64,000 bases of DNA from a virus: positions 1 to 64,000 of IMG/VR virus record IMGVR_UViG_3300023284_001411; one strand, written 5' to 3'. Shown in pieces: positions 1-64,000 of this stretch (its first letter is position 1; the number at the start of each line of letters is the position of its first letter). The position numbers and the translations under genes are program-made. A model generated the notes under the pieces. It was not told the origin of the DNA and made no database searches. It saw only the letters and a list, made by a program, of their open reading frames with translations.

Positions 1-1980
1 GACGAGGTTGTTGGGGACTGTCCCATTCCACAAACGAAGGTCCATAGCTCCCGCTGGGAGGATCTCGTAGGTGTTGGTCCCGACGGCCTGCGTGAAGGCC
101 GGCGCCACCGTGATAGTGTTGGTGGTAAAGTTGAAGGCCGTGATCAGGCGGACCTGGCCCGTGATCGTTCCACTCGTGATCAGGAGCCACATTCCCTTAA
201 AGTAGTCCGTGTCTCCCTCGGTTCGGCCCGCGTCGACCAGGGTCGTCGCCGATCCCGAATCCGCCGTGCCGTTGATCACAGACCGGATCTGGGTTACCGC
301 GCTCATGGCCAGGGCGTTAGCGTCAAGGGCATCAGTCGCGAAGCTCGCGGCCGTAATGCCTCCAGCGGCGATCGAGCCCACGGCGCCCGTGACTGAGCCG
401 ACCGCCCCCGTGACACTGGCGACCGAGCCCGTGACGTTCCCCTGGACGGAGGCGACGCCCTCGCCGAAGGAGCCGCCGGCAGTATGAGCCGAGCGGAGCT
501 CGTCCCAAACCGCATCGGCAATGACCCCGGCAGTCGGTCCCGCGGTCGCCTGGTTGTCCCGGATGGCCTGCAGAGAGTCGGTCGTGTTGTCGAACGTGTC
601 CCAATCCGCAAGTCCAGCCTTAGCCACCATTTGTGCGATGACGGAGTCGTCGATGACGTTGGCCCCGGTGGCCGCAACCGCCAGGAGGTGGTCGAGGTGG
701 ATATCGGTCAGTGCCAAATCGACTTGAGTGTTGACCTGGGTCGGAGTCGCCCGGGTGGTGATGGCCGCGTCGATATTACCGCCCGCGAAAGCTGTGGAGT
801 CGGACAGGATGGCATCGCGAATCTCATTGACCGCGTCGGTCGCGAGCTCGGAGGCTCCGATGGCGTTGACGGCGATGGCGTCCGCATCGATCGCGGCGGT
901 AGCTATGGCCGCCGACGTGATCACGTTTGCGGCCATGGCACCCACCGAGACGTCAACCCGCCCGAAGACCAGGGCGTTCGGAGCGGCGCCGAGCCACTCC
1001 TTGACGTCCGCGTGGGCCATACCATCAGTTTCGATGACGAGGTTTGCCAGGTTGTTGGGGAAGTCCGCCGGCCAGATTTCATAGGTGTGGGTGGAGACCG
1101 CCTGGGTAAAGGCCCGGTCCACGGTCACCGTATCGGATCCCGGCGTAAAGGCGGAGATCTTACGTGCCTGGCCCAGGAGGTTCCCCGAGGTGATGACGAG
1201 CCATCCGCCCTTGAAGAAGTCTACATCCGCCTGCGTCAGGATGGCGTCGACCAATGTCGTCGCCGACCCCGAGTCCGCCGTTCCCGAGATGAGCGCCCGC
1301 TGGAGGTTCTTGTTATCGATCTCCGTCCCCACCTGGGCGGGAGTCGCCCGGGAGGAGATGGTTGCATTGATATTCGCGCCTGCGAAGGTCGTGGCGTCAG
1401 AGAGTATGGAATCCCGGATCTCATTGACCGCGTCGGTCGCCAACTCGGCGGCCCCGATGGCGTTCGTGGCGATGGCATCCGCGTCGATTGCTGCGGTAGC
1501 AATGGCCGCCGCGGTAATCACGTCCGCCGCCATGGCGCCGGTCGAGGAGTCGACCCGCCCGGAGATGAGCGCGTTCGGTGCGGAGCCCAACCACTGGGCC
1601 ACGTTCACCGACTGATTCACTGTGATCTCGACACCGCCTGTGGCGTCCACGTCTACCCCACGCCCGGTGACGTTGGGGTAGGAGAAGTCGTCGGGAATGC
1701 GTGCATGAATGCGAAACTGGTTGTTGACTTGTTTGACACCAGAGGCCGTAAACGTCAAGCTCAGGACGCCCAAGGTATTTGTGTGGGTGGTCGAGAGCGG
1801 TACGGAATACCATCCATTCTCAAGCTCGGTGATCGTTACAGTCATGGCCGCGAACGCTGCACCGTTCTTTGAGATGCGTTTAGTCCAGTTGGCATCTATC
1901 TTACCCGTGACGGCGTCGCCATTAACGTCATGCGCGAATAAGAGGTAGGTTAAAGCTGTAGATTGCTTGAGTGGAATCAT
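1..1980 (-). CDS. Repeat-rich fibre-like virion protein, 3'-partial (runs off window start); paralog of 2419..5421
   Basis: ATG at 1980 (MIPLKQSTALTYLLFAHD...). The same frame at 1-120 reads NTITVAPAFTQAVGTNTYEILPAGAMDLRLWNGTVPNNLV. Shares GWYSV.L.TTHTNTLG and the repeat modules with 2419..5421. Missing from the ORF track because it has no stop in the window. Confidence 0.8.
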   Translation of the reverse strand, partial: MIPLKQSTALTYLLFAHDVNGDAVTGKIDANWTKRISKNGAAFAAMTVTITELENGWYSVPLSTTHTNTLGVLSLTFTASGVKQVNNQFRIHARIPDDFSYPNVTGRGVDVDATGGVEITVNQSVNVAQWLGSAPNALISGRVDSSTGAMAADVITAAAIATAAIDADAIATNAIGAAELATDAVNEIRDSILSDATTFAGANINATISSRATPAQVGTEIDNKNLQRALISGTADSGSATTLVDAILTQADVDFFKGGWLVITSGNLLGQARKISAFTPGSDTVTVDRAFTQAVSTHTYEIWPADFPNNLANLVIETDGMAHADVKEWLGAAPNALVFGRVDVSVGAMAANVITSAAIATAAIDADAIAVNAIGASELATDAVNEIRDAILSDSTAFAGGNIDAAITTRATPTQVNTQVDLALTDIHLDHLLAVAATGANVIDDSVIAQMVAKAGLADWDTFDNTTDSLQAIRDNQATAGPTAGVIADAVWDELRSAHTAGGSFGEGVASVQGNVTGSVASVTGAVGSVTGAVGSIAAGGITAASFATDALDANALAMSAVTQIRSVINGTADSGSATTLVDAGRTEGDTDYFKGMWLLITSGTITGQVRLITAFNFTTNTITVAPAFTQAVGTNTYEILPAGAMDLRLWNGTVPNNLV

Positions 1981-1981
1981 C

Positions 1982-2203
1982 TCAGTTTACTCGTCCGAAA
2001 ACTCTACTTGCAATTCTCCGATGAGTCTGTCGAAGCATCGCCATGATATTAACACCGGCCGGAGATCCCGCGGCGATGCCGCTATAGGTCCATCCTACGG
2101 CCTTCCTATCCGGGGTATCGACGGTGCCATCAGCTACCGGGGATATTCGATGTCCATGGTAACAGTGTACAGATCTACGTTTGTCTTCGGTGTCAATTGC
2201 CAT
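1982..2203 (-). CDS. Small virion-associated hypothetical protein (MAIDTEDKRRS...)
   Basis: 73-aa ORF packed between the two fibre-like genes on the same strand. Confidence 0.65.
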   Translation of the reverse strand: MAIDTEDKRRSVHCYHGHRISPVADGTVDTPDRKAVGWTYSGIAAGSPAGVNIMAMLRQTHRRIASRVFGRVN

Positions 2204-2426
2204 TTGTCTTTGGGGTATGGTTTCTGATCAGGCTGCGAAGCACGAAGTCGATCTTCACGAGCTCCCCCGAGAAGATCGCCCGGGTTTCGGGTCCGTTATC
2301 GAAGTTGATGCGGAATAACCGCTCGATGTCGTCGACAAGAAACTGGGCATCTTTCAAGACAGTCGTGAGAGAGTCCGGCTTCGGGGCTTCTTCCAATTGC
2401 GGGTCGGTGAGCGGCGTATCAGGCAT
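2193..2426 (-). CDS. Hypothetical protein
   Basis: 77-aa ORF with overlapping start/stop junctions to both neighbours; GAGG SD upstream. Confidence 0.6.
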   Translation of the reverse strand: MPDTPLTDPQLEEAPKPDSLTTVLKDAQFLVDDIERLFRINFDNGPETRAIFSGELVKIDFVLRSLIRNHTPKTNGN

Positions 2427-5421
2427 ACTTTCCTCTTATAAAAGTAGTTGCGTCGTCGGAGATAGTAGAAGCGGCGATGTTGCCGGAGTCTCCGTCGTTT
2501 CGTACACGATCTTGAGTTGCGGTCGTCTCTATTTTGTTCCGGGCGCATGCGTACAGCCATTGGATCATAACGTGCATCGGAGCGTTCGCCGCAGGGATCG
2601 CCGAGATCTGCGTCACGGTATCCGTCCGCAGCACGTCGATAACCTCAGTGTTGACCTGGGCCGGAGTCGCCCGGGAGGTGATGGTCGCGTTGATGTTCGC
2701 GCCCGCGAAGGTTGTGGCGTCAGAGAGTATGGAGTCGCGGATCTCATTGACCGCGTCGGTCGCGAGTTCGGAGGCCCCGATCGCGTCGGCCGCGATGGCG
2801 TCGGCGTCAATGGCCCCTGTACCGATCGCGGAGGCAGTGATCGTCCCCGCCGCCATGGCGCCCACAGAAACATCGACCCGCCCAGAGACAAGCGAGTTCG
2901 GCGCCGCCGCGAGCCATTCCTTGACGTCCGCATGGACCACACCATCGGTCTCGATGTTGAGGTCCGCGAACTCGTCCGGGAAGTCGGCCGGCCAGATTTC
3001 ATAGGTCTGGGTCGCCACTGCCTGCGTGAAAGCCCGATCTACCGTGATCGTGTCGGTGGTGAAGTTGAAGTCAGAGATCTTTCTGGCCTGGCCCAGGAGG
3101 TTCCCGGAGGTCATAACCAGCCATCCGCCCTTGAAGAAGTCGGTATCCGCTTGCGTTAGCGCGTCATCCACCAATGTCGTAGTTGTACCAGAATCAGAAG
3201 TCCCACTAACGAGAGCACGATGTAGGTTTTTATTGTCAATTTCTGTTCCTACCTGGGCTGGTGTCGCCCGAGAGGAGATGGTTGCATCAATGTTGGCGCC
3301 CGCGAAGGACGTGGAGTCGGACAGGATCGCGTCTCTGATCTCATTGACTGCCGTGGTGGCGAGCTCCAAGGAGCCGATGGCATCTGTGGCGATGGCCCCC
3401 GCGTCGATAGCCCCCGCGGCAAAGGTCGCGGCTACGATTCCGCCCGAGGCAATCGAGCCGACGGCACCCGTCACCGAGGCCACAGAGCCCGTCACATTAC
3501 CTTGGACTGAGGCCACCCCCTCGCCGAAGGAGCCCGCGCCCACGTGGGCTGAGCGGAGCTCGTCCCAAACTTGGTCAACAATTTCATCGACCGCGTCGGT
3601 CGCCAACTCGGAGGCCCCGATCGCGTCAGCCGCGATGGCGTCGGCGTCGATGGCAGCTGTCGCAATGGCAGAGGCCGTAATCGTCCCCGCCGCCATGGCA
3701 CCCACGGAGGCGTCGACCCGCCCGGAGATCAGGGCGTTCGGAGCCGCCGCGAGCCACTCCTTGACGTCCGCGTGGACCATCCCATCGGTCTCGATGTTGA
3801 GGTCTGCGAACTCGTCCGGGAAGTCGGCCGACCAGATCTCATAGGTCTGGGTTGCCACGGCCTGCGTGAAAGGCCGATCGACCGTGATGGTGTCCGTAGT
3901 AAAATTGAAAGCTGAGATCTTCCGGGCCTGCCCGATTAGGTTACCGGAGGTCATGACCAGCCATGCGCCCTTCCAGTAGTCGGTATCCGCTTGAGTCAGT
4001 GCGGTCGTGTCCACGAGAGTCGTCGTCGACCCAGAGTCGGCCGTGCCGGAGACCAGAGCCCGGTGTAGGTTGTCGTTGTCGAGCTCCGTCGCAACCTGGG
4101 CGGGAGTCGCCCGGGAGGAGACGGTCGCGTCGATATTCGCTCCCGCGAAGGCCGTGGAGTCGGACAGGATGGCATCGCGGATCTCATTGACCGCGTCGGT
4201 CGCCAGCTCGGAGGCCCCGATCGCGTTGGCCGCAATGGCCGCTGCGTCGATGGCACCCGCGACGAATGCCGTGGCGGCGATGGCTCCGGTGGCGATGGCG
4301 TCGTCGTCGATCGCGTCGGTGGCGATAACAGCTGCGGTGATCGTTCCCGCTGCCATGGCACCCACGGAGGCGTCGACCCGCCCGGAGGCCAGAGCATTCG
4401 GCGCCGCCGCGAGCCACTCCTTGATATCCGCGTGGGCCATCCCATCGGTCTCGATCAAGAGGCTGGAGAAGTTGTCCGGGAAGTCAGACGGCCAGATCTC
4501 GTAGGTCTGGGTCGCGACCGCCTGGGTGAAGGCCCGATCAACCGTGATGGTGTCGGAACCCGGGGCGAACGCCGAGATTTTCCGCGCCTGCCCGGAGATG
4601 TTCCCGGAGGTCATGACCAGCCAGCCGCCCTCCCAGTAGTCGGCGTCGCCCTGAGAGAGGGCGTCGTCCACCAGGGTCGTCGTCGAGCCGGAGTCGGCTG
4701 TGCCGCTTGCCAGCGCCCGCTGGAGGTTCGCATTGGTTATTTCCGTCCCCACCTGAGCGGGGGTCGCCCGGGTGGTGATGGCCGCATCGATGTTCCCGCC
4801 CGCAAAGGCCGTGGAGTCGGACAGAATGGCATCACGGATCTCATTGACTGCCGTCGTCGCCAGCTCGGAGGAGGTGATGGCATCAGCCGCGATGGCTGCC
4901 GCATCGATGGCGCCCGCGGCGAAGGCCGTGGCGGCGATGGCCCCCGTGGCGATGGCATCGTCGTCGATGGCGTCGGTGGCGATTGCGGCGGCCGTAACAG
5001 TCGCCGCCGCCATGGCGCCCACGGAGACGTCCACCCGCGAGGAGACCAGGGCATTCGGCGCCGCGCCGAGCCACTGTTGCAAGTCCGACCTGATCCCGGT
5101 GCCGGTGCCGGCGACGAGGGCATCATAGACCACGGCCGGGACGACCATGAACTCATGCCACACCGGAAGATGGGTCGCGACAGCATGCGACTTTATGATG
5201 AAGGAGCCCAGAGTATTCGTGTGGGTCGTCGTCAGGGCGACCGAGTACCAGCCTTCCGCATCGTGCGTTCCCGTCGGACCCGTGCCGAAGGCGCCGCCGT
5301 CCTTAGAGATCTCGGTCGCGGGGGAGCCGAGGGCGGTCTCCTCCGTGACGCCGTCCGTCTTATCGAGGAAAGGCCCAATGCGCTCGGTCTGCGCGGTGGA
5401 TAGTCGAAGCCACCTACTCAT
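2419..5421 (-). CDS. 1000-aa repeat-rich tail fibre/spike-like protein
   Basis: Three copies of a ~220-aa module (SGTADSGSTTTLVD...GWLVMTSGN..GQARKISAF...TITVDRAFTQAVATQTYEIW) linked by AIxxx pentapeptide runs; lies in the structural module. Confidence 0.75.
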   Translation of the reverse strand: MSRWLRLSTAQTERIGPFLDKTDGVTEETALGSPATEISKDGGAFGTGPTGTHDAEGWYSVALTTTHTNTLGSFIIKSHAVATHLPVWHEFMVVPAVVYDALVAGTGTGIRSDLQQWLGAAPNALVSSRVDVSVGAMAAATVTAAAIATDAIDDDAIATGAIAATAFAAGAIDAAAIAADAITSSELATTAVNEIRDAILSDSTAFAGGNIDAAITTRATPAQVGTEITNANLQRALASGTADSGSTTTLVDDALSQGDADYWEGGWLVMTSGNISGQARKISAFAPGSDTITVDRAFTQAVATQTYEIWPSDFPDNFSSLLIETDGMAHADIKEWLAAAPNALASGRVDASVGAMAAGTITAAVIATDAIDDDAIATGAIAATAFVAGAIDAAAIAANAIGASELATDAVNEIRDAILSDSTAFAGANIDATVSSRATPAQVATELDNDNLHRALVSGTADSGSTTTLVDTTALTQADTDYWKGAWLVMTSGNLIGQARKISAFNFTTDTITVDRPFTQAVATQTYEIWSADFPDEFADLNIETDGMVHADVKEWLAAAPNALISGRVDASVGAMAAGTITASAIATAAIDADAIAADAIGASELATDAVDEIVDQVWDELRSAHVGAGSFGEGVASVQGNVTGSVASVTGAVGSIASGGIVAATFAAGAIDAGAIATDAIGSLELATTAVNEIRDAILSDSTSFAGANIDATISSRATPAQVGTEIDNKNLHRALVSGTSDSGTTTTLVDDALTQADTDFFKGGWLVMTSGNLLGQARKISDFNFTTDTITVDRAFTQAVATQTYEIWPADFPDEFADLNIETDGVVHADVKEWLAAAPNSLVSGRVDVSVGAMAAGTITASAIGTGAIDADAIAADAIGASELATDAVNEIRDSILSDATTFAGANINATITSRATPAQVNTEVIDVLRTDTVTQISAIPAANAPMHVMIQWLYACARNKIETTATQDRVRNDGDSGNIAASTISDDATTFIRGKYA

Positions 5422-6200
5422 GCCACTCTCCTCGTTCTGTAGTTATACATCGCCACTGCAATAGAAAGAGCCCCACCCGCGGCGACCGTGAAGGGCATGA
5501 GCGGTTGATCAAATCCGATCAATGGACCAACTCCTCGAGGATTGTCTTTAATAGTAGGGTTTCCAGTTCCATTTACATCCCACCCAGTAAAGACACCCCC
5601 CCAATCGGGTGTAAGCGATGCAGCTACTGGGTATACGCAAGGAATAAAAGATTGCCCACCAAGCTGGCAGTAAGTCCTATAGGGAGTGATTCGATATTGT
5701 TGGACCTCTGCAAGAGACATATTTCTGTCGATATAGGCTACGAAGGCATGCTTGCCGTTAAATTCATCATTCGAACCGTTTATCGCGGCTACTTGTAGAT
5801 CGTTGGTTAGATTAGCGTCGTTGCCATTTCCTGTCGCATTAGAATCCACGTTAACGGTAACGCTGTTTAGGTCAATGATCCTCAACGTTACTAAATTGTC
5901 GCTTCCTCTGTTGGAGACCGCAATCAATTTCCATACTTCATCATCAATAGTGAAGGAAGTAGTAAGTACCGTACCGGCGTCCTGGTATACAGTTACTGTA
6001 TTATCTGAATTTATTCTTACACGGAACTGACGTTTCGTACCTGTGCCCCACTTACTAATCCCTAACGTCTGGTCAATGCCGTTAGTATCAGCAAAAATAA
6101 ATGCCAGCATGGTCCAGTCTGTAGTCGTATCGAACCGCAACGTTGAGACGTCGGTTTTAGAAAGAAACTGCCCAGAAGCCCTAACAAAGTCTAAAGACAT
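5418..6200 (-). CDS. LamG/concanavalin-A-like domain virion protein
   Basis: Motifs WTMLAFI, IDDEVWKLIAV and FNGKHAFVAYIDRNMSLAEVQQ are typical of LamG_3 beta-sandwiches. Confidence 0.7.
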   Translation of the reverse strand: MSLDFVRASGQFLSKTDVSTLRFDTTTDWTMLAFIFADTNGIDQTLGISKWGTGTKRQFRVRINSDNTVTVYQDAGTVLTTSFTIDDEVWKLIAVSNRGSDNLVTLRIIDLNSVTVNVDSNATGNGNDANLTNDLQVAAINGSNDEFNGKHAFVAYIDRNMSLAEVQQYRITPYRTYCQLGGQSFIPCVYPVAASLTPDWGGVFTGWDVNGTGNPTIKDNPRGVGPLIGFDQPLMPFTVAAGGALSIAVAMYNYRTRRVA

Positions 6201-6700
6201 TATGCGTCCGCATATTCGAAATAAAGACCAAAGAGAATGGCAGCGCCGGACATAGTGTCACCGGTGTCTACTTGATCTCTGAAAAATTCGTATTCCACTT
6301 CGTCCCCAACTACAAAATTAGTATCGGTGAGGGCAATAGACAGAACCTGCAATTCATTAATTGCCGACGGAGCAAGATCATTAAGATTAACGCTCTCGTC
6401 GTTTCCCGTCTGATCCAAAGATTCCCCCGCAGCTACCGCACGATAATCGAGGTCCCATTCCACGTCACCGGAGGTGACTATCGCGGTCCACGGGATGATG
6501 AGGTTCGCGGAGCCCACGTAGTTTTGGGGAACCTGGAACCCGCCGTGGATCCCGTTTCGAGTGTTTCCGGCATCAAAAATGCAGACCTCACGAATCCAGA
6601 CCTTGTTCGTAGCCTTGACGGAGTACGACTCGAAAAAAACAACACCAGAAGTATCTGGCAAGGTGCCGAATCCAATAATCGGAAGCCTATGAATTGCCAT
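6200..6700 (-). CDS. Hypothetical virion protein
   Basis: 166-aa ORF with beta-rich composition, coupled to neighbours. Confidence 0.65.
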   Translation of the reverse strand: MAIHRLPIIGFGTLPDTSGVVFFESYSVKATNKVWIREVCIFDAGNTRNGIHGGFQVPQNYVGSANLIIPWTAIVTSGDVEWDLDYRAVAAGESLDQTGNDESVNLNDLAPSAINELQVLSIALTDTNFVVGDEVEYEFFRDQVDTGDTMSGAAILFGLYFEYADA

Positions 6701-6701
6701 G

Positions 6702-6944
6702 TTATAGGAGGCTGTACCTTTCTATGAGAATCAGGGCCAGGAGGGCTGCCTTTTGCGTCACGGTCGCGCTTGTCTTGAACTCAACCGGTAATGCGGCGTT
6801 GAACGCACTTTGGGAGCTATCCACCCAATCGTCCGCTGCGTTTACCGCAGCTCGGAACTCTGTTTTTGAAAGATTACCGGGAACTACTTTCTCTTTCATG
6901 CCCCGCACCCAAACTTTTAATCGAGAAGTCTCGTCCAATGCCAT
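6702..6944 (-). CDS. Hypothetical protein (MALDETSRLK..., 80 aa)
   Basis: Start re-called to the ATG at 6944, just after the upstream stop at 6949. Confidence 0.6.
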   Translation of the reverse strand: MALDETSRLKVWVRGMKEKVVPGNLSKTEFRAAVNAADDWVDSSQSAFNAALPVEFKTSATVTQKAALLALILIERYSLL

Positions 6945-6948
6945 CTTT

Positions 6949-7959
6949 TTACGCCGCCCTTCGTGCCCTATAGCTATGCATGAAGATGGGCACGGCGATT
7001 CCTGTTGCCGCGTTACCATCATACGGTCCAATATTGAATGATCCACCCGCGTCTTTGTGGTCCACACCAGGTTCAAAGGAGATGCTGGAGGAGAAGTGAT
7101 CATCGAACTTGGCATCCAAATCCTTTCCATCGAGATACCCATCAGAGTCGGTATCTTTGAGCCGGAAGTCAAGACTCCCAACGTCATTGAAAGTGTCCGC
7201 CTCTACAAAGTTGGTAATATGGCCTGTACCCCCGTCGTCATCCGCCGTACCATCTCGGGACATGTTGTTGTTTACCGCCCCGGTCCAGCTCGCACCCATA
7301 TCTATATTCTGCCCGCTTCCATCTGACCAACAATTTTCGATGATGTCATCCCCGGCGTCGGTGACGAAACCGCCACCGGTATCCGTGTCCATAACACCGC
7401 AGTTGTAAAGCTCAACTCCAAGGAGGTCGGTGGCGTTATTGTACCCTCTCCGCTGTCCGTCGGTCCGTGCCGGGTCTCCGGTCAGGATGAGGTTGTAACC
7501 TCGAAAATTGCTCGATCCCGCGCTCATATACAAACCCGCGGAGGTGCTATTACTTGAGGTCGACGTCGCGTGAAGGCAAAAACAGTTATACGCCATTTGG
7601 TCCGGGTCCGAGGGACGGAGGCAACGTCTCGCCGTGCTGTTCGTGGAGTTCTGCTCGAGCTTCAATTGACCCGTACGGAAGAAGTCTTCGTCCGGCCTGA
7701 TGACGTGTTGTGTTGCCCCATCAACCATCTCCGCACCGGTATCCGTGATCGGATTGTATTCGCTCCCTGACTGGGCATGAAGCTCCCGGTAAACCGTGGC
7801 GCTTAAGCCGGTAGCACCGGCCGGTTGACTATTTTCCGAGAAGGTCTGGCTTTTGCATTGACCCCTCTCAATCTCTGTTATAGGGTCAAGGTCCGTTGCC
7901 CCCTCCCAGGAGGCGATCGTCGTGTGGGTCTCGCCCGTGCCTATGAGGAGATCAGCCAT
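6949..7959 (-). CDS. Putative pectin-lyase-like beta-helix virion protein
   Basis: Starts MADLLIGTGETHTTIASWE; Asn/Cys ladder repeats (AYNC, GYNL, LYNC, IENC); C-terminal DFRLKD...IGPYD. Confidence 0.55.
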   Translation of the reverse strand: MADLLIGTGETHTTIASWEGATDLDPITEIERGQCKSQTFSENSQPAGATGLSATVYRELHAQSGSEYNPITDTGAEMVDGATQHVIRPDEDFFRTGQLKLEQNSTNSTARRCLRPSDPDQMAYNCFCLHATSTSSNSTSAGLYMSAGSSNFRGYNLILTGDPARTDGQRRGYNNATDLLGVELYNCGVMDTDTGGGFVTDAGDDIIENCWSDGSGQNIDMGASWTGAVNNNMSRDGTADDDGGTGHITNFVEADTFNDVGSLDFRLKDTDSDGYLDGKDLDAKFDDHFSSSISFEPGVDHKDAGGSFNIGPYDGNAATGIAVPIFMHSYRARRAA

Positions 7960-8677
7960 TGACAATCTCTCCTGTTTCATCTTGAACTGGCATCATGATC
8001 GTGTCAATGTCCGTGGACTTCCATGCCATCATATCCTTCCAAGCCGGATCCAGAGTAGCCGGAAGCACATGCTTGGTTACATCTCTCCAGTCGAGAGTCG
8101 ACTGGGTCGAGAGAAGGGTTGGGTAATCGAGGACGTACTGCCGTTTCCGCGTCGGCCGTAGTCGATGATACGGAGGGCCGACATTCGTTTCGGTTGGGGG
8201 CTGAATTAAGTCCATGAGCATATCGTTAGAGATATCCAAAACCGCAATCCCATAATCCGTTAAAGCACCCCAGCCCCAGTATTGATGCAGGCCATAATTG
8301 AGTTGCTCGAGGCGGAAGTTGATAGCCCAATCGACAAACTCCCCGACCTGCTCTTCCAGGAACAACTGCCTGGATGGACGGAGCGTCGCCCACCGTCGCT
8401 TGACGGTATCCTTGCGGGCGTCCCATCGCATCTGGGCAGCGACTCTCCGATCAAGAGCAGGGTCCATCCAGTACCGGCAATGACGAATCTCCTCGACATG
8501 GGCTTGGAGAGCGTTCAACAGAACCCCCGACATGTTCGGCTGGACACCATCGTCGATCCAGCTTTTCATCTCGGCCGGGGTCCAATAGCGACCCTTGGCC
8601 GGAGCCCATATCCAGGTAGCGCCATCCTCTTGCTTGGCTTTGACGCCAAGCGATAAGGCAACCTCAACCAACGGCAT
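7952..8677 (-). CDS. Hypothetical protein
   Basis: 241-aa ORF in operon context. Confidence 0.6.
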   Translation of the reverse strand: MPLVEVALSLGVKAKQEDGATWIWAPAKGRYWTPAEMKSWIDDGVQPNMSGVLLNALQAHVEEIRHCRYWMDPALDRRVAAQMRWDARKDTVKRRWATLRPSRQLFLEEQVGEFVDWAINFRLEQLNYGLHQYWGWGALTDYGIAVLDISNDMLMDLIQPPTETNVGPPYHRLRPTRKRQYVLDYPTLLSTQSTLDWRDVTKHVLPATLDPAWKDMMAWKSTDIDTIMMPVQDETGEIVNG

Positions 8678-8683
8678 CGGCGA

Positions 8684-8848
8684 TTACCCCATGCCCTTGT
8701 CGGGTCCCTTGATTGGGCTGACGAGGTCGTCTCGGAGTTGCTTGCCGGCTCTGGTCGGCTGCCGCATACGGTTGGGGTTCTGCGGACCGCGTCGGGTCAT
8801 TGCGCTGTCGCTCTTGGCCTTACTGGCCGCCGTTTCTAACTTTGCCAT
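8684..8848 (-). CDS. Small basic protein (54 aa, MAKLETAASKAK...)
   Basis: Read from sequence; AAGGAG SD upstream of ATG 8848; fills the gap between 8677 and 8859. Confidence 0.55.
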   Translation of the reverse strand: MAKLETAASKAKSDSAMTRRGPQNPNRMRQPTRAGKQLRDDLVSPIKGPDKGMG

Positions 8849-8858
8849 CGTTGTCTCC

Positions 8859-9323
8859 TTACTGTGGCACTCGGGTAGATGTGATCAAGTATGGTTTGAT
8901 GAAGTTGGTCGTTCCGTCGAAGAGCGCTGTCACGTCGATCACGACTATGATCTCCGCCGGAGCGGCATGCATGAGTTGAATGAAATCGCTGCCCAGGGTC
9001 GGGTCCCCCGCGTCCGTAGTGTTGATGAGCGTCACGGATCCATCCGCCGTCACGGTAAAGCCCAAGGCGCCCGCGTTCGTCGGTGAGATTGCGGGGATCA
9101 TGTTCCCCGAGAAGATCAGGTCTGACTGTGGGTTATACACCTCCAGGTCAATCGTGAACGTTCCGACGGTAGTCGTCCCCGTCTCGACCACATCCAGGAG
9201 GACGGCAAAAGCCGTCATATCCTTGACATTGATCTTCGGCGTCTTGCTAACGGCGATCGACTGTGAATTGATGCCCGCCGCGGCAAAAAGGAGCTCTTCG
9301 GGACCGCGAAACTGCTTACTCAT
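8859..9323 (-). CDS. Hypothetical virion protein
   Basis: 154-aa ORF downstream of the capsid cluster. Confidence 0.6.
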   Translation of the reverse strand: MSKQFRGPEELLFAAAGINSQSIAVSKTPKINVKDMTAFAVLLDVVETGTTTVGTFTIDLEVYNPQSDLIFSGNMIPAISPTNAGALGFTVTADGSVTLINTTDAGDPTLGSDFIQLMHAAPAEIIVVIDVTALFDGTTNFIKPYLITSTRVPQ

Positions 9324-9678
9324 TTACTTCAGCCTCGGCGCTTTCTTGTCCGTTCCCCTTGGCTCGAACCCTCTTACGCCGCTTTTTGGGTTTAGCATCT
9401 GTTCCGCTGTCATCTGGGGATGCTTCGGTAGGCCTCCCACCCGTATAAATTCCGCTTGGTACGTCTTGAACGGTCCGCTCTGGCTTATCTGCCTCAAATG
9501 TACACTTGCCATCGAGAGAAATCTCCGCTTGGTAGCACTTTGAAAGGTAGTTGTGCAGGCCGACAAAGTCGGCGACTGAAACGTGGGACAGGTCGGCCAC
9601 TCCGTTGACAAACTTGACCCCCGCGAGGTTGATAGTCTGACCTTTGAAGTAGCCTTTGTTGAGAGCTAACGCTTGCAT
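9316..9678 (-). CDS. Hypothetical head-associated protein
   Basis: 120-aa ORF with GGAGG SD and basic C-terminal tail, located after the capsid genes. Confidence 0.6.
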   Translation of the reverse strand: MQALALNKGYFKGQTINLAGVKFVNGVADLSHVSVADFVGLHNYLSKCYQAEISLDGKCTFEADKPERTVQDVPSGIYTGGRPTEASPDDSGTDAKPKKRRKRVRAKGNGQESAEAEVNE

Positions 9679-9690
9679 GAATCCTCCGGG

Positions 9691-10662
9691 TTAGAACTTT
9701 TTCGAAATAATTGGAATCGCTGTAGGAATGTCGAGGGCCACATCAAGAACGGCAGCCGCTATACCTTCATCCGTAATGGCGCCGATGGCACTGGAGTAGG
9801 TGTTGAGGGCGCCCGGCGCAGTCGCCGTCACTTCGAGCACCTGATCACCAAGGCCGTCCGCAATCGCGGCAGCGTCGAGGGTAGGGGTCGAGTAAGAGGC
9901 TCGCGTACCAGTGCCCATGTAGATCTGGCCGGCGAGAGGTGTTGCGGTATATGTTCCCGCGTCACCCACTGCTCGGATGAAGAAGAAGGGACCCTGGCTG
10001 TTGACCGTGTTCTTGACCCAATCGGTCGGAGCCGTAAAAGTGATGTCGTTGAGGCCAGTCGTTTTGAAATCGGACGTATCGTCGACAACGCCCGGGATCG
10101 TGGTCCATGCCCCATTCCAATACTGCAAGTCGAGAGTATAGGTGCCCGTTCCGACCGTGGTGATGTCGAGCAATACGCGCTCAAAGATGCTGGCCTGGCC
10201 CATGTAAAAGGCGTCGCTCGCTACCGGCGTCGCCGGGAAGAGGTTGACATCGTCCACCGTGGATTCGTTGGCCGGAGTCGTCTCGTCAGTGAAGGACCCG
10301 CCGTCGTCCGCGATAGCGGCCGCAATAGCCGCGCCCTTGAGGCGTTCCCGCAGGGCCGCGCCGATCAGGTTGACGGTATCGGAGGCGATCGCTGTGTAGG
10401 ACACATCGACTACGTCCGCGCCAGAGCCGGTCGGAGGCCGAATACGAGCGCGGTAGACCCAGCCCAGGTAGTCCGAGGCTGATAGGGTTGTGACGTCCGG
10501 GCCGGTGACACCAGTATCATCCCAGTTGGCATCGCCATGGGACTCTGCGGCGGCGAGAGTTCTCGCCTCGGCCAAGGTGTCCGCCTCGATCAGCATGGCC
10601 TTGGTTCCGTCTATGCGAGTCTCGCCCCCGGTCTCCGGAAGTTCGAGAATAAAAATTGCCAT
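9691..10662 (-). CDS. Putative head decoration/structural protein (MAIFILELP..., 323 aa)
   Basis: Start re-called at ATG 10662 (AAGGA SD); immediately after the capsid gene and terminator; acidic, Ala/Thr-rich. Confidence 0.6.
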   Translation of the reverse strand: MAIFILELPETGGETRIDGTKAMLIEADTLAEARTLAAAESHGDANWDDTGVTGPDVTTLSASDYLGWVYRARIRPPTGSGADVVDVSYTAIASDTVNLIGAALRERLKGAAIAAAIADDGGSFTDETTPANESTVDDVNLFPATPVASDAFYMGQASIFERVLLDITTVGTGTYTLDLQYWNGAWTTIPGVVDDTSDFKTTGLNDITFTAPTDWVKNTVNSQGPFFFIRAVGDAGTYTATPLAGQIYMGTGTRASYSTPTLDAAAIADGLGDQVLEVTATAPGALNTYSSAIGAITDEGIAAAVLDVALDIPTAIPIISKKF

Positions 10663-10675
10663 CGTCGGTTTCCTT

Positions 10676-10715
10676 GAAAAAAGAAGGTTGAGTAGGGATC
10701 CGACCCTACTCAACC
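10676..10715 (-). terminator. Rho-independent terminator after the major capsid gene
   Basis: Perfect 12-bp stem GGTTGAGTAGGG/CCCTACTCAACC (10686-10715) followed on the minus strand by TTCTTTTTT. Confidence 0.85.
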
Positions 10716-10726
10716 GTCGGTTAGTG

Positions 10727-11683
10727 TTAGTCAGTGATACCGTCCGCGCAAGCCAGTCCGAGCTCGCTGAACAGCGCGAGGCCCGAATACCACTTGACAC
10801 GGGTGATGGACTCGTCCTTATCCTCGGCTTCGCCGACTTCCACAACCCGGATCCCAGACTCTCTCGAGGCCGTCAGACCTGCGATACCATGTTCGCGGTT
10901 ACCTTCGTCGATCGTGCCGGCGAAGATCGTGGTCTGGGCAGAGCCCGAGCCCTTGGTCTGGGTGATGGGAATGTAGTCGTTTCGAAGAATCGGAATTCGG
11001 CGATACTGCGGAACCTCCTGCCCGCTTGGCAGTTCCATTGTCTGGTTGATGGCCGCCCCGCCCAGAGCACGCAAGAGCTTGAAGTAAGAGTCGATGGTTC
11101 TCTGGTTGAACGTCATGTAGTCCACAGTGCCATCCTTGTCCTTGACAAGGGAAATCAGCTGGTCCATAAACTCAAAGGTCAGCGCGCCACCGTTCGCACC
11201 CGTGGCAACCGTCTGACCGGCGACGCACAAGTTGATGAGACCGTTGAACTGGTTGGTGGCACCGGTACCGTTGATCAGCATGTGCTGATAGACGCGGCCG
11301 ATGTGCTTCGCCTTGGAGGCGACCTGTGTACCCTTCTGGTCGTTGCCGTCACCCGAGCGCGTCGCCTGAATGAGGCCGTTGACCTCGGCGTCACCGATGA
11401 TCGTGGTGAGCGTGGAGGTAACGTTCGTAAACGTCGCGGCGGTCTTACCGTCACTGGACGCATCAATGGGGTTCGTGGTACCCGTTGAAATCTGGGAACC
11501 AACGCCGGCCACGACCACATTACCGAGGGCGTTTTCCCGATTGTACGCGAGAGCGTTGCCGTCGATACCGTCGAAGGGCAAGATCTCGAACATGGGGTTC
11601 ACGGTGATGATGTTCTCGATCACCCCGGTAACGAGTTCGTTTTGAGCCAGCTTTGCGGACTCAACGAGTGTAACTGACGCCAT
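10727..11683 (-). CDS. Major capsid protein (YuA/M6-like)
   Basis: MASVTLVESAKLAQNELVTGVIENIITVN...YNRENALG...RVKWYSGLALFSELGLACADGI closely resembles YuA-like capsid proteins as recalled; follows the scaffold gene. Confidence 0.92.
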   Translation of the reverse strand: MASVTLVESAKLAQNELVTGVIENIITVNPMFEILPFDGIDGNALAYNRENALGNVVVAGVGSQISTGTTNPIDASSDGKTAATFTNVTSTLTTIIGDAEVNGLIQATRSGDGNDQKGTQVASKAKHIGRVYQHMLINGTGATNQFNGLINLCVAGQTVATGANGGALTFEFMDQLISLVKDKDGTVDYMTFNQRTIDSYFKLLRALGGAAINQTMELPSGQEVPQYRRIPILRNDYIPITQTKGSGSAQTTIFAGTIDEGNREHGIAGLTASRESGIRVVEVGEAEDKDESITRVKWYSGLALFSELGLACADGITD

Positions 11684-11790
11684 TTAACCTACTCCTGTAT
11701 GTTGGATGCTTTGAAACCGACCCTCGCCAGTCGGATCACCCGATGGAGTAGGTCCGCCTCTCGTGTACGGATCACCCGAGAGAGGCCCTC
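11684..11790 (-). promoter_or_regulatory. Structured capsid 5' leader (anti-SD stem plus two GUGAU-loop hairpins)
   Basis: ACCTACTCC (11753-11745) is complementary to the SD region GGAGTAGGT (11695-11687). Hairpins TCGG-GTGAT-CCGA (11731-11743) and CGG-GTGAT-CCG (11768-11778). Confidence 0.55.
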
Positions 11791-11846
11791 AATCAAACGT
11801 TTATCTTACCCGGTTCTACAGTAGACGGGTGGAAAATCTTGAAAAA

Positions 11847-12677
11847 TTATCGAGCCCCTGCTTTCTCCTGTGCTCGGAGACCATCCTGAATCTTCTGTAA
11901 GGGGCTCTTGGTATCCTTTTGCCCAGCAGGGATGGGCCTCGCGGACGCGCCCGGGCGCGAGTTTGAACCCGCGGGGGCTTCGGAGGGGAAGAAGATGCCA
12001 AGCCGTTTGTCAGTCTTCATTTCCCGAGCCCGCTCGAGGATCGTCATCGGGTTGCCACTGGCCCCGCTATAGCGGATCGGCAGTTTCCCATCTTCGCCTT
12101 TGACCCCGCTTGGGTCGACCACATATACGTTCAAGCTGCCGTCCTCTTCCTGGACGAAGGTCTCTTTCATGAGTTGGTCCTCCAGGAGGGGGTCGGCCTT
12201 GAGCTCGACGATAGCGCCGCGGATCTCGTTCCCGCGCAAGAGCTTCTCCAGCTGCCCCGAGAGGGCCGTGGTCCGCTTCTCCATGACATCGTGCTTGGCG
12301 TCGTGGCCACGCTGAAGGTCGGCTTTGATCTTATCCAAGTCCTTGACTGCCTGAAGGTCGCCCTTGGTCTTCTTCTCGCCCTTGGCCTCGAGCTCGTTCA
12401 GTTTCTCCTGGATGGCCGTGGCCATCTCCTTGGGGGACTCGCCCCAGGCAGAGAGGGGGGAGAGGTCGACCGTTTTCTTCTTGCCCTGGACCCGAGATTC
12501 TTTTAGGGTCTTGTGTAGGCTGGCAATCGTCGATACCGAGGCCTTGACCTCGGGCGTGTCCTTCAGGGCGAAGGTTTCCTTGCCGCCTTCATCTTCAACA
12601 GGGACATAGAACGAATGGAACTGCTCCGGAACCCCGTCTAACGTTTCAATCTTCGTATTCTGTGCAAAATCAAACAT
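11847..12677 (-). CDS. Capsid scaffolding protein
   Basis: Start re-called at MFDFAQN (GGAG SD); coiled-coil and Lys/Glu-rich; C-terminal SPLQKIQDGL; directly upstream of the capsid gene. Confidence 0.75.
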   Translation of the reverse strand: MFDFAQNTKIETLDGVPEQFHSFYVPVEDEGGKETFALKDTPEVKASVSTIASLHKTLKESRVQGKKKTVDLSPLSAWGESPKEMATAIQEKLNELEAKGEKKTKGDLQAVKDLDKIKADLQRGHDAKHDVMEKRTTALSGQLEKLLRGNEIRGAIVELKADPLLEDQLMKETFVQEEDGSLNVYVVDPSGVKGEDGKLPIRYSGASGNPMTILERAREMKTDKRLGIFFPSEAPAGSNSRPGASARPIPAGQKDTKSPLQKIQDGLRAQEKAGAR

Positions 12678-12750
12678 GAAAATCTCCAGTAGAATCACTC
12701 CACCAGACGGAGGGGATCACCCCCGCCGGTACCCATCGTCCGTCGGCCCG

Positions 12751-12831
12751 TTACCTTTTCTTACCGCCTCTGCCGCCTTTCTTTTTACCTCTGCCGCCTT
12801 TTCGTCTCTCACTGATTGTGTGTTTAGGCAC
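12751..12831 (-). CDS. 26-aa K/R/G-rich micro-protein MPKHTISERRKGGRGKKKGGRGGKKR
   Basis: GTG start overlapping the upstream stop, GGAG SD about 10 nt upstream, TAA at 12751-12753; 12 of 26 residues are K/R. Confidence 0.55.
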   Translation of the reverse strand: MPKHTISERRKGGRGKKKGGRGGKKR

Positions 12832-13144
12832 GTCGCAATTTCTCCAAAAGTTCGTCCTCACCCGCCCAGGCCTTGGCGAACGCTTCCATGACGGCCCGGA
12901 TCGAGTTCCACTTGGTAAAGTCCACGAAAGTTTTATTCACTTGGGCGGCGCTCTCAGCTTCAAGCCGCATCCCTTGCATGTCCATTTCATGCTGATTCTC
13001 GAGTCCGAGGATCTCCAGTTCGTGGGCTCGTGAGCTTTGAACCATCCCATCGATGCCCAGCGCCACGACAATCGTCACCAAGAGGCAGCCCACGACGATC
13101 AGGACCGTCCGCGTAAACCCCCCTAACCACGCCAGGAATCTCAA
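12824..13144 (-). CDS. Membrane-anchored hypothetical protein
   Basis: 106 aa with N-terminal hydrophobic helix (VLIVVGCLLVTIVVALGI). Confidence 0.6.
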   Translation of the reverse strand: MRFLAWLGGFTRTVLIVVGCLLVTIVVALGIDGMVQSSRAHELEILGLENQHEMDMQGMRLEAESAAQVNKTFVDFTKWNSIRAVMEAFAKAWAGEDELLEKLRRA

Positions 13145-14352
13145 TTGAAGTCCTCCGGCTTTAGGCCCGCCTTGACGAATGCCTCCGGCTGGGAGTCCGC
13201 TAACTGGGTCAGCGTGAGCTCGTTCCCCTTCACATCCACGAATTTGTCCACGTCGAGTTCGCCCTTGCGAAAAAGCTTTCCCTTCGTCTGCCCGAGGGCC
13301 TGGTCTTGAAAGGCCGCCGGTTGACGTTTCAGGAATTGATTATAGGTGGTTTTCGAGGGAACGGTTCCAATATTTTCAGAAATCCACTCTCGACGGACCC
13401 GGGAGACCGATTTTCCCGTGTTCCGAGCAATCTTACGGAAGTCAACTTCTCGGAGGCGCCGCGTCCGAGTATCCCTAACAAAGGGTTTTTGGCCCACAAT
13501 TCCGACCCCATCCACGGCGGCAATCATGACCGAGCGGCAGGCCATGTGGGCCGGGGGCCGAGCCCCGGCGGGCTGCAAGGGCGCAAACTCCGCCGGAAGA
13601 GCCCGGCCGCCGACAGTGGTAAACGTCCCATCCCGCGCCCGACAGATCGGGGTTGTCCGGCCGTCGAGCATGGCCGTCCAGCGAATGGCCGAGATCACGT
13701 CGGAATTGGCGTCCCACATCGTCTCTCGGGCTCGGTTCGAGACGTGGTTGACGGCCGTTCGAACAATAGTCTCTGCCTTCCGACGGGTGATGGCCAGGGC
13801 GCCATCCGTGAAGTTCCGTGCCCGAGTACCAGCCACCCGCCTCACAATGGCCGGGATCGACTCCCCCTGGGACATGCCCAGCTGGATCGCTGCACGAAGG
13901 TTTCCCCGGTCGATAGCGGCAAGGTCCATGTACCACTCGCGCAGGAGGCGCCCCTGGAAGGGCCGGCTGAAGACGATCGTCCGGAGCTGTGACGTCTCGA
14001 CCGCGGCGAAGTTGAACTCCACGGGGACGGAGGACCGAATCATTCGCTGTTCGAAATCGACCTCCAGAGGCGCCAGCTTGACGAGGCTCCCGGTTATCTG
14101 GGTCCGGACCTGCTGCATGGCTATCTTCCGAGCGCCGCGAACGTCCGCGAGCAGTCGCCCGAAGCGCTTGGAGCGGAAGTCCGGCGGGGCGTCCCCGAAC
14201 TTGATGAGGCGTAGTCGCAGCATCTCGGTCAGCTCGCGGTCCGCCTTCTCGAGGATCGTCAGGACGCGCCGGACCTCGCCCGACTGGAAGCGCCGGACAC
14301 CGATCTGGTGGCGGACCGAGGCGTCGAATAGGAGTTCATTGGCCGTGGGCAC
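13141..14352 (-). CDS. Head morphogenesis protein (SPP1 gp7 / Mu F family)
   Basis: AETIVRTAVNH, WTAMLDGRTTPICRARDG and PPAHMACRS motifs. Confidence 0.88.
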   Translation of the reverse strand: MPTANELLFDASVRHQIGVRRFQSGEVRRVLTILEKADRELTEMLRLRLIKFGDAPPDFRSKRFGRLLADVRGARKIAMQQVRTQITGSLVKLAPLEVDFEQRMIRSSVPVEFNFAAVETSQLRTIVFSRPFQGRLLREWYMDLAAIDRGNLRAAIQLGMSQGESIPAIVRRVAGTRARNFTDGALAITRRKAETIVRTAVNHVSNRARETMWDANSDVISAIRWTAMLDGRTTPICRARDGTFTTVGGRALPAEFAPLQPAGARPPAHMACRSVMIAAVDGVGIVGQKPFVRDTRTRRLREVDFRKIARNTGKSVSRVRREWISENIGTVPSKTTYNQFLKRQPAAFQDQALGQTKGKLFRKGELDVDKFVDVKGNELTLTQLADSQPEAFVKAGLKPEDFN

Positions 14353-14548
14353 GTGGTTTCAACTTCAAACATTCCGCGTTACACGACCAGACCCCACCGT
14401 CGGGATTCTCGATGTAGCACACCAAATCGCCTCGGTCAATCTTCACCGCCACAATCTCGCCTTCGGCAGGTATGGTTGTTCCATAGCTGTGGGCGAGGGT
14501 TATACGTCCCACCAGATTGGTTGCAAACATTGCCAAGTCCATCATCAC
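14336..14548 (-). CDS. Hypothetical protein
   Basis: 70-aa ORF coupled to neighbours. Confidence 0.45.
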   Translation of the reverse strand: MMMDLAMFATNLVGRITLAHSYGTTIPAEGEIVAVKIDRGDLVCYIENPDGGVWSCNAECLKLKPRAHGQ

Positions 14549-15186
14549 TTCCTCCGCTTTTTAAGTTGTCGTCCCTTCAGCTGGTCCTTCATAACCTCGT
14601 CGATGATGCCCAGTTTCTTCGCCTCCTCGGCGCTGAAGTACCAGGGCTTGTGTGTAGAGAGCTTCTCCTGCCACCACTTTAAGGTGCCGGCGCAGTAGCG
14701 CGCCATTACCTGGGAGTAGATGAGCTCTACCGCTGCTATCTCTTCCTCGTTAGCCTGGTAGTCCGTGCGTTCAAATCGCCCGTCCGGAGTGTCATACGCA
14801 GGGTGGAGCATAAACCTCGTCCGATGGGTCGCGAACCTTTGACCGGGAGTGCCGGCGGCGATGATCGGCACCGCGGCCGACATGCACGCGCCCGTGGCGA
14901 TGGTCGTCAGGTCGTCCACCTCCTCGAAGAGGTCTACGATGGAGTTGGCAGTGTAGCACGAGCCGCCGAGAGAGTTGAGGAAGAGGCGCCGATTCTCCTT
15001 CCCCTTCGCCGCCGGGCCGTCGAGCTTGATCCCTGACTTCAGGAGCCCGTCCCAGAGGAACGAGAACATCCGATCGTCCACGTCGCCGGAGAAGATGAGG
15101 TCGTTCCCTCGTACGGCGGCGTAACCATCCATGTCGTAGGGGTTGTGGGCATCATTCCTCGGCGAACGGATCAATCGCTTCCCCAT
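14545..15186 (-). CDS. clpP: ClpP-family (S14) serine protease, probable prohead protease
   Basis: LFLNSLGGS, TIATGACMSAAVPI (catalytic Ser), RFMLHP and WYFSAEEAKKLGIIDEV. Start uncertain (15186 with AGGAG SD, or 15132). Confidence 0.85.
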   Translation of the reverse strand: MGKRLIRSPRNDAHNPYDMDGYAAVRGNDLIFSGDVDDRMFSFLWDGLLKSGIKLDGPAAKGKENRRLFLNSLGGSCYTANSIVDLFEEVDDLTTIATGACMSAAVPIIAAGTPGQRFATHRTRFMLHPAYDTPDGRFERTDYQANEEEIAAVELIYSQVMARYCAGTLKWWQEKLSTHKPWYFSAEEAKKLGIIDEVMKDQLKGRQLKKRRK

Positions 15187-16675
15187 CCGTGGGTTCTCCT
15201 GTCGGTATGTCCATTGCTGCGGTTTCTTCCTCGAGTTCTTTATCATTCTGATCTTGATCGAACTCATCGCGCAGTGTCGCTCGCCGCTTGAGCTCCTCAA
15301 TAAACTGGATCTTACTGATGTCACGGTTCGTTCGCGAAAACTTCAGGAGCTCGGAGTCACTGTTGATCAACTCCTCGGGGCCGAACTCCGTACTCACGGA
15401 CACGGTCCCTGGGAGGTCGCCATCCGGCCGACTGAGCCATTTCTTCGTAATGAAGAGGGCCGTATTGATGGCGTCGTTGAATCGGATAGTTGCATCCTGT
15501 AGCGGGGAGGTCGCCTCCGCCGAGTCCAGAGCCTTGGCTGTGGCCGTGGTGTCCCCGGGCCGCTTCTTCAGGAAGTCGGCGCCATAGTTTCCCATCTGCT
15601 CTTCCAGGTCGAGGATGTCTTTGCGCCCGGCCTCGATCGCCTTGCCGGTTGGCTCGACGTAGTAAAACCGCCCCCGCGGGTCCGGGGTGAAGAGCGACCG
15701 CTTCGGGCCGACTTCGAAGACGGAATCATCTTCCTGCCCTCCCGACTGGGCCAGCATTGGGAACCGCCCGACCGTTAGGATGCTTATCTGGTCAGAGGTC
15801 GACTGCCAGTGGCGAACGTTGAGATCCACGAGGTCCTCGATCGGGCTCTTACCCATCATGATGCCCGTCCGGTCGGCGTAGAAGGTGACGATAGGGATCT
15901 CATCGATGTCCATCCGCTGGGGTGGGTCCGTCAATACCCACTCCTCCTTCTTCGTCACCGGGTCCCTCATGAAGGTCCAGATGCTAAAGAAGACCCCCGC
16001 GGGGATGATCACTCCCTCGGGAGTGATCGTGTCGAACAGCTCGCGATCAAAAACTCTAATGCGGTCGACAACGGCCTCGGTGAAACCGACGCGGACCACC
16101 TCCTGCTCGCGGATTCGAACGTGGGTCAACACCTCTCGCCCAACGATGATCTCCGCGGAGGCAAAGATCAGATTCTCCGGCGCGATGAAACTCCAGAACG
16201 GCCGCAGGCCGTCGGCTCGGTCGTCGGCCAAGGTTCGCGGGATTTCGTTCCCTTCCTCGTCGGTCCTCGCGAATGGCTGTGGGTGCTCAATCAGCACATG
16301 CCCAAAAGCTTTGGATAGACCTTGCATGAACCAGTTCCGTGCAAAGACGCCGAGAGCATTACCCTGCATGTCGATGTCGTCGAAGAGCTCCTCCAGTTGC
16401 GGCGCCACGTCGTCAGAAGGGAGAATGGGATCGCTAAACGGCCGCCCAACCCAGCTATCAAGGGTCAGCTGCGAGATGTTAAGGAGCGTCGTGACGTTAA
16501 GGCGATCAGTGTAGGCGTTTGGTTTCTCGTTCTCATGTTTGGGGAGCAGTGCCTCCCCGGCGGCTCGCATAGATTCCGTCCCGCCAAGCAAAGTGTCAAC
16601 CTTTCCCCAGGCAGGGGCCATCAGGTCATACGCGGCAGATGTGGTGGAAGGATCTTTCGATTTGTCATGTGGCAT
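15152..16675 (-). CDS. Portal protein (DUF4055-type)
   Basis: 507 aa directly after TerL; LLGGTESMRAAGEALLPKHENE...YTDRL and IPIVTFY...SPIEDLVDLNVRHWQSTSDQ. Confidence 0.88.
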   Translation of the reverse strand: MPHDKSKDPSTTSAAYDLMAPAWGKVDTLLGGTESMRAAGEALLPKHENEKPNAYTDRLNVTTLLNISQLTLDSWVGRPFSDPILPSDDVAPQLEELFDDIDMQGNALGVFARNWFMQGLSKAFGHVLIEHPQPFARTDEEGNEIPRTLADDRADGLRPFWSFIAPENLIFASAEIIVGREVLTHVRIREQEVVRVGFTEAVVDRIRVFDRELFDTITPEGVIIPAGVFFSIWTFMRDPVTKKEEWVLTDPPQRMDIDEIPIVTFYADRTGIMMGKSPIEDLVDLNVRHWQSTSDQISILTVGRFPMLAQSGGQEDDSVFEVGPKRSLFTPDPRGRFYYVEPTGKAIEAGRKDILDLEEQMGNYGADFLKKRPGDTTATAKALDSAEATSPLQDATIRFNDAINTALFITKKWLSRPDGDLPGTVSVSTEFGPEELINSDSELLKFSRTNRDISKIQFIEELKRRATLRDEFDQDQNDKELEEETAAMDIPTGEPTDGEAIDPFAEE

Positions 16676-18138
16676 TAGTCAATCCAGCTCCAACTTTTGG
16701 TTCCTCTCAGTTTCTCACGGCACCGGTAGCGGACCTCATCCGCGATGTGGTCTTCAGCTTCCGTATCGGCATCGTCGGGATCTTTCGTATCGCGTGGCAA
16801 AACCGGAATGGTACGGATGAATTGTTCACAACCCTCGCAGACGAAAAGCCCGGGGTCTTCACGGACCCCTTCCTTCCCCGGGATGGCCGCCTTGAGGAGC
16901 TTCCGCATCTGATCCCAGCCCTGCTTCCTCGAGCCAGGGCCTTTGTCGGCCGGCGTCCAGCGGACCCCGTTCTTTGCCATGTCCCCCGCCACCGACTTTC
17001 CGGGCTCCCACTCATCGAAGATCGAACTATCTGCCGGACCCGGGTGGAACCGCGGCCCCCCGACCTCTCTCCGCGCCACCTCCTTCGCGATGTCCACAGA
17101 AAGCATCCGCAGGCCCCCATTCGGTACCCCGTTCCATCCGTACCACTCGGCAACCCGAATCAGGTCGCCCGGGACGGCGCCAATAGTCCTCGACCCTATC
17201 TTAATCGGTTCTCCGTTAGATTGCGCCCACCAACCCACAGAAAAAGGCGCCGACTGCCCGTGGTCGTAGCTCCGATTGAGCCGCCACCCCTTTGGAATAG
17301 CCGCCATCGGGATGTCGGGGAGAATGTGAAATTCTGGAGCCCAGAGGTCATCGAACATTCCACCAGCGATGATATCCCAGCTGCCATCGATCCAGGCCGC
17401 CCTCTCGGAGGGGTTCCGGGCCGCGGCCTCGATCCGGTGGATGTAGTCCGGGTCAGCCTTCATCAAGATTTTGTTCTCCCTGATGTGCCCGTGGATTGCC
17501 ACCCGCGGCGGGTTGTTTCCGTCGATGACGGTCCGCCCGATGATCTGCCCGTGGGGTGCTGGCAGTCGGAAGCGCGCCTTGACCCAGTTATGGCCCACGC
17601 CATAGGGGTTCGTGGTCGAGCGGTACTTCCGCGGCATGTTTGGGTTCGTGGACCTCGAGCACGACATCATGAGCCGGTAGCATGTGTCGTTGGGCCAGGT
17701 CGTCAGCTCCTCGAACGCGATCCAGGGGTAGGAGTGGCCGTGATATTTGTAGTAGTCGGTATCCCGTTCGATGTGCCGGAGGTAGAGCCGCTCACCCGAG
17801 GGCCAGCCCCAGTACATCTTCGCCTCATTGAATGTGGCAGAGGGGAAGAACTGCGGGAACCACTTCTTCGTCTTGCCGACGACGTCCGCGAGCATCGGAT
17901 ACTGCTGCCGGAACAGGATCCCCACCCAGTCCGCGCCGAAGCCTTTGCCCACGTGTTGGGCGTAGTCCATGATCAACGCGTCCGTCTTCCCGGGGCCGCG
18001 GGTCCCCTCGTAGAGGACCTCAAAGACTGGACACTTGAGAAATGCCTGCTGCGATCCCGGTTGCGCCGCCCACGTTCCAATCGTCTCACCTATAGACGGT
18101 TGGAGATCCTTGTCCCATTGAATCTCGCCCAAACCCAT
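16675..18138 (-). CDS. terL: Terminase large subunit
   Basis: Walker A YEGTRGPGKTD, Walker B IAFEELT, TTNP coupling motif, C-terminal nuclease EDHIADEVRY. Confidence 0.92.
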   Translation of the reverse strand: MGLGEIQWDKDLQPSIGETIGTWAAQPGSQQAFLKCPVFEVLYEGTRGPGKTDALIMDYAQHVGKGFGADWVGILFRQQYPMLADVVGKTKKWFPQFFPSATFNEAKMYWGWPSGERLYLRHIERDTDYYKYHGHSYPWIAFEELTTWPNDTCYRLMMSCSRSTNPNMPRKYRSTTNPYGVGHNWVKARFRLPAPHGQIIGRTVIDGNNPPRVAIHGHIRENKILMKADPDYIHRIEAAARNPSERAAWIDGSWDIIAGGMFDDLWAPEFHILPDIPMAAIPKGWRLNRSYDHGQSAPFSVGWWAQSNGEPIKIGSRTIGAVPGDLIRVAEWYGWNGVPNGGLRMLSVDIAKEVARREVGGPRFHPGPADSSIFDEWEPGKSVAGDMAKNGVRWTPADKGPGSRKQGWDQMRKLLKAAIPGKEGVREDPGLFVCEGCEQFIRTIPVLPRDTKDPDDADTEAEDHIADEVRYRCREKLRGTKSWSWID

Positions 18139-18341
18139 AAAAACCCGTCAACCCTAAATCTTACAATCCCGAAAATCCTCACTCTTCAAATTTTCGATCA
18201 TTCTCTTGAAGTCTTTATTCATTTTCAGCAACTCAGTCATAGCGCCAATGCGATTTGGGGCCGTTCTCAAAAAAGCTAAACTGGGAAGAGCCCGAGCAAA
18301 CAACTCTCGCTCACGTTGTTCTTTTGTTCGCCAGCGCCAGT

Positions 18342-19205
18342 TCATGAACAAAGAAACTCCATCATCGGCCGTACCCACGGCCCTCTCTGCTTGTGTATCG
18401 CGTAAGCATCGATAAAATCAGATGTCACTTGTACACCCGCCTGCCGCACGTAGCGGAGCGGGTCGACGTAGATGCGGATGGTGAACAGTATCGCGCCGGT
18501 CTCCGGCAAGCGGCGAACGGTCTGCCGCTCCGAGCGGACGTAGAGAAGATCCCCGGCGTTGTGCTTGTCGAGCCCGGCCCGGTCCTCCAGGGTCGTCCGC
18601 TCGTACAGACGGTTCGGGAAGTCGTGGCGCAGATGCGGGCAGGCGTAAACGAACCAGTTCGCCCGGCACATGATCTGCCCCGGCTCGAGCTTCGCCAGCT
18701 TCTTCGCGATGCCGCGCTGGAACTTCTCGGTCGAGATGTCCTTATGGACACCGACGGTGTCCTCCCCCATCTTCTCGTCCAGGGTCCAGCTCGTAGGGAA
18801 GCAGACCGATGCCGCGACGAGCTTGTCATCCTGCATGATGCAGAGGTCATCCTGGACGGCGGCCGAGATGCCGCGGAGACGTTCATGGTAGACCGCGCCC
18901 CAGTAGAAATCTCCATCGGGAAATTGTTCGCAGAGGTAACTTGATATTAGACTCCAGACCTCCATCTGCTCTTCGTCCGTGTCTGGCATCGCCCGAAAAC
19001 AATCATCCGGCCCCGGTCCCATGAGATACCGCTGTTTGAGCTCGAGCTGGATCTCCTGGTCCTCGTCGAAGGACAGCCAGGGCTCGTCCGCCGGCAAGGG
19101 CTCCAGGTCGAGCCGCGGTCCGCCCCGGCCGGTAGCCCAGGGCACGTGGGCGAGCTTCGTCCGCCGCGTGGCGAGTGTGTTGAGGGTGTCGGTGGAGATG
19201 GCCAT
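18342..19205 (-). CDS. DUF3445 / heme-dependent oxidative N-demethylase alpha-subunit-like protein
   Basis: VQDDLCIM, AASVCFPTSWTLDEKMG, RANWF and RSERQTVRRLPETGAILFTIRIYVDPL signature motifs; start re-called at MAISTDT. Confidence 0.8.
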   Translation of the reverse strand: MAISTDTLNTLATRRTKLAHVPWATGRGGPRLDLEPLPADEPWLSFDEDQEIQLELKQRYLMGPGPDDCFRAMPDTDEEQMEVWSLISSYLCEQFPDGDFYWGAVYHERLRGISAAVQDDLCIMQDDKLVAASVCFPTSWTLDEKMGEDTVGVHKDISTEKFQRGIAKKLAKLEPGQIMCRANWFVYACPHLRHDFPNRLYERTTLEDRAGLDKHNAGDLLYVRSERQTVRRLPETGAILFTIRIYVDPLRYVRQAGVQVTSDFIDAYAIHKQRGPWVRPMMEFLCS

Positions 19206-19405
19206 CAGTCCCACTCCTCGTCGTCCGCCGCCGCGGCGGCTATGGAGGCTATCAAGATGCGTTCCCGTTCCGACAAGGAGGACCAGTCTTTCTCGACCCA
19301 AAACGGCACATGGTTTCGCCAGTCGTGAACTTTCTCCGTTCTGCTGAATGTGTCATCTGACAGGTCGCCAGGACACAAGTCCTCTTTGAGTTTTTGAAGG
19401 TTCAT
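19205..19405 (-). CDS. Small hypothetical phage protein (VHDWRNHV...EEWD)
   Basis: Start re-called at MNLQKLK; AGGAGG SD; coupled stop/start. Confidence 0.55.
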   Translation of the reverse strand: MNLQKLKEDLCPGDLSDDTFSRTEKVHDWRNHVPFWVEKDWSSLSERERILIASIAAAAADDEEWD

Positions 19406-19628
19406 GAGTCCTCCTGCTGCTCGGCCTCGATCTCGCGCTCTCGGTCGAGTTGGTCGGCGCGCTCGCGGCGCATCTTCTGAGTCATCACCCGCCCGTCCTT
19501 CGCGTCGAGGGCGGCGTTCCATGCGCTGGCCATCTGATCCCGGAGAGGCCACTCGGGGCGTATCGGCGCCCATCTGGCAAGAAATGCCTCGAAGGCCTCG
19601 CTGTTGGTGAGAATTCCGTTGTATAGGC

Positions 19629-20198
19629 TCATGGCATCTCCTCGATGTTCTCGGTGAAGCCGCAACGCTTGTCGCCGTCCACGGCGATGGAGCCGCAGGC
19701 ACATTCTACGTAGTCGTGTGTATGGTGCGACTCGACTACCGTCCCACACTTCCGGCAGCGGGCGCGGTTTCGCCTTACTTCGTTATCGCCTTCACGTACT
19801 TGGCAGGTATCGCTACCAAGTCCCCATCCCTCGCCCGGATCCAAAGTGTTTGGTTCTGGTCTCTCCACGCCTCCACCACTACACTTGGTGTCTGCGGGAT
19901 TGGAAACCTCATCGTCTTCACGTGGTCTGAATTCTTCACGAAGCTTCTCCCGTGTTCTTTGAACGTGGAGCTTCTCCCAATGTTGATTGCATAAAAATTG
20001 AAGAGCCTGCAGTGAACATCGAGGACAGGTTTTTACTGTTCCTGGTCGTTCTGTGTTTCCATCCGCGCAGAAGTGCGTGGGCCTCTGCCGCTTGCCGACA
20101 GCCCGATCCCAGTCCTCGTCGGGGATCTCAGCCTTGCCGCCGCCAGAGATGATCTTCCCCTCCTCGTAGGGAGGCCGTTCGGACTCCCACTTACCCAT
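19629..20198 (-). CDS. Cys-rich hypothetical protein with C-terminal zinc-ribbon
   Basis: RARCRKCGTVVESHHTHDYVECACGSIAVDG; start re-called at MGKWESE. Confidence 0.55.
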   Translation of the reverse strand: MGKWESERPPYEEGKIISGGGKAEIPDEDWDRAVGKRQRPTHFCADGNTERPGTVKTCPRCSLQALQFLCNQHWEKLHVQRTREKLREEFRPREDDEVSNPADTKCSGGGVERPEPNTLDPGEGWGLGSDTCQVREGDNEVRRNRARCRKCGTVVESHHTHDYVECACGSIAVDGDKRCGFTENIEEMP

Positions 20199-20586
20199 CG
20201 TCACCTCCAATACAGGTAAGCTTGACGGTGTAGGGGCAAGCTGTGTTTGGGCAAGCGTAATTGGTCGCCTGGGAAAGGTCGATGCCGCAGACGCGGCAAC
20301 TGGTGTCGGAGATCTGGGGCCAGGTCGGAAGGGGTATGGCCGGACCCGGCCAGGGCGGTTGCACGGGCGGGGGCGGGGGCCACCGCTTGAGGACCTCCTC
20401 CACGGTGAGCTTTACCACCAGGTCGACCAGCTCCCGGAGGACCATCCGGGAAGCCTGTTCCCCAAACCCTTCCTTAGCCAGGGCTTGGGTCTTTTCTACC
20501 AGATTATGCATGCATTCGGTACAGAGTTCGAGGCGGTCGCTATCCTTTGCCTCCCACAGACGCCCACACTGGGCACACATCCTCAT
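20191..20586 (-). CDS. Hypothetical protein with two CxxC pairs
   Basis: CAQC..CTEC and CRVC..CPNTAC joined by a Pro-rich linker. Confidence 0.55.
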   Translation of the reverse strand: MRMCAQCGRLWEAKDSDRLELCTECMHNLVEKTQALAKEGFGEQASRMVLRELVDLVVKLTVEEVLKRWPPPPPVQPPWPGPAIPLPTWPQISDTSCRVCGIDLSQATNYACPNTACPYTVKLTCIGGDDG

Positions 20587-20840
20587 GGTTTGTCCTTCGT
20601 CTCGAGGTGGCCACAGTCACAGCATAAGACGCCGTGGCTGGACCAGTTAAGATTCGCGCTGAGACATTTACAGCAAAGCTTTATCTTACAGGCGGAGTCC
20701 TTGAAAAGTCCAGTGGGATTTTTTATGAATCCTCCAGTCCGCGGCTTGCGGAGGGCACAGTCTTCCGTATGGAAGGACAGGGGCAGGGTAGGATCACTGA
20801 GGAGACAGCGACAGGAGCACGTTTCATCCGGGTTTGCCAT
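20583..20840 (-). CDS. Cys-rich hypothetical protein with CxCRCLLxDP motif
   Basis: MANPDETCSCRCLLSDPTLPLSFHTEDCA. Confidence 0.55.
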   Translation of the reverse strand: MANPDETCSCRCLLSDPTLPLSFHTEDCALRKPRTGGFIKNPTGLFKDSACKIKLCCKCLSANLNWSSHGVLCCDCGHLETKDKP

Positions 20841-20971
20841 GGCGTAGGAGGAACTCCACAAGCTTGAATTTCCTTTTCTCCTTCGCCGGGGTCCTGGCGT
20901 ATTCGCTCTTGAGCTTCCGCCAGAGGTTCTTCGACATCTTTAGATTATACCGCGAAACGAGGTCTTGTAGT

Positions 20972-21292
20972 CTACGAACTGCTGAGCCACTCATCGACAT
21001 CCTCCCTAAGAGCCATCCTTTCCAGGACTTGTGCCCTTTTGGCCGTTGAATCTGCCCTTCGTCGATAGTTGAGGGCACACAACAAAAGGTCCTCTCGCTT
21101 TGCGGCAAGCCAAAAACCATCCTGGTCAGAAACGACAGGATGCTCTTTAAAAACCAGGTCACCCAATACCTTTCGTGTCGGCTGTTCGGTCTTCTCCCTG
21201 GGCATGCCTGCTTTCTCGGCTATCACATCAGCTTTTTGCTTCACTTGGTTAAGGACACAGAGCACTCGTAATTCTCGATGAGTCAGGTTCAT
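20972..21292 (-). CDS. Putative winged-HTH protein
   Basis: MNLTHRELRVL...ADVIAEKAGM...RKVLGDL...PVVSDQDGFWLA pattern. Confidence 0.5.
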   Translation of the reverse strand: MNLTHRELRVLCVLNQVKQKADVIAEKAGMPREKTEQPTRKVLGDLVFKEHPVVSDQDGFWLAAKREDLLLCALNYRRRADSTAKRAQVLERMALREDVDEWLSSS

Positions 21293-21359
21293 GCGAACAC
21301 CACAATATAGGACAGGACGAAGCCGCTCAGGGCAGCCAAAAGGAACAGGGTCCAGCGGC

Positions 21360-21782
21360 TCATAGCCCCACCTCCTCCAGGTCCCGGACCAGCTCTCGCA
21401 TGTCCGCTCGGAAGTCGGCGGGGGACACCTTGTAAGGTGTCACCTTACGATCGAGATCACATTCATCGTTCTCGTTCAAATGGCCTTCTATCTCCAGCTC
21501 TTCCAAGGCTTCACCGACCTCGCCCGACCGCAAAGCGTCCAAGGCCCAGAGCGCGCTTCGAACCTCCCGGTCGAAATCTCCCGGAAGCCATGTCTCATTC
21601 TTTGCCAAGCCAAGGCTTTTGGCCATAACGGCACCGGCAAAACAAACCCTACAAGTCCGACCCCCGGAGTGAAAACGTTTCATGTCTACTGTGTAGCCCT
21701 TGCTCCTCTCGACCCTGTTCAAGTCAGAGAGGGCCAACTTCACCAAGGCCGAGGGCTTCTTAGGTAACTTCGTCAGTGTCAT
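21360..21782 (-). CDS. Hypothetical phage protein
   Basis: 140 aa; CRVCFAGAVM motif; GGAAG SD. Confidence 0.6.
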   Translation of the reverse strand: MTLTKLPKKPSALVKLALSDLNRVERSKGYTVDMKRFHSGGRTCRVCFAGAVMAKSLGLAKNETWLPGDFDREVRSALWALDALRSGEVGEALEELEIEGHLNENDECDLDRKVTPYKVSPADFRADMRELVRDLEEVGL

Positions 21783-22148
21783 CTTCTTCCTCCGTGGGTG
21801 TAGGGATGTGTATAATACTATCGAGCTCTTTCAGCATGTCATGCATCAAGCCCAGGCAAGTGTGATGTCCTCCATGGTTGTAATACTCAACGCTATCGCT
21901 CGCCTTGTCGTGCGTCCGCAGGGTAGTCATGATCACAGCGTCGAACCGCTTGGCAATCACCGCGAACAGGTCGTCATTCGACAGCTCATCGAGGACCACG
22001 GTCCCGTCGCCAACGACGCAGGTCGTGAGGAAGGTGGCGATGGCATGTAGTCTCTGTACTGTCGTATTTGTAAATCTGTCCAGAGTGGCCAAGCCAGCAA
22101 GCCATGTGGCCTCCGCCGCTGGGTCAAACTTCTTGGGCATTGGGCCGT

Positions 22149-22529
22149 TCACCATGCCTCCAAATTCTCCCACCCTCGCGGGCGCGTGGTGTAGTGAAAG
22201 AAGGGCCGGCCGCAGTAGCGGACGGCCAGGTAGTACGCCCGAGCGATCGAGTAGCCCAGCCAGTGACGACCCCAGAGCATGTGCCGGCGAACGTCTTCCT
22301 GCATGGCGATGAGGAACTTCTTGTCGCAACGCTTCCGCTCTGCCTCGTCCCCGCCCCGCCAGTAGCCGAAGTCGTGGTGATTGCAATCGGCCACGAACAT
22401 AAAGTTCGGGGGCTTGACCCAACCGCCCTTCCCGCCGCAGCCATTGGCGATGTGCTTCTGCTGACGCCACGTGAGATTGAGCCAGGTGAACTTCGTCTGC
22501 TTCTGTCCGTCTTTTACTTCGATAGGCAT
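22149..22529 (-). CDS. Prokaryotic phospholipase A2-like protein
   Basis: NGCG...CNHHDFGYWRGG...RKRCDKKF...YYLAVRYCG; start re-called at MPIEVKD. Confidence 0.55.
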   Translation of the reverse strand: MPIEVKDGQKQTKFTWLNLTWRQQKHIANGCGGKGGWVKPPNFMFVADCNHHDFGYWRGGDEAERKRCDKKFLIAMQEDVRRHMLWGRHWLGYSIARAYYLAVRYCGRPFFHYTTRPRGWENLEAW

Positions 22530-22873
22530 TAGCGATCGTCTCCTGATCCGTGAACAGTGCCGCGCTCCTGCCGGCCCTGGATCTTCTCGATGTTCAAAGT
22601 GGCCACGGTCGAAAAAGGGTAACCCAACATCGTCGCGATACCCGCTACATACCAAAGGACGTCGCCCAGTTCCTTCAGGAGATCCACTCGATCGACAGCG
22701 GGAATGTCATCCCAGCGGAAAACGCCCTGGTCCCGCATCAGCTTGCCAATCTTCTCGGCGACCTCGCCCGCCTCGCCCGCAAGCTTCAGTGGGAGGTAGG
22801 CCGTCTCGTCCATCATGGCAGCGCCCTTGGCGTGTTTGAAAGCTTCAGTTTGGTAGGTGTCGAAGTGTTGCAT
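22529..22873 (-). CDS. mazG: MazG-like nucleotide pyrophosphohydrolase
   Basis: LAGEAGEVAEKIGK, KELGDVLWYVA and NIEKIQGRQERGTVHGSGDDR; start MQHFDTYQ. Confidence 0.88.
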   Translation of the reverse strand: MQHFDTYQTEAFKHAKGAAMMDETAYLPLKLAGEAGEVAEKIGKLMRDQGVFRWDDIPAVDRVDLLKELGDVLWYVAGIATMLGYPFSTVATLNIEKIQGRQERGTVHGSGDDR

Positions 22874-23197
22874 TTTATTTAATCCCATTCTCCCCGGCAG
22901 ATGAAGAACACAACGACACCCAGCCATAGCAAGGCGCCCATGAGCAACCACCATGACCATTTGTCTTCCTTAGAAACGGTCACTCACGTCCTCCCAGTGT
23001 ATACACGTGCCCTCATAGTGGTCACAGCCCACCTCGCGACAGATCGCACAGTCGGCCTCGTTTGTCACTTGGCATTCGCTCAGGACCGGAATGACACTGG
23101 CCACGGAGAACATTACCAGACCAGCAAGACATACGCCGCCCAAGAACATCAGGATCCCGAACATATATCTCATGTTTTTCCTCCTTCGGGAAAACAC

Positions 23198-23227
23198 CTA
23201 TCGTACCACGTCCTGGCCGAGGGTCAA
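23198..23227 (-). promoter_or_regulatory. Sigma70-like promoter (TTGACC-N16-TACGAT, extended -10 GTGG)
   Basis: Read on the minus strand; about 25 nt upstream of an ATG (23173) with AAGGAGG SD. Confidence 0.55.
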
Positions 23228-23231
23228 GGTA

Positions 23232-23330
23232 GAAAAACCCCCCGGAGGTCTCGGCGAGAACTTATTCATTTGAGGAATTAGCCTCCCGACTAACCGGATG
23301 AGCAAGCCCTTGATCGCTGCTCCGGGGGTT
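23232..23330 (-). ncRNA. Candidate structured small RNA or complex terminator
   Basis: Closing stem CCCCCGGAG/CTCCGGGGG, inner stem AGGGCTTGCTCAT/ATGAATAAGTTCT, two apical hairpins, 3' T-tract; intergenic. Confidence 0.45.
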
Positions 23331-24213
23331 GTCACAAAGTCTCAAGTCTATCAGCAACTCTCGTACCTGATCCAGACGTGGGGATTATCGTCCCATTTAT
23401 TCGCCGAACAGGGCTCCCGCTCGGAACAGCAGAGGCATCGGCCGCAGGCCGAACAGCAGTCCCATAGGTGCTGGGGCTCCGGGGCGTCCTCAAACCGGAG
23501 GAACTGTCCGTCGCTTTTACGATGAACCTGGCGGGTCATAGGGTAACGGGACCTCGTTCCTTTCGCCAATATTGTTTCTCAAGACTCCGAACCGTCTTTT
23601 GGGGTTCGTTAAGGGCCGGGCGCGCCGCGGCGCGCTTGAGATTATCCAGCTCCTTTCTATGGACACCAAGCACCTTGTTCACTCGGGCAGTGATCTCGGT
23701 TAATCGCCAAACAGTGTATGCGGCAAGGACCAGGACCAGAACGAAAGTAAATTCAACCATCAACTTCTCTTTATTACATCTTTAGGCACAACCACGGCTC
23801 GCTCCTCGAGCGGCGGCGGCAAAAGATCGGGGTCTCGACATTTGGCACAAAGCCAGCAACTACGGATCCACAACGCCGGGCCGACGGACCGGCACCGTGA
23901 ACAGGCGACGACGATCGGCGGCTCTTTGGCTTTCTTCTTCATGGTACGTTGAACACACCACACATTCTGATGACACGGCCCTGATTGCGAAGGACATTGA
24001 GCGCATAGCTCGCAACCATCCGCGAGCGTTCGCACGCGGAGCAGTCCTCGGCTACTTCCTCCACGTTATAGGCCCACGGAGACCCCTTCTTCAGAAAGGC
24101 GAAGACGGCATTCGGCAAGGCATCAGGGTCGCCGGGCACCCGAAGCATCATGCCCCGGTCCCACTTGACCCGTCGTCGCCCGCCCTTGTCGTGGTTCCGT
24201 GTCCGGGAGCCCA

Positions 24214-24537
24214 TTACTTACCCAGGACAGAGTCACGAACCTCGTTGGTCACATCAATTGCCAATTTGGTAGCCCCTGCGTCATCAATGAGTTTGGCCCA
24301 GATGTAGTCGACGTCGATGATTGTATAGGTAACGCCGTCGATCGTATGCTCAACGCCGTCCCAACCGGTTAGCAGGACCTTAGCCTCAAGTCCAATTTGG
24401 ATGACGTTCGGCCCGATGGCGACGACCGTTCCGACGGGATCAAACTTCGGCTTTTCGTCCGCTTCCTTTTCCTCGAGCGTCAGGGGCAGAGCGATTCTCT
24501 CAACGACGATGAATTTTCCGAGCGGTTCGAGCTTCAT
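24214..24537 (-). CDS. groES: GroES-like co-chaperonin
   Basis: MKLEPLGKFIVVE...GTVVAIGP...GVEHTIDGVTYTIIDVDYIWAKL. Confidence 0.8.
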   Translation of the reverse strand: MKLEPLGKFIVVERIALPLTLEEKEADEKPKFDPVGTVVAIGPNVIQIGLEAKVLLTGWDGVEHTIDGVTYTIIDVDYIWAKLIDDAGATKLAIDVTNEVRDSVLGK

Positions 24538-24572
24538 AAGGGTCTCCTGGGGGTTAGGAAAAAGTTCAACCT

Positions 24573-25064
24573 CTATCCTACCACATGACCCCAGATTTCT
24601 CTTCGAATAATTTTGCTAATAACGGTTTGATCAACATCCCAGATTTCAGCAATCTGGGGAGAAGACAATCCACGTTTCATAAGAGGATCTCTTCTTGAAT
24701 ACAACCTCCGAATCACCCTAACATCCATAGGAGACAACTTTGACCTATGATGATTTGTCCCATTTACCCTTTTGCCTCTTCCTTTTTGTTCACGATCTCT
24801 CGCGTTATCACCATGAGTGCCAATAAAAAGATGATCCGGCCTTACGCATGGAGGATTGTCACAATGATGACAGACGCACAACTCATCAGGAATAGTCCCG
24901 TAATGAAGGATCCAAGAAAGGCGATGTGCATGAATCATTTGTGATCGAAACCCCCGTATCCTCCCGTACCCATCTCTGCCTCGCCAACCTACGAACTCCC
25001 AGCACTCTCCAGCTTTACGGACCTTCTCCCAAAAACGTTTTTCTAACAGAACTCTTCTACCCAT
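24573..25064 (-). CDS. HNH homing endonuclease
   Basis: RFWEKV, CWEF.G, HAHRLSW and VCHHCDNPPCVRPDHLFIGTHGDN; visibly AT-richer than flanks. Confidence 0.9.
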   Translation of the reverse strand: MGRRVLLEKRFWEKVRKAGECWEFVGWRGRDGYGRIRGFRSQMIHAHRLSWILHYGTIPDELCVCHHCDNPPCVRPDHLFIGTHGDNARDREQKGRGKRVNGTNHHRSKLSPMDVRVIRRLYSRRDPLMKRGLSSPQIAEIWDVDQTVISKIIRREIWGHVVG

Positions 25065-25438
25065 TTTCTAACCTCCTTATTTGAGCTCTGAAAACGGGAC
25101 GGATGAGGTATAACCAAGCAATCCACGTTCCCGCACGTGACCCGGTCCAGGGGCTTGGGGTCAGCGTAGAAGGCCGCGGCCACGAGCCCGCCCATGAGGA
25201 TCAGGCGGTCGCCGGTCCTTCGGCAGTAGTCCATGAGCTCGTACGCCGTGCCGGCGGCCCGCGGGGCGTCCCAACCCTCCCCGGGCTCAAGGAGATTGAC
25301 GAAGGTGTACCGGTCCAGGTCCCCGACCATGGCCGTCAGCTGGTCCCGGGCCTTGCCCTCGGGAATGGCCGAGTAAAACGGGCTCAGCTTGTGGATGATG
25401 CTGGACGACTGGACGCGCTCACCGACGAGGTAGATCAC
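25043..25438 (-). CDS. Uracil-DNA-glycosylase-fold (UDG-like) small protein
   Basis: GTG start overlaps the Ro60 stop (GTGA); motifs IYLVGER, FVNLL, LILMGGLVAAAF and VIPHPS. Confidence 0.55.
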   Translation of the reverse strand: MIYLVGERVQSSSIIHKLSPFYSAIPEGKARDQLTAMVGDLDRYTFVNLLEPGEGWDAPRAAGTAYELMDYCRRTGDRLILMGGLVAAAFYADPKPLDRVTCGNVDCLVIPHPSRFQSSNKEVRKWVEEFC

Positions 25439-26958
25439 CCCGTCACGAACTCCCGCAGCACGGACGGCACCGAAGGATCGAAGCCCACGACGTCCAGCAT
25501 CCCCGGGTCGTTGGGGTCGGCGATGGAGAAGTTGTTCGCCAACATGGACACGACGATCAGTTTCGCGTTGGGATTGAGCTTTCGGCGGTACTTGTCGAGC
25601 GCGGCCTTCGGGTGAATGCCGCCGGCCCATGTCTGGTTGTCCGTGTAGACCACGAAGGCATCGACCTCGATGTTCTTGCGGAGCGCATAGGTCATCGGCT
25701 GCGCGCAGTCCGTCCCGCCGAAGGGAAGTTTCGACGTCTTCCGCAGGACCTCGGTATAGGTCATGTCCCGAGTCACCGAGAGCGGTGAGAATATGTGGGT
25801 GAACGCCATGGGCACGCACAGCGGCTCAGTCCTCATAGTCACCAGGAGCATGGCCGCCGCGGCCTCTCGGCAAGTGACCCCGACGACGCCGGCACAGTCG
25901 GCCCAGGTCATGGAGCCCGAGACGTCCAGGCCCAGGAGGAAGCGCTTCCCGGACGGCTTTACCTGGTCGAAGGACAGGCTGAAGGCCTCCTCGACCGCGG
26001 CCGAGATACCCGCGTCCACTTCCCATTTGAGGCTACCTCGCACGCCCTTTCCCTGCTTGTAGGTCTTGAGGGCCGAGAGCAGCTGGATCGGGTGAATACG
26101 GGACCTCTTGATCAGTACCGTGTCCGTCAGCCGGTTTTCGACGATCTTGTTCGCGTCCCAGCGTCCAGGACCCAGGACCTCCCGCGCCGAGAGCGCGCCG
26201 AGGTGCTTGAGGGTCGCCTGGTAGGGCATGAAAGGCAAGAGGGCCTGCCAAACGTCCGTCCGCTTCTTGAGCTCAGGGGTCAGCATCTCATGGGAGATGC
26301 GGCCCGACTCCTTGATCAGCTGGATACACTCGTCGAGGCCCAGCCCTTCGAAGGGGTCGTTCCGTCCCTGGACAATGGCCCGAAAGAGGTGGTTGAGGCG
26401 CCCATTCTTCGGGTGCGTTAGCCGCAGGAGGTCGCGATGTGACCAGCCCTCGCGCTGGATGTATTTCAAGCGCTGATAGTCGACATTCTCCGTGGTTTTC
26501 GACAGATACCAGCCCCGGATCATGCGCCGCGGCCGGCGTCCCCAGCCGCGGAGCTCATTGACGTAGTGGGCGAAGCGGAAGAGGTGAAAGCCCGTGCGGA
26601 CGGTGTTGTTGAAACGGTTTTCAACTATTCGCGCCGCCCGAGGGCTCAACGTACAGAGGGCCAGGGACAGCATGACCGGGTCCGGGCGCGCTGCACGGCC
26701 CTGGTTCCAGATGTCGCAGATCTCCTCCGCTGTTCGCTCAGGATCCTCGGCGAGGCACTCGTGGATCGCCTTCAGGTTCTCGCGAACGAGCGGCCCTTCC
26801 TTGGTGTAGTACGTCCCTCCCTCAGCGCCCAGGATCAAGAACCGGCGGAGCCGTTCGAACGGGTCGACGGTAAAAGAGAACCCTCCCGCGCTGTTTTCAA
26901 CTTGACCCGGGAGGGCCTCACTCTGGGGCGTGTCGAGGTGAGTGGCGTAATCCATCAT
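25435..26958 (-). CDS. rsr: Ro60 / TROVE-domain RNA-binding protein (Rsr-like) with C-terminal vWA domain
   Basis: QVENSAGGFSF, RLRRFLILGAEGGTYY, RGWGR, KYIQREGWSHRDLLRLTHPK, RIHPIQLL, vWA MIDAS DVSGSM, GGTDCAQPM, YTDNQTWAG and MLDVVGFD. Confidence 0.95.
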   Translation of the reverse strand: MMDYATHLDTPQSEALPGQVENSAGGFSFTVDPFERLRRFLILGAEGGTYYTKEGPLVRENLKAIHECLAEDPERTAEEICDIWNQGRAARPDPVMLSLALCTLSPRAARIVENRFNNTVRTGFHLFRFAHYVNELRGWGRRPRRMIRGWYLSKTTENVDYQRLKYIQREGWSHRDLLRLTHPKNGRLNHLFRAIVQGRNDPFEGLGLDECIQLIKESGRISHEMLTPELKKRTDVWQALLPFMPYQATLKHLGALSAREVLGPGRWDANKIVENRLTDTVLIKRSRIHPIQLLSALKTYKQGKGVRGSLKWEVDAGISAAVEEAFSLSFDQVKPSGKRFLLGLDVSGSMTWADCAGVVGVTCREAAAAMLLVTMRTEPLCVPMAFTHIFSPLSVTRDMTYTEVLRKTSKLPFGGTDCAQPMTYALRKNIEVDAFVVYTDNQTWAGGIHPKAALDKYRRKLNPNAKLIVVSMLANNFSIADPNDPGMLDVVGFDPSVPSVLREFVTG

Positions 26959-26977
26959 CCGTCCTTTCGAGAAAAAT

Positions 26978-27110
26978 GCCGAGCAAGTTTGTGAACGCAG
27001 TTTAATAACTGGCGCTCTCGGCTGTCTGAGCTACCCCGACTCAATTGCCGGGGGCAGGTTTCGCACCTGCGACCTCCAGTTCCATGATAATCTACATTCG
27101 TCGGCTCAGC
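26978..27110 (-). ncRNA. Y RNA, YrlA-like tRNA mimic (copy 5 in transcription order, 133 nt)
   Basis: 5' GCTGAGCCGA / 3' CTTGCTCGGC terminal stem. Inside: T-arm GCAGGTGCGAAACCTGC, loop-closed acceptor stem, D-arm TAGCTCAG...AGAGC, AACTGG/CCAGTT stem. 3' T-tract. Confidence 0.85.
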
Positions 27111-27128
27111 AAAACCTATCCAAAAAGA

Positions 27129-27246
27129 ACCGAGCAAGGTGTGACCGTAGGATGTGCCTATGCCATTTGGCGACATCGCGCAAGGCAATGACGGGATTCG
27201 AACCCGCATTCTTCGTGAAAAGATAACCTACAATCGTCGGCTCGGT
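27129..27246 (-). ncRNA. Y RNA, YrlA-like tRNA mimic (copy 4, 118 nt)
   Basis: 5' ACCGAGCCGA / 3' CTTGCTCGGT. T-arm GCGGGTTCGAATCCCGT, CATTGC/GCGATG stem, D-arm GCCAAATGGCATAGGC. 3' T-tract. Confidence 0.85.
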
Positions 27247-27266
27247 GACAGTACTGCAAAACAAAA

Positions 27267-27331
27267 AGCCGAACAAGTTTGTAGCCGAGGGGGATACTTT
27301 ATGATGGTAACCCTCAGCCATCGGCTCGGCT
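27267..27331 (-). ncRNA. Minimal Y RNA (copy 3, 65 nt)
   Basis: AGCCGAGCCGA...GGTTACC...CTTGTTCGGCT followed by TTTT. Confidence 0.75.
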
Positions 27332-27354
27332 AAACAGATTGGGCTCTAAATCAA

Positions 27355-27427
27355 AAACCGAACAAGGTAACGGTCGAAGGGAAAAACTTTCCATATAAAG
27401 GTAACCTTCAACCAATCGGCTCGGTTT
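27355..27427 (-). ncRNA. Minimal Y RNA (copy 2, 73 nt)
   Basis: AAACCGAGCCGA...GGTTACC...CTTGTTCGGTTT followed by TT. Confidence 0.75.
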
Positions 27428-27445
27428 ATCTGAATGTCAAAGAAG

Positions 27446-27508
27446 GTCGAGCAAGTTTGTGACCAAAGGGTAAATGGTATGCTGATAACCTCCAGCCTTC
27501 GGCTCGAC
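27446..27508 (-). ncRNA. Minimal Y RNA (copy 1, 63 nt)
   Basis: GTCGAGCCGA...GGTTATC...CTTGCTCGAC. Confidence 0.75.
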
Positions 27509-27515
27509 TGATCCC

Positions 27516-27545
27516 AGTGTACCATCATCAGGGGTCCGAGGTCAA
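27516..27545 (-). promoter_or_regulatory. Candidate promoter for the Y RNA array / Ro60 operon
   Basis: TTGACC-N18-TACACT with extended TGG; the -10 ends 7 nt before the first Y RNA. Confidence 0.5.
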
Positions 27546-28234
27546 CCCTTTTTCTCGAGCAATTCCTTCTCGCGCTCCAAGGTGAGCTCGCCGGTCATGA
27601 CCCGGGTTCGCAGGAACACGGCGTAGGTGTCCTCCACGTCCCGCGCACAGTAGTCGTAGATCGTCTCGAGTTGGCCCTTGAGCCAGAGGCCGTAGACATC
27701 CTTCCCGACCGTGGCGCCCTTCCCAGGCCTTCCCACGACCCGCGCCAGTAGGTCCAGGCCGCCCGTGCAGCGGAAAGCGCCGAACTCCGTCATCCACTCC
27801 ATCAGATCGATCCGGTCAGAGGTGAACCGGTAGCGGTAACCGAACTTCGGGCCGGCGTAGTAGGCCGGGCACGATACACCGTACCGGAAGGCTGTCATGG
27901 ACAGGAGGGGGAGGTCGAAGCCCCGCCCGTTGAAGTCCACGAGGATCGGGCGATGCTTCTGGACACCTTCCCAGAAGCGCTGGGCAATCTCCTGAGCGGA
28001 ACCCTTAATGACGCCCGTCTTCTCGATCTTGAACCCCGCATCCAGGGCCAGGAAGGCCACGCAGATCGGTACCTGGTAAGTGACCGGGATGAAGTCAGAG
28101 CCCTTGTCCGCGAGGAGGTCCGCCTGGTATTGGCCGACGGTCTCGGAGCCACTCCAATCCTCGGGGTAGCCCCGGGAGTCCCGGATCAGTGTCCCGTCGG
28201 GCCGCGACTCGCAGTCGTAGACAAGGTACCTCAT
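27542..28234 (-). CDS. PolB-exonuclease-like DEDD 3'-5' exonuclease
   Basis: YLVYDCES (ExoI), LVDFNGRGFDLPLL (ExoII), YDYCARDVEDT (ExoIII); start MRYLVY at an ATGA overlap. Confidence 0.85.
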   Translation of the reverse strand: MRYLVYDCESRPDGTLIRDSRGYPEDWSGSETVGQYQADLLADKGSDFIPVTYQVPICVAFLALDAGFKIEKTGVIKGSAQEIAQRFWEGVQKHRPILVDFNGRGFDLPLLSMTAFRYGVSCPAYYAGPKFGYRYRFTSDRIDLMEWMTEFGAFRCTGGLDLLARVVGRPGKGATVGKDVYGLWLKGQLETIYDYCARDVEDTYAVFLRTRVMTGELTLEREKELLEKKG

Positions 28235-29316
28235 TCCGGAAACCTTCCAAACTTGACACCATCGAGCCTGAACCAAGGAGACTTCACATCCAAGGGATTA
28301 CCGATCACGATCATCTCGAGAAAGTCACGAAACAACGGCTCATAATCTGCCTTGGGAAGAAAAACCTCATTCGGTTTTGGGTCACAGGCCAGGGCCTTCG
28401 CCACTGTTCTCCAACCGTTCTTGGTATCCCCGCTCGAGCGCTCCATCCACTCATCAAGATCTCCAGCCTTAGCGTGCTCCACGAGCTCGTCGAGCATCGT
28501 CATAGTCATGGGCTGATGGAGTTCAAATTCTCCGCCGCATTTGAACAACACCGCCTGAGCGCAGTCGCCATCGTGCAGCGGCTTCGACTCGGGGTTCTCC
28601 GGGTTACCGGTCCACCACACATAGCCACTGGTCACAGCCATCCCGCAGTGGCCGCACGGGCCATGCCCCATGTGTGGGGGAGGGCCGAGCTGGCCGACCT
28701 GGCCGACCTGGTCAGCTGTAAAGAAAAACTTATCCGGCTCAAACGGAGCGTCCTTGGGGAAGTCGAGAGATAAAGTACCATCACCCTCATTCGACCGAAA
28801 CTCAACGCCACTGATTTTGACTTTCGCGGAAGTGGACGCCACATCAGGATCATCCATCCGTATAGCATGCTCCACCAACTGGTCGAATGCCTTGGGTTCC
28901 ATGTAAACGACCGAGGGCTTCGGATAGGCCTGGGTATGGGAGAGGATGAAGTGCCCCATGCTATATATCTCAATCGCGGGGGTGGTGTCCACAGTATGAA
29001 CGGAGTTCCCATCTGTGGCTTCCGGCGCCAGGGTTTTCCCTTTCCCCACCACTCCTTCACGGATACAGGAATTACACACTTGCCCATGGAGCCGAGGAGC
29101 GTTGCCACCGCAAAACGGGCAACAGCCCTTGGCCATGACCGGATTCGACCGAAAAGCCTCCTTACCATAGTCCAGGACCTGGCCCCAGGAGTCCTTTGAC
29201 GCCTCCGCGGGCGCCCCGGCAATGTCGATCAGGGTCCGCTTCGCGCAGTCCTCGGCGTGTTGCTCGAGGGGGAGGTCCGGGTCAGAGAGTAGGCATCGAC
29301 AGCTGCAGTGTATCAT
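28231..29316 (-). CDS. Hypothetical protein with N-terminal CxCRCLLxDP motif and zinc fingers
   Basis: MIHCSCRCLLSDPDLPLEQHAEDCA; CPFC..CNSC; CGHC. Confidence 0.65.
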   Translation of the reverse strand: MIHCSCRCLLSDPDLPLEQHAEDCAKRTLIDIAGAPAEASKDSWGQVLDYGKEAFRSNPVMAKGCCPFCGGNAPRLHGQVCNSCIREGVVGKGKTLAPEATDGNSVHTVDTTPAIEIYSMGHFILSHTQAYPKPSVVYMEPKAFDQLVEHAIRMDDPDVASTSAKVKISGVEFRSNEGDGTLSLDFPKDAPFEPDKFFFTADQVGQVGQLGPPPHMGHGPCGHCGMAVTSGYVWWTGNPENPESKPLHDGDCAQAVLFKCGGEFELHQPMTMTMLDELVEHAKAGDLDEWMERSSGDTKNGWRTVAKALACDPKPNEVFLPKADYEPLFRDFLEMIVIGNPLDVKSPWFRLDGVKFGRFPE

Positions 29317-29616
29317 GCTTTCGTCTTCCCTACTACTGATGAGAGGTAAGTCTGGGCCAGGGCCATCGACTGTTCCGCAGTGAAGCCCTTGGCAAGGGCC
29401 GCATCGTAAACGTTCTTGATAACTTCCATCAAGATGGGCGCGGTGTCTTTCGTGTTCTCGGCCGCCGCTTCAATCTCGGCGAGCTTCGCCGCGTCATCTT
29501 CGGGGAGATGGGGTGTGGTCATCCTACTTGACATCCTTTCATGAGTATTCCTACGAGGTAAACGACCCCGAGCCAAAAGGTCGAGGCGAACACAGATTCA
29601 GGCCAGGTAAATTGCA

Positions 29617-29964
29617 TCAGACTCCTCCCATCATCGCGTTGAACCACTGCCGCCGGGCCTCGCCCTCGGGCGTGGGTTCAGGGGTCACAGGAAAGAACTC
29701 TGACAAAGCTGTCGCGTACCTTCCGAAATCACCAAAGAACTTCTGAGCGATAACAGCCAGGGAGTGTTCCCCTTCGTGGAAGGCCATTGCCGAGTTGTGT
29801 ACGGGTGCATAGACCCTGTCCCTGGCAACATCGTACAGATCTACATGGCAAATATTACAGGCATAAAGCTCTCGGCCTTCCTTCCAGTCCTTATAGAAAG
29901 ACTTATTCTGTGCGTCTACTGAAATAATCTCATGGGAGCCGCACAATGGGCAGTAGGCGATCAT
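29617..29964 (-). CDS. Zinc-ribbon hypothetical protein
   Basis: CPLC...CNIC; coupled to neighbours. Confidence 0.5.
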   Translation of the reverse strand: MIAYCPLCGSHEIISVDAQNKSFYKDWKEGRELYACNICHVDLYDVARDRVYAPVHNSAMAFHEGEHSLAVIAQKFFGDFGRYATALSEFFPVTPEPTPEGEARRQWFNAMMGGV

Positions 29965-30226
29965 ACCTCGCGCCCCTTCCAGTCATCCCACACCTTGGGC
30001 GGGTGGATCTTGTCCCGGCCGTGGCATGAGTAACACTCCTTCAGGATCCGGTTGCCCTCACCGTGGACGCGATAGGCCCGCTGGGCCGGCGTCTCGAGGA
30101 GCTCAGCCTGGGCCGCGGGCGGGAGCTGAGCGGGCTTGTCGGCAAAACCAGTAGCCCAACCCATACTAATCGCAAACAGCAACATCAGGCCAAGGAAGCT
30201 ATACCACGTTTCTACTGGATACAGCC

Positions 30227-30646
30227 TCATTCCTCCTCCTCACTGTCAATAGACTTGACCAGGGCAGCGAAGCTCGAGGCCAGGCGGGCCAGGTCGTCCC
30301 GCGTCTGACCGGAGAGCTGCATCCCGTTGATCTCGATGGTGAAGGAAGGCCCATCCAGGAGCTTCCCCTCCCGGAGCTGTACCCACGTGGCAAAGGTCAG
30401 GCCCGACTCCACGAAGGCCTCGAACGTGCCGAGCATGGTCGGCTGGCGAGAGGCCCACGGCGTACCGGTGAAGAGGTTGGCGCCGACGTAAACGTCCTCT
30501 TCGCCGAGCTTCTGCTTCGTGTCCTTAAGGATGATGGCGAAGTCACCTCCCTCCTCGGGCAGGGACTTTGCGATCATGCCCGTGGTGCTGAGTTGGTTGA
30601 TGACCTTGAAGATATCGCCTTGGTGATTGGTCATTGACAATCCCAT
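30227..30646 (-). CDS. Hypothetical protein
   Basis: 139-aa ORF in a tightly packed run of small minus-strand genes (29313-32263). Confidence 0.55.
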   Translation of the reverse strand: MGLSMTNHQGDIFKVINQLSTTGMIAKSLPEEGGDFAIILKDTKQKLGEEDVYVGANLFTGTPWASRQPTMLGTFEAFVESGLTFATWVQLREGKLLDGPSFTIEINGMQLSGQTRDDLARLASSFAALVKSIDSEEEE

Positions 30647-32237
30647 CTATCAAGAGCTTTCTGCATAGTCACACTCACAGCGTCCGTCTTTCCCCATTTT
30701 CCTGTAGTGGCGTTAGCCCATACGCGGATAACACAAAAATAGACAACCTTCCTTGGTAAATGGTCAGCTATCCAACGACTTATCTTGTTTTTTCTTTCAT
30801 GCCAGTCAGTCATTGGGCACCACGCAGTGAATGGTTGTGTCGAGGCTCTCGATCCTATTGGCCAGGAGCGCGAAGCCCTTCTCGGTGACGTCAGCCAAGC
30901 GCTCAAGGGCGTCGGCTATCCGCTTCACGTCTGCGAGGTAGGTTTCTGTTTCCTTACAGTCCATCGTTCTTCGAGTCTCCTCATAGCCTTCGGTCCGGGT
31001 AAAGCGCCTATACGACGTCTTCGAGTCTCCGTCCAGTATACCACGGCATCTTTCGGTGTATACCCCGATTCCACGAGATTTCGAATCTTCTTCCGCGCCA
31101 GAGAGTCGGTGCTCCAGTAGCGCTTCCGCGCCGGGCGCAGATCGGGGCGCTTGCACTTCTTACCCGCTTGTTTTACCGCCATCGTCCTTCTTCCTTTCTA
31201 CTTGGCCCTTTGTCGTCACTGTAATATAGCGTTGCCGCTCCTTGAGGAACTCCTTCACATCCACCTTCTGCGTTAGCAGGCCGTCCCGGTAGACAGGGTA
31301 CTCGCCCTCGGCCAGGACGTGGACCTTCCCGTCGATGTCCGTGAACGTCCGGAGCTCGCAGTCCTTACAGGCCCAGGTCCCGGGTCGGGGGCCGAAGGCC
31401 ACGGCCTCCATCGAGCTGCAGTTCCAGCAGACCAGCTCACAACTCATCCTTTACCTCCTCCGCGGTCAAGTCTTCATTCTCAAGTTCGGCGTCGTCGGCA
31501 GCGTCCAAGGCTTCGTCCTCGTTCTCCGCTTCGACGAAAGCGATTCGAGTCAGGGTGAGCTTCCACGTCTTCATTTGCGCCGCCTCGCCCCGCAGCCGTC
31601 GCAGCGGCGAAGGCCCGGGGTTAGTTTGGTGGCGCAGTGTCGGCAATGGGATTTAATCACCACCAAGGGAAAGGGGCCGACTGATTTGGGCAAGCCCAGC
31701 AGCCACTCGGCCACGAACGCCAGGATAATGAAATAGATCAGACCAAAAACAACAATCCATCCAGGACCAATCATGCGCCCGCCTCCTCGGCCTTGCGGTA
31801 GAGGAGCTCGGCCAGGGCCTTCGCGGTCTCGGGGAGGAACCAAACCCTCGTGCCGTCGGCCAAACAGAGCACGACGCGCCCGGTCGACCCATCAAGGGCC
31901 ACTGACGCAGCCGCGCAGGAAGGAATCCCCTCCAGCGCGGCGTCAATAGCTTGTTTCGCGTTTATGGCGTCCGCCTCGGCCCGGTAACGATCAAGAACGG
32001 CCTTCTGCTTCTTGAGGATCTCAGCCTCGGCCTCGGCCCTGAAGTCTCGAAAGAAATCACCCATTGTCGTCCTCCTCCATCAGGTCAAAGCCGTCAGCCA
32101 GTTGGTCGTCGTAGCACGCTGGCTCATACCGAGCGTCCTCGGGCTCGAGGGTCGCGACGGCATGCGCCTCGTCGAGGCACCGCATCGCAGCCTCGGAAAA
32201 CTCGCTTCTGTGAACGCCGCCACAGTAAGGGCAGAGG

Positions 32238-32684
32238 CTACTCTCCCTCGTCTGCGTCGTCATTTGTGAACTCCTCTCTCCACTCTTTCTCAGTGTCGCA
32301 CGGCTTCTCGACGATCAGCACGCCGCCGTTGAAGGTCGCGTCGATCGGGGACTTGTCCTTGTACGCGGGGTTGTGGCGCTTGACATGCATTGCAAGTAGC
32401 GATCCATCGAACCTTCGGATATGGCCACAGACCTTGCCGTTGTGAAACTTGGGCTCGTCCCAGCCGTCGACGCCACGCTTGTGGAGCGCAGCCTCCAGGA
32501 CGTTCTCGCAGTAGAAGTTCATTGCGTCGCGCTCGTCATCCTCGAAGTGGGAATCACGCGCTCGCATTCGGCGCAAGGTCCCGTAGCTCATGCCCGCGGC
32601 GCGGGCCGACGGGCCATAGCGGCCGGTTCGCTCGAGCTCGACCAAGTAGGCCTGAATGGTTTTTTCGTCAATCGCTGGATTCAA
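32238..32684 (-). CDS. terS: Terminase small subunit
   Basis: YLVELERTG...SARAAGMS HTH, LEAALHKRGVDGWDEPKFHNG and RRFDGSLLAMHVKRHNPAYKD match a common TerS family; TTG start with GGGAG SD. Confidence 0.72.
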   Translation of the reverse strand: MNPAIDEKTIQAYLVELERTGRYGPSARAAGMSYGTLRRMRARDSHFEDDERDAMNFYCENVLEAALHKRGVDGWDEPKFHNGKVCGHIRRFDGSLLAMHVKRHNPAYKDKSPIDATFNGGVLIVEKPCDTEKEWREEFTNDDADEGE

Positions 32685-32721
32685 TTGTCTCTCCCAAAAA
32701 AAATTATAACTTAACCCAGCA

Positions 32722-33222
32722 CTATGTTACCACACTTTTAGCCAAAAGGTCGGCATAAACGTACTCCTCGCGCCCATGCTCGGGAGGAGGCCTGATCCGC
32801 TGAATGCCCAAGGGGATCTCTTTAAGCGTCGAGAGGACCACCAGTTTGTCGCGGTCGCGCCGGAAAATACGGGCGCTAACCTTCTTCTCGTTCAGAAGCT
32901 TCTTGATCCGGTCGCGAATGTACCTGGACGTCACAGCCTCATCGAGCATCCGGGCCTGCTGCCGAAAGCGTATGCGGCTCTTCGTCCGTGGGTTGCCGGT
33001 GTCGTCTGACTTGACCCGTAGGGCGGCGGCCACGTCGGCGAACCTGTAAAACTTCAGGGAGCCCATGGTGAAATAAGGAACGGTGTCAAGGAGTATATAA
33101 GGGTTCCCGTAACGGTTCAGGCCCAACGCTCCAAGCACGTCGGGCCGAGTACCCACAGGGAATGCGATCGTTAAAGCCTGAAACTGTCGTAAGTTCTTGC
33201 CTGTTATCTTTATAATTCTCAT
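32722..33222 (-). CDS. Basic hypothetical protein
   Basis: 166-aa Arg/Lys-rich ORF upstream of terS. Confidence 0.55.
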   Translation of the reverse strand: MRIIKITGKNLRQFQALTIAFPVGTRPDVLGALGLNRYGNPYILLDTVPYFTMGSLKFYRFADVAAALRVKSDDTGNPRTKSRIRFRQQARMLDEAVTSRYIRDRIKKLLNEKKVSARIFRRDRDKLVVLSTLKEIPLGIQRIRPPPEHGREEYVYADLLAKSVVT

Positions 33223-33445
33223 AATTATCTTTGCTGGTCTTTGCTGGAAAACAGGATTCTCAAAGTCGTAAGCCCAAGTGGCGTCACGCCCCCCGGGGAA
33301 AAAACTTTACTTACTTTAAACTTATATAGATGTTGTGGGGTAAAATATAATAAACATTTATACACCCCCTGTAAACCCTGTGTCTATAAACTTAGGGGGT
33401 AAAGTTATGAAGTGAATAAAGATCTGAGCCGTAACTCCAACAAAA
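33223..33445. other. AT-rich non-coding region (candidate pac/terminus, origin or late-promoter region)
   Basis: Among the longest intergenic gaps and strongly AT-rich in a GC-rich genome; repeated GGGGTAAA and TAAACTTA motifs. Confidence 0.4.
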
Positions 33446-33971
33446 CTACCGATTCGTCTTTTGGTCACACTTCACTACCTTCCAGGCGTCGATCGGCCCC
33501 GAGTATAGATCCACGAACACCGCCCGCACGCGCCGCTCGAATTCGTCCGGCGACACTACATCCGTGAGTGTGAATTCTTCGGGCACTTCCCCACCCTCAT
33601 AGAGCGCCTCGTCTGCGAGCTCGAGCATGCCCACGGGGTCCAGGAAGGCCGCCAGCGTCCCCGCTGTATGCCGCTCGACCTCGTAGAGGCAGTAGTCATG
33701 CGGGTGTCCTGGCGCCCCTTCTCCGGCCAGTAGGGCCTCTAACCAGGCATTGTGGACCTCCCAAGCCTCCTCCGGCGTCGCGAATGTCACCTCACATGAC
33801 ATGAATCCAGCGTATTTCTCGTCGACCACGTACCGAGGCCCCTTGGCCGGTGCCGCTGGCAGTTGGCCAAGGACCCACTGCAACGATCCTTGGCGCGCCG
33901 TCAGCCGATGCCATTCGGGCGATCCGGCGACGGCCCTATCAGCCATATCCCCTATTCGGTCCCATTCCTTC

Positions 33972-34253
33972 TCAATCGTCCTTCGTAAGTCGTCCATCGT
34001 CCTTCCTCCAATAGTAAAGCGCCAGCGCCAGCCACACAGTAGTGGCCGCAAAGGCCCCAAGCCCGCCCCAAAATGAATTCCACTGGGCGAGGGAGGGGTA
34101 GTAAAAGAGATTCCAAACGCTCCATACCCAGAAAAACCCAATCGCCACCAGCGACACCCCGCGAAGCCCGCGGTCCAGCCAGATCCGCCGCACGTTCAGG
34201 AGAACAAACAGCCCGCCAGAGAGCTCGAACAGGCTGTTCACGAGATCATGCAT
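33972..34253 (-). CDS. PQ-loop/SemiSWEET-like 3-TM membrane protein
   Basis: Three hydrophobic helices with RGVSL...WNLFYY pattern. Confidence 0.55.
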   Translation of the reverse strand: MHDLVNSLFELSGGLFVLLNVRRIWLDRGLRGVSLVAIGFFWVWSVWNLFYYPSLAQWNSFWGGLGAFAATTVWLALALYYWRKDDGRLTKDD

Positions 34254-34899
34254 CGCCCAAGAAAATGAAAGCGGAGGGGCTGAAGTTCACTTCCCGCAGT
34301 TCTTTGTCAAACTGTGCCTTGAGTTCTTCAGAGAAGGTCCTGGCCACTACCCCTATAAAGTCGACACCAGCGGTCATGAAGTCTGTAACTATGCTGACGT
34401 CCGCGCCGCGAAGTATGACGTCCTTCCCTTCCCGGTCGACGTCTTGGAGACGTTTCAACAGCTCATGCGGAGGGGTGTAAAGGAGGATTGCCGCGGCGCG
34501 CTGTACTTTCTCGTCAAGGGTGATGGTCAGATCAGGGACTTTCATTTCCTTTTCTCCAAATCTAATAGTCGGCCGTGGGCCGTGTCCAGTCGCTCGTGAA
34601 TCATCTTGATGCGACCGTTTGTCAAACGGTCATTGAGGAGGATGTAGACGACAAGGAGCGCCAGCCCCAGAAATGTTACTGCGTCCATGCTCGCACCTCC
34701 CCTATCACATCAACCCGCTCCACGTCCGTCGCGTCGCCCCAGCTTGCCGTCTCTCCATTAATCAGTTTCACGGTATTGAGTGACGAAACACTGGGCAACG
34801 TCCGCATCCAGACATCCCCGTTTTTTTCACGGAAACAGTCCCCGGGCAGCAGCGCCCCGACCGTCGTCCATGCTCCTCTGGGCGCTTTTCGAATCTTCA

Positions 34900-36750
34900 T
34901 TAAACCAATCCTCCTTTCTCGAAGGGGTTCACCGACGGCGGTTGGTAGGAGACCATAGGCGTCTCAGGACTTATCGACAGTCGGCAAGGCTCATCCCGCA
35001 TCGGGTGCTGGGCGTGCGGCGACCACTTCTTTTTTAGGCCTGCAGCAATCCTCTCAAGAATCGTCCGGGTGTCTCCGACTACGTTTTGAAGCTCGATGGT
35101 GATATCACTCGTCCCAGATCCAAAGTCGCATTCCGTTCGTAGAGCGACAGCATTTGGGTAGAGTAGATGTACAAGTTGGAGCTGATTCGGCCCGTTCGAC
35201 ATCTCGCGGAGGGCCTTTATGTGTTCTGCCGCTGCCTCCATGTGGGCCTGAACATCCGCGGGGGTCGACACCGCCTCGTAGTGTGCCGACCACTCGACAT
35301 CGTCCGCCGACGATGTTGGTGCGACGCCGTGCTCCGGGCAGTCGGCCGACTGCCCCGGTGGACAGCCGTGCTCGACACAAGTGCATTTGTCGCCGTGCAT
35401 CTGGCATTCGGCCTTGGACCCAGGCTCGTCCCCAAAGGTCCCGGTCGCGATGCAGACGCACTCTGGGTCGGAGTTCGGAAGTCCACAGCACGCACAGTCA
35501 TCCTCGTGCCGGGCCTCGCACGGGATGACCTTGTCCATCCACCCGTACTCGTGGTCCCCCATGTCGTATAGGAGAGTGTTTGACACCTTCACTCCACAGA
35601 TGCTACAAGAAGTCTCATCCGTGTCGTCTCCTATCCAGTCGTGCTCATACTCACCCGATCGCCCGGGCACGACGACGTCGAGGAAGTGTAGGCAAGCGGC
35701 GTTGTACATATGGATGTCCACCGTACGCTTTATACCACTCGCTCTGACGGACACATTACCACAAACCGATACCAGCTTATCATCCTTTGGCCCCCAGGCC
35801 ATGGTGAGGTTCAGGTTCCGCTGGCACTCCTCGGGGAACTCATCGCGGATCGCCGTGTACGACTGCTCCTTGAAGTACGACGCCGCGAGCTCGAAGTCCT
35901 TCTTGCCGATGGGTCGGCTGCCCCACCCCTCGAATTCAATCTGCACGGGGTTGCCGCTGTAAGGTAGCTTCTTGGCCAGCTGCTCCTTGAGGCACTGCTT
36001 TGCGTGCTCGTCCGGGGCCTGCCGCATGACGCGCTCGAACGCACCGCGCTTGCCGCCACCGCCGTACGCCATCATGAGCTTATCCTCCTTGGCCTTCGTC
36101 CTTTGGCGCTTCTTCTCTATCTCCCGGCCCTTGAACCCGGTACATGCCGGGTCCGCCAGGGAGAGACCGCAGATGATACACTGCGAGCCGCTGAATTTGT
36201 CCATGCTCCTTCGACGATGGCATGATAAGGCGGCGCGATGCGACGCTTCCCACTCTTTATGGGATAGCACCCCGTCGGGACGGAACGGCTTCCCGTTGAA
36301 GTCCGTCGGGACCTCGGGGAACTCAGTCTTTTCTTTTACAGGCGCTTTCGTCTGCCAATACCACCGCGCCTCGTTCCAGGTCTTCATGTCGAAGCAAGCG
36401 GTCCGGTTTATAAGTTGGTCGTCAGGGCATGAACCCAAGATGACTTCGATCACGTTCCCTGCTCTGGGTGGTTTGCTGAGCTCCTTCTGTAAGGCTTGCT
36501 GCTCCATCGGGGTATTGGCCTTTGCCAGTACGCGGTCGAACGAGGCCTTCGTCACCTTCTCCTCGAAGTCGGCATCGCGCTCGTGAACGTAGCCGGTCGC
36601 TGGCGCCGGCACATCTTCGCGGTACTCCTTCGCCGCGTCTCCGCGGAGGTATAGGGTGACGCCCTCGTGAACCGCACATTCGGCCGTGTGCATGTCCGCG
36701 GTGATGGTCGACGGGTCGTACAGTAAACAGCGGCAATTGCATTGACTCAT
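34900..36750 (-). CDS. Large Cys-rich mosaic hypothetical protein with CxCRCLLxDP N-terminus
   Basis: MSQCNCRCLLYDP...HTAECA; internal repeats and many CxxC motifs. Confidence 0.65.
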   Translation of the reverse strand: MSQCNCRCLLYDPSTITADMHTAECAVHEGVTLYLRGDAAKEYREDVPAPATGYVHERDADFEEKVTKASFDRVLAKANTPMEQQALQKELSKPPRAGNVIEVILGSCPDDQLINRTACFDMKTWNEARWYWQTKAPVKEKTEFPEVPTDFNGKPFRPDGVLSHKEWEASHRAALSCHRRRSMDKFSGSQCIICGLSLADPACTGFKGREIEKKRQRTKAKEDKLMMAYGGGGKRGAFERVMRQAPDEHAKQCLKEQLAKKLPYSGNPVQIEFEGWGSRPIGKKDFELAASYFKEQSYTAIRDEFPEECQRNLNLTMAWGPKDDKLVSVCGNVSVRASGIKRTVDIHMYNAACLHFLDVVVPGRSGEYEHDWIGDDTDETSCSICGVKVSNTLLYDMGDHEYGWMDKVIPCEARHEDDCACCGLPNSDPECVCIATGTFGDEPGSKAECQMHGDKCTCVEHGCPPGQSADCPEHGVAPTSSADDVEWSAHYEAVSTPADVQAHMEAAAEHIKALREMSNGPNQLQLVHLLYPNAVALRTECDFGSGTSDITIELQNVVGDTRTILERIAAGLKKKWSPHAQHPMRDEPCRLSISPETPMVSYQPPSVNPFEKGGLV

Positions 36751-37039
36751 CAAATTACTCCTGCTGCCTCGGCTCGCTTGGCAGCTAATTCTGTAAACTC
36801 GGCCTCTATAGTAAGTCCGTCTTGTTCAATATCATACATCCCATCTGGAAGCTCTATTAGCGGGAATACCCCACGATCTTTGAGAGCTCGAGTATAGCTT
36901 GCAGCAACTTCTTTCGCTCGAGTTCCTTCAGGGAACTTGTGTTGGCATTCGGCCAAGAACCCTACAAATTCGTCGAGCAATTTGCGGAGATGAATCTTTT
37001 TCTCCTGGTGATAGTTCTGGGCTGCCGCGTCGAGTCGGT

Positions 37040-37402
37040 TCATTGCGGAACCTCCAATTCGAATTTTTCGGCAAATCTACTTGTGGCATTTTCGAACTCT
37101 TCAGGCGACCATTTGCCTCCCAAATCATCGGCGAGGTTGTCGTGGAGTGTGTTCTGAGCAGCTGTAAGAAAAGATATGTCGTCTTCGGTAGTCCATAGGC
37201 CCGTGAGTATTCCTACATTCTTAATCGACCCTATGCCGTCGTCGAAGTTGGGTTGGTACTTGTCGTCCGGGATTAGAAAGCCGACGGCGCACCTTAGCCC
37301 GTTGCAACCACGGTAACAGCAACCATCACTCTCGTCGAAGCTAAACTTCTTCTGGGCTCGCAGGCCTCGGACCATCGTGTCGAACATCTCTTGTCGGGTC
37401 AT
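37040..37402 (-). CDS. Hypothetical protein, paralog A
   Basis: MTRQEMFDTMVRGLRAQ...CCYRG..GLRCAVGFLIPDDKY. Confidence 0.7.
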   Translation of the reverse strand: MTRQEMFDTMVRGLRAQKKFSFDESDGCCYRGCNGLRCAVGFLIPDDKYQPNFDDGIGSIKNVGILTGLWTTEDDISFLTAAQNTLHDNLADDLGGKWSPEEFENATSRFAEKFELEVPQ

Positions 37403-37746
37403 GGCACCTCCAATACTTCGGCTTTGGCGAAATCGATAACGGCCTGCTCGAAGCCCGACCAGTCTTTTTTGAGTCCATCGTGTATGCAACCTTGCATCTC
37501 TGCAAGGAAGCGGGCGTCAGAGCTTGTTCTGTCGATGCCCAAGGCCCCAGCAACTCGATCGGAGTTGACGGGCGAACATTGCTCCATAAGGATATCGTAT
37601 TTCTCATCGGGGATCAGGAAGCCGATGGCGCACTTCCGCCCCTCTGGTCCGCGATAGACGCAGAAGCCGGACACTTCACAGACAGACGGCCCACCCTGGG
37701 CACGCAGCCCACGCACGGAGGTATCAAACCATTCTTGACGGGTCAT
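37399..37746 (-). CDS. Hypothetical protein, paralog B
   Basis: MTRQEWFDTSVRGLRAQ...CVYRG..GRKCAIGFLIPDEKY. Confidence 0.7.
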   Translation of the reverse strand: MTRQEWFDTSVRGLRAQGGPSVCEVSGFCVYRGPEGRKCAIGFLIPDEKYDILMEQCSPVNSDRVAGALGIDRTSSDARFLAEMQGCIHDGLKKDWSGFEQAVIDFAKAEVLEVP

Positions 37747-38067
37747 CGTATTCCTTTCACGAGACGCACAATGGCGATCATGGAGATGACGCAAATGGTG
37801 GTCAACCCCACTCCGCGCAGGATGTCGTCGAAGTATAGGTAAGTCAGGTAATCGTCGAAGCAACGCTCGGCAACCTCGATCGCTTTCAATGCAACTTCAG
37901 TCATCATCACTTACTCCAAACACGGGTCATAATCGGACAGTTTGTACAGTGGAGGATGATCTTCTCGCCGTCCCCCGTCCAGCGTCCCCAGAAGTGGCCG
38001 TTCACGGCACAGTCCCAGTTGTAGGGACGGTGCCACGAGAACAGCCAACGAATCACGCGCCACAGTC

Positions 38068-39309
38068 TCATAGGTTTTCTTTGATGTCCTTTCGAATTTT
38101 GAGGAGGTCTATGGCGACTTCGTCCAGGCGATTTAGGATCGACCCCTTGCTCTTGTCCACTGGCGGAGGAACAACGGCCTCCGGCGGCCTGACGTCGGAG
38201 GAGTAGGCCGCTATTCTCATGCCGTCAAATGTCACCATCTTCGGTCCAAAGTTGGCGTAGATGGTCCCCTTCTCGAAGTACCGCTGGGCGACGTGCTCGT
38301 GAATGAAGGTAAAGCGCCCGAGGGGCTCGCCCCAGTCCTGTTGGTACCCGTCCCAGTCGTTGAAGTGGCCATACGAATACCCGAGGTAGAACGTCGGCCC
38401 GTCAACCAAGAGCGAGCAGTGGTAGTCGAAGATCTGCCGCCTGGGCTGGTCGTCCTCCGTCCGTCGCGACATCTTGAAGAACGGCAGCCCGAGCACGTTG
38501 ACGACTTCGTCGATCGATCTGAACTGGGTCCGTACCTCCTCGGGGGTGTAGTACCCTTGGACGGACGGCGCGAGCCACCCGCGGCCCTCGGACATGGCTC
38601 CGCGGTAGACTCGGACGAGATCCATCTCCACCGGGGCGATAGTCTTTGCGATGTTGGGGATCAGCAACTTCTCCGGGCCGAATTCCCTATCGACAGCAAA
38701 ACGAAGCGCCCGGGCCATGGCGAGCTTGTCGTTGATTTCCTCCGCGAGGGTGAATCGCTTCCCGGTCCGCGGGTTGAGCGGCGGTCTCTTCTTCCGCGTG
38801 GCGACCGACCGCGCCTCCCAGGGCTTCTCGCCCCAGCCGGCGTTGTCGACCCAAAACCCATTCAATTCAGGAGATGCACGGAAGACACGAAGAACAGACT
38901 CCACGAAGAAGTCGATGAAGCCCGGGTGTCCGGTGTCGTAGACCCAGGCGTGGTGTTTGTCGAGGTTGTCTTGCACGACGCGGTTGGGGCCAACGCAGCG
39001 ATTCTCGCGCTTCAGGACGCCGATGGGCTCGTGCAGGTAGAACTCCTCCGGTACAGCGTCCTTCTCGAACGGGTTTCCTGCCCAGTTGCGGGGGTTGCAG
39101 TATTCCGTCAGGAGCGCGTCCGGCCAAAGACCGTGAAGATGCTCGTGGACATGCGGGTGAGTGACGCCCTTGCGCGAGCCCCAGACGGGGTGCAGCGCGA
39201 CGGAGTGCTCGCCGACGTCGGCGAGGTACTTAACCGCCTCGTCCGGGAGTGGCTCCGTCGCGTAATGTTTCTTCGCGATGTACTTCGACAGTAGCTTAAA
39301 AAGGTTCAT
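38068..39309 (-). CDS. Putative glycoside hydrolase (GHL15-like TIM barrel)
   Basis: DTGHPGFIDFF, NGFWVDN, GAMSEG and DWGEPLG...QRYFEKGTIYAN. Confidence 0.55.
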   Translation of the reverse strand: MNLFKLLSKYIAKKHYATEPLPDEAVKYLADVGEHSVALHPVWGSRKGVTHPHVHEHLHGLWPDALLTEYCNPRNWAGNPFEKDAVPEEFYLHEPIGVLKRENRCVGPNRVVQDNLDKHHAWVYDTGHPGFIDFFVESVLRVFRASPELNGFWVDNAGWGEKPWEARSVATRKKRPPLNPRTGKRFTLAEEINDKLAMARALRFAVDREFGPEKLLIPNIAKTIAPVEMDLVRVYRGAMSEGRGWLAPSVQGYYTPEEVRTQFRSIDEVVNVLGLPFFKMSRRTEDDQPRRQIFDYHCSLLVDGPTFYLGYSYGHFNDWDGYQQDWGEPLGRFTFIHEHVAQRYFEKGTIYANFGPKMVTFDGMRIAAYSSDVRPPEAVVPPPVDKSKGSILNRLDEVAIDLLKIRKDIKENL

Positions 39310-39317
39310 GATTGTTC

Positions 39318-39692
39318 CTATGGTAACACATGGAAAGGGTTGGTCCAAGGATGTTTTGTGGTTCCGAAGATCAGACCGTTTTCGTCAATGAAGAAAACGT
39401 ACACCTTAAAACCGCCATAGCCGCCGAAGCCGTTTCGAAGGTTCAGCGATGCGTCCCACGTCCAACCGACGCGGCGCGGTGTGAATAACGTCGGGCTCAT
39501 GTACGCAGGGCGGGCCGAGGAGGAGACGCCGCGGATCTGCAGGCTCTCGGGGTCCTTGGCGCGGCGGTTGACCCAGCGCTCCGTCATGCCCCGAAGGCTT
39601 GAGGAGGTTGGTTCGGTGGGTAACCGGCCACGCATCTCGGCGACCGAAACACAGCCGGTTAAAAGAGTTAGGACGATAATCAAGGCTTTCAT
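39318..39692 (-). CDS. Lipoprotein
   Basis: Signal MKALIIVLTLLTGC (lipobox); KDPES and RNGFGGYGG motifs. Confidence 0.7.
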   Translation of the reverse strand: MKALIIVLTLLTGCVSVAEMRGRLPTEPTSSSLRGMTERWVNRRAKDPESLQIRGVSSSARPAYMSPTLFTPRRVGWTWDASLNLRNGFGGYGGFKVYVFFIDENGLIFGTTKHPWTNPFHVLP

Positions 39693-40037
39693 TGTACTTT
39701 CCTTCCGTGAAAAAAAGTGGGGGCCGGCCCACCACGACCGACCCCCGACCACCAACGGAGAGGTATATCAGTAGACGATGTCCAGGTCCTCCTCCCAGGC
39801 TCCCTCCTCGTCTGACTCGTAGTAGTCTTCTTCGCAGTCCTCCGAGCAGAAGAGGTTATCGCATTCGCGTTCACAGTGTAGACACGTGTTCATTGTTGAT
39901 GATCCTTGTGGCTGTTTCCACGACCTCGGAGACTACCACCACCTCCTCGGGGCTCAGCGCGAGCTGGAGTTGTTGGGCGCACCAAATCAACACCGGCACG
40001 CACATGGCAAAACAGACATAGGTAAAAGCTTCAAGCG

Positions 40038-40346
40038 TCATGATTTCTCCTCTAAGGCTTTTCGGGCGCGGCCGTAGGCAATCGACCTCCCGCGCTTGAT
40101 CACGAAGTTGTCCTTCTTGGAACAGAACGAGTAGCCGCAGACCTGTGTCCCATCGTTCATTGTCAGTGTGCAGATGACCGCGGCTTTGATATTGGGCCAT
40201 TGCCCGGTTACCCTGCGCCACCTCCCATAGACATTGACTTGTTTTAGGACTCTGGCGTTGCCGAAGAGCGCGAGGATTTCGTTTTCGCTGGCTTTCTGGG
40301 GACCCTCGGGGAGGTCCGTCCGGTAGTGGGTAAACTCTGTTTTCAT
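40038..40346 (-). CDS. Hypothetical phage protein
   Basis: GYSFCSKKDNFVIKRGRSIAYGRA motif seen in small phage proteins. Confidence 0.55.
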   Translation of the reverse strand: MKTEFTHYRTDLPEGPQKASENEILALFGNARVLKQVNVYGRWRRVTGQWPNIKAAVICTLTMNDGTQVCGYSFCSKKDNFVIKRGRSIAYGRARKALEEKS

Positions 40347-40620
40347 ACCTGGTACTCCACGACGCGCTCGCGTCCGATGCCGTCGACAGTGTGGACCGCA
40401 CGGCGGGCGCCGCGCTTCAGGTCCGCGATGACCCGCTGGAAGCCGTGCCTCCGGAGGTCCTCCAGGATGCTCCCGGGCGTCGGGCCGTCGGACACCTTCC
40501 AGCCGCGGAGCTCCGAGGCAGTGGCGGGGGTTTGGGTCAGTAGGTTACTCATTTCCTCTCCTTTCAAAGTTGCCTCCCGGAGGGTGCCCACCTCCGGGAG
40601 ACGTCCGAGCTTCCTTGGTG

Positions 40621-40669
40621 CTTAACACTGAAGCTTACCACCCTCCGGCGGGGTGTCAAGTGACAAAAT
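40621..40669 (-). promoter_or_regulatory. Repeated early promoter, copy 3
   Basis: TTTTGTCACTTGACA-N16-TAAGCT-TCAGTGTTAAG. Confidence 0.75.
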
Positions 40670-41321
40670 TGGGCTGTACACAAAGCGGATATTGTTTGTC
40701 GCCAGGAGCTCGATAAGTTCGCGGACGGTCATATCCAGGAGGGAGACACCCCTCGTGGGCTCGCCGCTGGCCGCTCGGACCGCAGCCCCGAGGGAGCAGA
40801 TCGTCTCCGCCTGGGCTGCGCAGAAGAGCCTCCGTCGCCATTGTGGGTCCATTACAGGCTGCCGTAGTGGCTCAGGACGATCCCGAAGAACACCTCCCAG
40901 GGGACGGTATGGGAGCCGCGCTTGTTCTTGATCCGGACGGTAATGCCCTTGTCATTGTGGACCTGGACGACGTACTCCCGGGTTGGCATGCCCTTGATGG
41001 AGCTCTTCATCTTGACGTCGAAATTCGCAAGTTGCCTCATCGGGGGTTCCTTTCTACAAGGCGTAATTTTGATACGGGTTTGGACTCGTCCAGCTGGTAA
41101 GGGTCCCAGGACTGCGGCGCCTCGTCCAGGAGGCGCGCCCCCTTCCGGAGGCGGTCGTAGTAGGCGGCGATGCGGTCAGCGACCACAGCCCGCTCCCCAA
41201 GGTCGAAGACCTCGAGCCCCTCAAGCTGCGGCGCCGGCCGACCGAAGATCTCCCGGAGCTTTTCGAGCCCCTTTCGAATGAATCGTGATGATGGAGTTGA
41301 CATCAGAAATCTCCTTGGGTT

Positions 41322-41430
41322 AAAAGAGCTGCGGTACCAACAGGGGACGCTTTGTGGTTCCCAGGTTTCCCTGAGTTGGGGTCCGAAAATCCCTGAACGC
41401 TTTCGCGCTCGACCCCTACCGCAGACTCTT
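41322..41430 (-). ncRNA. Candidate structured RNA: four-way junction with two GAAA tetraloops and a possible pseudoknot
   Basis: Stems AAGAG.CTGCGGT/ACCGCAGCTCTT, GGGGTC/GACCCC, GAGCGC-GAAA-GCGTTC, CTCAGG-GAAA-CCTGGG and ACCA/TGGT; intergenic. Confidence 0.6.
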
Positions 41431-41759
41431 TATTTGTTCACCATGTGATAAACGACATTGCCAAGCTTGTCGCAGTGGACGTATGAGGCGGTCTCTTCGA
41501 CGCGGATGGTTTGATCCTTGGCCCGGCGGGTGGGGATCCGCAGACGGCGGACGGTGTAGGTGTCATTCAGTTCGAGGGTGATCTGGATGAAGTGCGACCG
41601 ACCCTTGAGAACCGTCCCGGTGACGCGGACGTCGAAGTCGTCGTCGGCAACTCCGGCCACAAAGCTCGCGTCTCTCCAGCCGCAGGACATCCGGGTCAGG
41701 GCGGGGATCTGTGCGATCATCGTCCGGGCCTTGGTGGTGACTTCTTCGGTTCTCGTCAT
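41430..41759 (-). CDS. Early hypothetical protein
   Basis: MTRTEEV..., AAGGAGAG SD, directly after promoter copy 2; ITLELNDTYTV motif. Confidence 0.65.
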   Translation of the reverse strand: MTRTEEVTTKARTMIAQIPALTRMSCGWRDASFVAGVADDDFDVRVTGTVLKGRSHFIQITLELNDTYTVRRLRIPTRRAKDQTIRVEETASYVHCDKLGNVVYHMVNK

Positions 41760-41784
41760 GGTTCTCTCCTTGGTGGTGGTTGCT

Positions 41785-41834
41785 CTTAACACTGAAGAGT
41801 ACAACACCCGCCCCCGGGTGTCAAGTGACAAAAA
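41785..41834 (-). promoter_or_regulatory. Repeated early promoter, copy 2
   Basis: TTTTTGTCACTTGACA-N17-TACTCT-TCAGTGTTAAG. Confidence 0.78.
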
Positions 41835-42512
41835 GTGTCACTCGTCGCCGAAATCGAAGTGCAGAATGATGGTGCCGCTCTGTAGGTTCTTCGGCTCCTC
41901 GACGATGTCAAGAAGGCGGTAAGGCCATTCTCCTTTAACTTGATGTTCCACGTTGGCCTTTTTCACTCGTTCCTCGGCCTTCTCTCGGGCCTCAATCCCT
42001 GAAGGCGCGAGGACCAAGACCTCTCCGTCGTAGGGCGATCCGCCCGTGACACCGAATTTGTACAGTTTCCTCATCTTGCCTCCTTCATGACGGCGGTATA
42101 GGTGCTTCCGACGAAACCGGTCTTCCCGTCCGTGCTCTCGGTGAGAGCGTTGACGGCCTCTCCCAGCTTGGCTCCTGCGAGGGCCAGAAGGGCCATCAGG
42201 GCGACGAGTACGATGGTCTTCTTCACGGGTCTTTACCTCCCTGCGGTTAGTAGTGCGGTCTTCATACAGTTCAGTATACACTTATCCTGGGGATGTGCAA
42301 ATCCCGCTGGTTTAAGCTTTCCCAGAATTTTTTCCAACCGATTCGGTAGGCTTCCTGGGTCATCGCAGTCGCCGGGGTGCGGTCGGGCTCGCAGGGTAGT
42401 CCCTTCCAGGCGTGCCGGGTCCCTCGAGCGTATCCGATGAGGAAGTCCAGGCGGTCTTCGGTGCTGTGGAGCTCGCGGTAGCAGGACTCCTGCTTGGCTC
42501 GGTCGTCAATCT

Positions 42513-42650
42513 TCATCGAAAAAGTTTCCCCAGTAGGCGGCCTGTAAACTTGCCCGCCAGGCGGCGCCCGACGCGGCGCCCGACGCGGTCCTTTTTGACT
42601 GCTTGAAAGTCGCCCAGTAACCGAGCAAAAAGATAAAGGAACGATCTCAT
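42513..42650 (-). CDS. 45-aa basic amphipathic peptide MRSFLYLFARLLGDFQAVKKDRVGRRVGRRLAGKFTGRLLGKLFR
   Basis: AAGGAG SD; ATGA overlap with the next gene; below the ORF-track cutoff. Confidence 0.6.
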   Translation of the reverse strand: MRSFLYLFARLLGDFQAVKKDRVGRRVGRRLAGKFTGRLLGKLFR

Positions 42651-42779
42651 TTTTTCTCCTTGGTGTAGGTTACAGTCCGAGGGCATATCCTGCAGAGATC
42701 AGCAATGCGAACATGATGGCGGCGTAAATTATTAATCCCTTCATGACTTTCTCTCCTTGGTTCGTGGTGGTGGTTTTCG

Positions 42780-42826
42780 TTACAGTGAAGAATACGACTT
42801 TTTTCGTAGACGTCAACTGACAAAAA
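42780..42826 (-). promoter_or_regulatory. Repeated early promoter, copy 1
   Basis: TTTTTGTCAGTTGACG-N16-TATTCT-TCACTGTAA. Confidence 0.65.
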
Positions 42827-43228
42827 TTGTCATGTCGTGCCATGCCTATTCGCGCCGCGACATGTCGTGATTTGCCTGCCGTGTCAGGCCGCTCCGTGTC
42901 TTGCCTGCCGTGTCGTGCCCTGTCAAGTCTCACCGTGCCAGGCCCGGGCTTGTCTCGCCTGCCGTACTGTGCCTAACCAGGCCCGTTCTGGGCGGGCCGT
43001 GTCTGGACCTGTCTTGCCTGCTGTGCCGAGTCATGTCTTGTCCTGTCGAGACACGCCTATCCTGCTTTGCCTTGTCAGGTCTGGCCGCGTCAGGCCACGT
43101 CTCGCCTGCCGGGTCACGTCTCGCCTCACCCTATCGAGACTTGCCTGCCGTGCTGTGCCGTATCGCGTCGGGCCCCGCCTCGCCACGCCAAGTCTCGCCT
43201 GCCGAGTCGAGCCGAAACGAGCCGAGGT
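42827..43228 (-). repeat. Pentamer-periodic array (constant GRY-type triplet + variable NN), 8 units delimited by AGGC; candidate guide-RNA array
   Basis: Strict 5-nt register on the minus strand, broken only at [GGC/AGC/GAT]AGGC junctions; unit lengths 54, 39, 49, 39, 59, 54, 29 and 49 nt. Confidence 0.85.
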
Positions 43229-43702
43229 TTAGCCGATCATTGTTTTCAGAAGTTCTACCTCCTTGCGTACTCCTTTCAGCTCTTTGAGCTCCGCATACCG
43301 GTTTAGAATCCCGAGGAGAAGTCGGTAGGATTCTTCCAAAGCCAGCTTTCGCAGATCCGGGGATTTTTGGATTTTGTCGGTCGAATAGTATCCTGGACCG
43401 TCAGGGGCATTTTTGATGTGAAAGTGGGGGCGAAGCAATCGCTTCGCCCCATCTGGTTCTTCGATAACTAAGCGATACGATCGCGACATGTCGGAAGCGA
43501 CAGAGAGGCGATGCTTGTGGGCCGCGGTGGCGTCGTCCCATGGAAAAGCTTGATGAAGAGGGGACGATCTCATGGTCGCTGCTTTCACGATCATTTCTGG
43601 CTCGACCTTGCCGTGTTTGTCTCGGAGGCTTTCTATTACCTCACCGGCAACTTGCGGCGAGACGTTGAACCTTGCGCCAGGGGTCCATTCGTAGGTCTTC
43701 AT
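43229..43702 (-). CDS. Conserved phage protein coupled to the Cas7-like gene (SPLH..F.WDD..AA motif)
   Basis: 157 aa; ATGA overlap with the upstream gene; its stop abuts the array. Confidence 0.8.
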   Translation of the reverse strand: MKTYEWTPGARFNVSPQVAGEVIESLRDKHGKVEPEMIVKAATMRSSPLHQAFPWDDATAAHKHRLSVASDMSRSYRLVIEEPDGAKRLLRPHFHIKNAPDGPGYYSTDKIQKSPDLRKLALEESYRLLLGILNRYAELKELKGVRKEVELLKTMIG

Positions 43703-44349
43703 GACTTTTCCTCCAAGACTCGAAATGTGCCCCAGCCGCAGCCGGCGCTGTTTTTACTGAAAGGACGACCCTCACCGACTCCGATCTGCCTACCAGCTCT
43801 GATAAGCAAATTGAGAACATCGACGGGTTGAAACTGGTCCGCATCGAACTCGATTGTGACGTTTGCCTGCCAGCCCGGACCCCACATTGGCCGGGCCCGA
43901 AGGTCCATGGTTCCGCTTGCAGGGAGAGGAACTGGCAACACGGACATTTTGGGCTCACCTTTGGTGATTTTCACCATACCGGTCTCATCTTCGTCGAAAC
44001 CATCGGCGATTGTCACCAAGCTGCACTTCGCAATTGTCATTTTGAATCCGACAAGCCTACAGGCGTCGATCATCGCACATCGAAAAGCAGCAGCCGGGAT
44101 GCCATACCACCCTTCAGTGGATACATGAAGTGCCGCATCGCAGGCCTTTTGGAAGTCTTTTGGTTCCCGCTTCTTTCCTTTGCGGGCTGTAGAACCTGCC
44201 TCTTGTGCTTCTCGTATGGCGTTTCGAGCCTTCTCTGAAAATTTGTTTTGAACGTAGGGGGTGGTTCCTTCGATCGTTGCCACGACCCGCTTGATATTCG
44301 GGGGTGGGATCACGATGCGACTTTGATCGTTCGTCTTCTTCGTCGTCAT
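43699..44349 (-). CDS. Stand-alone RAMP/Cas7-like RNA-binding protein
   Basis: N-terminal strand ATIEGTTPY, GIPAAAFRCAMIDAC (cf. RAMP IPgsslKGalR) and C-terminal Gly-rich loop GRQIGVGEGRP...GWGTFRV. Confidence 0.68.
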   Translation of the reverse strand: MTTKKTNDQSRIVIPPPNIKRVVATIEGTTPYVQNKFSEKARNAIREAQEAGSTARKGKKREPKDFQKACDAALHVSTEGWYGIPAAAFRCAMIDACRLVGFKMTIAKCSLVTIADGFDEDETGMVKITKGEPKMSVLPVPLPASGTMDLRARPMWGPGWQANVTIEFDADQFQPVDVLNLLIRAGRQIGVGEGRPFSKNSAGCGWGTFRVLEEKS

Positions 44350-44433
44350 CTGTCTACCTCGTGTATGTTAAGGGTTAAAAACTAAACGGCCTTTGTCGTA
44401 ACCTCCTTTTTATCGGCCTCATGGTCGGTTTTC

Positions 44434-44745
44434 TTATTTATTATGCAACTTCGATGCCGGTTTCTTCCGGGGGTGTTCGGCCTGGAGGCGGACGATGGCC
44501 GCCCTCACGGCTTCCTCGTCGTCCCAGTCCAGGGCCTCGAGCTCCGCCCGGGTCTCCTTGGCGTCGGCCAGGATCCGTGCCCGTAGGACGACCCGCCCGG
44601 TCTCGAGGTGCGTCAAAAGGTATCCCTTACCCCCATCGAGATTTTTATGTATGCCGAGGATGCGAGTCTTGGCAACCACGTCCATTTTGACCGTTGGTCC
44701 GGCCTTTCCACCATCAATCGGAACAAAACAGTATTCAGCCTTCAT
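44434..44745 (-). CDS. Hypothetical protein
   Basis: 103 aa; TGATG coupling to the primase stop; LLTHLETG motif. Confidence 0.55.
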   Translation of the reverse strand: MKAEYCFVPIDGGKAGPTVKMDVVAKTRILGIHKNLDGGKGYLLTHLETGRVVLRARILADAKETRAELEALDWDDEEAVRAAIVRLQAEHPRKKPASKLHNK

Positions 44746-47123
44746 CAGAGTCCTCCTTCGTCGTCGTTGATCACTTCGGAGCTCGGCCAGGAGTTTCGGC
44801 CGTAGTTCTCAACCCAGAAATCCCTGCACTCCTCCAGGGGCGGAAAGACGTACCACCACGGCCGCGGAATGCTCATCGTCTTGCCGTCGGACCCCAGCGC
44901 CTCGACCGGGCTGGTCCGTTGCTGCCGCTCCGGGAAGTCCCCCGGGCAGATCTTCTTGAGGAAGCATCCCAGACGGGTGCTATTTGTCCGCCGCCCCGAG
45001 GTGAATTGGCGGGTGTAGGAGAAAAAATCATAGATCAGCTGGGCGCAGGGAATCTCTGCCACCCACCCATCATCGGTTATCTGAAGACGGCCGTCACAGA
45101 GTTTGGTGTACCACCAGTCCTCCTCCGTGGTAAAGCTGTATTGCTTCTGTTGGTTCAAGGCATCTGTCTTTGGTACTTCGCGGACGTTGAAATTCGAGAT
45201 ATCGTAGACAGTGAGGAAGTGCAAGAGAGCTTCGCGGCCACCGGAGTCGAGCTGGGCCTGGATTTTTTCGAAGTAGCTGTGATCTTCACGGTTCATGTCG
45301 CCAACGTCGAGGACGAAGTATCGCCGAGCGTCGGGTCCGGCAGGGACAACCCAATCAGCGTTCGATGCCATGATGAGCTTGATGCGATTCGGGGCCATCT
45401 CGGCGTTGACATGCTTGGGCTCTATCATTACGGTTTTTTCTGTCACAAGAGTTTTAAGGACGGACTCATGCTCCTTATCTCCGGCCCAGAAGGCCTCGTC
45501 TCCGAACAGGACGGAGCAGTCGCGTAGGTGGGCATTAAAGTTCCCGGTCAGATGCTTCGAGTTCGCGACGTGGAGGAAGTGGCAGCCCCAAAGGCTGCCG
45601 AAGGCCTCAGCGAAAAAACCCTTCCCAATACCCTCTTTGCCGCGCATGACAATGGCAGCATGTCCTTGTGAGCCGGGCTTCTGTATTGCTCGCGCCATCC
45701 AGCCCAAGAGGTAATTGTAGTGCTCCTCGTTCTCGCCGCAGACGTTCTTGCGGACATGCTCCAGGAATAGAGAACAGTCGCCCGGTCTGGCCTCGCAACT
45801 AAATCCCCTCCATAGATTATAGGCGTCAGGGTCATCTTGCCCAGGGGCAAAGATCAGCGTTTCGAACTGCCGACGATGTGGGTTGTTGAGCCACCACTTG
45901 CCCACCGGAGCGAACTGCGGGATTTTGTTCCCCTGCTTGTCCTTCTTCGACTCCACCTCGACGTACTTATTCATATAACGATTTCGGAAGTCTTCGAAGG
46001 TTTGTTTGCTTATACGGGTTCGCTTCATGGATGAATCATAGACCTCAGATACAATGCGGCACTTGTCGCCGATGTCCGAGATGACCGCGTGCTTTTCGTT
46101 CAGCTTCCGGAGCCATGGATCGATGGCCTCGTCCCGGGCGGTCTCGATCTGTTTGATGGCGTAGCGCTCGACGCCAGCTCCTTTGTCAAGGACCGACTTG
46201 GAGATACCCCATTCGGGGTCGGTGATGACCCCGTAGATCTTCTCGTCCGAGACCCCCGCCCGAACGAGATCACAGCATACGCGGAAGAGCACCTCTGATT
46301 TGGATGGGTACTTCGTCGGTTCGTCGGGGTCCTCGCCTTGGACGATCAGCATCTTGCAGTAGTCGGAGACGTCGTCGCCCAGATCCTCGACGTCGTTGAG
46401 CCGCGGGATGTTCCCAGGCACTTGGATGCGGTGTGTAGTGAAGCCCTCGGACGCTGGACCCTGGACGGCCGGCGCCTTCGTAAACTGCGCCAGGTCGTAG
46501 ACCCGTTCGGGGTGCCACTCCACTACCTGGGCGAGAGCGAGTTGCTGACCGCGTTTTCTTTTTTTTGCGTTCGGCCGGTTGAGGGTTCCCGGGAGTCTCA
46601 TGACGTGGTCGACGCTGTGGCAACTGTCCGCGTGAAAGAGGAGCTCAAGCTGGAGATTCCATCGCATGGCTTCCTCAGCCAGCGCCAGGTCACCATTGAT
46701 CATGAACGACTCGAGGAGTTTCCAGAAGCCCTGATAGCCGCCGCCGGAGTCGTGTATGCGGGTGGCCGGGGGAATGTCGCCGGGCGGGTCCTGCAGCAAG
46801 GCCAGCATCCGCGCTCGCTCCTCGTCGATGTCTTCGCCCGCCTCCGGGTCGAGGTCGACGTGGAGCCAGGCGAGCTCCTTGACGTCCTCGCGCCTGGCTT
46901 TACTCGTCAGATCGCCCATCGTTGGGTTTACGTGGTAGTAAATGTTCCGGGTCGCCCCTTGCTGGGCGAGCCACGCTGCTATCGACGTGTCGCCCTTGTG
47001 GAATGTTTTTGTGGTGATCCCTTTTTGGTCGACCTCAATTGTCGTTAGAATCCATGGCCCATCGGGAGCCCACTCCTTGAGGAAGTTGATCGCGGTTTTG
47101 TAATTTGGTTCTGGTACCATCAA
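44745..47123 (-). CDS. Primase-helicase (RepB-like primase plus DUF5906/SF3-like NTPase)
   Basis: LHVDLD, DSGGGYQGFW and VMRLPGTLN; Walker A GKEGIGKG; LFGDEA; IMASN; RRYFVL. Confidence 0.88.
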   Translation of the reverse strand: MMVPEPNYKTAINFLKEWAPDGPWILTTIEVDQKGITTKTFHKGDTSIAAWLAQQGATRNIYYHVNPTMGDLTSKARREDVKELAWLHVDLDPEAGEDIDEERARMLALLQDPPGDIPPATRIHDSGGGYQGFWKLLESFMINGDLALAEEAMRWNLQLELLFHADSCHSVDHVMRLPGTLNRPNAKKRKRGQQLALAQVVEWHPERVYDLAQFTKAPAVQGPASEGFTTHRIQVPGNIPRLNDVEDLGDDVSDYCKMLIVQGEDPDEPTKYPSKSEVLFRVCCDLVRAGVSDEKIYGVITDPEWGISKSVLDKGAGVERYAIKQIETARDEAIDPWLRKLNEKHAVISDIGDKCRIVSEVYDSSMKRTRISKQTFEDFRNRYMNKYVEVESKKDKQGNKIPQFAPVGKWWLNNPHRRQFETLIFAPGQDDPDAYNLWRGFSCEARPGDCSLFLEHVRKNVCGENEEHYNYLLGWMARAIQKPGSQGHAAIVMRGKEGIGKGFFAEAFGSLWGCHFLHVANSKHLTGNFNAHLRDCSVLFGDEAFWAGDKEHESVLKTLVTEKTVMIEPKHVNAEMAPNRIKLIMASNADWVVPAGPDARRYFVLDVGDMNREDHSYFEKIQAQLDSGGREALLHFLTVYDISNFNVREVPKTDALNQQKQYSFTTEEDWWYTKLCDGRLQITDDGWVAEIPCAQLIYDFFSYTRQFTSGRRTNSTRLGCFLKKICPGDFPERQQRTSPVEALGSDGKTMSIPRPWWYVFPPLEECRDFWVENYGRNSWPSSEVINDDEGGL

Positions 47124-47437
47124 TGCCCCCAGTAGTCAATCTGCCGCTGCAAAGAGCCCTTGCCCTTTTCCATGCGGCGAAGTACCGCGTCGTGTAAACC
47201 CATGTCCTCGGCTTGCTGCCCTATGCTCTTGCCAATGCGGAGGCGGAGGACGATATAATGTTCATGGGGATCGAGGCCGCCGATATCGATGTCGGGACCC
47301 TCGACCTCGTCCTGCTCCCAGGCCGCGTAGATGTTTGGCTCTACCTTGTGGTCCTCCGCCGCCTGCTGAACAGTCGTACCGGTCCGACTGCGAAGGAGGT
47401 AAAGCTTCTCGCCGCGGGTCAAGTCTTCCTCGAGCAT
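47120..47437 (-). CDS. Tandem HTH (XRE-like) DNA-binding protein
   Basis: Two repeats LRxRxGx(T/S)xxQxAE...(W/M)E. Confidence 0.6.
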   Translation of the reverse strand: MLEEDLTRGEKLYLLRSRTGTTVQQAAEDHKVEPNIYAAWEQDEVEGPDIDIGGLDPHEHYIVLRLRIGKSIGQQAEDMGLHDAVLRRMEKGKGSLQRQIDYWGH

Positions 47438-47844
47438 CGCCGATCCCTTATGACTTGTCGGAATTCCTCTTCATCAAGCCCATCGTACCATACCCAGTCA
47501 GCCCAAAGTAAGAGGGACTCCTTGGTTGACTTTCCAACGAATGCGGTAGCGACTCCGCCCTCAAATAGAAGCCAATCATTCCCGACTTTCAAGAGGAGGT
47601 CCGCGACCCCGCCCGCTTCACAGCGCTTGGTGAGCCAGATCTTCTGGGCCGGGTTGAAGTGCTCGACGCGGAGGATTGTGTCCGCCCGTTTTGGCCAGGC
47701 CGCGACCGACTTGAGCTCGATCCAGCCGCCCGCGTAGTTGACGTCGGGCGTGCCGGCTCCTCCGACCCCGTTCTCCACACTGACGGCGTGCAGTGGCCGG
47801 AGGGCCTTGACTACCTTCTTTCGCATGTTCTGTTCAGAACTCAT
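47419..47844 (-). CDS. PD-(D/E)XK nuclease (VRR-NUC / Holliday-junction resolvase-like)
   Basis: MSSEQ, GTPDV, WIELK and PAQKIWL...GG. Confidence 0.75.
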   Translation of the reverse strand: MSSEQNMRKKVVKALRPLHAVSVENGVGGAGTPDVNYAGGWIELKSVAAWPKRADTILRVEHFNPAQKIWLTKRCEAGGVADLLLKVGNDWLLFEGGVATAFVGKSTKESLLLWADWVWYDGLDEEEFRQVIRDRRCSRKT

Positions 47845-48400
47845 GGTAATGCTCGATGGCCGCCTCCAATGTCCTTCCGTCGCTTTCAAGTCCCGTAGCG
47901 AACCAGCCCGGCGTCTTCTGCCGGGCGAAGAGTTCGATTCGCGGATGGTCTCCGACCAGCTTGATGATGCGGTCTCGGATCTCGGGGGGCTTCGAACTGT
48001 GGGGACGAGTGACCGGGGCTGTCACCACTTGCCGCTCAGCGGTGACGATTCTCTTCAGGCCCTTGCCTTTTCGGCCCAGGAGGACGACCTCGGCGCCGCA
48101 GCGACTCCAGAAACCGACACCGCAGAATGGATTCCCGTTTGTGTAGGTCTTATTCCAGACGAAGGGCGCCGTCACATACTTGAATCCCCACGCCTTCAAG
48201 ACGTTGAGGCAGATGTCGATCTTCGGGAACGTCGCCCACAAAAATAGGAGGGAGTCCTTATCGGCGATCTTGCCGACGTCCCAGCTCGCGATGTCCTCGT
48301 CCGTTGCCACCGTGTAGGCGTTCTCAGCCAGCCCGCCGAGCTTGCTTTTGCCGTTGTTGTAGGACCAGGGCGGGTCGGCGTAGATGATTTTGAACTTCAT
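47834..48400 (-). CDS. MT-A70 family N6-adenine methyltransferase
   Basis: IIYADPPW, LFLWAT, AWGFKY, HSSKP and IELFAR. Confidence 0.9.
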   Translation of the reverse strand: MKFKIIYADPPWSYNNGKSKLGGLAENAYTVATDEDIASWDVGKIADKDSLLFLWATFPKIDICLNVLKAWGFKYVTAPFVWNKTYTNGNPFCGVGFWSRCGAEVVLLGRKGKGLKRIVTAERQVVTAPVTRPHSSKPPEIRDRIIKLVGDHPRIELFARQKTPGWFATGLESDGRTLEAAIEHYHEF

Positions 48401-48930
48401 GGTACCACACTTGTTATAAGGTTTGGGGGTGCATAGTGAAGGAAACTTTTCGTGTATTCAATCTCGCAGAGGATATCCGGCATGGCGCGGTGCTTCACGT
48501 CAGGCTGTGGCTTCTCGATGCTCGGGAACATGACGCGGAAGTTATTCGTCTCGAAGTGTCGGTGATGGAATAGTGCCGCCGTGCGGGGGAGGTGGACCTC
48601 GCAGAAGCGACGGTCGAAGGACGGATTCGATCCGGCGAGAGGGAGATTGTAGAACTTGTTCTGTAGAATCCACTCCCTAAACTCCCGATCGATTCGGCTC
48701 CGTATGTGACTCGTGCCGGCACGTTCGCACGCCGCGAAAAGCCCGTTCTCGATGTGCATCTTCGCAATGGAGGAATCGAAGGCGGGCAGTGCCTCGTGCC
48801 AGATGACACTCTTCCTCGAACCCAGCTGGTTTAGCGTCTGGTCTGTTACCAGTATCCCGATCTCGAGCAGCTCGTCCTTGTGTTCGTCCAGGCCAGTCGT
48901 CTCGACGTCGATCCACATTAGTCGATCCAT
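48397..48930 (-). CDS. orn: Oligoribonuclease-like DEDDh exonuclease
   Basis: LMWIDVETTGLD, LLEIG, MHIENGL, PLAGSNPSFDRRF and HRAMPDI; start MDRLMW. Confidence 0.8.
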   Translation of the reverse strand: MDRLMWIDVETTGLDEHKDELLEIGILVTDQTLNQLGSRKSVIWHEALPAFDSSIAKMHIENGLFAACERAGTSHIRSRIDREFREWILQNKFYNLPLAGSNPSFDRRFCEVHLPRTAALFHHRHFETNNFRVMFPSIEKPQPDVKHRAMPDILCEIEYTKSFLHYAPPNLITSVVP

Positions 48931-49670
48931 GTGTGTCCTTCCTTCCCCGGCCCATGGGCCGGAATCCAGATTGATTTGACAGTCTCGCCGACGCCCGTTC
49001 CCATACAAAGTCGGCACTTGTCGCAGGTCGTCTTCCTCCCGGCCTCGATCGAGGCGGGACAGAGAATGTTTTTTTTTAACTTTGATTCGATGGCGCTGTA
49101 CGTTTTGGTAAATGTGTGCGGAACGACGAAGAACGTCCGCCAACCCGCATCCTGCGCCTCTCGTCGTTCTTCAAGGGTGTCGACTGACGCCATGCAGATG
49201 CGGCGGAGGTCCGGATCGGCCGTCCGCCAGATGTGGGTGTACCCCGTCCAGCGGTCGGCGTGGTGAATGAGCTCCTCCCACACTCGGGTCGGCACCGCTG
49301 CGGGGTCGCCGTACGACCCCACGCGGACGGAAAGTTCCCCTAAATATTTCCAGGCTTTTGCTGCATAGCAGTAATCCCAATTTTCATCGGCATACATATA
49401 AATGCCCCGCTTGTACGCCTCCCAGATCGTCCGTGGTTCGAGGTGCGTTCGCACGTAGCACGTGCGCTCGCCGGTCTCGAGGTTGGCGCGGTAGCGACAG
49501 CCCCCGCAGATGGACTCGTCGCGCCCGTCGAAGGCCGCCTTGTGCGGCGGGACGTCTTGCAGGAGGATCCACGTGCAGAGCATCCGCCCGATCTTGATGT
49601 TGCCACCCGGCCGGGCGATAGCAACGATCGGCTCGCCGTCGATGAGGGATTCACCTTCGTAAAGAATCAT
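48918..49670 (-). CDS. Cys-rich conserved phage protein (gp88-like, possibly Fe-S binding)
   Basis: ICGGC...CYV, RVGSYGDPAAVP, TGYTH, MASVD and CPAS...CDKCRLC. Confidence 0.55.
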   Translation of the reverse strand: MILYEGESLIDGEPIVAIARPGGNIKIGRMLCTWILLQDVPPHKAAFDGRDESICGGCRYRANLETGERTCYVRTHLEPRTIWEAYKRGIYMYADENWDYCYAAKAWKYLGELSVRVGSYGDPAAVPTRVWEELIHHADRWTGYTHIWRTADPDLRRICMASVDTLEERREAQDAGWRTFFVVPHTFTKTYSAIESKLKKNILCPASIEAGRKTTCDKCRLCMGTGVGETVKSIWIPAHGPGKEGHTWID

Positions 49671-50125
49671 GCCTCGTAGACCACCTTCCCGGTTCCGGTG
49701 TCGAAGACGTGTGCCCAGGCATCAGCATCGGCACTGGCGAACACATCGTCCCAATCACCGCCGTGATTGAGGGCTCTGCCCTTCACTTCGTTTGCTACGT
49801 CTACGGCGTAGACTTGGGTGGCACCGCTGCCGACGATGTCCCAGGCACCACCGCGGGGATGGTCTCGTCGTCCGTTGCCAGCAAAAACTAAATATCGCTT
49901 TTTACAGACGTCGTCTCTCAGCGCGTTCATCCTTCTGTTAAGGTCTCTTTGTTTCTTGTCCTTGACTTCGCGCTCTCGCCGGCTCAGCTCGTCCGTGCGT
50001 TCCTTGAGCCTTGCATTCAGAGCGGCGCGGTCGTCAATAAGTTTCAGAATCTCTTCGAACTCCTCGTCGGGCGTCTCCGGGAATCGTTCGCGTAACCAGT
50101 TTTCCTTCGTCTGTACCTCGGGCAT
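49667..50125 (-). CDS. Hypothetical protein
   Basis: 152 aa; coiled coil plus YLVFAG...PRGGAWD...WAHVFD. Confidence 0.55.
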   Translation of the reverse strand: MPEVQTKENWLRERFPETPDEEFEEILKLIDDRAALNARLKERTDELSRREREVKDKKQRDLNRRMNALRDDVCKKRYLVFAGNGRRDHPRGGAWDIVGSGATQVYAVDVANEVKGRALNHGGDWDDVFASADADAWAHVFDTGTGKVVYEA

Positions 50126-50224
50126 GTTAGTTCCTTCCTGTAAAGGCTTCGTGGCGCCACCAGGCGCTCTCGATGGGAATCAAAAGTGTCCATCCGAACG
50201 GATTGAAAATCAACTCTATATGGG

Positions 50225-52117
50225 TCACTCAAGTTTTTCGGCATCACCCCACGAGGGTCCGATCTCAATGTCGACTTTGGACGGGACCAGCATCTTGACG
50301 CACGTCTCCATGATCTCGGCGCACTCCCGCGCCTCCCGAGGGATCCCCACCGTTAGATCGAGCTCGTCGTGGACCTGCAGCTGGATCCGGTGTCCGGCCG
50401 CCTCGGCCAGGACGAGGGCCAATTTCGTTTGGTCCGCGCTCGAGCCTTGGATGATCCGGTTCAGGGCCTTGTAGGCCCAGTCGTAGCCCCGCCCACCGGG
50501 CTTCTTCGGGAAGTGACAATGGCGCCCGGCCTGGGTTTTGACGATGCCGTAGGCTTCCGCCCTGATTTGGGCCTTCTTCGCCAGCTGGCGAATGAACGGG
50601 ACCTTCTCGTCGAACTCGGCCAGGACCGCGGCCCCCTCGGGGCCGGCGGCCTCGCGGACAGCGCCGTAGATCTCTTTCATCTCAGTCGGTAGGCCCAAGT
50701 TTCGGCAGAGTTTCGCGCCGCCCATCCCGTAGCAGAGGCCCAGGAAGATGATCTTTGCCTGACCCCGCTGGGCCTTGGTGGCGTCCGCGCCCCAGATCAT
50801 GCGGGCCATCATCCAGTGGTTGTCAGTGGTCGGGTCGTTCCGGTACTTCTCCGCGGCCTCCAGCGCCCGGGTGCAGTGGGTCATGGTCGCGTAGTGGACG
50901 ATCCAGCGGGGCTCCTGCTGGCTGTAGTCCAGGGCCGCCCAGAGGCCGCCCTCGTCTGGGACGTAAATGCTCCGCCATACCGAGTCCTTGGGCTGTTGTT
51001 GGAAGTTGAAGTCTGAGCTCGAGAGCCGGCCGTAGCGGGCGCCCTTGTCGTCTCCACTGTCCCTGGTGACCCGGAGCTGATTGAAGGTGCAGTGGGCGCG
51101 GCCCCGGATCAAGTGTTTACGGACGGAGTTCACGAAGTCTCGGCGGATCTTGTCGTTCTTCTTGGCCTCCAAGAATGCTTTGGCCACCGGGTGGTCGATC
51201 GCCCCGATGACGTCCTTCGCGGTGGCCGGTTGGCCGGAGGCGGTCCGGGGTAGTGCAATGCCCAGGGACATGAAGGCCCGCTCTATGAGTTTTTTCTGAT
51301 CGAGCTCCCCGAGCCCGATGGAGACGCCCGTTTCGTGCTTGATCCGGGCCAGCGCGCTCGTTTCCTTCTGGGCGTAGATCTGCTCGACCTCGTCGAGCCG
51401 GTCTTGGTCGATCCGGACCCCACGTCGCCTCATCTTGACGAGGATCGGCAGCACGCGGCTCTCGAGGTTGTAGATGTCCCATAGGCCTTGCTCGTCGATG
51501 ACGCGCTCCTGGCGGCGCAGGAGGGCCAGGGGAAGGCGTACGTCCTGCTCCGCATAGGCGCCGACGTGGCGAGCCGGGAGTTTCCAGAGGTCCTTCTTTG
51601 GGTCCAGGCCCCAAGCCCGAGCGGCGAGGCCCAGTTGGCCCTCGCTCTTTCCTGGCATCTTGTAGCGGGCGGCGATGGCGTCGAGGCTGTACTGGAACTG
51701 GTTTTCATCGATCAGGGGCTCCGCCACTTGGACGTCGCGGAAGAACTTGACCCGGGGGAAGGTCACCCTATTTTCTTCCAGGTAGTCGAGGTCGTAGGGT
51801 AGGTTCGCCCCGACAAGGATCCCCTTGAAGTTTCGGCCCTGGTCCCTGAGATATCGCCAAATGGTCTCCGGGTCCACGTTCCCGCCGGACTCGTGGTGGA
51901 TCGGGAGGTAGTGGGCCGGCCCGCGTTCGAGCGCGAAGGAGATGCCCACGACGTAGCCATCCCGCCGGACGCCGGGACCAAGCTTTATTAGCTGTGGGTC
52001 CCGGGTCTCGACGTCGACCGCCACCCGCTTGGCATCGCCCCACGACGGGAGCTCGCTCATTCTCGGAGCCTCCCAGTCGCAGGGCGGGTCAAGGTAGGGT
52101 TGCTGCACGAATGTCAT
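50225..52117 (-). CDS. polA: DNA polymerase family A with 3'-5' exonuclease
   Basis: AVDVET, ANLPYDL and YAEQD (exo); motif A LDYSQQEPR, motif B RGQAKIIFLGLCYG, motif C QVHDEL. Confidence 0.95.
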   Translation of the reverse strand: MTFVQQPYLDPPCDWEAPRMSELPSWGDAKRVAVDVETRDPQLIKLGPGVRRDGYVVGISFALERGPAHYLPIHHESGGNVDPETIWRYLRDQGRNFKGILVGANLPYDLDYLEENRVTFPRVKFFRDVQVAEPLIDENQFQYSLDAIAARYKMPGKSEGQLGLAARAWGLDPKKDLWKLPARHVGAYAEQDVRLPLALLRRQERVIDEQGLWDIYNLESRVLPILVKMRRRGVRIDQDRLDEVEQIYAQKETSALARIKHETGVSIGLGELDQKKLIERAFMSLGIALPRTASGQPATAKDVIGAIDHPVAKAFLEAKKNDKIRRDFVNSVRKHLIRGRAHCTFNQLRVTRDSGDDKGARYGRLSSSDFNFQQQPKDSVWRSIYVPDEGGLWAALDYSQQEPRWIVHYATMTHCTRALEAAEKYRNDPTTDNHWMMARMIWGADATKAQRGQAKIIFLGLCYGMGGAKLCRNLGLPTEMKEIYGAVREAAGPEGAAVLAEFDEKVPFIRQLAKKAQIRAEAYGIVKTQAGRHCHFPKKPGGRGYDWAYKALNRIIQGSSADQTKLALVLAEAAGHRIQLQVHDELDLTVGIPREARECAEIMETCVKMLVPSKVDIEIGPSWGDAEKLE

Positions 52118-52578
52118 TGGGTAGCAACAATGTCGGAGGTAGATGGAGAGACGTCGACTGACACCGCGGTGAAGATCCCATCGACAAGGCCCTCGGCCTC
52201 TCGAGCCTCGACGTATTTCTCAACGGCGCTCTCCCGCCAGCGCTCCATGAGCTCGGGGTTGTTTTTCAGGGTTGTGAGCTCTTTACGCTTGAACCAGATG
52301 AGGAAAAAAGCGTTGCACGCGATGTGCGCCAAGTGGTGGAGACCCGTGTCCGAATCGAATTTCTCACCTTGCTTGATGTCGGAGATGTGCCGCAGGAGGG
52401 CGCCCCAGAATCGCTTCTCTATTTCCGGGTCTCCATCGGAAGTTTTCCAATTCTCGGCGGTATACTTCAGAGCTCCATAGGTCATGACCAATGCCACTTG
52501 CTCAATAGGTTCCCACGGCACGAGTTCCAGCCGCGGCTTTACATCATCAAACTTTAGGGTTACTTCACATGAGCCCAT
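52114..52578 (-). CDS. dATP/dGTP diphosphohydrolase domain protein (DUF5664-like)
   Basis: KFDDVKPRLELVP, VMTYGALKY..NW, ALLRH and DSDTGLHHLAHIACNAFFL. Confidence 0.85.
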   Translation of the reverse strand: MGSCEVTLKFDDVKPRLELVPWEPIEQVALVMTYGALKYTAENWKTSDGDPEIEKRFWGALLRHISDIKQGEKFDSDTGLHHLAHIACNAFFLIWFKRKELTTLKNNPELMERWRESAVEKYVEAREAEGLVDGIFTAVSVDVSPSTSDIVATQ

Positions 52579-53033
52579 GTTCTTTTTCCTTGTATATTTG
52601 CTACTGATGATTTACAGATGCCAAATGTTTTTGCAATTTCTCTTTGACCTATGAATTTTTCTAACCTACGAATCATCCTAACGTCGTCGTTAGTCAGATG
52701 AGTCAGATGGTGCTTCTCCCCTACAGGAAAACTATTTGGTTTCCTCCTTACTCGATCCAGACTGTTAGTTTTAGAAGTTCCGGCGTATAGGTGGTCTGGG
52801 TTTACACAACCAGGGTTATCACACTTATGACAGATTATTGCTCCTTCAGGTATTGGCCCAACGAAGAATTCGTAAGACCTTCGATGGGCAAGTATGTTCC
52901 CACCAGCTCCACATGCCCCATACCCTGCTGGGGTCCTTTTACTCCCCAACCATTGCCAGCAAGTGTGACCGGCTGAGCATGCTGACCAATCTATTCGGTC
53001 ATAAAAACTTTGAATCAATAGCTCTTTTCTCAT
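52560..53033 (-). CDS. HNH homing endonuclease
   Basis: CWQWLG, LAHRRSY and ICHKCDNPGCVNPDHLYAGT; AT-richer than flanks. Confidence 0.9.
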   Translation of the reverse strand: MRKELLIQSFYDRIDWSACSAGHTCWQWLGSKRTPAGYGACGAGGNILAHRRSYEFFVGPIPEGAIICHKCDNPGCVNPDHLYAGTSKTNSLDRVRRKPNSFPVGEKHHLTHLTNDDVRMIRRLEKFIGQREIAKTFGICKSSVANIQGKRTWAHVK

Positions 53034-53539
53034 TCCAGGTCATCCCTTGTCCGTTCCCATTGGTAGGACCTCAAAAACTGTTGACATGGTTCTGGGAGTT
53101 GGATCCTTTTAAGTGAGGTTATAACCTCTTCTCTTTTGAGTTCCGCGATTTTATTTCCCATCGCGATCTGATCGTCAGTCCACATGAGGAATTCTATTTC
53201 GTCAAGAGCTTTAAGCCATCCTTCTTTGTCTGTGCCTGGTTGATGGATGCCGGTTTTTTGTTCGACATACTTCTCAGCCTTGATTATGGTGCTTCGCAGT
53301 TCCGGTACTATTCGTTTAATAATAGACGGGGTGTCTCCCGTCCAACGCTCAAACAGGTCATGTCGAAGAATAGCGCTGTAAAGCTTTTTTGGTGGATCAG
53401 GATGTAGTTCTTCAAGCAAGATCAACATGTGAAAAGAGTGTTGGGCCACGTCGTACGATCCATGGTGCGGGAAGCAATGGCATCGTTGCGTTGTACCGCC
53501 CTCTCTCATGCGGATGATCTTTGTTACTTGGTCTTCCAT
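53030..53539 (-). CDS. HD-domain nucleotidase (YfbR-like)
   Basis: VAQHSF, LRHDLFERWTGDTP and LKALDEIE. Confidence 0.8.
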   Translation of the reverse strand: MEDQVTKIIRMREGGTTQRCHCFPHHGSYDVAQHSFHMLILLEELHPDPPKKLYSAILRHDLFERWTGDTPSIIKRIVPELRSTIIKAEKYVEQKTGIHQPGTDKEGWLKALDEIEFLMWTDDQIAMGNKIAELKREEVITSLKRIQLPEPCQQFLRSYQWERTRDDLE

Positions 53540-53764
53540 GGATCGTACTCTCTTTCTTTGCCGTCTTTTCGGTGTTCGTAGATCTCAGACTTCTCCATCA
53601 TCGTCGCACAGATGGCGCCGTCCCAGTAAGTAAGCGCCCTACAGATGACCTCCTCCGGGTCGGGGATCCCGAGGTAGCTCTGGAGAAACTCAAGCCGATC
53701 AAGGATCTTCTTGGGCATCAGGTACTTTCGGGATCTCCGCCGCGGTGCAACAGGGATTTTTCTT

Positions 53765-54103
53765 TCAGACACCGCCGTTGACGACCTTTTTTGCCACTCG
53801 CTCAGCCACCAGATCCATTTTCTTATCTTCCAGGGCATCGCGCCGTAACTTGAGTTTACGTCCGCCCAGGTAGGCATTTTGTATACCCATGAGAGCAAGC
53901 ATAATAGCCTGGCCGTAAGGGCCGGTGAAAGGGGCCGCGGCCCCGCCGACAATCTCGGCCCGGGATTTACCATCGGGATCGGCGGCTGTCTCGGTCCCTG
54001 GCCGAGTGAGGAAGAGGTAGTCCAGCGGCGCGCACGCATCGAGGGTGAGGGCGAGCGCCCCGAGAAGGAGCAGTGAGGCGAGAAAGTTTGTGGAAGGTTT
54101 CAA
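53765..54103 (-). CDS. Lipoprotein
   Basis: TTG start overlapping the upstream stop, GGAGG SD; signal ...LLLLGALALTLDAC. Confidence 0.55.
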   Translation of the reverse strand: MKPSTNFLASLLLLGALALTLDACAPLDYLFLTRPGTETAADPDGKSRAEIVGGAAAPFTGPYGQAIMLALMGIQNAYLGGRKLKLRRDALEDKKMDLVAERVAKKVVNGGV

Positions 54104-54570
54104 TGGTATTCCTCCGTGTGAATGTGAATATGGCCGTTGGGGTCCTCCCGCAGGCCGAAGCCGACGTAATCCCAAATCAGATACAGCTGCCCATATGTCT
54201 CCTGGTAGGTGCCTTTGGTGGTGACCGCTTGGCACTCCTCGAACGTCGCCCCCTCCGGGCGGGTCAGGAGCGTGATTATTTTGTCGCGGATAGTGCCCTT
54301 TCGCCATTGTACGATCCGCCCGCGGTAGGGCCGATTGAACTTCACTTTCCTTTCCGTGGGCGGCGGCGGTGAAAACCTGTCCTTGAGTACATCCCGGACA
54401 AGTCTTTCCGCTCTCTGGCGGCTATCAAATACCTCCCACTCAATCTTATCTTCGGTGAGTTCGAAATACAGCGCCGCGAGCTGCGGCAAAGTATACGCGC
54501 CCAGCATTTCCATGTAGACCCGACCGACCGACACGGTTTCAACAAAATTGTTTTCTTTTTCAGAGCACAT
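54100..54570 (-). CDS. Putative DNA-binding protein (wHTH-like C-terminus)
   Basis: RKGTIRDKIITLLTRPEGATFEE motif; start position uncertain. Confidence 0.5.
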   Translation of the reverse strand: MCSEKENNFVETVSVGRVYMEMLGAYTLPQLAALYFELTEDKIEWEVFDSRQRAERLVRDVLKDRFSPPPPTERKVKFNRPYRGRIVQWRKGTIRDKIITLLTRPEGATFEECQAVTTKGTYQETYGQLYLIWDYVGFGLREDPNGHIHIHTEEYH

Positions 54571-54583
54571 GTTTCATCCTAAG

Positions 54584-54610
54584 AAAAACCCGGGGTGCAA
54601 GCACCCCGGG
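54584..54610 (-). terminator. Rho-independent terminator
   Basis: CCCGGGGTGC-TT-GCACCCCGGG followed by TTTTT. Confidence 0.8.
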
Positions 54611-54628
54611 CTAAGGAGAAAAGGAAAT

Positions 54629-55456
54629 TCAGAAGGCTCCTCCTCCGTCGCCTTCTGAGGCCCCGCCTTCGTCTTGCTTGGTCACGTCGGCCTTGGCCGT
54701 CCCGGCCTCGACCATTCTGGACAGCTCCTTCGCTGCCAAGAACCGGGCGTCGGTGGGAGCAAGCATACTCGCCAAGATCCGATCGTGGACCTTCATCGTT
54801 GAGTCACCGCCCGTGGGGGTAACGACGAAGTTGTAGTACGTCCCCTTCTTGCCCGTCTCCCGAACGGTCGTAAGATTGACCGGGTGGGCGTAGAGCGGGG
54901 GCCGACGCTTGGTGTCGCCTGCGAGAACGGTGATCTTGTTCAAGGCCGTTCGCCAGGCGCGGTAGACCTTCAGCTTCGAAGACGTGAAGGAGATGGCGGC
55001 CGGTTCGACGGGCTCGGCCTCTTCACAAATGAACCCGTAGACGGTGATCGTCTCGACGATGTCGTTGTTCGTCTCTGGATTCTTCAGTAGTCCGAACTTG
55101 GTCGCCGTCCGCAGGCGCAGGATGAGATCAGACTCCGGGTCGTGGACGCCGACGAAGCCGCCGCCGCTGGTCCGCGGGATCCACTCGATGAAGGACTTGA
55201 CCCGAAAAGCCGGGACAAAGAGGAGCTTGTTCGTTCGGTCCTTGCTGACCGAGTTGATGATCTCCCCGGCCTTCGCGCCGTCGATGGCCTTTCCGTCCGC
55301 CCCGGTGATCTCGGGGGAGAGGTCCTGCAGGATGTTGACCCAAGGAATCAGGAGCTCGTCGCTGCTCTGATCCTGGAAGCCCTGCTCGAAGTCGTCACCG
55401 TAGTCGAACTTCTCGAGCTCAAGCTTCTCACGTTTTGTCAATGCCTTCGTCTCCAT
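54629..55456 (-). CDS. Putative ssDNA-binding / recombination protein
   Basis: LLIPWVNILQDLSPE, GAKAG and FIEW.PR..GGGFV; acidic tail ending in F; replication module. Confidence 0.55.
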   Translation of the reverse strand: METKALTKREKLELEKFDYGDDFEQGFQDQSSDELLIPWVNILQDLSPEITGADGKAIDGAKAGEIINSVSKDRTNKLLFVPAFRVKSFIEWIPRTSGGGFVGVHDPESDLILRLRTATKFGLLKNPETNNDIVETITVYGFICEEAEPVEPAAISFTSSKLKVYRAWRTALNKITVLAGDTKRRPPLYAHPVNLTTVRETGKKGTYYNFVVTPTGGDSTMKVHDRILASMLAPTDARFLAAKELSRMVEAGTAKADVTKQDEGGASEGDGGGAF

Positions 55457-55468
55457 AGTTCTATGGTC

Positions 55469-56002
55469 CTATTCTTCTGTGACCTTGGCAAAGGTCCGAT
55501 GGAAAACACTAAAACATGGAGGGAGTTCCTCCCCCTCCTCCAGAATCATCTTCCGCACCCAGGCAGCCATCGTCGAATGATGTACCTCCTTTTCCTGTTT
55601 GACGCCTGGGTATTTGCCTCGGAGAGAGTCGAGGAGTTGTATAACCTCGACCTCTTGCTCCCGGTTGAACGCTACCACCACTTGCCGCTTGATCATGCCG
55701 CCGTAGCCGTTCTTCTCGAGCCACTCATGGGCTTCGGGGCGATCGGCCTTGGTCACGCTGCCTTTGACGTCCTCGGTCAAGGTCACTTCGAAGCTTCCGA
55801 CAGTAACTCTATTATGACCAAGTTCGCTCATGAGCTCGGGGAGATGGGTCTCCTCGATTGCGGCGACCTCTTTCTCCATCTTCTTGAATTGAAACTCCGC
55901 TGCCGCAAGCTCCTTTCGCTTGTCGCGGAGGTGACGGACCATGTTAATCAACTTGGCCATCTGCTCCGGCAAAACCTTCTCGAAGTCGTCTCCGTAATCC
56001 AT
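55469..56002 (-). CDS. Conserved phage replication-module protein
   Basis: LPELMSELG, AHEWLEKNGYGGMIK and VHHSTMAAWVR. Confidence 0.7.
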   Translation of the reverse strand: MDYGDDFEKVLPEQMAKLINMVRHLRDKRKELAAAEFQFKKMEKEVAAIEETHLPELMSELGHNRVTVGSFEVTLTEDVKGSVTKADRPEAHEWLEKNGYGGMIKRQVVVAFNREQEVEVIQLLDSLRGKYPGVKQEKEVHHSTMAAWVRKMILEEGEELPPCFSVFHRTFAKVTEE

Positions 56003-56020
56003 CCTGTTCTCCTTTGAGTG

Positions 56021-56037
56021 AGAGTCTATCCTACCAC
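56021..56037 (-). promoter_or_regulatory. Repeated extended -10 motif GTGGTAGGATAGACTCT
   Basis: Identical 17-mer at 57933-57949; core GTGGTA(G/C/T)GATAG also at 23198, 24573 and 59629. Confidence 0.6.
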
Positions 56038-56039
56038 GA

Positions 56040-57539
56040 TCAAAGCCATTCTCGAAGCTTATCTTTTGTAATTGTCGAAGCGAGCGTGCGCTTCTCGCGG
56101 AGCGAGTCGATGATGTGGGAGTCCACGGTGTTGATGCCGCAGAGGTCGATGTAGAGGACCGAGTTCGTCTGCCCGATGCGGTGGGCGCGGTCCTCGGACT
56201 GTAGGCGATGCTCGAAATTGAAGCTGTTGGAATAGTAGATCACGGTCTTCGCCCGGTGGAGTGTTAGGCCGACGCCCGCAGCCGCGGGGTTGCCCACAAA
56301 GAAGCGGACGTCTCCATCCTGGAACCGGTTCCGGGCGATCTGGCGCTCGCGGTCGTTGACCTTTCCGTCGAAGCGTACGGCGTGCGCCCCAAGCTCCGCA
56401 CAGATCTGGTTGATGTCCTCGCGGAACCGCGCCCAAATGATAGCCGAGCCGTCGACGTCGGTGAGGGTGTCCAGGAGGAGCTTTAGCCGGGGGTTCTCCG
56501 GGAGCCGTTGTAACTTGTGTTTGTCGTCGACGACATAGCCGCATGTCAGCTGCTGCAGCCGCAGGAGTCGCGTAATCACAAGCGGCGCCGTAATGAGCTC
56601 TCCGGAATCCAGGAAGGTCATGAAGTCGCGGATGAGGTCCTCATAGATCTTCCTCTGCTGCGATGAGAGGTCGAAGTACCGCTTTGTGTATAGCTTGGGC
56701 GGAAGGTCAAGGACATCCTCTTTTAGGACGCGAGTCGTGTGCTCGGCCACGGTGTCCGACAGAATCTCAAGGTTCTTGTATTCCACGAGGTCCGGGAAGC
56801 GCCTCTCATTAGACCTACCCTCGTTTGCCACTCGTGTCACCCAGACCCCGAAGAAGGTCTTGAAGGCGAAGAAGTCCCCGAAGCCGCGGTCCTTCCAGAA
56901 TCGCTCGTCGAGGAACTTCATTTGGGAGTAGATATCGAAGGGGCTGTTCGTGATCGGCGTCCCAGAGAGGATTCTCTTGTAGGTCGCTCGGCGCCCAGAC
57001 GCGACCACGGAGATGGTCCGCTTGGCCTTGGGGCTCTTGATCCGCTGCGACTCGTCGAGGACGTAAAAGGTGTTCCGCTCATGGAGGAACTTCTCCGCAA
57101 ACTGCCGTCCCTTCTTGGTCATGAAGGCGTCGTAACTCATCGTGACGATCGGGAACCCCCGGTAGGCCAGGACCTCCTCGCAGGCTTGCTTATGCCACTT
57201 GGTCAAGGCTCGCTTCGACTGGTAGACGTGGACCTTGATGGGGACGTCCTCGGGCATATGGGCCGGGATCTCGTCCGTGGCCCAGTTTACCTGAACGCCG
57301 TTTGGCGCCAGGACCAGGAGCCCGTCGGCCTTCTGCGCCCGCCAGAGGTGGGCGGCCGTGTCGAGGATGAGCTTCGTTTTCCCCGTGCCCTGCTCCCAGA
57401 GGATGCCGCGGACCTCGCGATCCTTGCTAATCATCCACTCCGTGGCCTGATGCTCCAGGGGATCTGTCTTGAATGTTAGTGCTGTTGCGACGGTGAACTC
57501 ATCCCAACCAAGATCGGATTTTGTCATGTGGTTCCCCAT
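56040..57539 (-). CDS. SNF2-family (SF2) helicase
   Basis: EQGTGKT, VLDESQRIK, LSGTP, GVGLTL and QSEDRAHRIGQ. Confidence 0.92.
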   Translation of the reverse strand: MGNHMTKSDLGWDEFTVATALTFKTDPLEHQATEWMISKDREVRGILWEQGTGKTKLILDTAAHLWRAQKADGLLVLAPNGVQVNWATDEIPAHMPEDVPIKVHVYQSKRALTKWHKQACEEVLAYRGFPIVTMSYDAFMTKKGRQFAEKFLHERNTFYVLDESQRIKSPKAKRTISVVASGRRATYKRILSGTPITNSPFDIYSQMKFLDERFWKDRGFGDFFAFKTFFGVWVTRVANEGRSNERRFPDLVEYKNLEILSDTVAEHTTRVLKEDVLDLPPKLYTKRYFDLSSQQRKIYEDLIRDFMTFLDSGELITAPLVITRLLRLQQLTCGYVVDDKHKLQRLPENPRLKLLLDTLTDVDGSAIIWARFREDINQICAELGAHAVRFDGKVNDRERQIARNRFQDGDVRFFVGNPAAAGVGLTLHRAKTVIYYSNSFNFEHRLQSEDRAHRIGQTNSVLYIDLCGINTVDSHIIDSLREKRTLASTITKDKLREWL

Positions 57540-57540
57540 A

Positions 57541-57570
57541 AAAACAGCCCAGGACCAAGGTCCCAGGCTG
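57541..57570 (-). terminator. Probable terminator hairpin
   Basis: CAGCCTGGGACC-TT-GGTCCTGGGCTG then TTTT (stem includes G-U pairs). Confidence 0.5.
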
Positions 57571-57620
57571 TCAAAGGAGGGAAGGAATTCAAATCCCTCC
57601 TATTATAACCAGCCTGGGGG

Positions 57621-57911
57621 TTAGAAGGCGCTTGGAGTTTCAGTTTTTCCCCCGCCGCTGCCGATTTTGCCTTGCACTATACAAAGTTCACGGTAGGCTG
57701 CCTGTAGAACAAGAATCAGGGCCGGGATCTCGCGATCCGAAAAAGACGTCGTGCTTTCCCATTTGCCGGTAGCAGGGTTCTTGTAGCTCTTGCTGGCCTT
57801 GAAGTTGTACCAAGGATGCTTGGTCTTCTCGTTTATATGGGTCCAGACCGAAACCTGGACCGGCCATGCCTCGAGCTTGAAATCGGGCGGTCGCTGCCTT
57901 TCACTCATCAT
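57621..57911 (-). CDS. Small putative nucleic-acid-binding protein
   Basis: VQVSVW...YNFKASKSYKN..GKWESTTSF pattern; AGGAGG SD. Confidence 0.6.
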   Translation of the reverse strand: MMSERQRPPDFKLEAWPVQVSVWTHINEKTKHPWYNFKASKSYKNPATGKWESTTSFSDREIPALILVLQAAYRELCIVQGKIGSGGGKTETPSAF

Positions 57912-57949
57912 ATTCCTCCTATGAGATTGTAAAGAGTCTATCCTACCAC

Positions 57950-59302
57950 TTACTTCGAGGCGGTCCTAACTCTTTCTTCATCCTTTGCCCAAACTACATG
58001 GCTCCCGCGGATGCCCGTGCGGTCGTAGCGGCAAGCTTCAACGGACTTGATGGGGTGGCCGAGCCATCCGTTTTTGTAGTGGTAGGCATCGGTCGCGCAG
58101 AGGCAGGGGTTCATCCGGATGATCAGTTCGTTTGTTGACATGAGTCCTTGAACCCACTTCTCATCCTTGCGATGTTTGTGACCGATCTGGAGTTCGCGGT
58201 AGGTGGCGTCGTCCCATTTCCCGCGGGTCTCCCGGGAGAACGTCGAGAAGGTGTTGGTGAGCTTGAGATCCTTCCCGTGCTCCCAGCCCAGGAGTGTGCC
58301 TCCGAAGCTGGCGTATTTGCGGGAGGTCGCGTCCATATCAAACGTTACGCGGGGGTCGTTGAGAAAACGTTGGTTGAGGGCGGAGATGATTCCGTAGCTG
58401 GACGAGGGGTCGTGATTTCCGGGGACGTAGAACGCCCGCACGTCGTCGGTTAGCTCGAGCGCCCGGTTGATCATGTGCGCCAGGCAGTTTAGGCCGGTCT
58501 CATATACCTTCTGGTAGCGCGAGTCGGAGTCAAGGGGCGCGGTCTCCTGCGCGGTCATCTTCCGGACGGAGTCGTAGTGCATGTAATCGTTGCCGATCGG
58601 CATCCAGATCCTGTCGATGGGGTAAAGGGAAAGCTCTTCCACCATATCATCAATAGAATTCATGACGCGATGCTTCGCGATGTGGACGTCGTAGTCGTTA
58701 CCGGTCTCCCCGCGCCATGCGTACATCCCGATGTGGACATCCCAAAGGCCCCAGCTCACGGCGTAGCCTCCGTCTTTCTTCGTCTTTTTCCGCCCGAGCT
58801 TCAGCTTCGGCAAGGGCCTGACGTTCTGACTGCCGAACTCAATGATGGCTCTTGCCAGAGGGTCAGAAACGGCCCGGGTAAACCCTACTCCGGAGGCGAA
58901 GAACTGGACCTTCTTGTTAGACGCGAGCTTCTGTCCCGTCTTCTCATCTATGATGTCTACACGGTGAGTTCCCTGCCAGGTTTTTAGCTTGCCGCTGCTG
59001 AGTACCCACTTTCTCAGGTCGACTTTCGCCAGGCTCGCCAGCTCTTCACCATTTAGCGGGCGATCCATTTTCAGGATGTCCACAGTTCCATCGATATCCA
59101 GCTTATCTATGATCTGGTTGACAGGCTGATCAGGCGGTGGGCCACATTTCTCGGTTCCGACCTGCTCGATCTTTTTCAGCGCTCGATGGATGGTTGAGCC
59201 GTTGACACCGATCTTATCCCCAATCTCCCGCGCAGTCCAGCCTTGGCGGTGTAGCTCAATTGCTTCGCGGATTTGGTCCGCGGTTAGCTTTTGCAGCCCC
59301 AT
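57950..59302 (-). CDS. HTH + calcineurin-like metallophosphoesterase
   Basis: N-terminal HTH (WTAREIGDKIGVNGSTIHR); DVHIG, GNDYMH, GNHD, EHG and GHKH motifs. Confidence 0.8.
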   Translation of the reverse strand: MGLQKLTADQIREAIELHRQGWTAREIGDKIGVNGSTIHRALKKIEQVGTEKCGPPPDQPVNQIIDKLDIDGTVDILKMDRPLNGEELASLAKVDLRKWVLSSGKLKTWQGTHRVDIIDEKTGQKLASNKKVQFFASGVGFTRAVSDPLARAIIEFGSQNVRPLPKLKLGRKKTKKDGGYAVSWGLWDVHIGMYAWRGETGNDYDVHIAKHRVMNSIDDMVEELSLYPIDRIWMPIGNDYMHYDSVRKMTAQETAPLDSDSRYQKVYETGLNCLAHMINRALELTDDVRAFYVPGNHDPSSSYGIISALNQRFLNDPRVTFDMDATSRKYASFGGTLLGWEHGKDLKLTNTFSTFSRETRGKWDDATYRELQIGHKHRKDEKWVQGLMSTNELIIRMNPCLCATDAYHYKNGWLGHPIKSVEACRYDRTGIRGSHVVWAKDEERVRTASK

Positions 59303-59316
59303 CCTTTCCTCCTCAG

Positions 59317-59619
59317 TTAGTCGTCTTTGTCAAGTAGGGCGTCCACTTTCGTCACGAGAACCCGTTGCTCGATGATGAGCTCTTGCTGGGCCATGAGCAT
59401 TCGGCCCACGGCCTTCTCGAGTTTCCCCACGCTCTCGGCGTTGCTCTTAATGGCTGCCGTCGTTTCGCCGCGTTCCATGATCCATGGTGAGCGTGTCTTA
59501 ACGTGCTCCATCAGTTCGGGTCGAGTGACCTTGTCCTGGCCGAAGACCATCCAGCTGGCCGCGCCGGTCAAAAGAATAGAGGTGAGAGCGGCGACCAATA
59601 TTTTGAGTAGGTCTTTCAT
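59317..59619 (-). CDS. Single-TM coiled-coil protein (possible lysis accessory)
   Basis: N-terminal hydrophobic helix; first gene after the tail-tip gene. Confidence 0.5.
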   Translation of the reverse strand: MKDLLKILVAALTSILLTGAASWMVFGQDKVTRPELMEHVKTRSPWIMERGETTAAIKSNAESVGKLEKAVGRMLMAQQELIIEQRVLVTKVDALLDKDD

Positions 59620-59643
59620 GCCACGTTCCTATCATACCACCGA

Positions 59644-62628
59644 TCAGGTCGTGAGTATAGCGTAAGCTTCAACAGAACTTGTGGGAGCGCTGACTTGCAG
59701 AAATGTCTCGGACACGGAGCCGCCCGACTGGGTATGGCGAACTTTAATTGTATCGCCCGACATGACCCCTGTCAAGGTGCCAGTGGTAGCGGTGGCGGCG
59801 ATGATGGTGTTGAAGCCGAGCGCGTTGATCTCGGCCTCGACGATGCCCGTCGCGAACGCCGTCCCAATTTCAAAGGGGTAGCTTCCAGTATCCGGCGCCG
59901 AATAAGTAGAGGAGGCGACATTAGGCGCCAAATTACCATAATTTGTGTCATTGTCAAGGGTCGAGGCGTCCAGGTTGAACTCGTGGCGCAGGTCCTCCGT
60001 TGCCGAGCGGACTATGCTCTCGAACGTGTGACGAGTGCCGACCTTGACCGCCACCCGGGTTGGGATGACGCCTGCGGTGTTGCGGAGGATCAGCGTCCGG
60101 GAGAGGAAGATGTTTTTCGTGTTGGCGAATGCCGCCGTAAAGAGGGAGGTCGGCGAGCCATCGGGATCGTCGATGATCTCCGCGTCGTACTCCGTCGTGT
60201 TCACCGCCGGGAATGTCGGGTTGAGTGTGGCCGCGTCGGTCTGTATGGATGACGTTTCGTCCCCGGTCCGGAAGTCCTTCCGGATGAACTCCACCTCGAA
60301 GCCCCGGTCGTCCAGCCCTGAGCCGCCGGCCTTCAGGGTGTCGATGTCGGCGGAAGTGTCGTAGAGGACTGTATTTATCTTCATCTGCGCGGGTGGGTAG
60401 GGTAGCCGCTCGCGGTTTGCCATGGTGATCTGGACCGTGATCGCGTCCCCCTCCAGCACTACATCCGTCCGGCTCTCGGATCGTACCTGTACATCCACAA
60501 CGTTGGGCTGGGGAATGGTGCCCAGGCTCAGCCCGCCGTTGATGAAGATCAGATAGACCGATGCGTCGATGGCGTGGTCCTTGGGCGTGGTGTCCAGGAG
60601 CCCGCGCCAGCAATTCGTCAGGTCGATATGGGTCGTCTGGTCCGTGAAACCCTCAAAGGCGATAAACTCGTCGTCGATTAGGATCAGATTCGTGAGGTTC
60701 TGCCCAATGTCGCTCGCCTCGGGGGTTTCGGACATACTCAGGAGCATGCTCGCCACCGTGTCTTCGCCCGGGTCCACCCCCACCGTCGCGGTCCCCGCTT
60801 GGTCGCCGGAGGTCAGAGCTGCCCGAAGGTCCCCGATCTTGAAGAAGCCCGGGACGTCGCCCTCGTTTGTGAACGCACCCGCGGGCGTCGTTGGGTGGTT
60901 TCGCTGGTAGATCGTGAAGGTGATGGCCTGGGCCTCCTGAGCGCGGCCTCCACACCAGATACGGTCGCCCACACCCGGGTTATCCTCATCGCGGTTGACG
61001 AAGGCTTTAGGCGCTTCGATGATCACCGACTGCACCGCGGGGATGGCCGTGACGTCCTGGACCGGAGGTAACCAAAGCGTGTCATCCGGTTCTCCCGAGA
61101 ACGGGAGGGCGAAGACAAAGACATCCTCAATCAGCTGTAGCTGGATCTTCCCATCGGTGAGTGTTCCGAAGTCGATCCGGGCAACCCGCATGGGTTGCTT
61201 TGTAAAGCCCAGGGTAGCGTCGGTCCACGCCACGACGTCGGCTGGCTTTATCTGCCAGAGGCTGCGGTCTACCGTGATGTTAGCCTTGGCCAAGGGGCGG
61301 CTAATCATCTTTATGGTCCGGGAGGCGATGTTATTGGCCAGGGTTTTGTCCTTCACTCCCGGGTATTTCTCGGTAACTGCCACGAGTCGCCCGCCCTGGA
61401 TCCTCTGGTTCGCCAGGTTTTGCGACTGAGCAAATGTGCCAAAATAGTCACGGTCGCGGTCCACAAACTGGACCCTGACCTGATTGGCCGTCTCCGACCA
61501 CGTCCCTCGGGAGAAGTCATTGACGCTGATGATGTTCGCGGAGGTTATCTGGGGGATTGTGTCGATGTCGTACCCACCTCGAGCGAGGTTGATCTTCAAC
61601 TTCCCGGTTTCATGGTCCAGGAAGAGTACCCCATCGATCTGTCGCTCAACTTCCTGAAGGAAGTCCACGGCCTCCAAGGCGCGGTCGAGGATCATCGAGA
61701 AACCATTGCCCTCGGTAAAGAGAGTCGCCGCCGCGGCCTGGAAGTTGACCAAATCAATGTCCGTGGCCGGGAAGCCCAGGCCCCAGTCATTGTCCGTTAG
61801 AACCTCGTAGATCACCTCCATTGGGTTGGAGTCCCCGCCCGAGCCGATGGCGCCGCCGATGATGTGCGTGTCGCTGGGTAAGCTGAGGTTGTCGGGGAAC
61901 CGTTGGAGCTCGAATTTCCACGGCTTGATCTGGGTAGAGTTACCGATGTACCCGCCCTCGAAAACCGCGTAGCACGTCCCGCGGTAGGCCGGCTGCGGGG
62001 TCTGGAAAGTCGAGAGATAGGTATCCACCAGCTGGGTCTCATTGCCAGGATGGACGCGCAGGTCGCCCTCTATGCCGCCTGTTCCGAACTTGTCGCCACC
62101 GAAGAAGTCCGGTTTAACGATGGAGACATCAGCATCGTCCACGACGAAAAGGGCCTTGAGGGTTCCATCTCCGACCCAGATCGTGGTCATGGCGTCGATG
62201 ATGCCGCGGCACAGCGCGAACTGGATACCGACGAAGTATTGGAAACCGATGGTGATTCTTTTAGAGGAGAACAGCCCGGTCTTGACCTTCTCCTTGATGG
62301 GGACCTGCCGAAGGTCGCCCCACCAGACGATGTTTGGCCCTTCCATTTTGACGGTACCCCAGATGAGCGGGACCACGCGGCCCTCGATGGCGGTGGGAAA
62401 CTTGAAGTCGCCCTCCCCCGCTGGGCGAGCGTCCTCGATGTCAGGCTTCGGCCGCAGCAGCTCTGCGAGTATTGTTAGAGTCGCAGAGAGAAGGAGCCCG
62501 ATGACGATGATGACTGCTATCCCAACCGCGTGAATCTCGTTGGCTGATGTCGGATCTTTATGTGGTGCCAGTAGGGCGACCGTGAGGAGTGTGTTTTGCC
62601 AGGTAATCGATGAACGAGTAAAAGTCAT
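59644..62628 (-). CDS. Tail tip / central tail protein (GTA-like phage-tail_3)
   Basis: RPKP...FPTAIEGRVVPLIWGTV, PAYRG, NPMEVIYEVLTDNDWGLG and NQVRVQFVDR. Confidence 0.85.
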   Translation of the reverse strand: MTFTRSSITWQNTLLTVALLAPHKDPTSANEIHAVGIAVIIVIGLLLSATLTILAELLRPKPDIEDARPAGEGDFKFPTAIEGRVVPLIWGTVKMEGPNIVWWGDLRQVPIKEKVKTGLFSSKRITIGFQYFVGIQFALCRGIIDAMTTIWVGDGTLKALFVVDDADVSIVKPDFFGGDKFGTGGIEGDLRVHPGNETQLVDTYLSTFQTPQPAYRGTCYAVFEGGYIGNSTQIKPWKFELQRFPDNLSLPSDTHIIGGAIGSGGDSNPMEVIYEVLTDNDWGLGFPATDIDLVNFQAAAATLFTEGNGFSMILDRALEAVDFLQEVERQIDGVLFLDHETGKLKINLARGGYDIDTIPQITSANIISVNDFSRGTWSETANQVRVQFVDRDRDYFGTFAQSQNLANQRIQGGRLVAVTEKYPGVKDKTLANNIASRTIKMISRPLAKANITVDRSLWQIKPADVVAWTDATLGFTKQPMRVARIDFGTLTDGKIQLQLIEDVFVFALPFSGEPDDTLWLPPVQDVTAIPAVQSVIIEAPKAFVNRDEDNPGVGDRIWCGGRAQEAQAITFTIYQRNHPTTPAGAFTNEGDVPGFFKIGDLRAALTSGDQAGTATVGVDPGEDTVASMLLSMSETPEASDIGQNLTNLILIDDEFIAFEGFTDQTTHIDLTNCWRGLLDTTPKDHAIDASVYLIFINGGLSLGTIPQPNVVDVQVRSESRTDVVLEGDAITVQITMANRERLPYPPAQMKINTVLYDTSADIDTLKAGGSGLDDRGFEVEFIRKDFRTGDETSSIQTDAATLNPTFPAVNTTEYDAEIIDDPDGSPTSLFTAAFANTKNIFLSRTLILRNTAGVIPTRVAVKVGTRHTFESIVRSATEDLRHEFNLDASTLDNDTNYGNLAPNVASSTYSAPDTGSYPFEIGTAFATGIVEAEINALGFNTIIAATATTGTLTGVMSGDTIKVRHTQSGGSVSETFLQVSAPTSSVEAYAILTT

Positions 62629-62634
62629 AAGTTC

Positions 62635-63468
62635 TTAGTCCAAGCCAGTTTCAAAGATGTTCTTCGTTGAAACATAGGGGAAGCCGCCAAAGTTGATGCC
62701 GTTTGCGAATTTGTTGACGCAGTCGAGCTGTATTCGAAGCTTGCATCCGGCCAGGCATCGTACCGTTTGGCTCAGCGGACTCAGGATGAAAGGTAGATGG
62801 ATGGTGAGGTCGTTATTACCCGCCCCACCCTGGGCGATAACCATTCGGAAATCACTATCGAACGCAATGAACCCTTGCTCGAAGAAGTCGGAGCCGAAGG
62901 ATCCGGCGGTGTCTACTGTCAGGACTGTCTTATCGGCGCTGACTGCAGAGACGTTCAGGAACTTTTCAAAGCTCGCATCGTTCTCCGAAATCTTGCACCG
63001 TGCGTCATAGAGCATGTGGTTACACAGATTGGAGTAAACGAAGCGGGGGATGATGCGGCTGCGTGCCGTTGTGATCGGCGCCACCTTCATATTCACTTCC
63101 CGGTTGTTGTTGGTGAATGCAACCGTTTGAACGTCCCCCTTGAAGATCACCACTGTCTCTTTAGCGAGGTCGTTTCTGTGGGTTCGATACACCGTCAGGG
63201 TCGACAGCACACCCGGGACCGCCGTGAGGTACTTGGCCACAAACGTATTGTTCGATGGTACCTTGACCTCGAGTTGGTCCGAGGTCTTTTCCCCCAGTTC
63301 CAGGACCAGTTTCCCGCGAGAGATGGCGGTTGCGACGAAGGTCCCGCCCAGGATGACGACGTTGGTCTGGTTAGAGGTGAAGCGAAATTGATCGCTGCCC
63401 AAGCGGAAGTCGTAGAGCTCGATCGGCTCCCCAGACTCAGCGCTGATTTCTTGTGCGTTAAAACTCAT
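62635..63468 (-). CDS. Tail assembly protein (DUF2163 / BR0599 family)
   Basis: GEPIELYDF, CNHMLYDARC and AGCKL...CVNKFANGINFGGFPYV. Confidence 0.88.
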   Translation of the reverse strand: MSFNAQEISAESGEPIELYDFRLGSDQFRFTSNQTNVVILGGTFVATAISRGKLVLELGEKTSDQLEVKVPSNNTFVAKYLTAVPGVLSTLTVYRTHRNDLAKETVVIFKGDVQTVAFTNNNREVNMKVAPITTARSRIIPRFVYSNLCNHMLYDARCKISENDASFEKFLNVSAVSADKTVLTVDTAGSFGSDFFEQGFIAFDSDFRMVIAQGGAGNNDLTIHLPFILSPLSQTVRCLAGCKLRIQLDCVNKFANGINFGGFPYVSTKNIFETGLD

Positions 63469-64000
63469 TCCAGCACCGCCACGACAGGGACTCGAACTGT
63501 CGCATCTCCTATTCCGCTGGTGTGAGTGATGGTCACGTCGTCGCTGTCCATCCGCACCTCCTCGATGAACTCCACCCGGGTAAAGTCTGCCAGCGCGACA
63601 TCGGTCCCCCAGGTAGAGTCTACCGTCAGGGTCTCCTCCGTGGGGCTGTTCTCGATGGAGGTCGTCACCGTGCGGATGATCTTGGTCCCGTCGTTCTTGA
63701 TCACTTGGATGATGTTCCGGGGCTGTTGGTTCTTGATGAAGACCGTATAGCCAAAGTTCTCTACCTTGATCGTCTGACTGCCGGACGTAATGCCGGCCGT
63801 CGGCGTCATCTCCGGGAAGAAGGACGGGATATAAAAGGACGTCTGCTTCCCGCTGAGGGCGTGCAGGAGTTGGCGCACCTCCCAGAGTCGCTGGCGAGAA
63901 TTACAGAAGAAAGTCTTTGCGAACCCGCGCTTTGTCACGGGGTCATCCGTGAAGGTCTCGAAGAGGCCCACCTCATTGTCGATTACCGTAGTCTTCCGCG
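63465..64000 (-). CDS. Tail protein, 5'-partial
   Basis: Frame stays open to the window end (RKTTVIDNEVGLF...); LHALSGKQTSFYIPS and VRMDSDDVTITH. Confidence 0.75.
   Translation of the reverse strand, partial: RKTTVIDNEVGLFETFTDDPVTKRGFAKTFFCNSRQRLWEVRQLLHALSGKQTSFYIPSFFPEMTPTAGITSGSQTIKVENFGYTVFIKNQQPRNIIQVIKNDGTKIIRTVTTSIENSPTEETLTVDSTWGTDVALADFTRVEFIEEVRMDSDDVTITHTSGIGDATVRVPVVAVLE

What the first reader, a model, noticed from the sequence alone, without database searches (positions are those of the whole stretch)
25435..27545. Phage Ro60 with a tandem array of five Y RNAs
Seen: the ~570-nt gap upstream of Ro60 contains five units. Each starts with (C/T)GAGCCGA, carries (G/A)GTTA(T/C)C-like sequence after a second stem, and ends in CTTG(C/T)TCG plus a pyrimidine/T tract. 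The outer stem bases covary (GTC/GAC, AAACC/GGTTT, AGCC/GGCT, ACC/GGT). A candidate promoter ends 7 nt before unit 1. Known: this matches the Ro-binding helix of Y RNAs (GGUCCGA/UUGACC), and Ro60 loci usually carry one or a few Y RNAs, a few of them in phages. Inference: one Ro60 ring loaded with five interchangeable RNA adaptors cut from one transcript, forming a modular RNP toolkit.
Basis: partly seen in the sequence, partly recalled or inferred. Interest (0 to 1): 0.88.

Follow-up and report, generated by a model that had tools for sequence, protein, structure and literature searches.

The report
Phage Ro60 with five Y RNAs
A phage carries the gene for the ring-shaped RNA-binding protein Ro60 preceded by five small partner RNA genes (Y RNAs) in a row; this is real, but it is a rich example of a known partnership, and such rows proved common beside Ro60 genes in phages and bacteria.

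Summary
The 583-nt gap upstream of a full-length Ro60 gene (TROVE + vWA, minus strand) in a complete 75-kb phage genome holds five same-strand units. All share one handle: GAGC-C-GA paired to CUUGYUC with a bulged C, a 9-bp covarying upper stem, then UUAYC. Three units are minimal hairpins (65-73 nt). Two (119, 134 nt) carry a YrlA-type tRNA mimic.

A model built from the three short units alone found the two long ones and nothing else in 64 kb. The same handle lies on the Ro60 strand in 73 of 80 viral Ro60 loci and 67 of 80 cellular ones, with strong compensatory covariation. Arrays reach 6 units in viruses and 8 in cellular genomes, so five is rich, not exceptional.

A tRNA-like plus a hairpin Y RNA upstream of rsr, cut from one precursor, is published for M. 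smegmatis, and Y-like RNAs upstream of Ro60 for Thermus phage phiLo. I class this as a new member of a known kind.

The most notable feature is family-wide: the handle resembles animal Y RNAs and nematode sbRNAs, including their UUAUC motif, more than Rfam's YrlA. This scan has already noted that class on other DNA. Expression, processing and Ro60 binding remain untested.

The parts
27516..27545 (-). Sigma-70-like promoter: TTGACC (27545-27540), 18-nt spacer, TACACT (27521-27516). It overlaps the TGA stop of the upstream PolB-exonuclease-like gene.
   Evidence: Only promoter-like site found in 26800-27800. It ends 7 nt before unit 1.
27445..27509 (-). Y RNA unit 1: minimal hairpin, 65 nt. Handle GUCGAGC-C-GA / CUUGCUCGAC, upper stem GGCUGGAGG / CCUUUGGUC, UUAUC, 18-nt loop.
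   Evidence: (82.9 bits with R1). Rfam sbRNA RF01656 scores 22.7 bits.
27355..27427 (-). Y RNA unit 2: minimal hairpin, 73 nt. Outer pairs AAACC/GGUUU, UUACC motif, 23-nt loop containing a small hairpin.
   Evidence: z -3.6; 77.8 bits. RF01656 scores 20.9 bits.
27266..27331 (-). Y RNA unit 3: minimal hairpin, 66 nt. Outer pairs AGCC/GGCU, UUACC motif.
   Evidence: z -4.2; 91.7 bits.
27128..27246 (-). Y RNA unit 4: 119 nt. Same handle plus an inner tRNA-like module: canonical T arm GCGGG-UUCGAAU-CCCGU, a closed 6-bp stem, and a reduced D-arm-like hairpin.
   Evidence: Found by the model built without it (39.9 bits; 50.5 bits with R2). The inner part matches YrlA at 18.1 bits and the whole unit matches RF01656 at 26.3 bits.
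26977..27110 (-). Y RNA unit 5: 134 nt. Same handle (GAUUAUC variant) plus a YrlA-type permuted tRNA mimic: T arm, loop-closed acceptor-like stem, and D arm UAGCUCAG..AGAGC.
   Evidence: Found by the model built without it (36.4 bits). Full-length YrlA RF02553 alignment scores 29 bits, E 5e-4, below the gathering score of 69.
26962..26967 (-). Shine-Dalgarno-like AAAGGA for Ro60, directly after the U tract of unit 5.
   Evidence: Read from the sequence.
25435..26958 (-). Ro60 / Rsr ortholog (TROVE HEAT-repeat ring plus vWA domain with MIDAS DxSxS). The likely start is the second ATG at 26955.
   Evidence: Pfam. PDB 2nvo, 1yvp and 9nen at E 1e-97 to 1e-102. D345, S347 and S349 are invariant in alignment A1.

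Best explanation
This is a phage-encoded Ro60/Y RNA module. One sigma-70-type promoter probably drives a precursor that holds five Y RNAs and then the ro60 mRNA.

Each Y RNA offers the same docking handle for the outer surface of the Ro60 ring. The handle is a lower helix with a bulged C, a 1-2/6-nt internal loop, a 9-bp upper helix and a UUAYC motif. Each unit differs in its distal module: three have short A/U-rich loops and two have YrlA-type tRNA mimics.

By analogy with D. radiodurans, Salmonella, M. smegmatis and Thermus phage phiLo, each Ro60 ring would bind one Y RNA. The distal module would gate the ring's cavity or tether it to a host enzyme, such as PNPase or tRNA-recognising enzymes. 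The phage would thereby redirect RNA surveillance or decay during infection.

Shown here: the gene, the five units, their shared covarying structure, their exclusive association with Ro60 genes and strand, and the single promoter-like site. Inferred: co-transcription, processing, Ro60 binding, one RNA per ring, and the effector partners.
For: The Ro60 identity is unambiguous and the context is a phage: portal, terminase, tail, DNA polymerase, primase and helicase genes in an IMG/VR record that CheckV rates 100% complete.

Five units alternate their 5' and 3' arms. All fold with the closing stem, z -2.2 to -4.2. Model R1, built from units 1-3, recovers units 4 and 5 and nothing else. A whole-genome search also finds hits only inside this array.

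All 107 R1 hits and all 199 R2 hits in the viral Ro60 loci (and the window) lie on the Ro60 strand. In the hit alignment 96.3% of cells pair, against 39-46% with slid partners, and 16 of 18 pairs show changes on both sides. Without any model, CCGR-N7-10-TTAYC occurs 143 times on the sense strand and 7 times on the antisense strand.

Units 4 and 5 align to YrlA's T, acceptor-like and D elements. There is one promoter-like site and no other in the gap. T runs follow all five units.

Precedents: M. smegmatis YrlA and YrlB lie upstream of rsr and are processed from one precursor, and each characterised species has one tRNA-like and one hairpin Y RNA (PMC4201824). Purified phiLo Ro60 binds its two upstream Yrl RNAs and forms a complex with host PNPase (PMC12135203).
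Against: There is no RNA evidence: no sequencing run could be listed. Neither Ro60 binding nor processing was tested. The window's units do not reach any Rfam gathering score. The host is unknown, so no partner enzyme can be named. The genome has no RtcB, so the RNA-repair link known from Salmonella is absent here. Internal promoters of a non-sigma-70 type cannot be excluded.
Confidence: 0.8

Rival explanations
1. The array is mainly a cis-acting leader of the ro60 mRNA. Each stem plus U tract acts as a leaky intrinsic terminator, and Ro60 binding to the handles, above all unit 5 which ends 9 nt before the Shine-Dalgarno box, feeds back on ro60 transcription or translation. Free Y RNAs would be by-products.
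For: One promoter serves the whole gap. All five units end in a T run directly after the closing helix, and T runs are enriched family-wide: a run of 4 or more follows 24% of units against 4% of random 15-mers. The ro60 ribosome-binding site follows unit 5 directly.
Against: In other loci the same units lie downstream of Ro60 (L035, L056, L058, L068) or on the opposite strand (L159), where they cannot be a leader. The conserved, elaborate tRNA-like inserts and variable loops are not needed for attenuation. The terminator scan found no classic terminator. Known Y RNAs are stable trans-acting RNAs (PMC4201824).
Confidence: 0.12
2. The tRNA-mimic units, and perhaps the hairpins, serve mainly as decoys or sponges for host factors such as tRNA-targeting defence nucleases, PNPase or a host Rsr. 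Ro60 would only stabilise them.
For: Two units display tRNA T and D elements. In related arrays some inserts score as whole tRNAs: L058 4523-4589 and L044 2352-2423, at 46-47 bits. Phage Ro60 genes often sit beside tRNA arrays.
Against: Nothing in this window points to a specific nuclease target. The three minimal units carry no mimic. The strict pairing with a Ro60 gene in 140 of 160 sampled loci argues that the RNP itself is the functional unit.
Confidence: 0.06
3. The repeats are not RNA genes. They would be intergenic repeat elements or short protein-coding ORFs (60-84 aa ORFs overlap the gap).
For: ORFs at 26955-27209, 27106-27321 and 27346-27528 (-) and at 27154-27333 (+) exist mechanically.
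Against: Variation between units and between loci preserves base pairs, not codons. The ORFs cross unit boundaries. The strand bias and Ro60 linkage hold in 160 loci from unrelated taxa.
Confidence: 0.02

Closest known systems
M. smegmatis / S. Typhimurium Rsr with YrlA and YrlB, and D. radiodurans Rsr with Yrn1 and Yrn2 (Chen et al. 2014, PMC4201824; Rfam RF02553)
   Same: Y RNA genes lie next to and on the same strand as the Ro60 ortholog. There is at least one tRNA-like Y RNA plus at least one simple hairpin Y RNA. In M. smegmatis both are upstream of rsr and cut from one precursor. As in D. radiodurans, both strands of the Ro-binding helix are recognisable.
   Different: There are five units rather than two (D. 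radiodurans has up to four small RNAs). The handle carries UUAYC after a 9-bp upper stem, which the Rfam YrlA consensus lacks. Unit 5 scores 29 bits against a YrlA gathering score of 69. The element is phage-borne and the genome has no rtcBA.
Thermus phage phiLo Ro60 with Yrl1 and Yrl2 (NAR 2025, PMC12135203)
   Same: A phage Ro60 has hairpin Y-like RNAs directly upstream. Yrl1 is described as two hairpins and Yrl2 as one, so it is in effect a short tandem array. Binding to the phage Ro60 and a complex with host PNPase were shown in vitro.
   Different: phiLo Ro60 is too divergent to appear among my PDB sequence hits. No tRNA-like unit is reported there. The window has five units of two classes.
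Nematode stem-bulge RNAs (Rfam RF01656) and vertebrate Y RNAs (PMC4450293, PMC4726728)
   Same: A lower helix with a single bulged C, an asymmetric internal loop, an upper helix of about 9 bp closed by G-C pairs, UUAUC at the 5' end of the loop, and a 3' U tract. RF01656 aligns units 4, 1 and 2 end to end (26.3, 22.7 and 20.9 bits). Three relatives pass its gathering score.
   Different: The A/GUG-CAC/U motif of the upper stem is absent. The units are bacterial-type transcription units in an operon, not Pol III genes. Rfam Y_RNA RF00019 gave no hit at E up to 10. The window's own units fall below the RF01656 gathering score.
Unannotated units beside 'Ro-like RNA binding protein' genes of cultured actinophages (Cashline, FuzzBuster, Sparky, Sixama, Beuffert)
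   Same: Model R2 finds 2-3 units upstream of Ro on the same strand, a mix of short and long.
   Different: Fewer units, weaker scores (18-37 bits), and Ro60 only 38-42% identical.

Membership tests
Ro60 / Rsr (TROVE2) protein | TROVE HEAT-repeat module followed by a vWA domain | tested here: met
   PF05731 E 5.1e-27 and PF25045 E 4.6e-64.
Ro60 / Rsr (TROVE2) protein | Full-length similarity to structurally solved Ro60 rings | tested here: met
   2nvo residues 14-532 against query 8-507, E 1.3e-100. Also 9nen and 1yvp.
Ro60 / Rsr (TROVE2) protein | MIDAS motif DxSxS in the vWA domain | tested here: met
   D345, S347 and S349 are invariant in the 14-sequence alignment A1.
Y RNA (general: Ro60-bound ncRNA) | 5' and 3' ends pair into a helix with a conserved bulged C (GGUCCGA/UUGACC type) | tested here: met
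   GAGC-C-GA / UUGYUC in all five units. In the family alignment the bulged C and the following G are 100% conserved.
Y RNA (general: Ro60-bound ncRNA) | Encoded near the Ro60 gene (bacterial and phage Y RNAs) | tested here: met
   All five lie within 583 nt upstream on the same strand.
Y RNA (general: Ro60-bound ncRNA) | Physically bound and stabilised by Ro60 | not testable with these tools
   Needs EMSA or RIP.
YrlA (Rfam RF02553) | tRNA-like domain in the order T arm, acceptor-like stem, D arm | tested here: met
   Unit 5 aligns to all three elements. Unit 4 aligns to the T arm and acceptor-like stem, with a shortened D arm. Units 1-3 lack the domain.
YrlA (Rfam RF02553) | Score at or above Rfam's gathering threshold (69 bits) | tested here: not met
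   29 bits for unit 5 and 18.1 bits for the inner part of unit 4. No gathering-level hit in the window.
YrlA (Rfam RF02553) | GNCGAAN0-1G motif in the 5' strand (PMC4201824) | tested here: inconclusive
   Unit 1 has GCCGAAG. Units 2-5 have GCCGAU or GCCGAC.
Nematode sbRNA / vertebrate Y RNA | UUAUC at the 5' end of the loop, after the upper stem | tested here: met
   UUAUC in units 1, 4 and 5, UUACC in units 2 and 3. Family-wide UUA is 100% and the final C 98%.
Nematode sbRNA / vertebrate Y RNA | A/GUG-CAC/U motif in the upper stem | tested here: not met
   The upper-stem 5' strands are GGCUGGAGG, GGUUGAAGG, GGCUGAGGG, GAUUGUAGG and GAAUGUAGA. None forms GUG paired to CAC.
Nematode sbRNA / vertebrate Y RNA | RF01656 gathering score (38 bits) | tested here: not met
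   26.3, 22.7 and 20.9 bits in the window. Relatives in L062 (two units) and L036 do pass, at 43, 41.1 and 38.1 bits.

The most novel reading that the evidence does not exclude
The handle shared by these phage units and by hundreds of Ro60-linked units in viruses, bacteria and some archaeal bins has three parts: a bulged-C lower helix, a 9-bp upper helix and an invariant UUAYC. It would be the same module as in animal Y RNAs and nematode sbRNAs. If so, Y RNAs are one ancient family rather than 'not homologous' lineages (PMC4726728). UUAUC, known only as a requirement for DNA replication initiation in animal cell-free systems, would originally belong to the Ro60 particle. Tandem arrays like this one would then be the prokaryotic counterpart of the multi-member Y/sbRNA gene families. 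Earlier notes of this scan reached the same reading on other DNA, so this locus adds an instance, not the idea.
Probability: 0.45. Interest if true: 0.6.

Novelty: new member of a known kind. Interest (0 to 1): 0.36.

Why it matters
For this locus alone the value is modest. It gives a clean, compact test bed of about 2.1 kb with one promoter, five RNAs and one protein. That suits asking how one Ro60 ring chooses among several Y RNAs, and what minimal and tRNA-like Y RNAs each do during phage infection.

At the family level, the survey made here has two implications. First, Y RNA genes beside Ro60 are badly under-annotated: none is annotated in the cultured phages checked, and none in the window reaches an Rfam threshold. 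Second, the prokaryotic handle is much closer to the animal one than the literature states. This bears on the unexplained role of the UUAUC motif.

Tried and rejected
- Rfam at gathering thresholds over the whole window gave no hit.
- ARAGORN found no tRNA or tmRNA.
- Megablast of 20 kb against cultured phages found no near relative.
- A single-protein pattern scan of viral contigs found nothing. The alignment-based scan worked.
- MAFFT alignment of all five units misplaced the 3' arm of unit 4 on an internal CCUUGCGCGA. I therefore built the model from units 1-3 with a hand-set structure.
- Sequencing runs: none was listed for 26900-27600, and no RNA holder was listed.
- Antisense-guide idea for the variable loops of units 1-3: the longest complements in the 75-kb phage genome are 9, 9 and 11 nt, no better than shuffled loops. 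Rejected for phage targets. Host targets could not be tested because the host is unknown.
- RtcB in the phage genome: none.
- Internal promoters between units: a perfect TTGACA lies in the unit 1-2 spacer, but it has no acceptable -10 box at 16-18 nt.
- Host: the large terminase is closest to Pseudomonas siphophage Ab18-like phages at 62.7% identity. That is too distant to name a host.
Full report
**What is there.** The window belongs to a 75,452-bp IMG/VR virus record that CheckV rates 100% complete. It encodes a portal, large terminase, tail proteins, DNA polymerase, primase and helicase. Its terminase is 62.7% identical to that of Pseudomonas siphophage Ab18-like phages, and no near relative exists among cultured phages.

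The ORF 25435..26958 (-) is a full-length Ro60/Rsr ortholog:
- Pfam TROVE and vWA_Ro60 both match.
- It aligns over its whole length to D. radiodurans Rsr 2nvo, E 1.3e-100, and also matches Ro60 structures 9nen and 1yvp.
- The MIDAS residues D345, S347 and S349 are invariant among homologs.

The second ATG (26955) is the better start, given the position of the AAAGGA box and the 506-aa database entry. Upstream lies a PolB-exonuclease-like gene. Downstream lie an HNH endonuclease, a Cpn10-like gene and a MazG-like gene.

**The five units.** On the minus strand the 583-nt gap holds five 5' arms (GAGCCGA) that alternate strictly with five 3' arms (CUUGYUCG). The 3' motif occurs nowhere else on that strand of the window.

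Each unit has the same parts:
- 3-5 outer pairs that differ between units yet still pair;
- the helix GAGC/GYUC, a bulged C, then G-U and A-U pairs;
- a 1-2-nt (5' side) and 6-nt (3' side, mostly ACAAAC) internal loop;
- a 9-bp upper stem with compensatory differences between units;
- UUAUC or UUACC.

Units 1-3 (65, 73 and 66 nt) then close with an 18-23-nt A/U-rich loop. Units 4 and 5 (119 and 134 nt) insert a tRNA-like domain. Unit 5 aligns over the whole YrlA model, covering the T arm, the loop-closed acceptor-like stem and the D arm, at 29 bits and E 5e-4. Unit 4 has a canonical T arm GGGUUCGAAUCCC and a reduced D arm.

All five fold with the closing stem, z -2.2 to -4.2. A T run follows each unit. 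The single sigma-70-like site, TTGACC-18-TACACT, ends 7 nt before unit 1. No classic terminator is found. The ro60 ribosome-binding site follows the U tract of unit 5 directly.

**More than chance.** A covariance model made from units 1-3 only recovered units 4 and 5 across their 67- and 82-nt inserts. The scores were 39.9 and 36.4 bits. Nothing else matched in 128 kb of searched strand. A whole-genome search found no unit outside the array.

**Relatives.** Ro60 is common in cultured phages: 359 records, the best 42% identical, mostly actinophages. The closest homolog in the 5.8-billion-protein collection is 52% identical.

I fetched 80 viral Ro60 loci and 80 cellular ones and obtained these results:
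- In the alignment of the 69 best hits, 96.3% of cells form standard pairs, against 39-46% when partners are slid. Sixteen of 18 pairs change on both sides. The alignment is model-fitted, so this leans toward the structure.
- As a model-free control, CCGR-N7-10-TTAYC occurs 143 times on the Ro60 strand and 7 times on the other. Each half alone is strand-neutral.
- A second model built from those hits found 199 units in the window plus the viral loci, all on the Ro60 strand. It found 177 in the cellular loci, all on the Ro60 strand except the five in L159.

| Units per locus | 0 | 1 | 2 | 3 | 4 | 5 | 6 | 7 | 8 |
|---|---|---|---|---|---|---|---|---|---|
| Viral loci | 7 | 15 | 27 | 9 | 14 | 6 | 2 | - | - |
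| Cellular loci | 13 | 21 | 18 | 12 | 4 | 8 | 1 | 2 | 1 |

Unit lengths are bimodal, about 62-85 nt and about 105-165 nt. Cultured actinophages (Cashline, FuzzBuster, Sparky, Sixama, Beuffert) carry 2-3 unannotated units upstream of their 'Ro-like RNA binding protein' genes. Five units is therefore a rich but not unusual array.

**Family features.** Across 127 distinct units the bulged C, the following G and the UUA of UUAYC are invariant. The final C is 98% conserved, while both helices covary. Handle cores are more alike within a locus than between loci: 0.83 against 0.67 identity, and identical in 32% against 9% of pairs. All five units here share GAGC/G(C/U)UC. This fits local duplication or tuning to the cognate Ro60.

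T runs after units are enriched family-wide but not universal. Some long units in relatives enclose a sequence that scores as a whole tRNA.

**Comparison with what is known.** Chen et al. 2014 (PMC4201824) reported the following:
- YrlA-type RNAs lie near Ro60 in 254 bacteria and 22 phages.
- M. smegmatis YrlA and YrlB lie upstream of rsr and are cut from one precursor.
- D. radiodurans has four small RNAs upstream of rsr.

Thermus phage phiLo has Yrl1 (two hairpins) and Yrl2 upstream of its Ro60. These were shown to bind that protein and to form a complex with host PNPase (PMC12135203). A Listeria phage paper suggests that three abundant RNAs upstream of an Rsr-like gene may be Y RNAs (PMC12282133). 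The architecture here is thus the published design at higher copy number.

What the literature does not describe, as far as I could search, is this particular handle. It aligns end to end with the nematode sbRNA model RF01656 rather than with YrlA's handle. Three relatives pass that family's gathering score. It carries the UUAUC motif reported as conserved in sbRNAs and vertebrate Y RNAs and needed for their DNA-replication activity (PMC4450293, PMC4726728). The same review calls bacterial Y RNAs 'not homologous' with the vertebrate clades. The A/GUG-CAC/U upper-stem motif is not present here, and Rfam Y_RNA gave no hit.

**Earlier notes of this scan.** Several earlier reports on other genomes describe the same class: minimal UUAUC Y RNAs beside phage Ro60, and a soil-phage Ro60 operon with five Y RNAs. 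I reached my reading before consulting them, and my own tests agree with them. This locus adds an instance rather than a new idea.

**Mechanism.** The most likely account (about 0.8) is a phage Ro60 RNP system in which five Y RNAs share one docking handle and differ in the module they present. It would be transcribed with ro60 from one promoter and matured by host RNases, with or without partial termination at each U tract.

The main alternative is that the array acts chiefly as a regulatory leader of ro60. That is disfavoured because the same units lie downstream of Ro60 or on the opposite strand in other loci. A decoy role for the tRNA mimics cannot be excluded. An antisense-guide role for the variable loops found no support within the phage genome.

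**Verdict.** The identification as Y RNAs is supported, while the mechanism is inferred and the rarity was overstated. This is a new member of a known kind, of modest interest for the locus. The family-level link to animal Y RNAs is the part worth pursuing.

Noticed in passing
L004 (IMG/VR, 82,174 bp) and L089 (contig of 82,041 bp in a bin labelled Nitrosotalea sp.): The two loci give model hits at identical coordinates (2028, 2182, 2268) and the same Ro60 match (2501-4057). A phage contig with a three-unit Y RNA array has probably been binned into an archaeal MAG.
   Followed up: no
L058:4523-4589 and L044:2352-2423: Long Y-type units in related viral arrays enclose sequences that pass Rfam's tRNA gathering score (46-47 bits). 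Some payloads are near-complete, non-permuted tRNAs held inside the Ro handle.
   Followed up: no
L160, L163, L136 (Chloroflexota / Anaerolineae bins): Cellular Ro60 loci with 7-8 handle-bearing units, mostly downstream of the gene. These are the largest arrays in my sample.
   Followed up: no
L159:4129-6349: This is the only locus where the units (five) lie on the strand opposite to Ro60.
   Followed up: no
window 24573-25064 (-): An HNH endonuclease gene (PF13392) lies downstream of Ro60, separated from its stop by about 370 nt in which only a mechanical ORF (25043-25819, overlapping the Ro60 3' end) was listed. A Cpn10-like gene (24214-24537) and a MazG-like gene (22529-22960) follow.
   Followed up: partly
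window 27436-27441 (-): A perfect TTGACA lies in the spacer between units 1 and 2, but no acceptable -10 box follows at 16-18 nt.
   Followed up: partly
L143 (bin labelled Candidatus Bathyarchaeota): Five handle-bearing units lie upstream of a Ro60 homolog on a 17-kb contig of an archaeal bin. Whether the contig is archaeal or viral was not examined.
   Followed up: no
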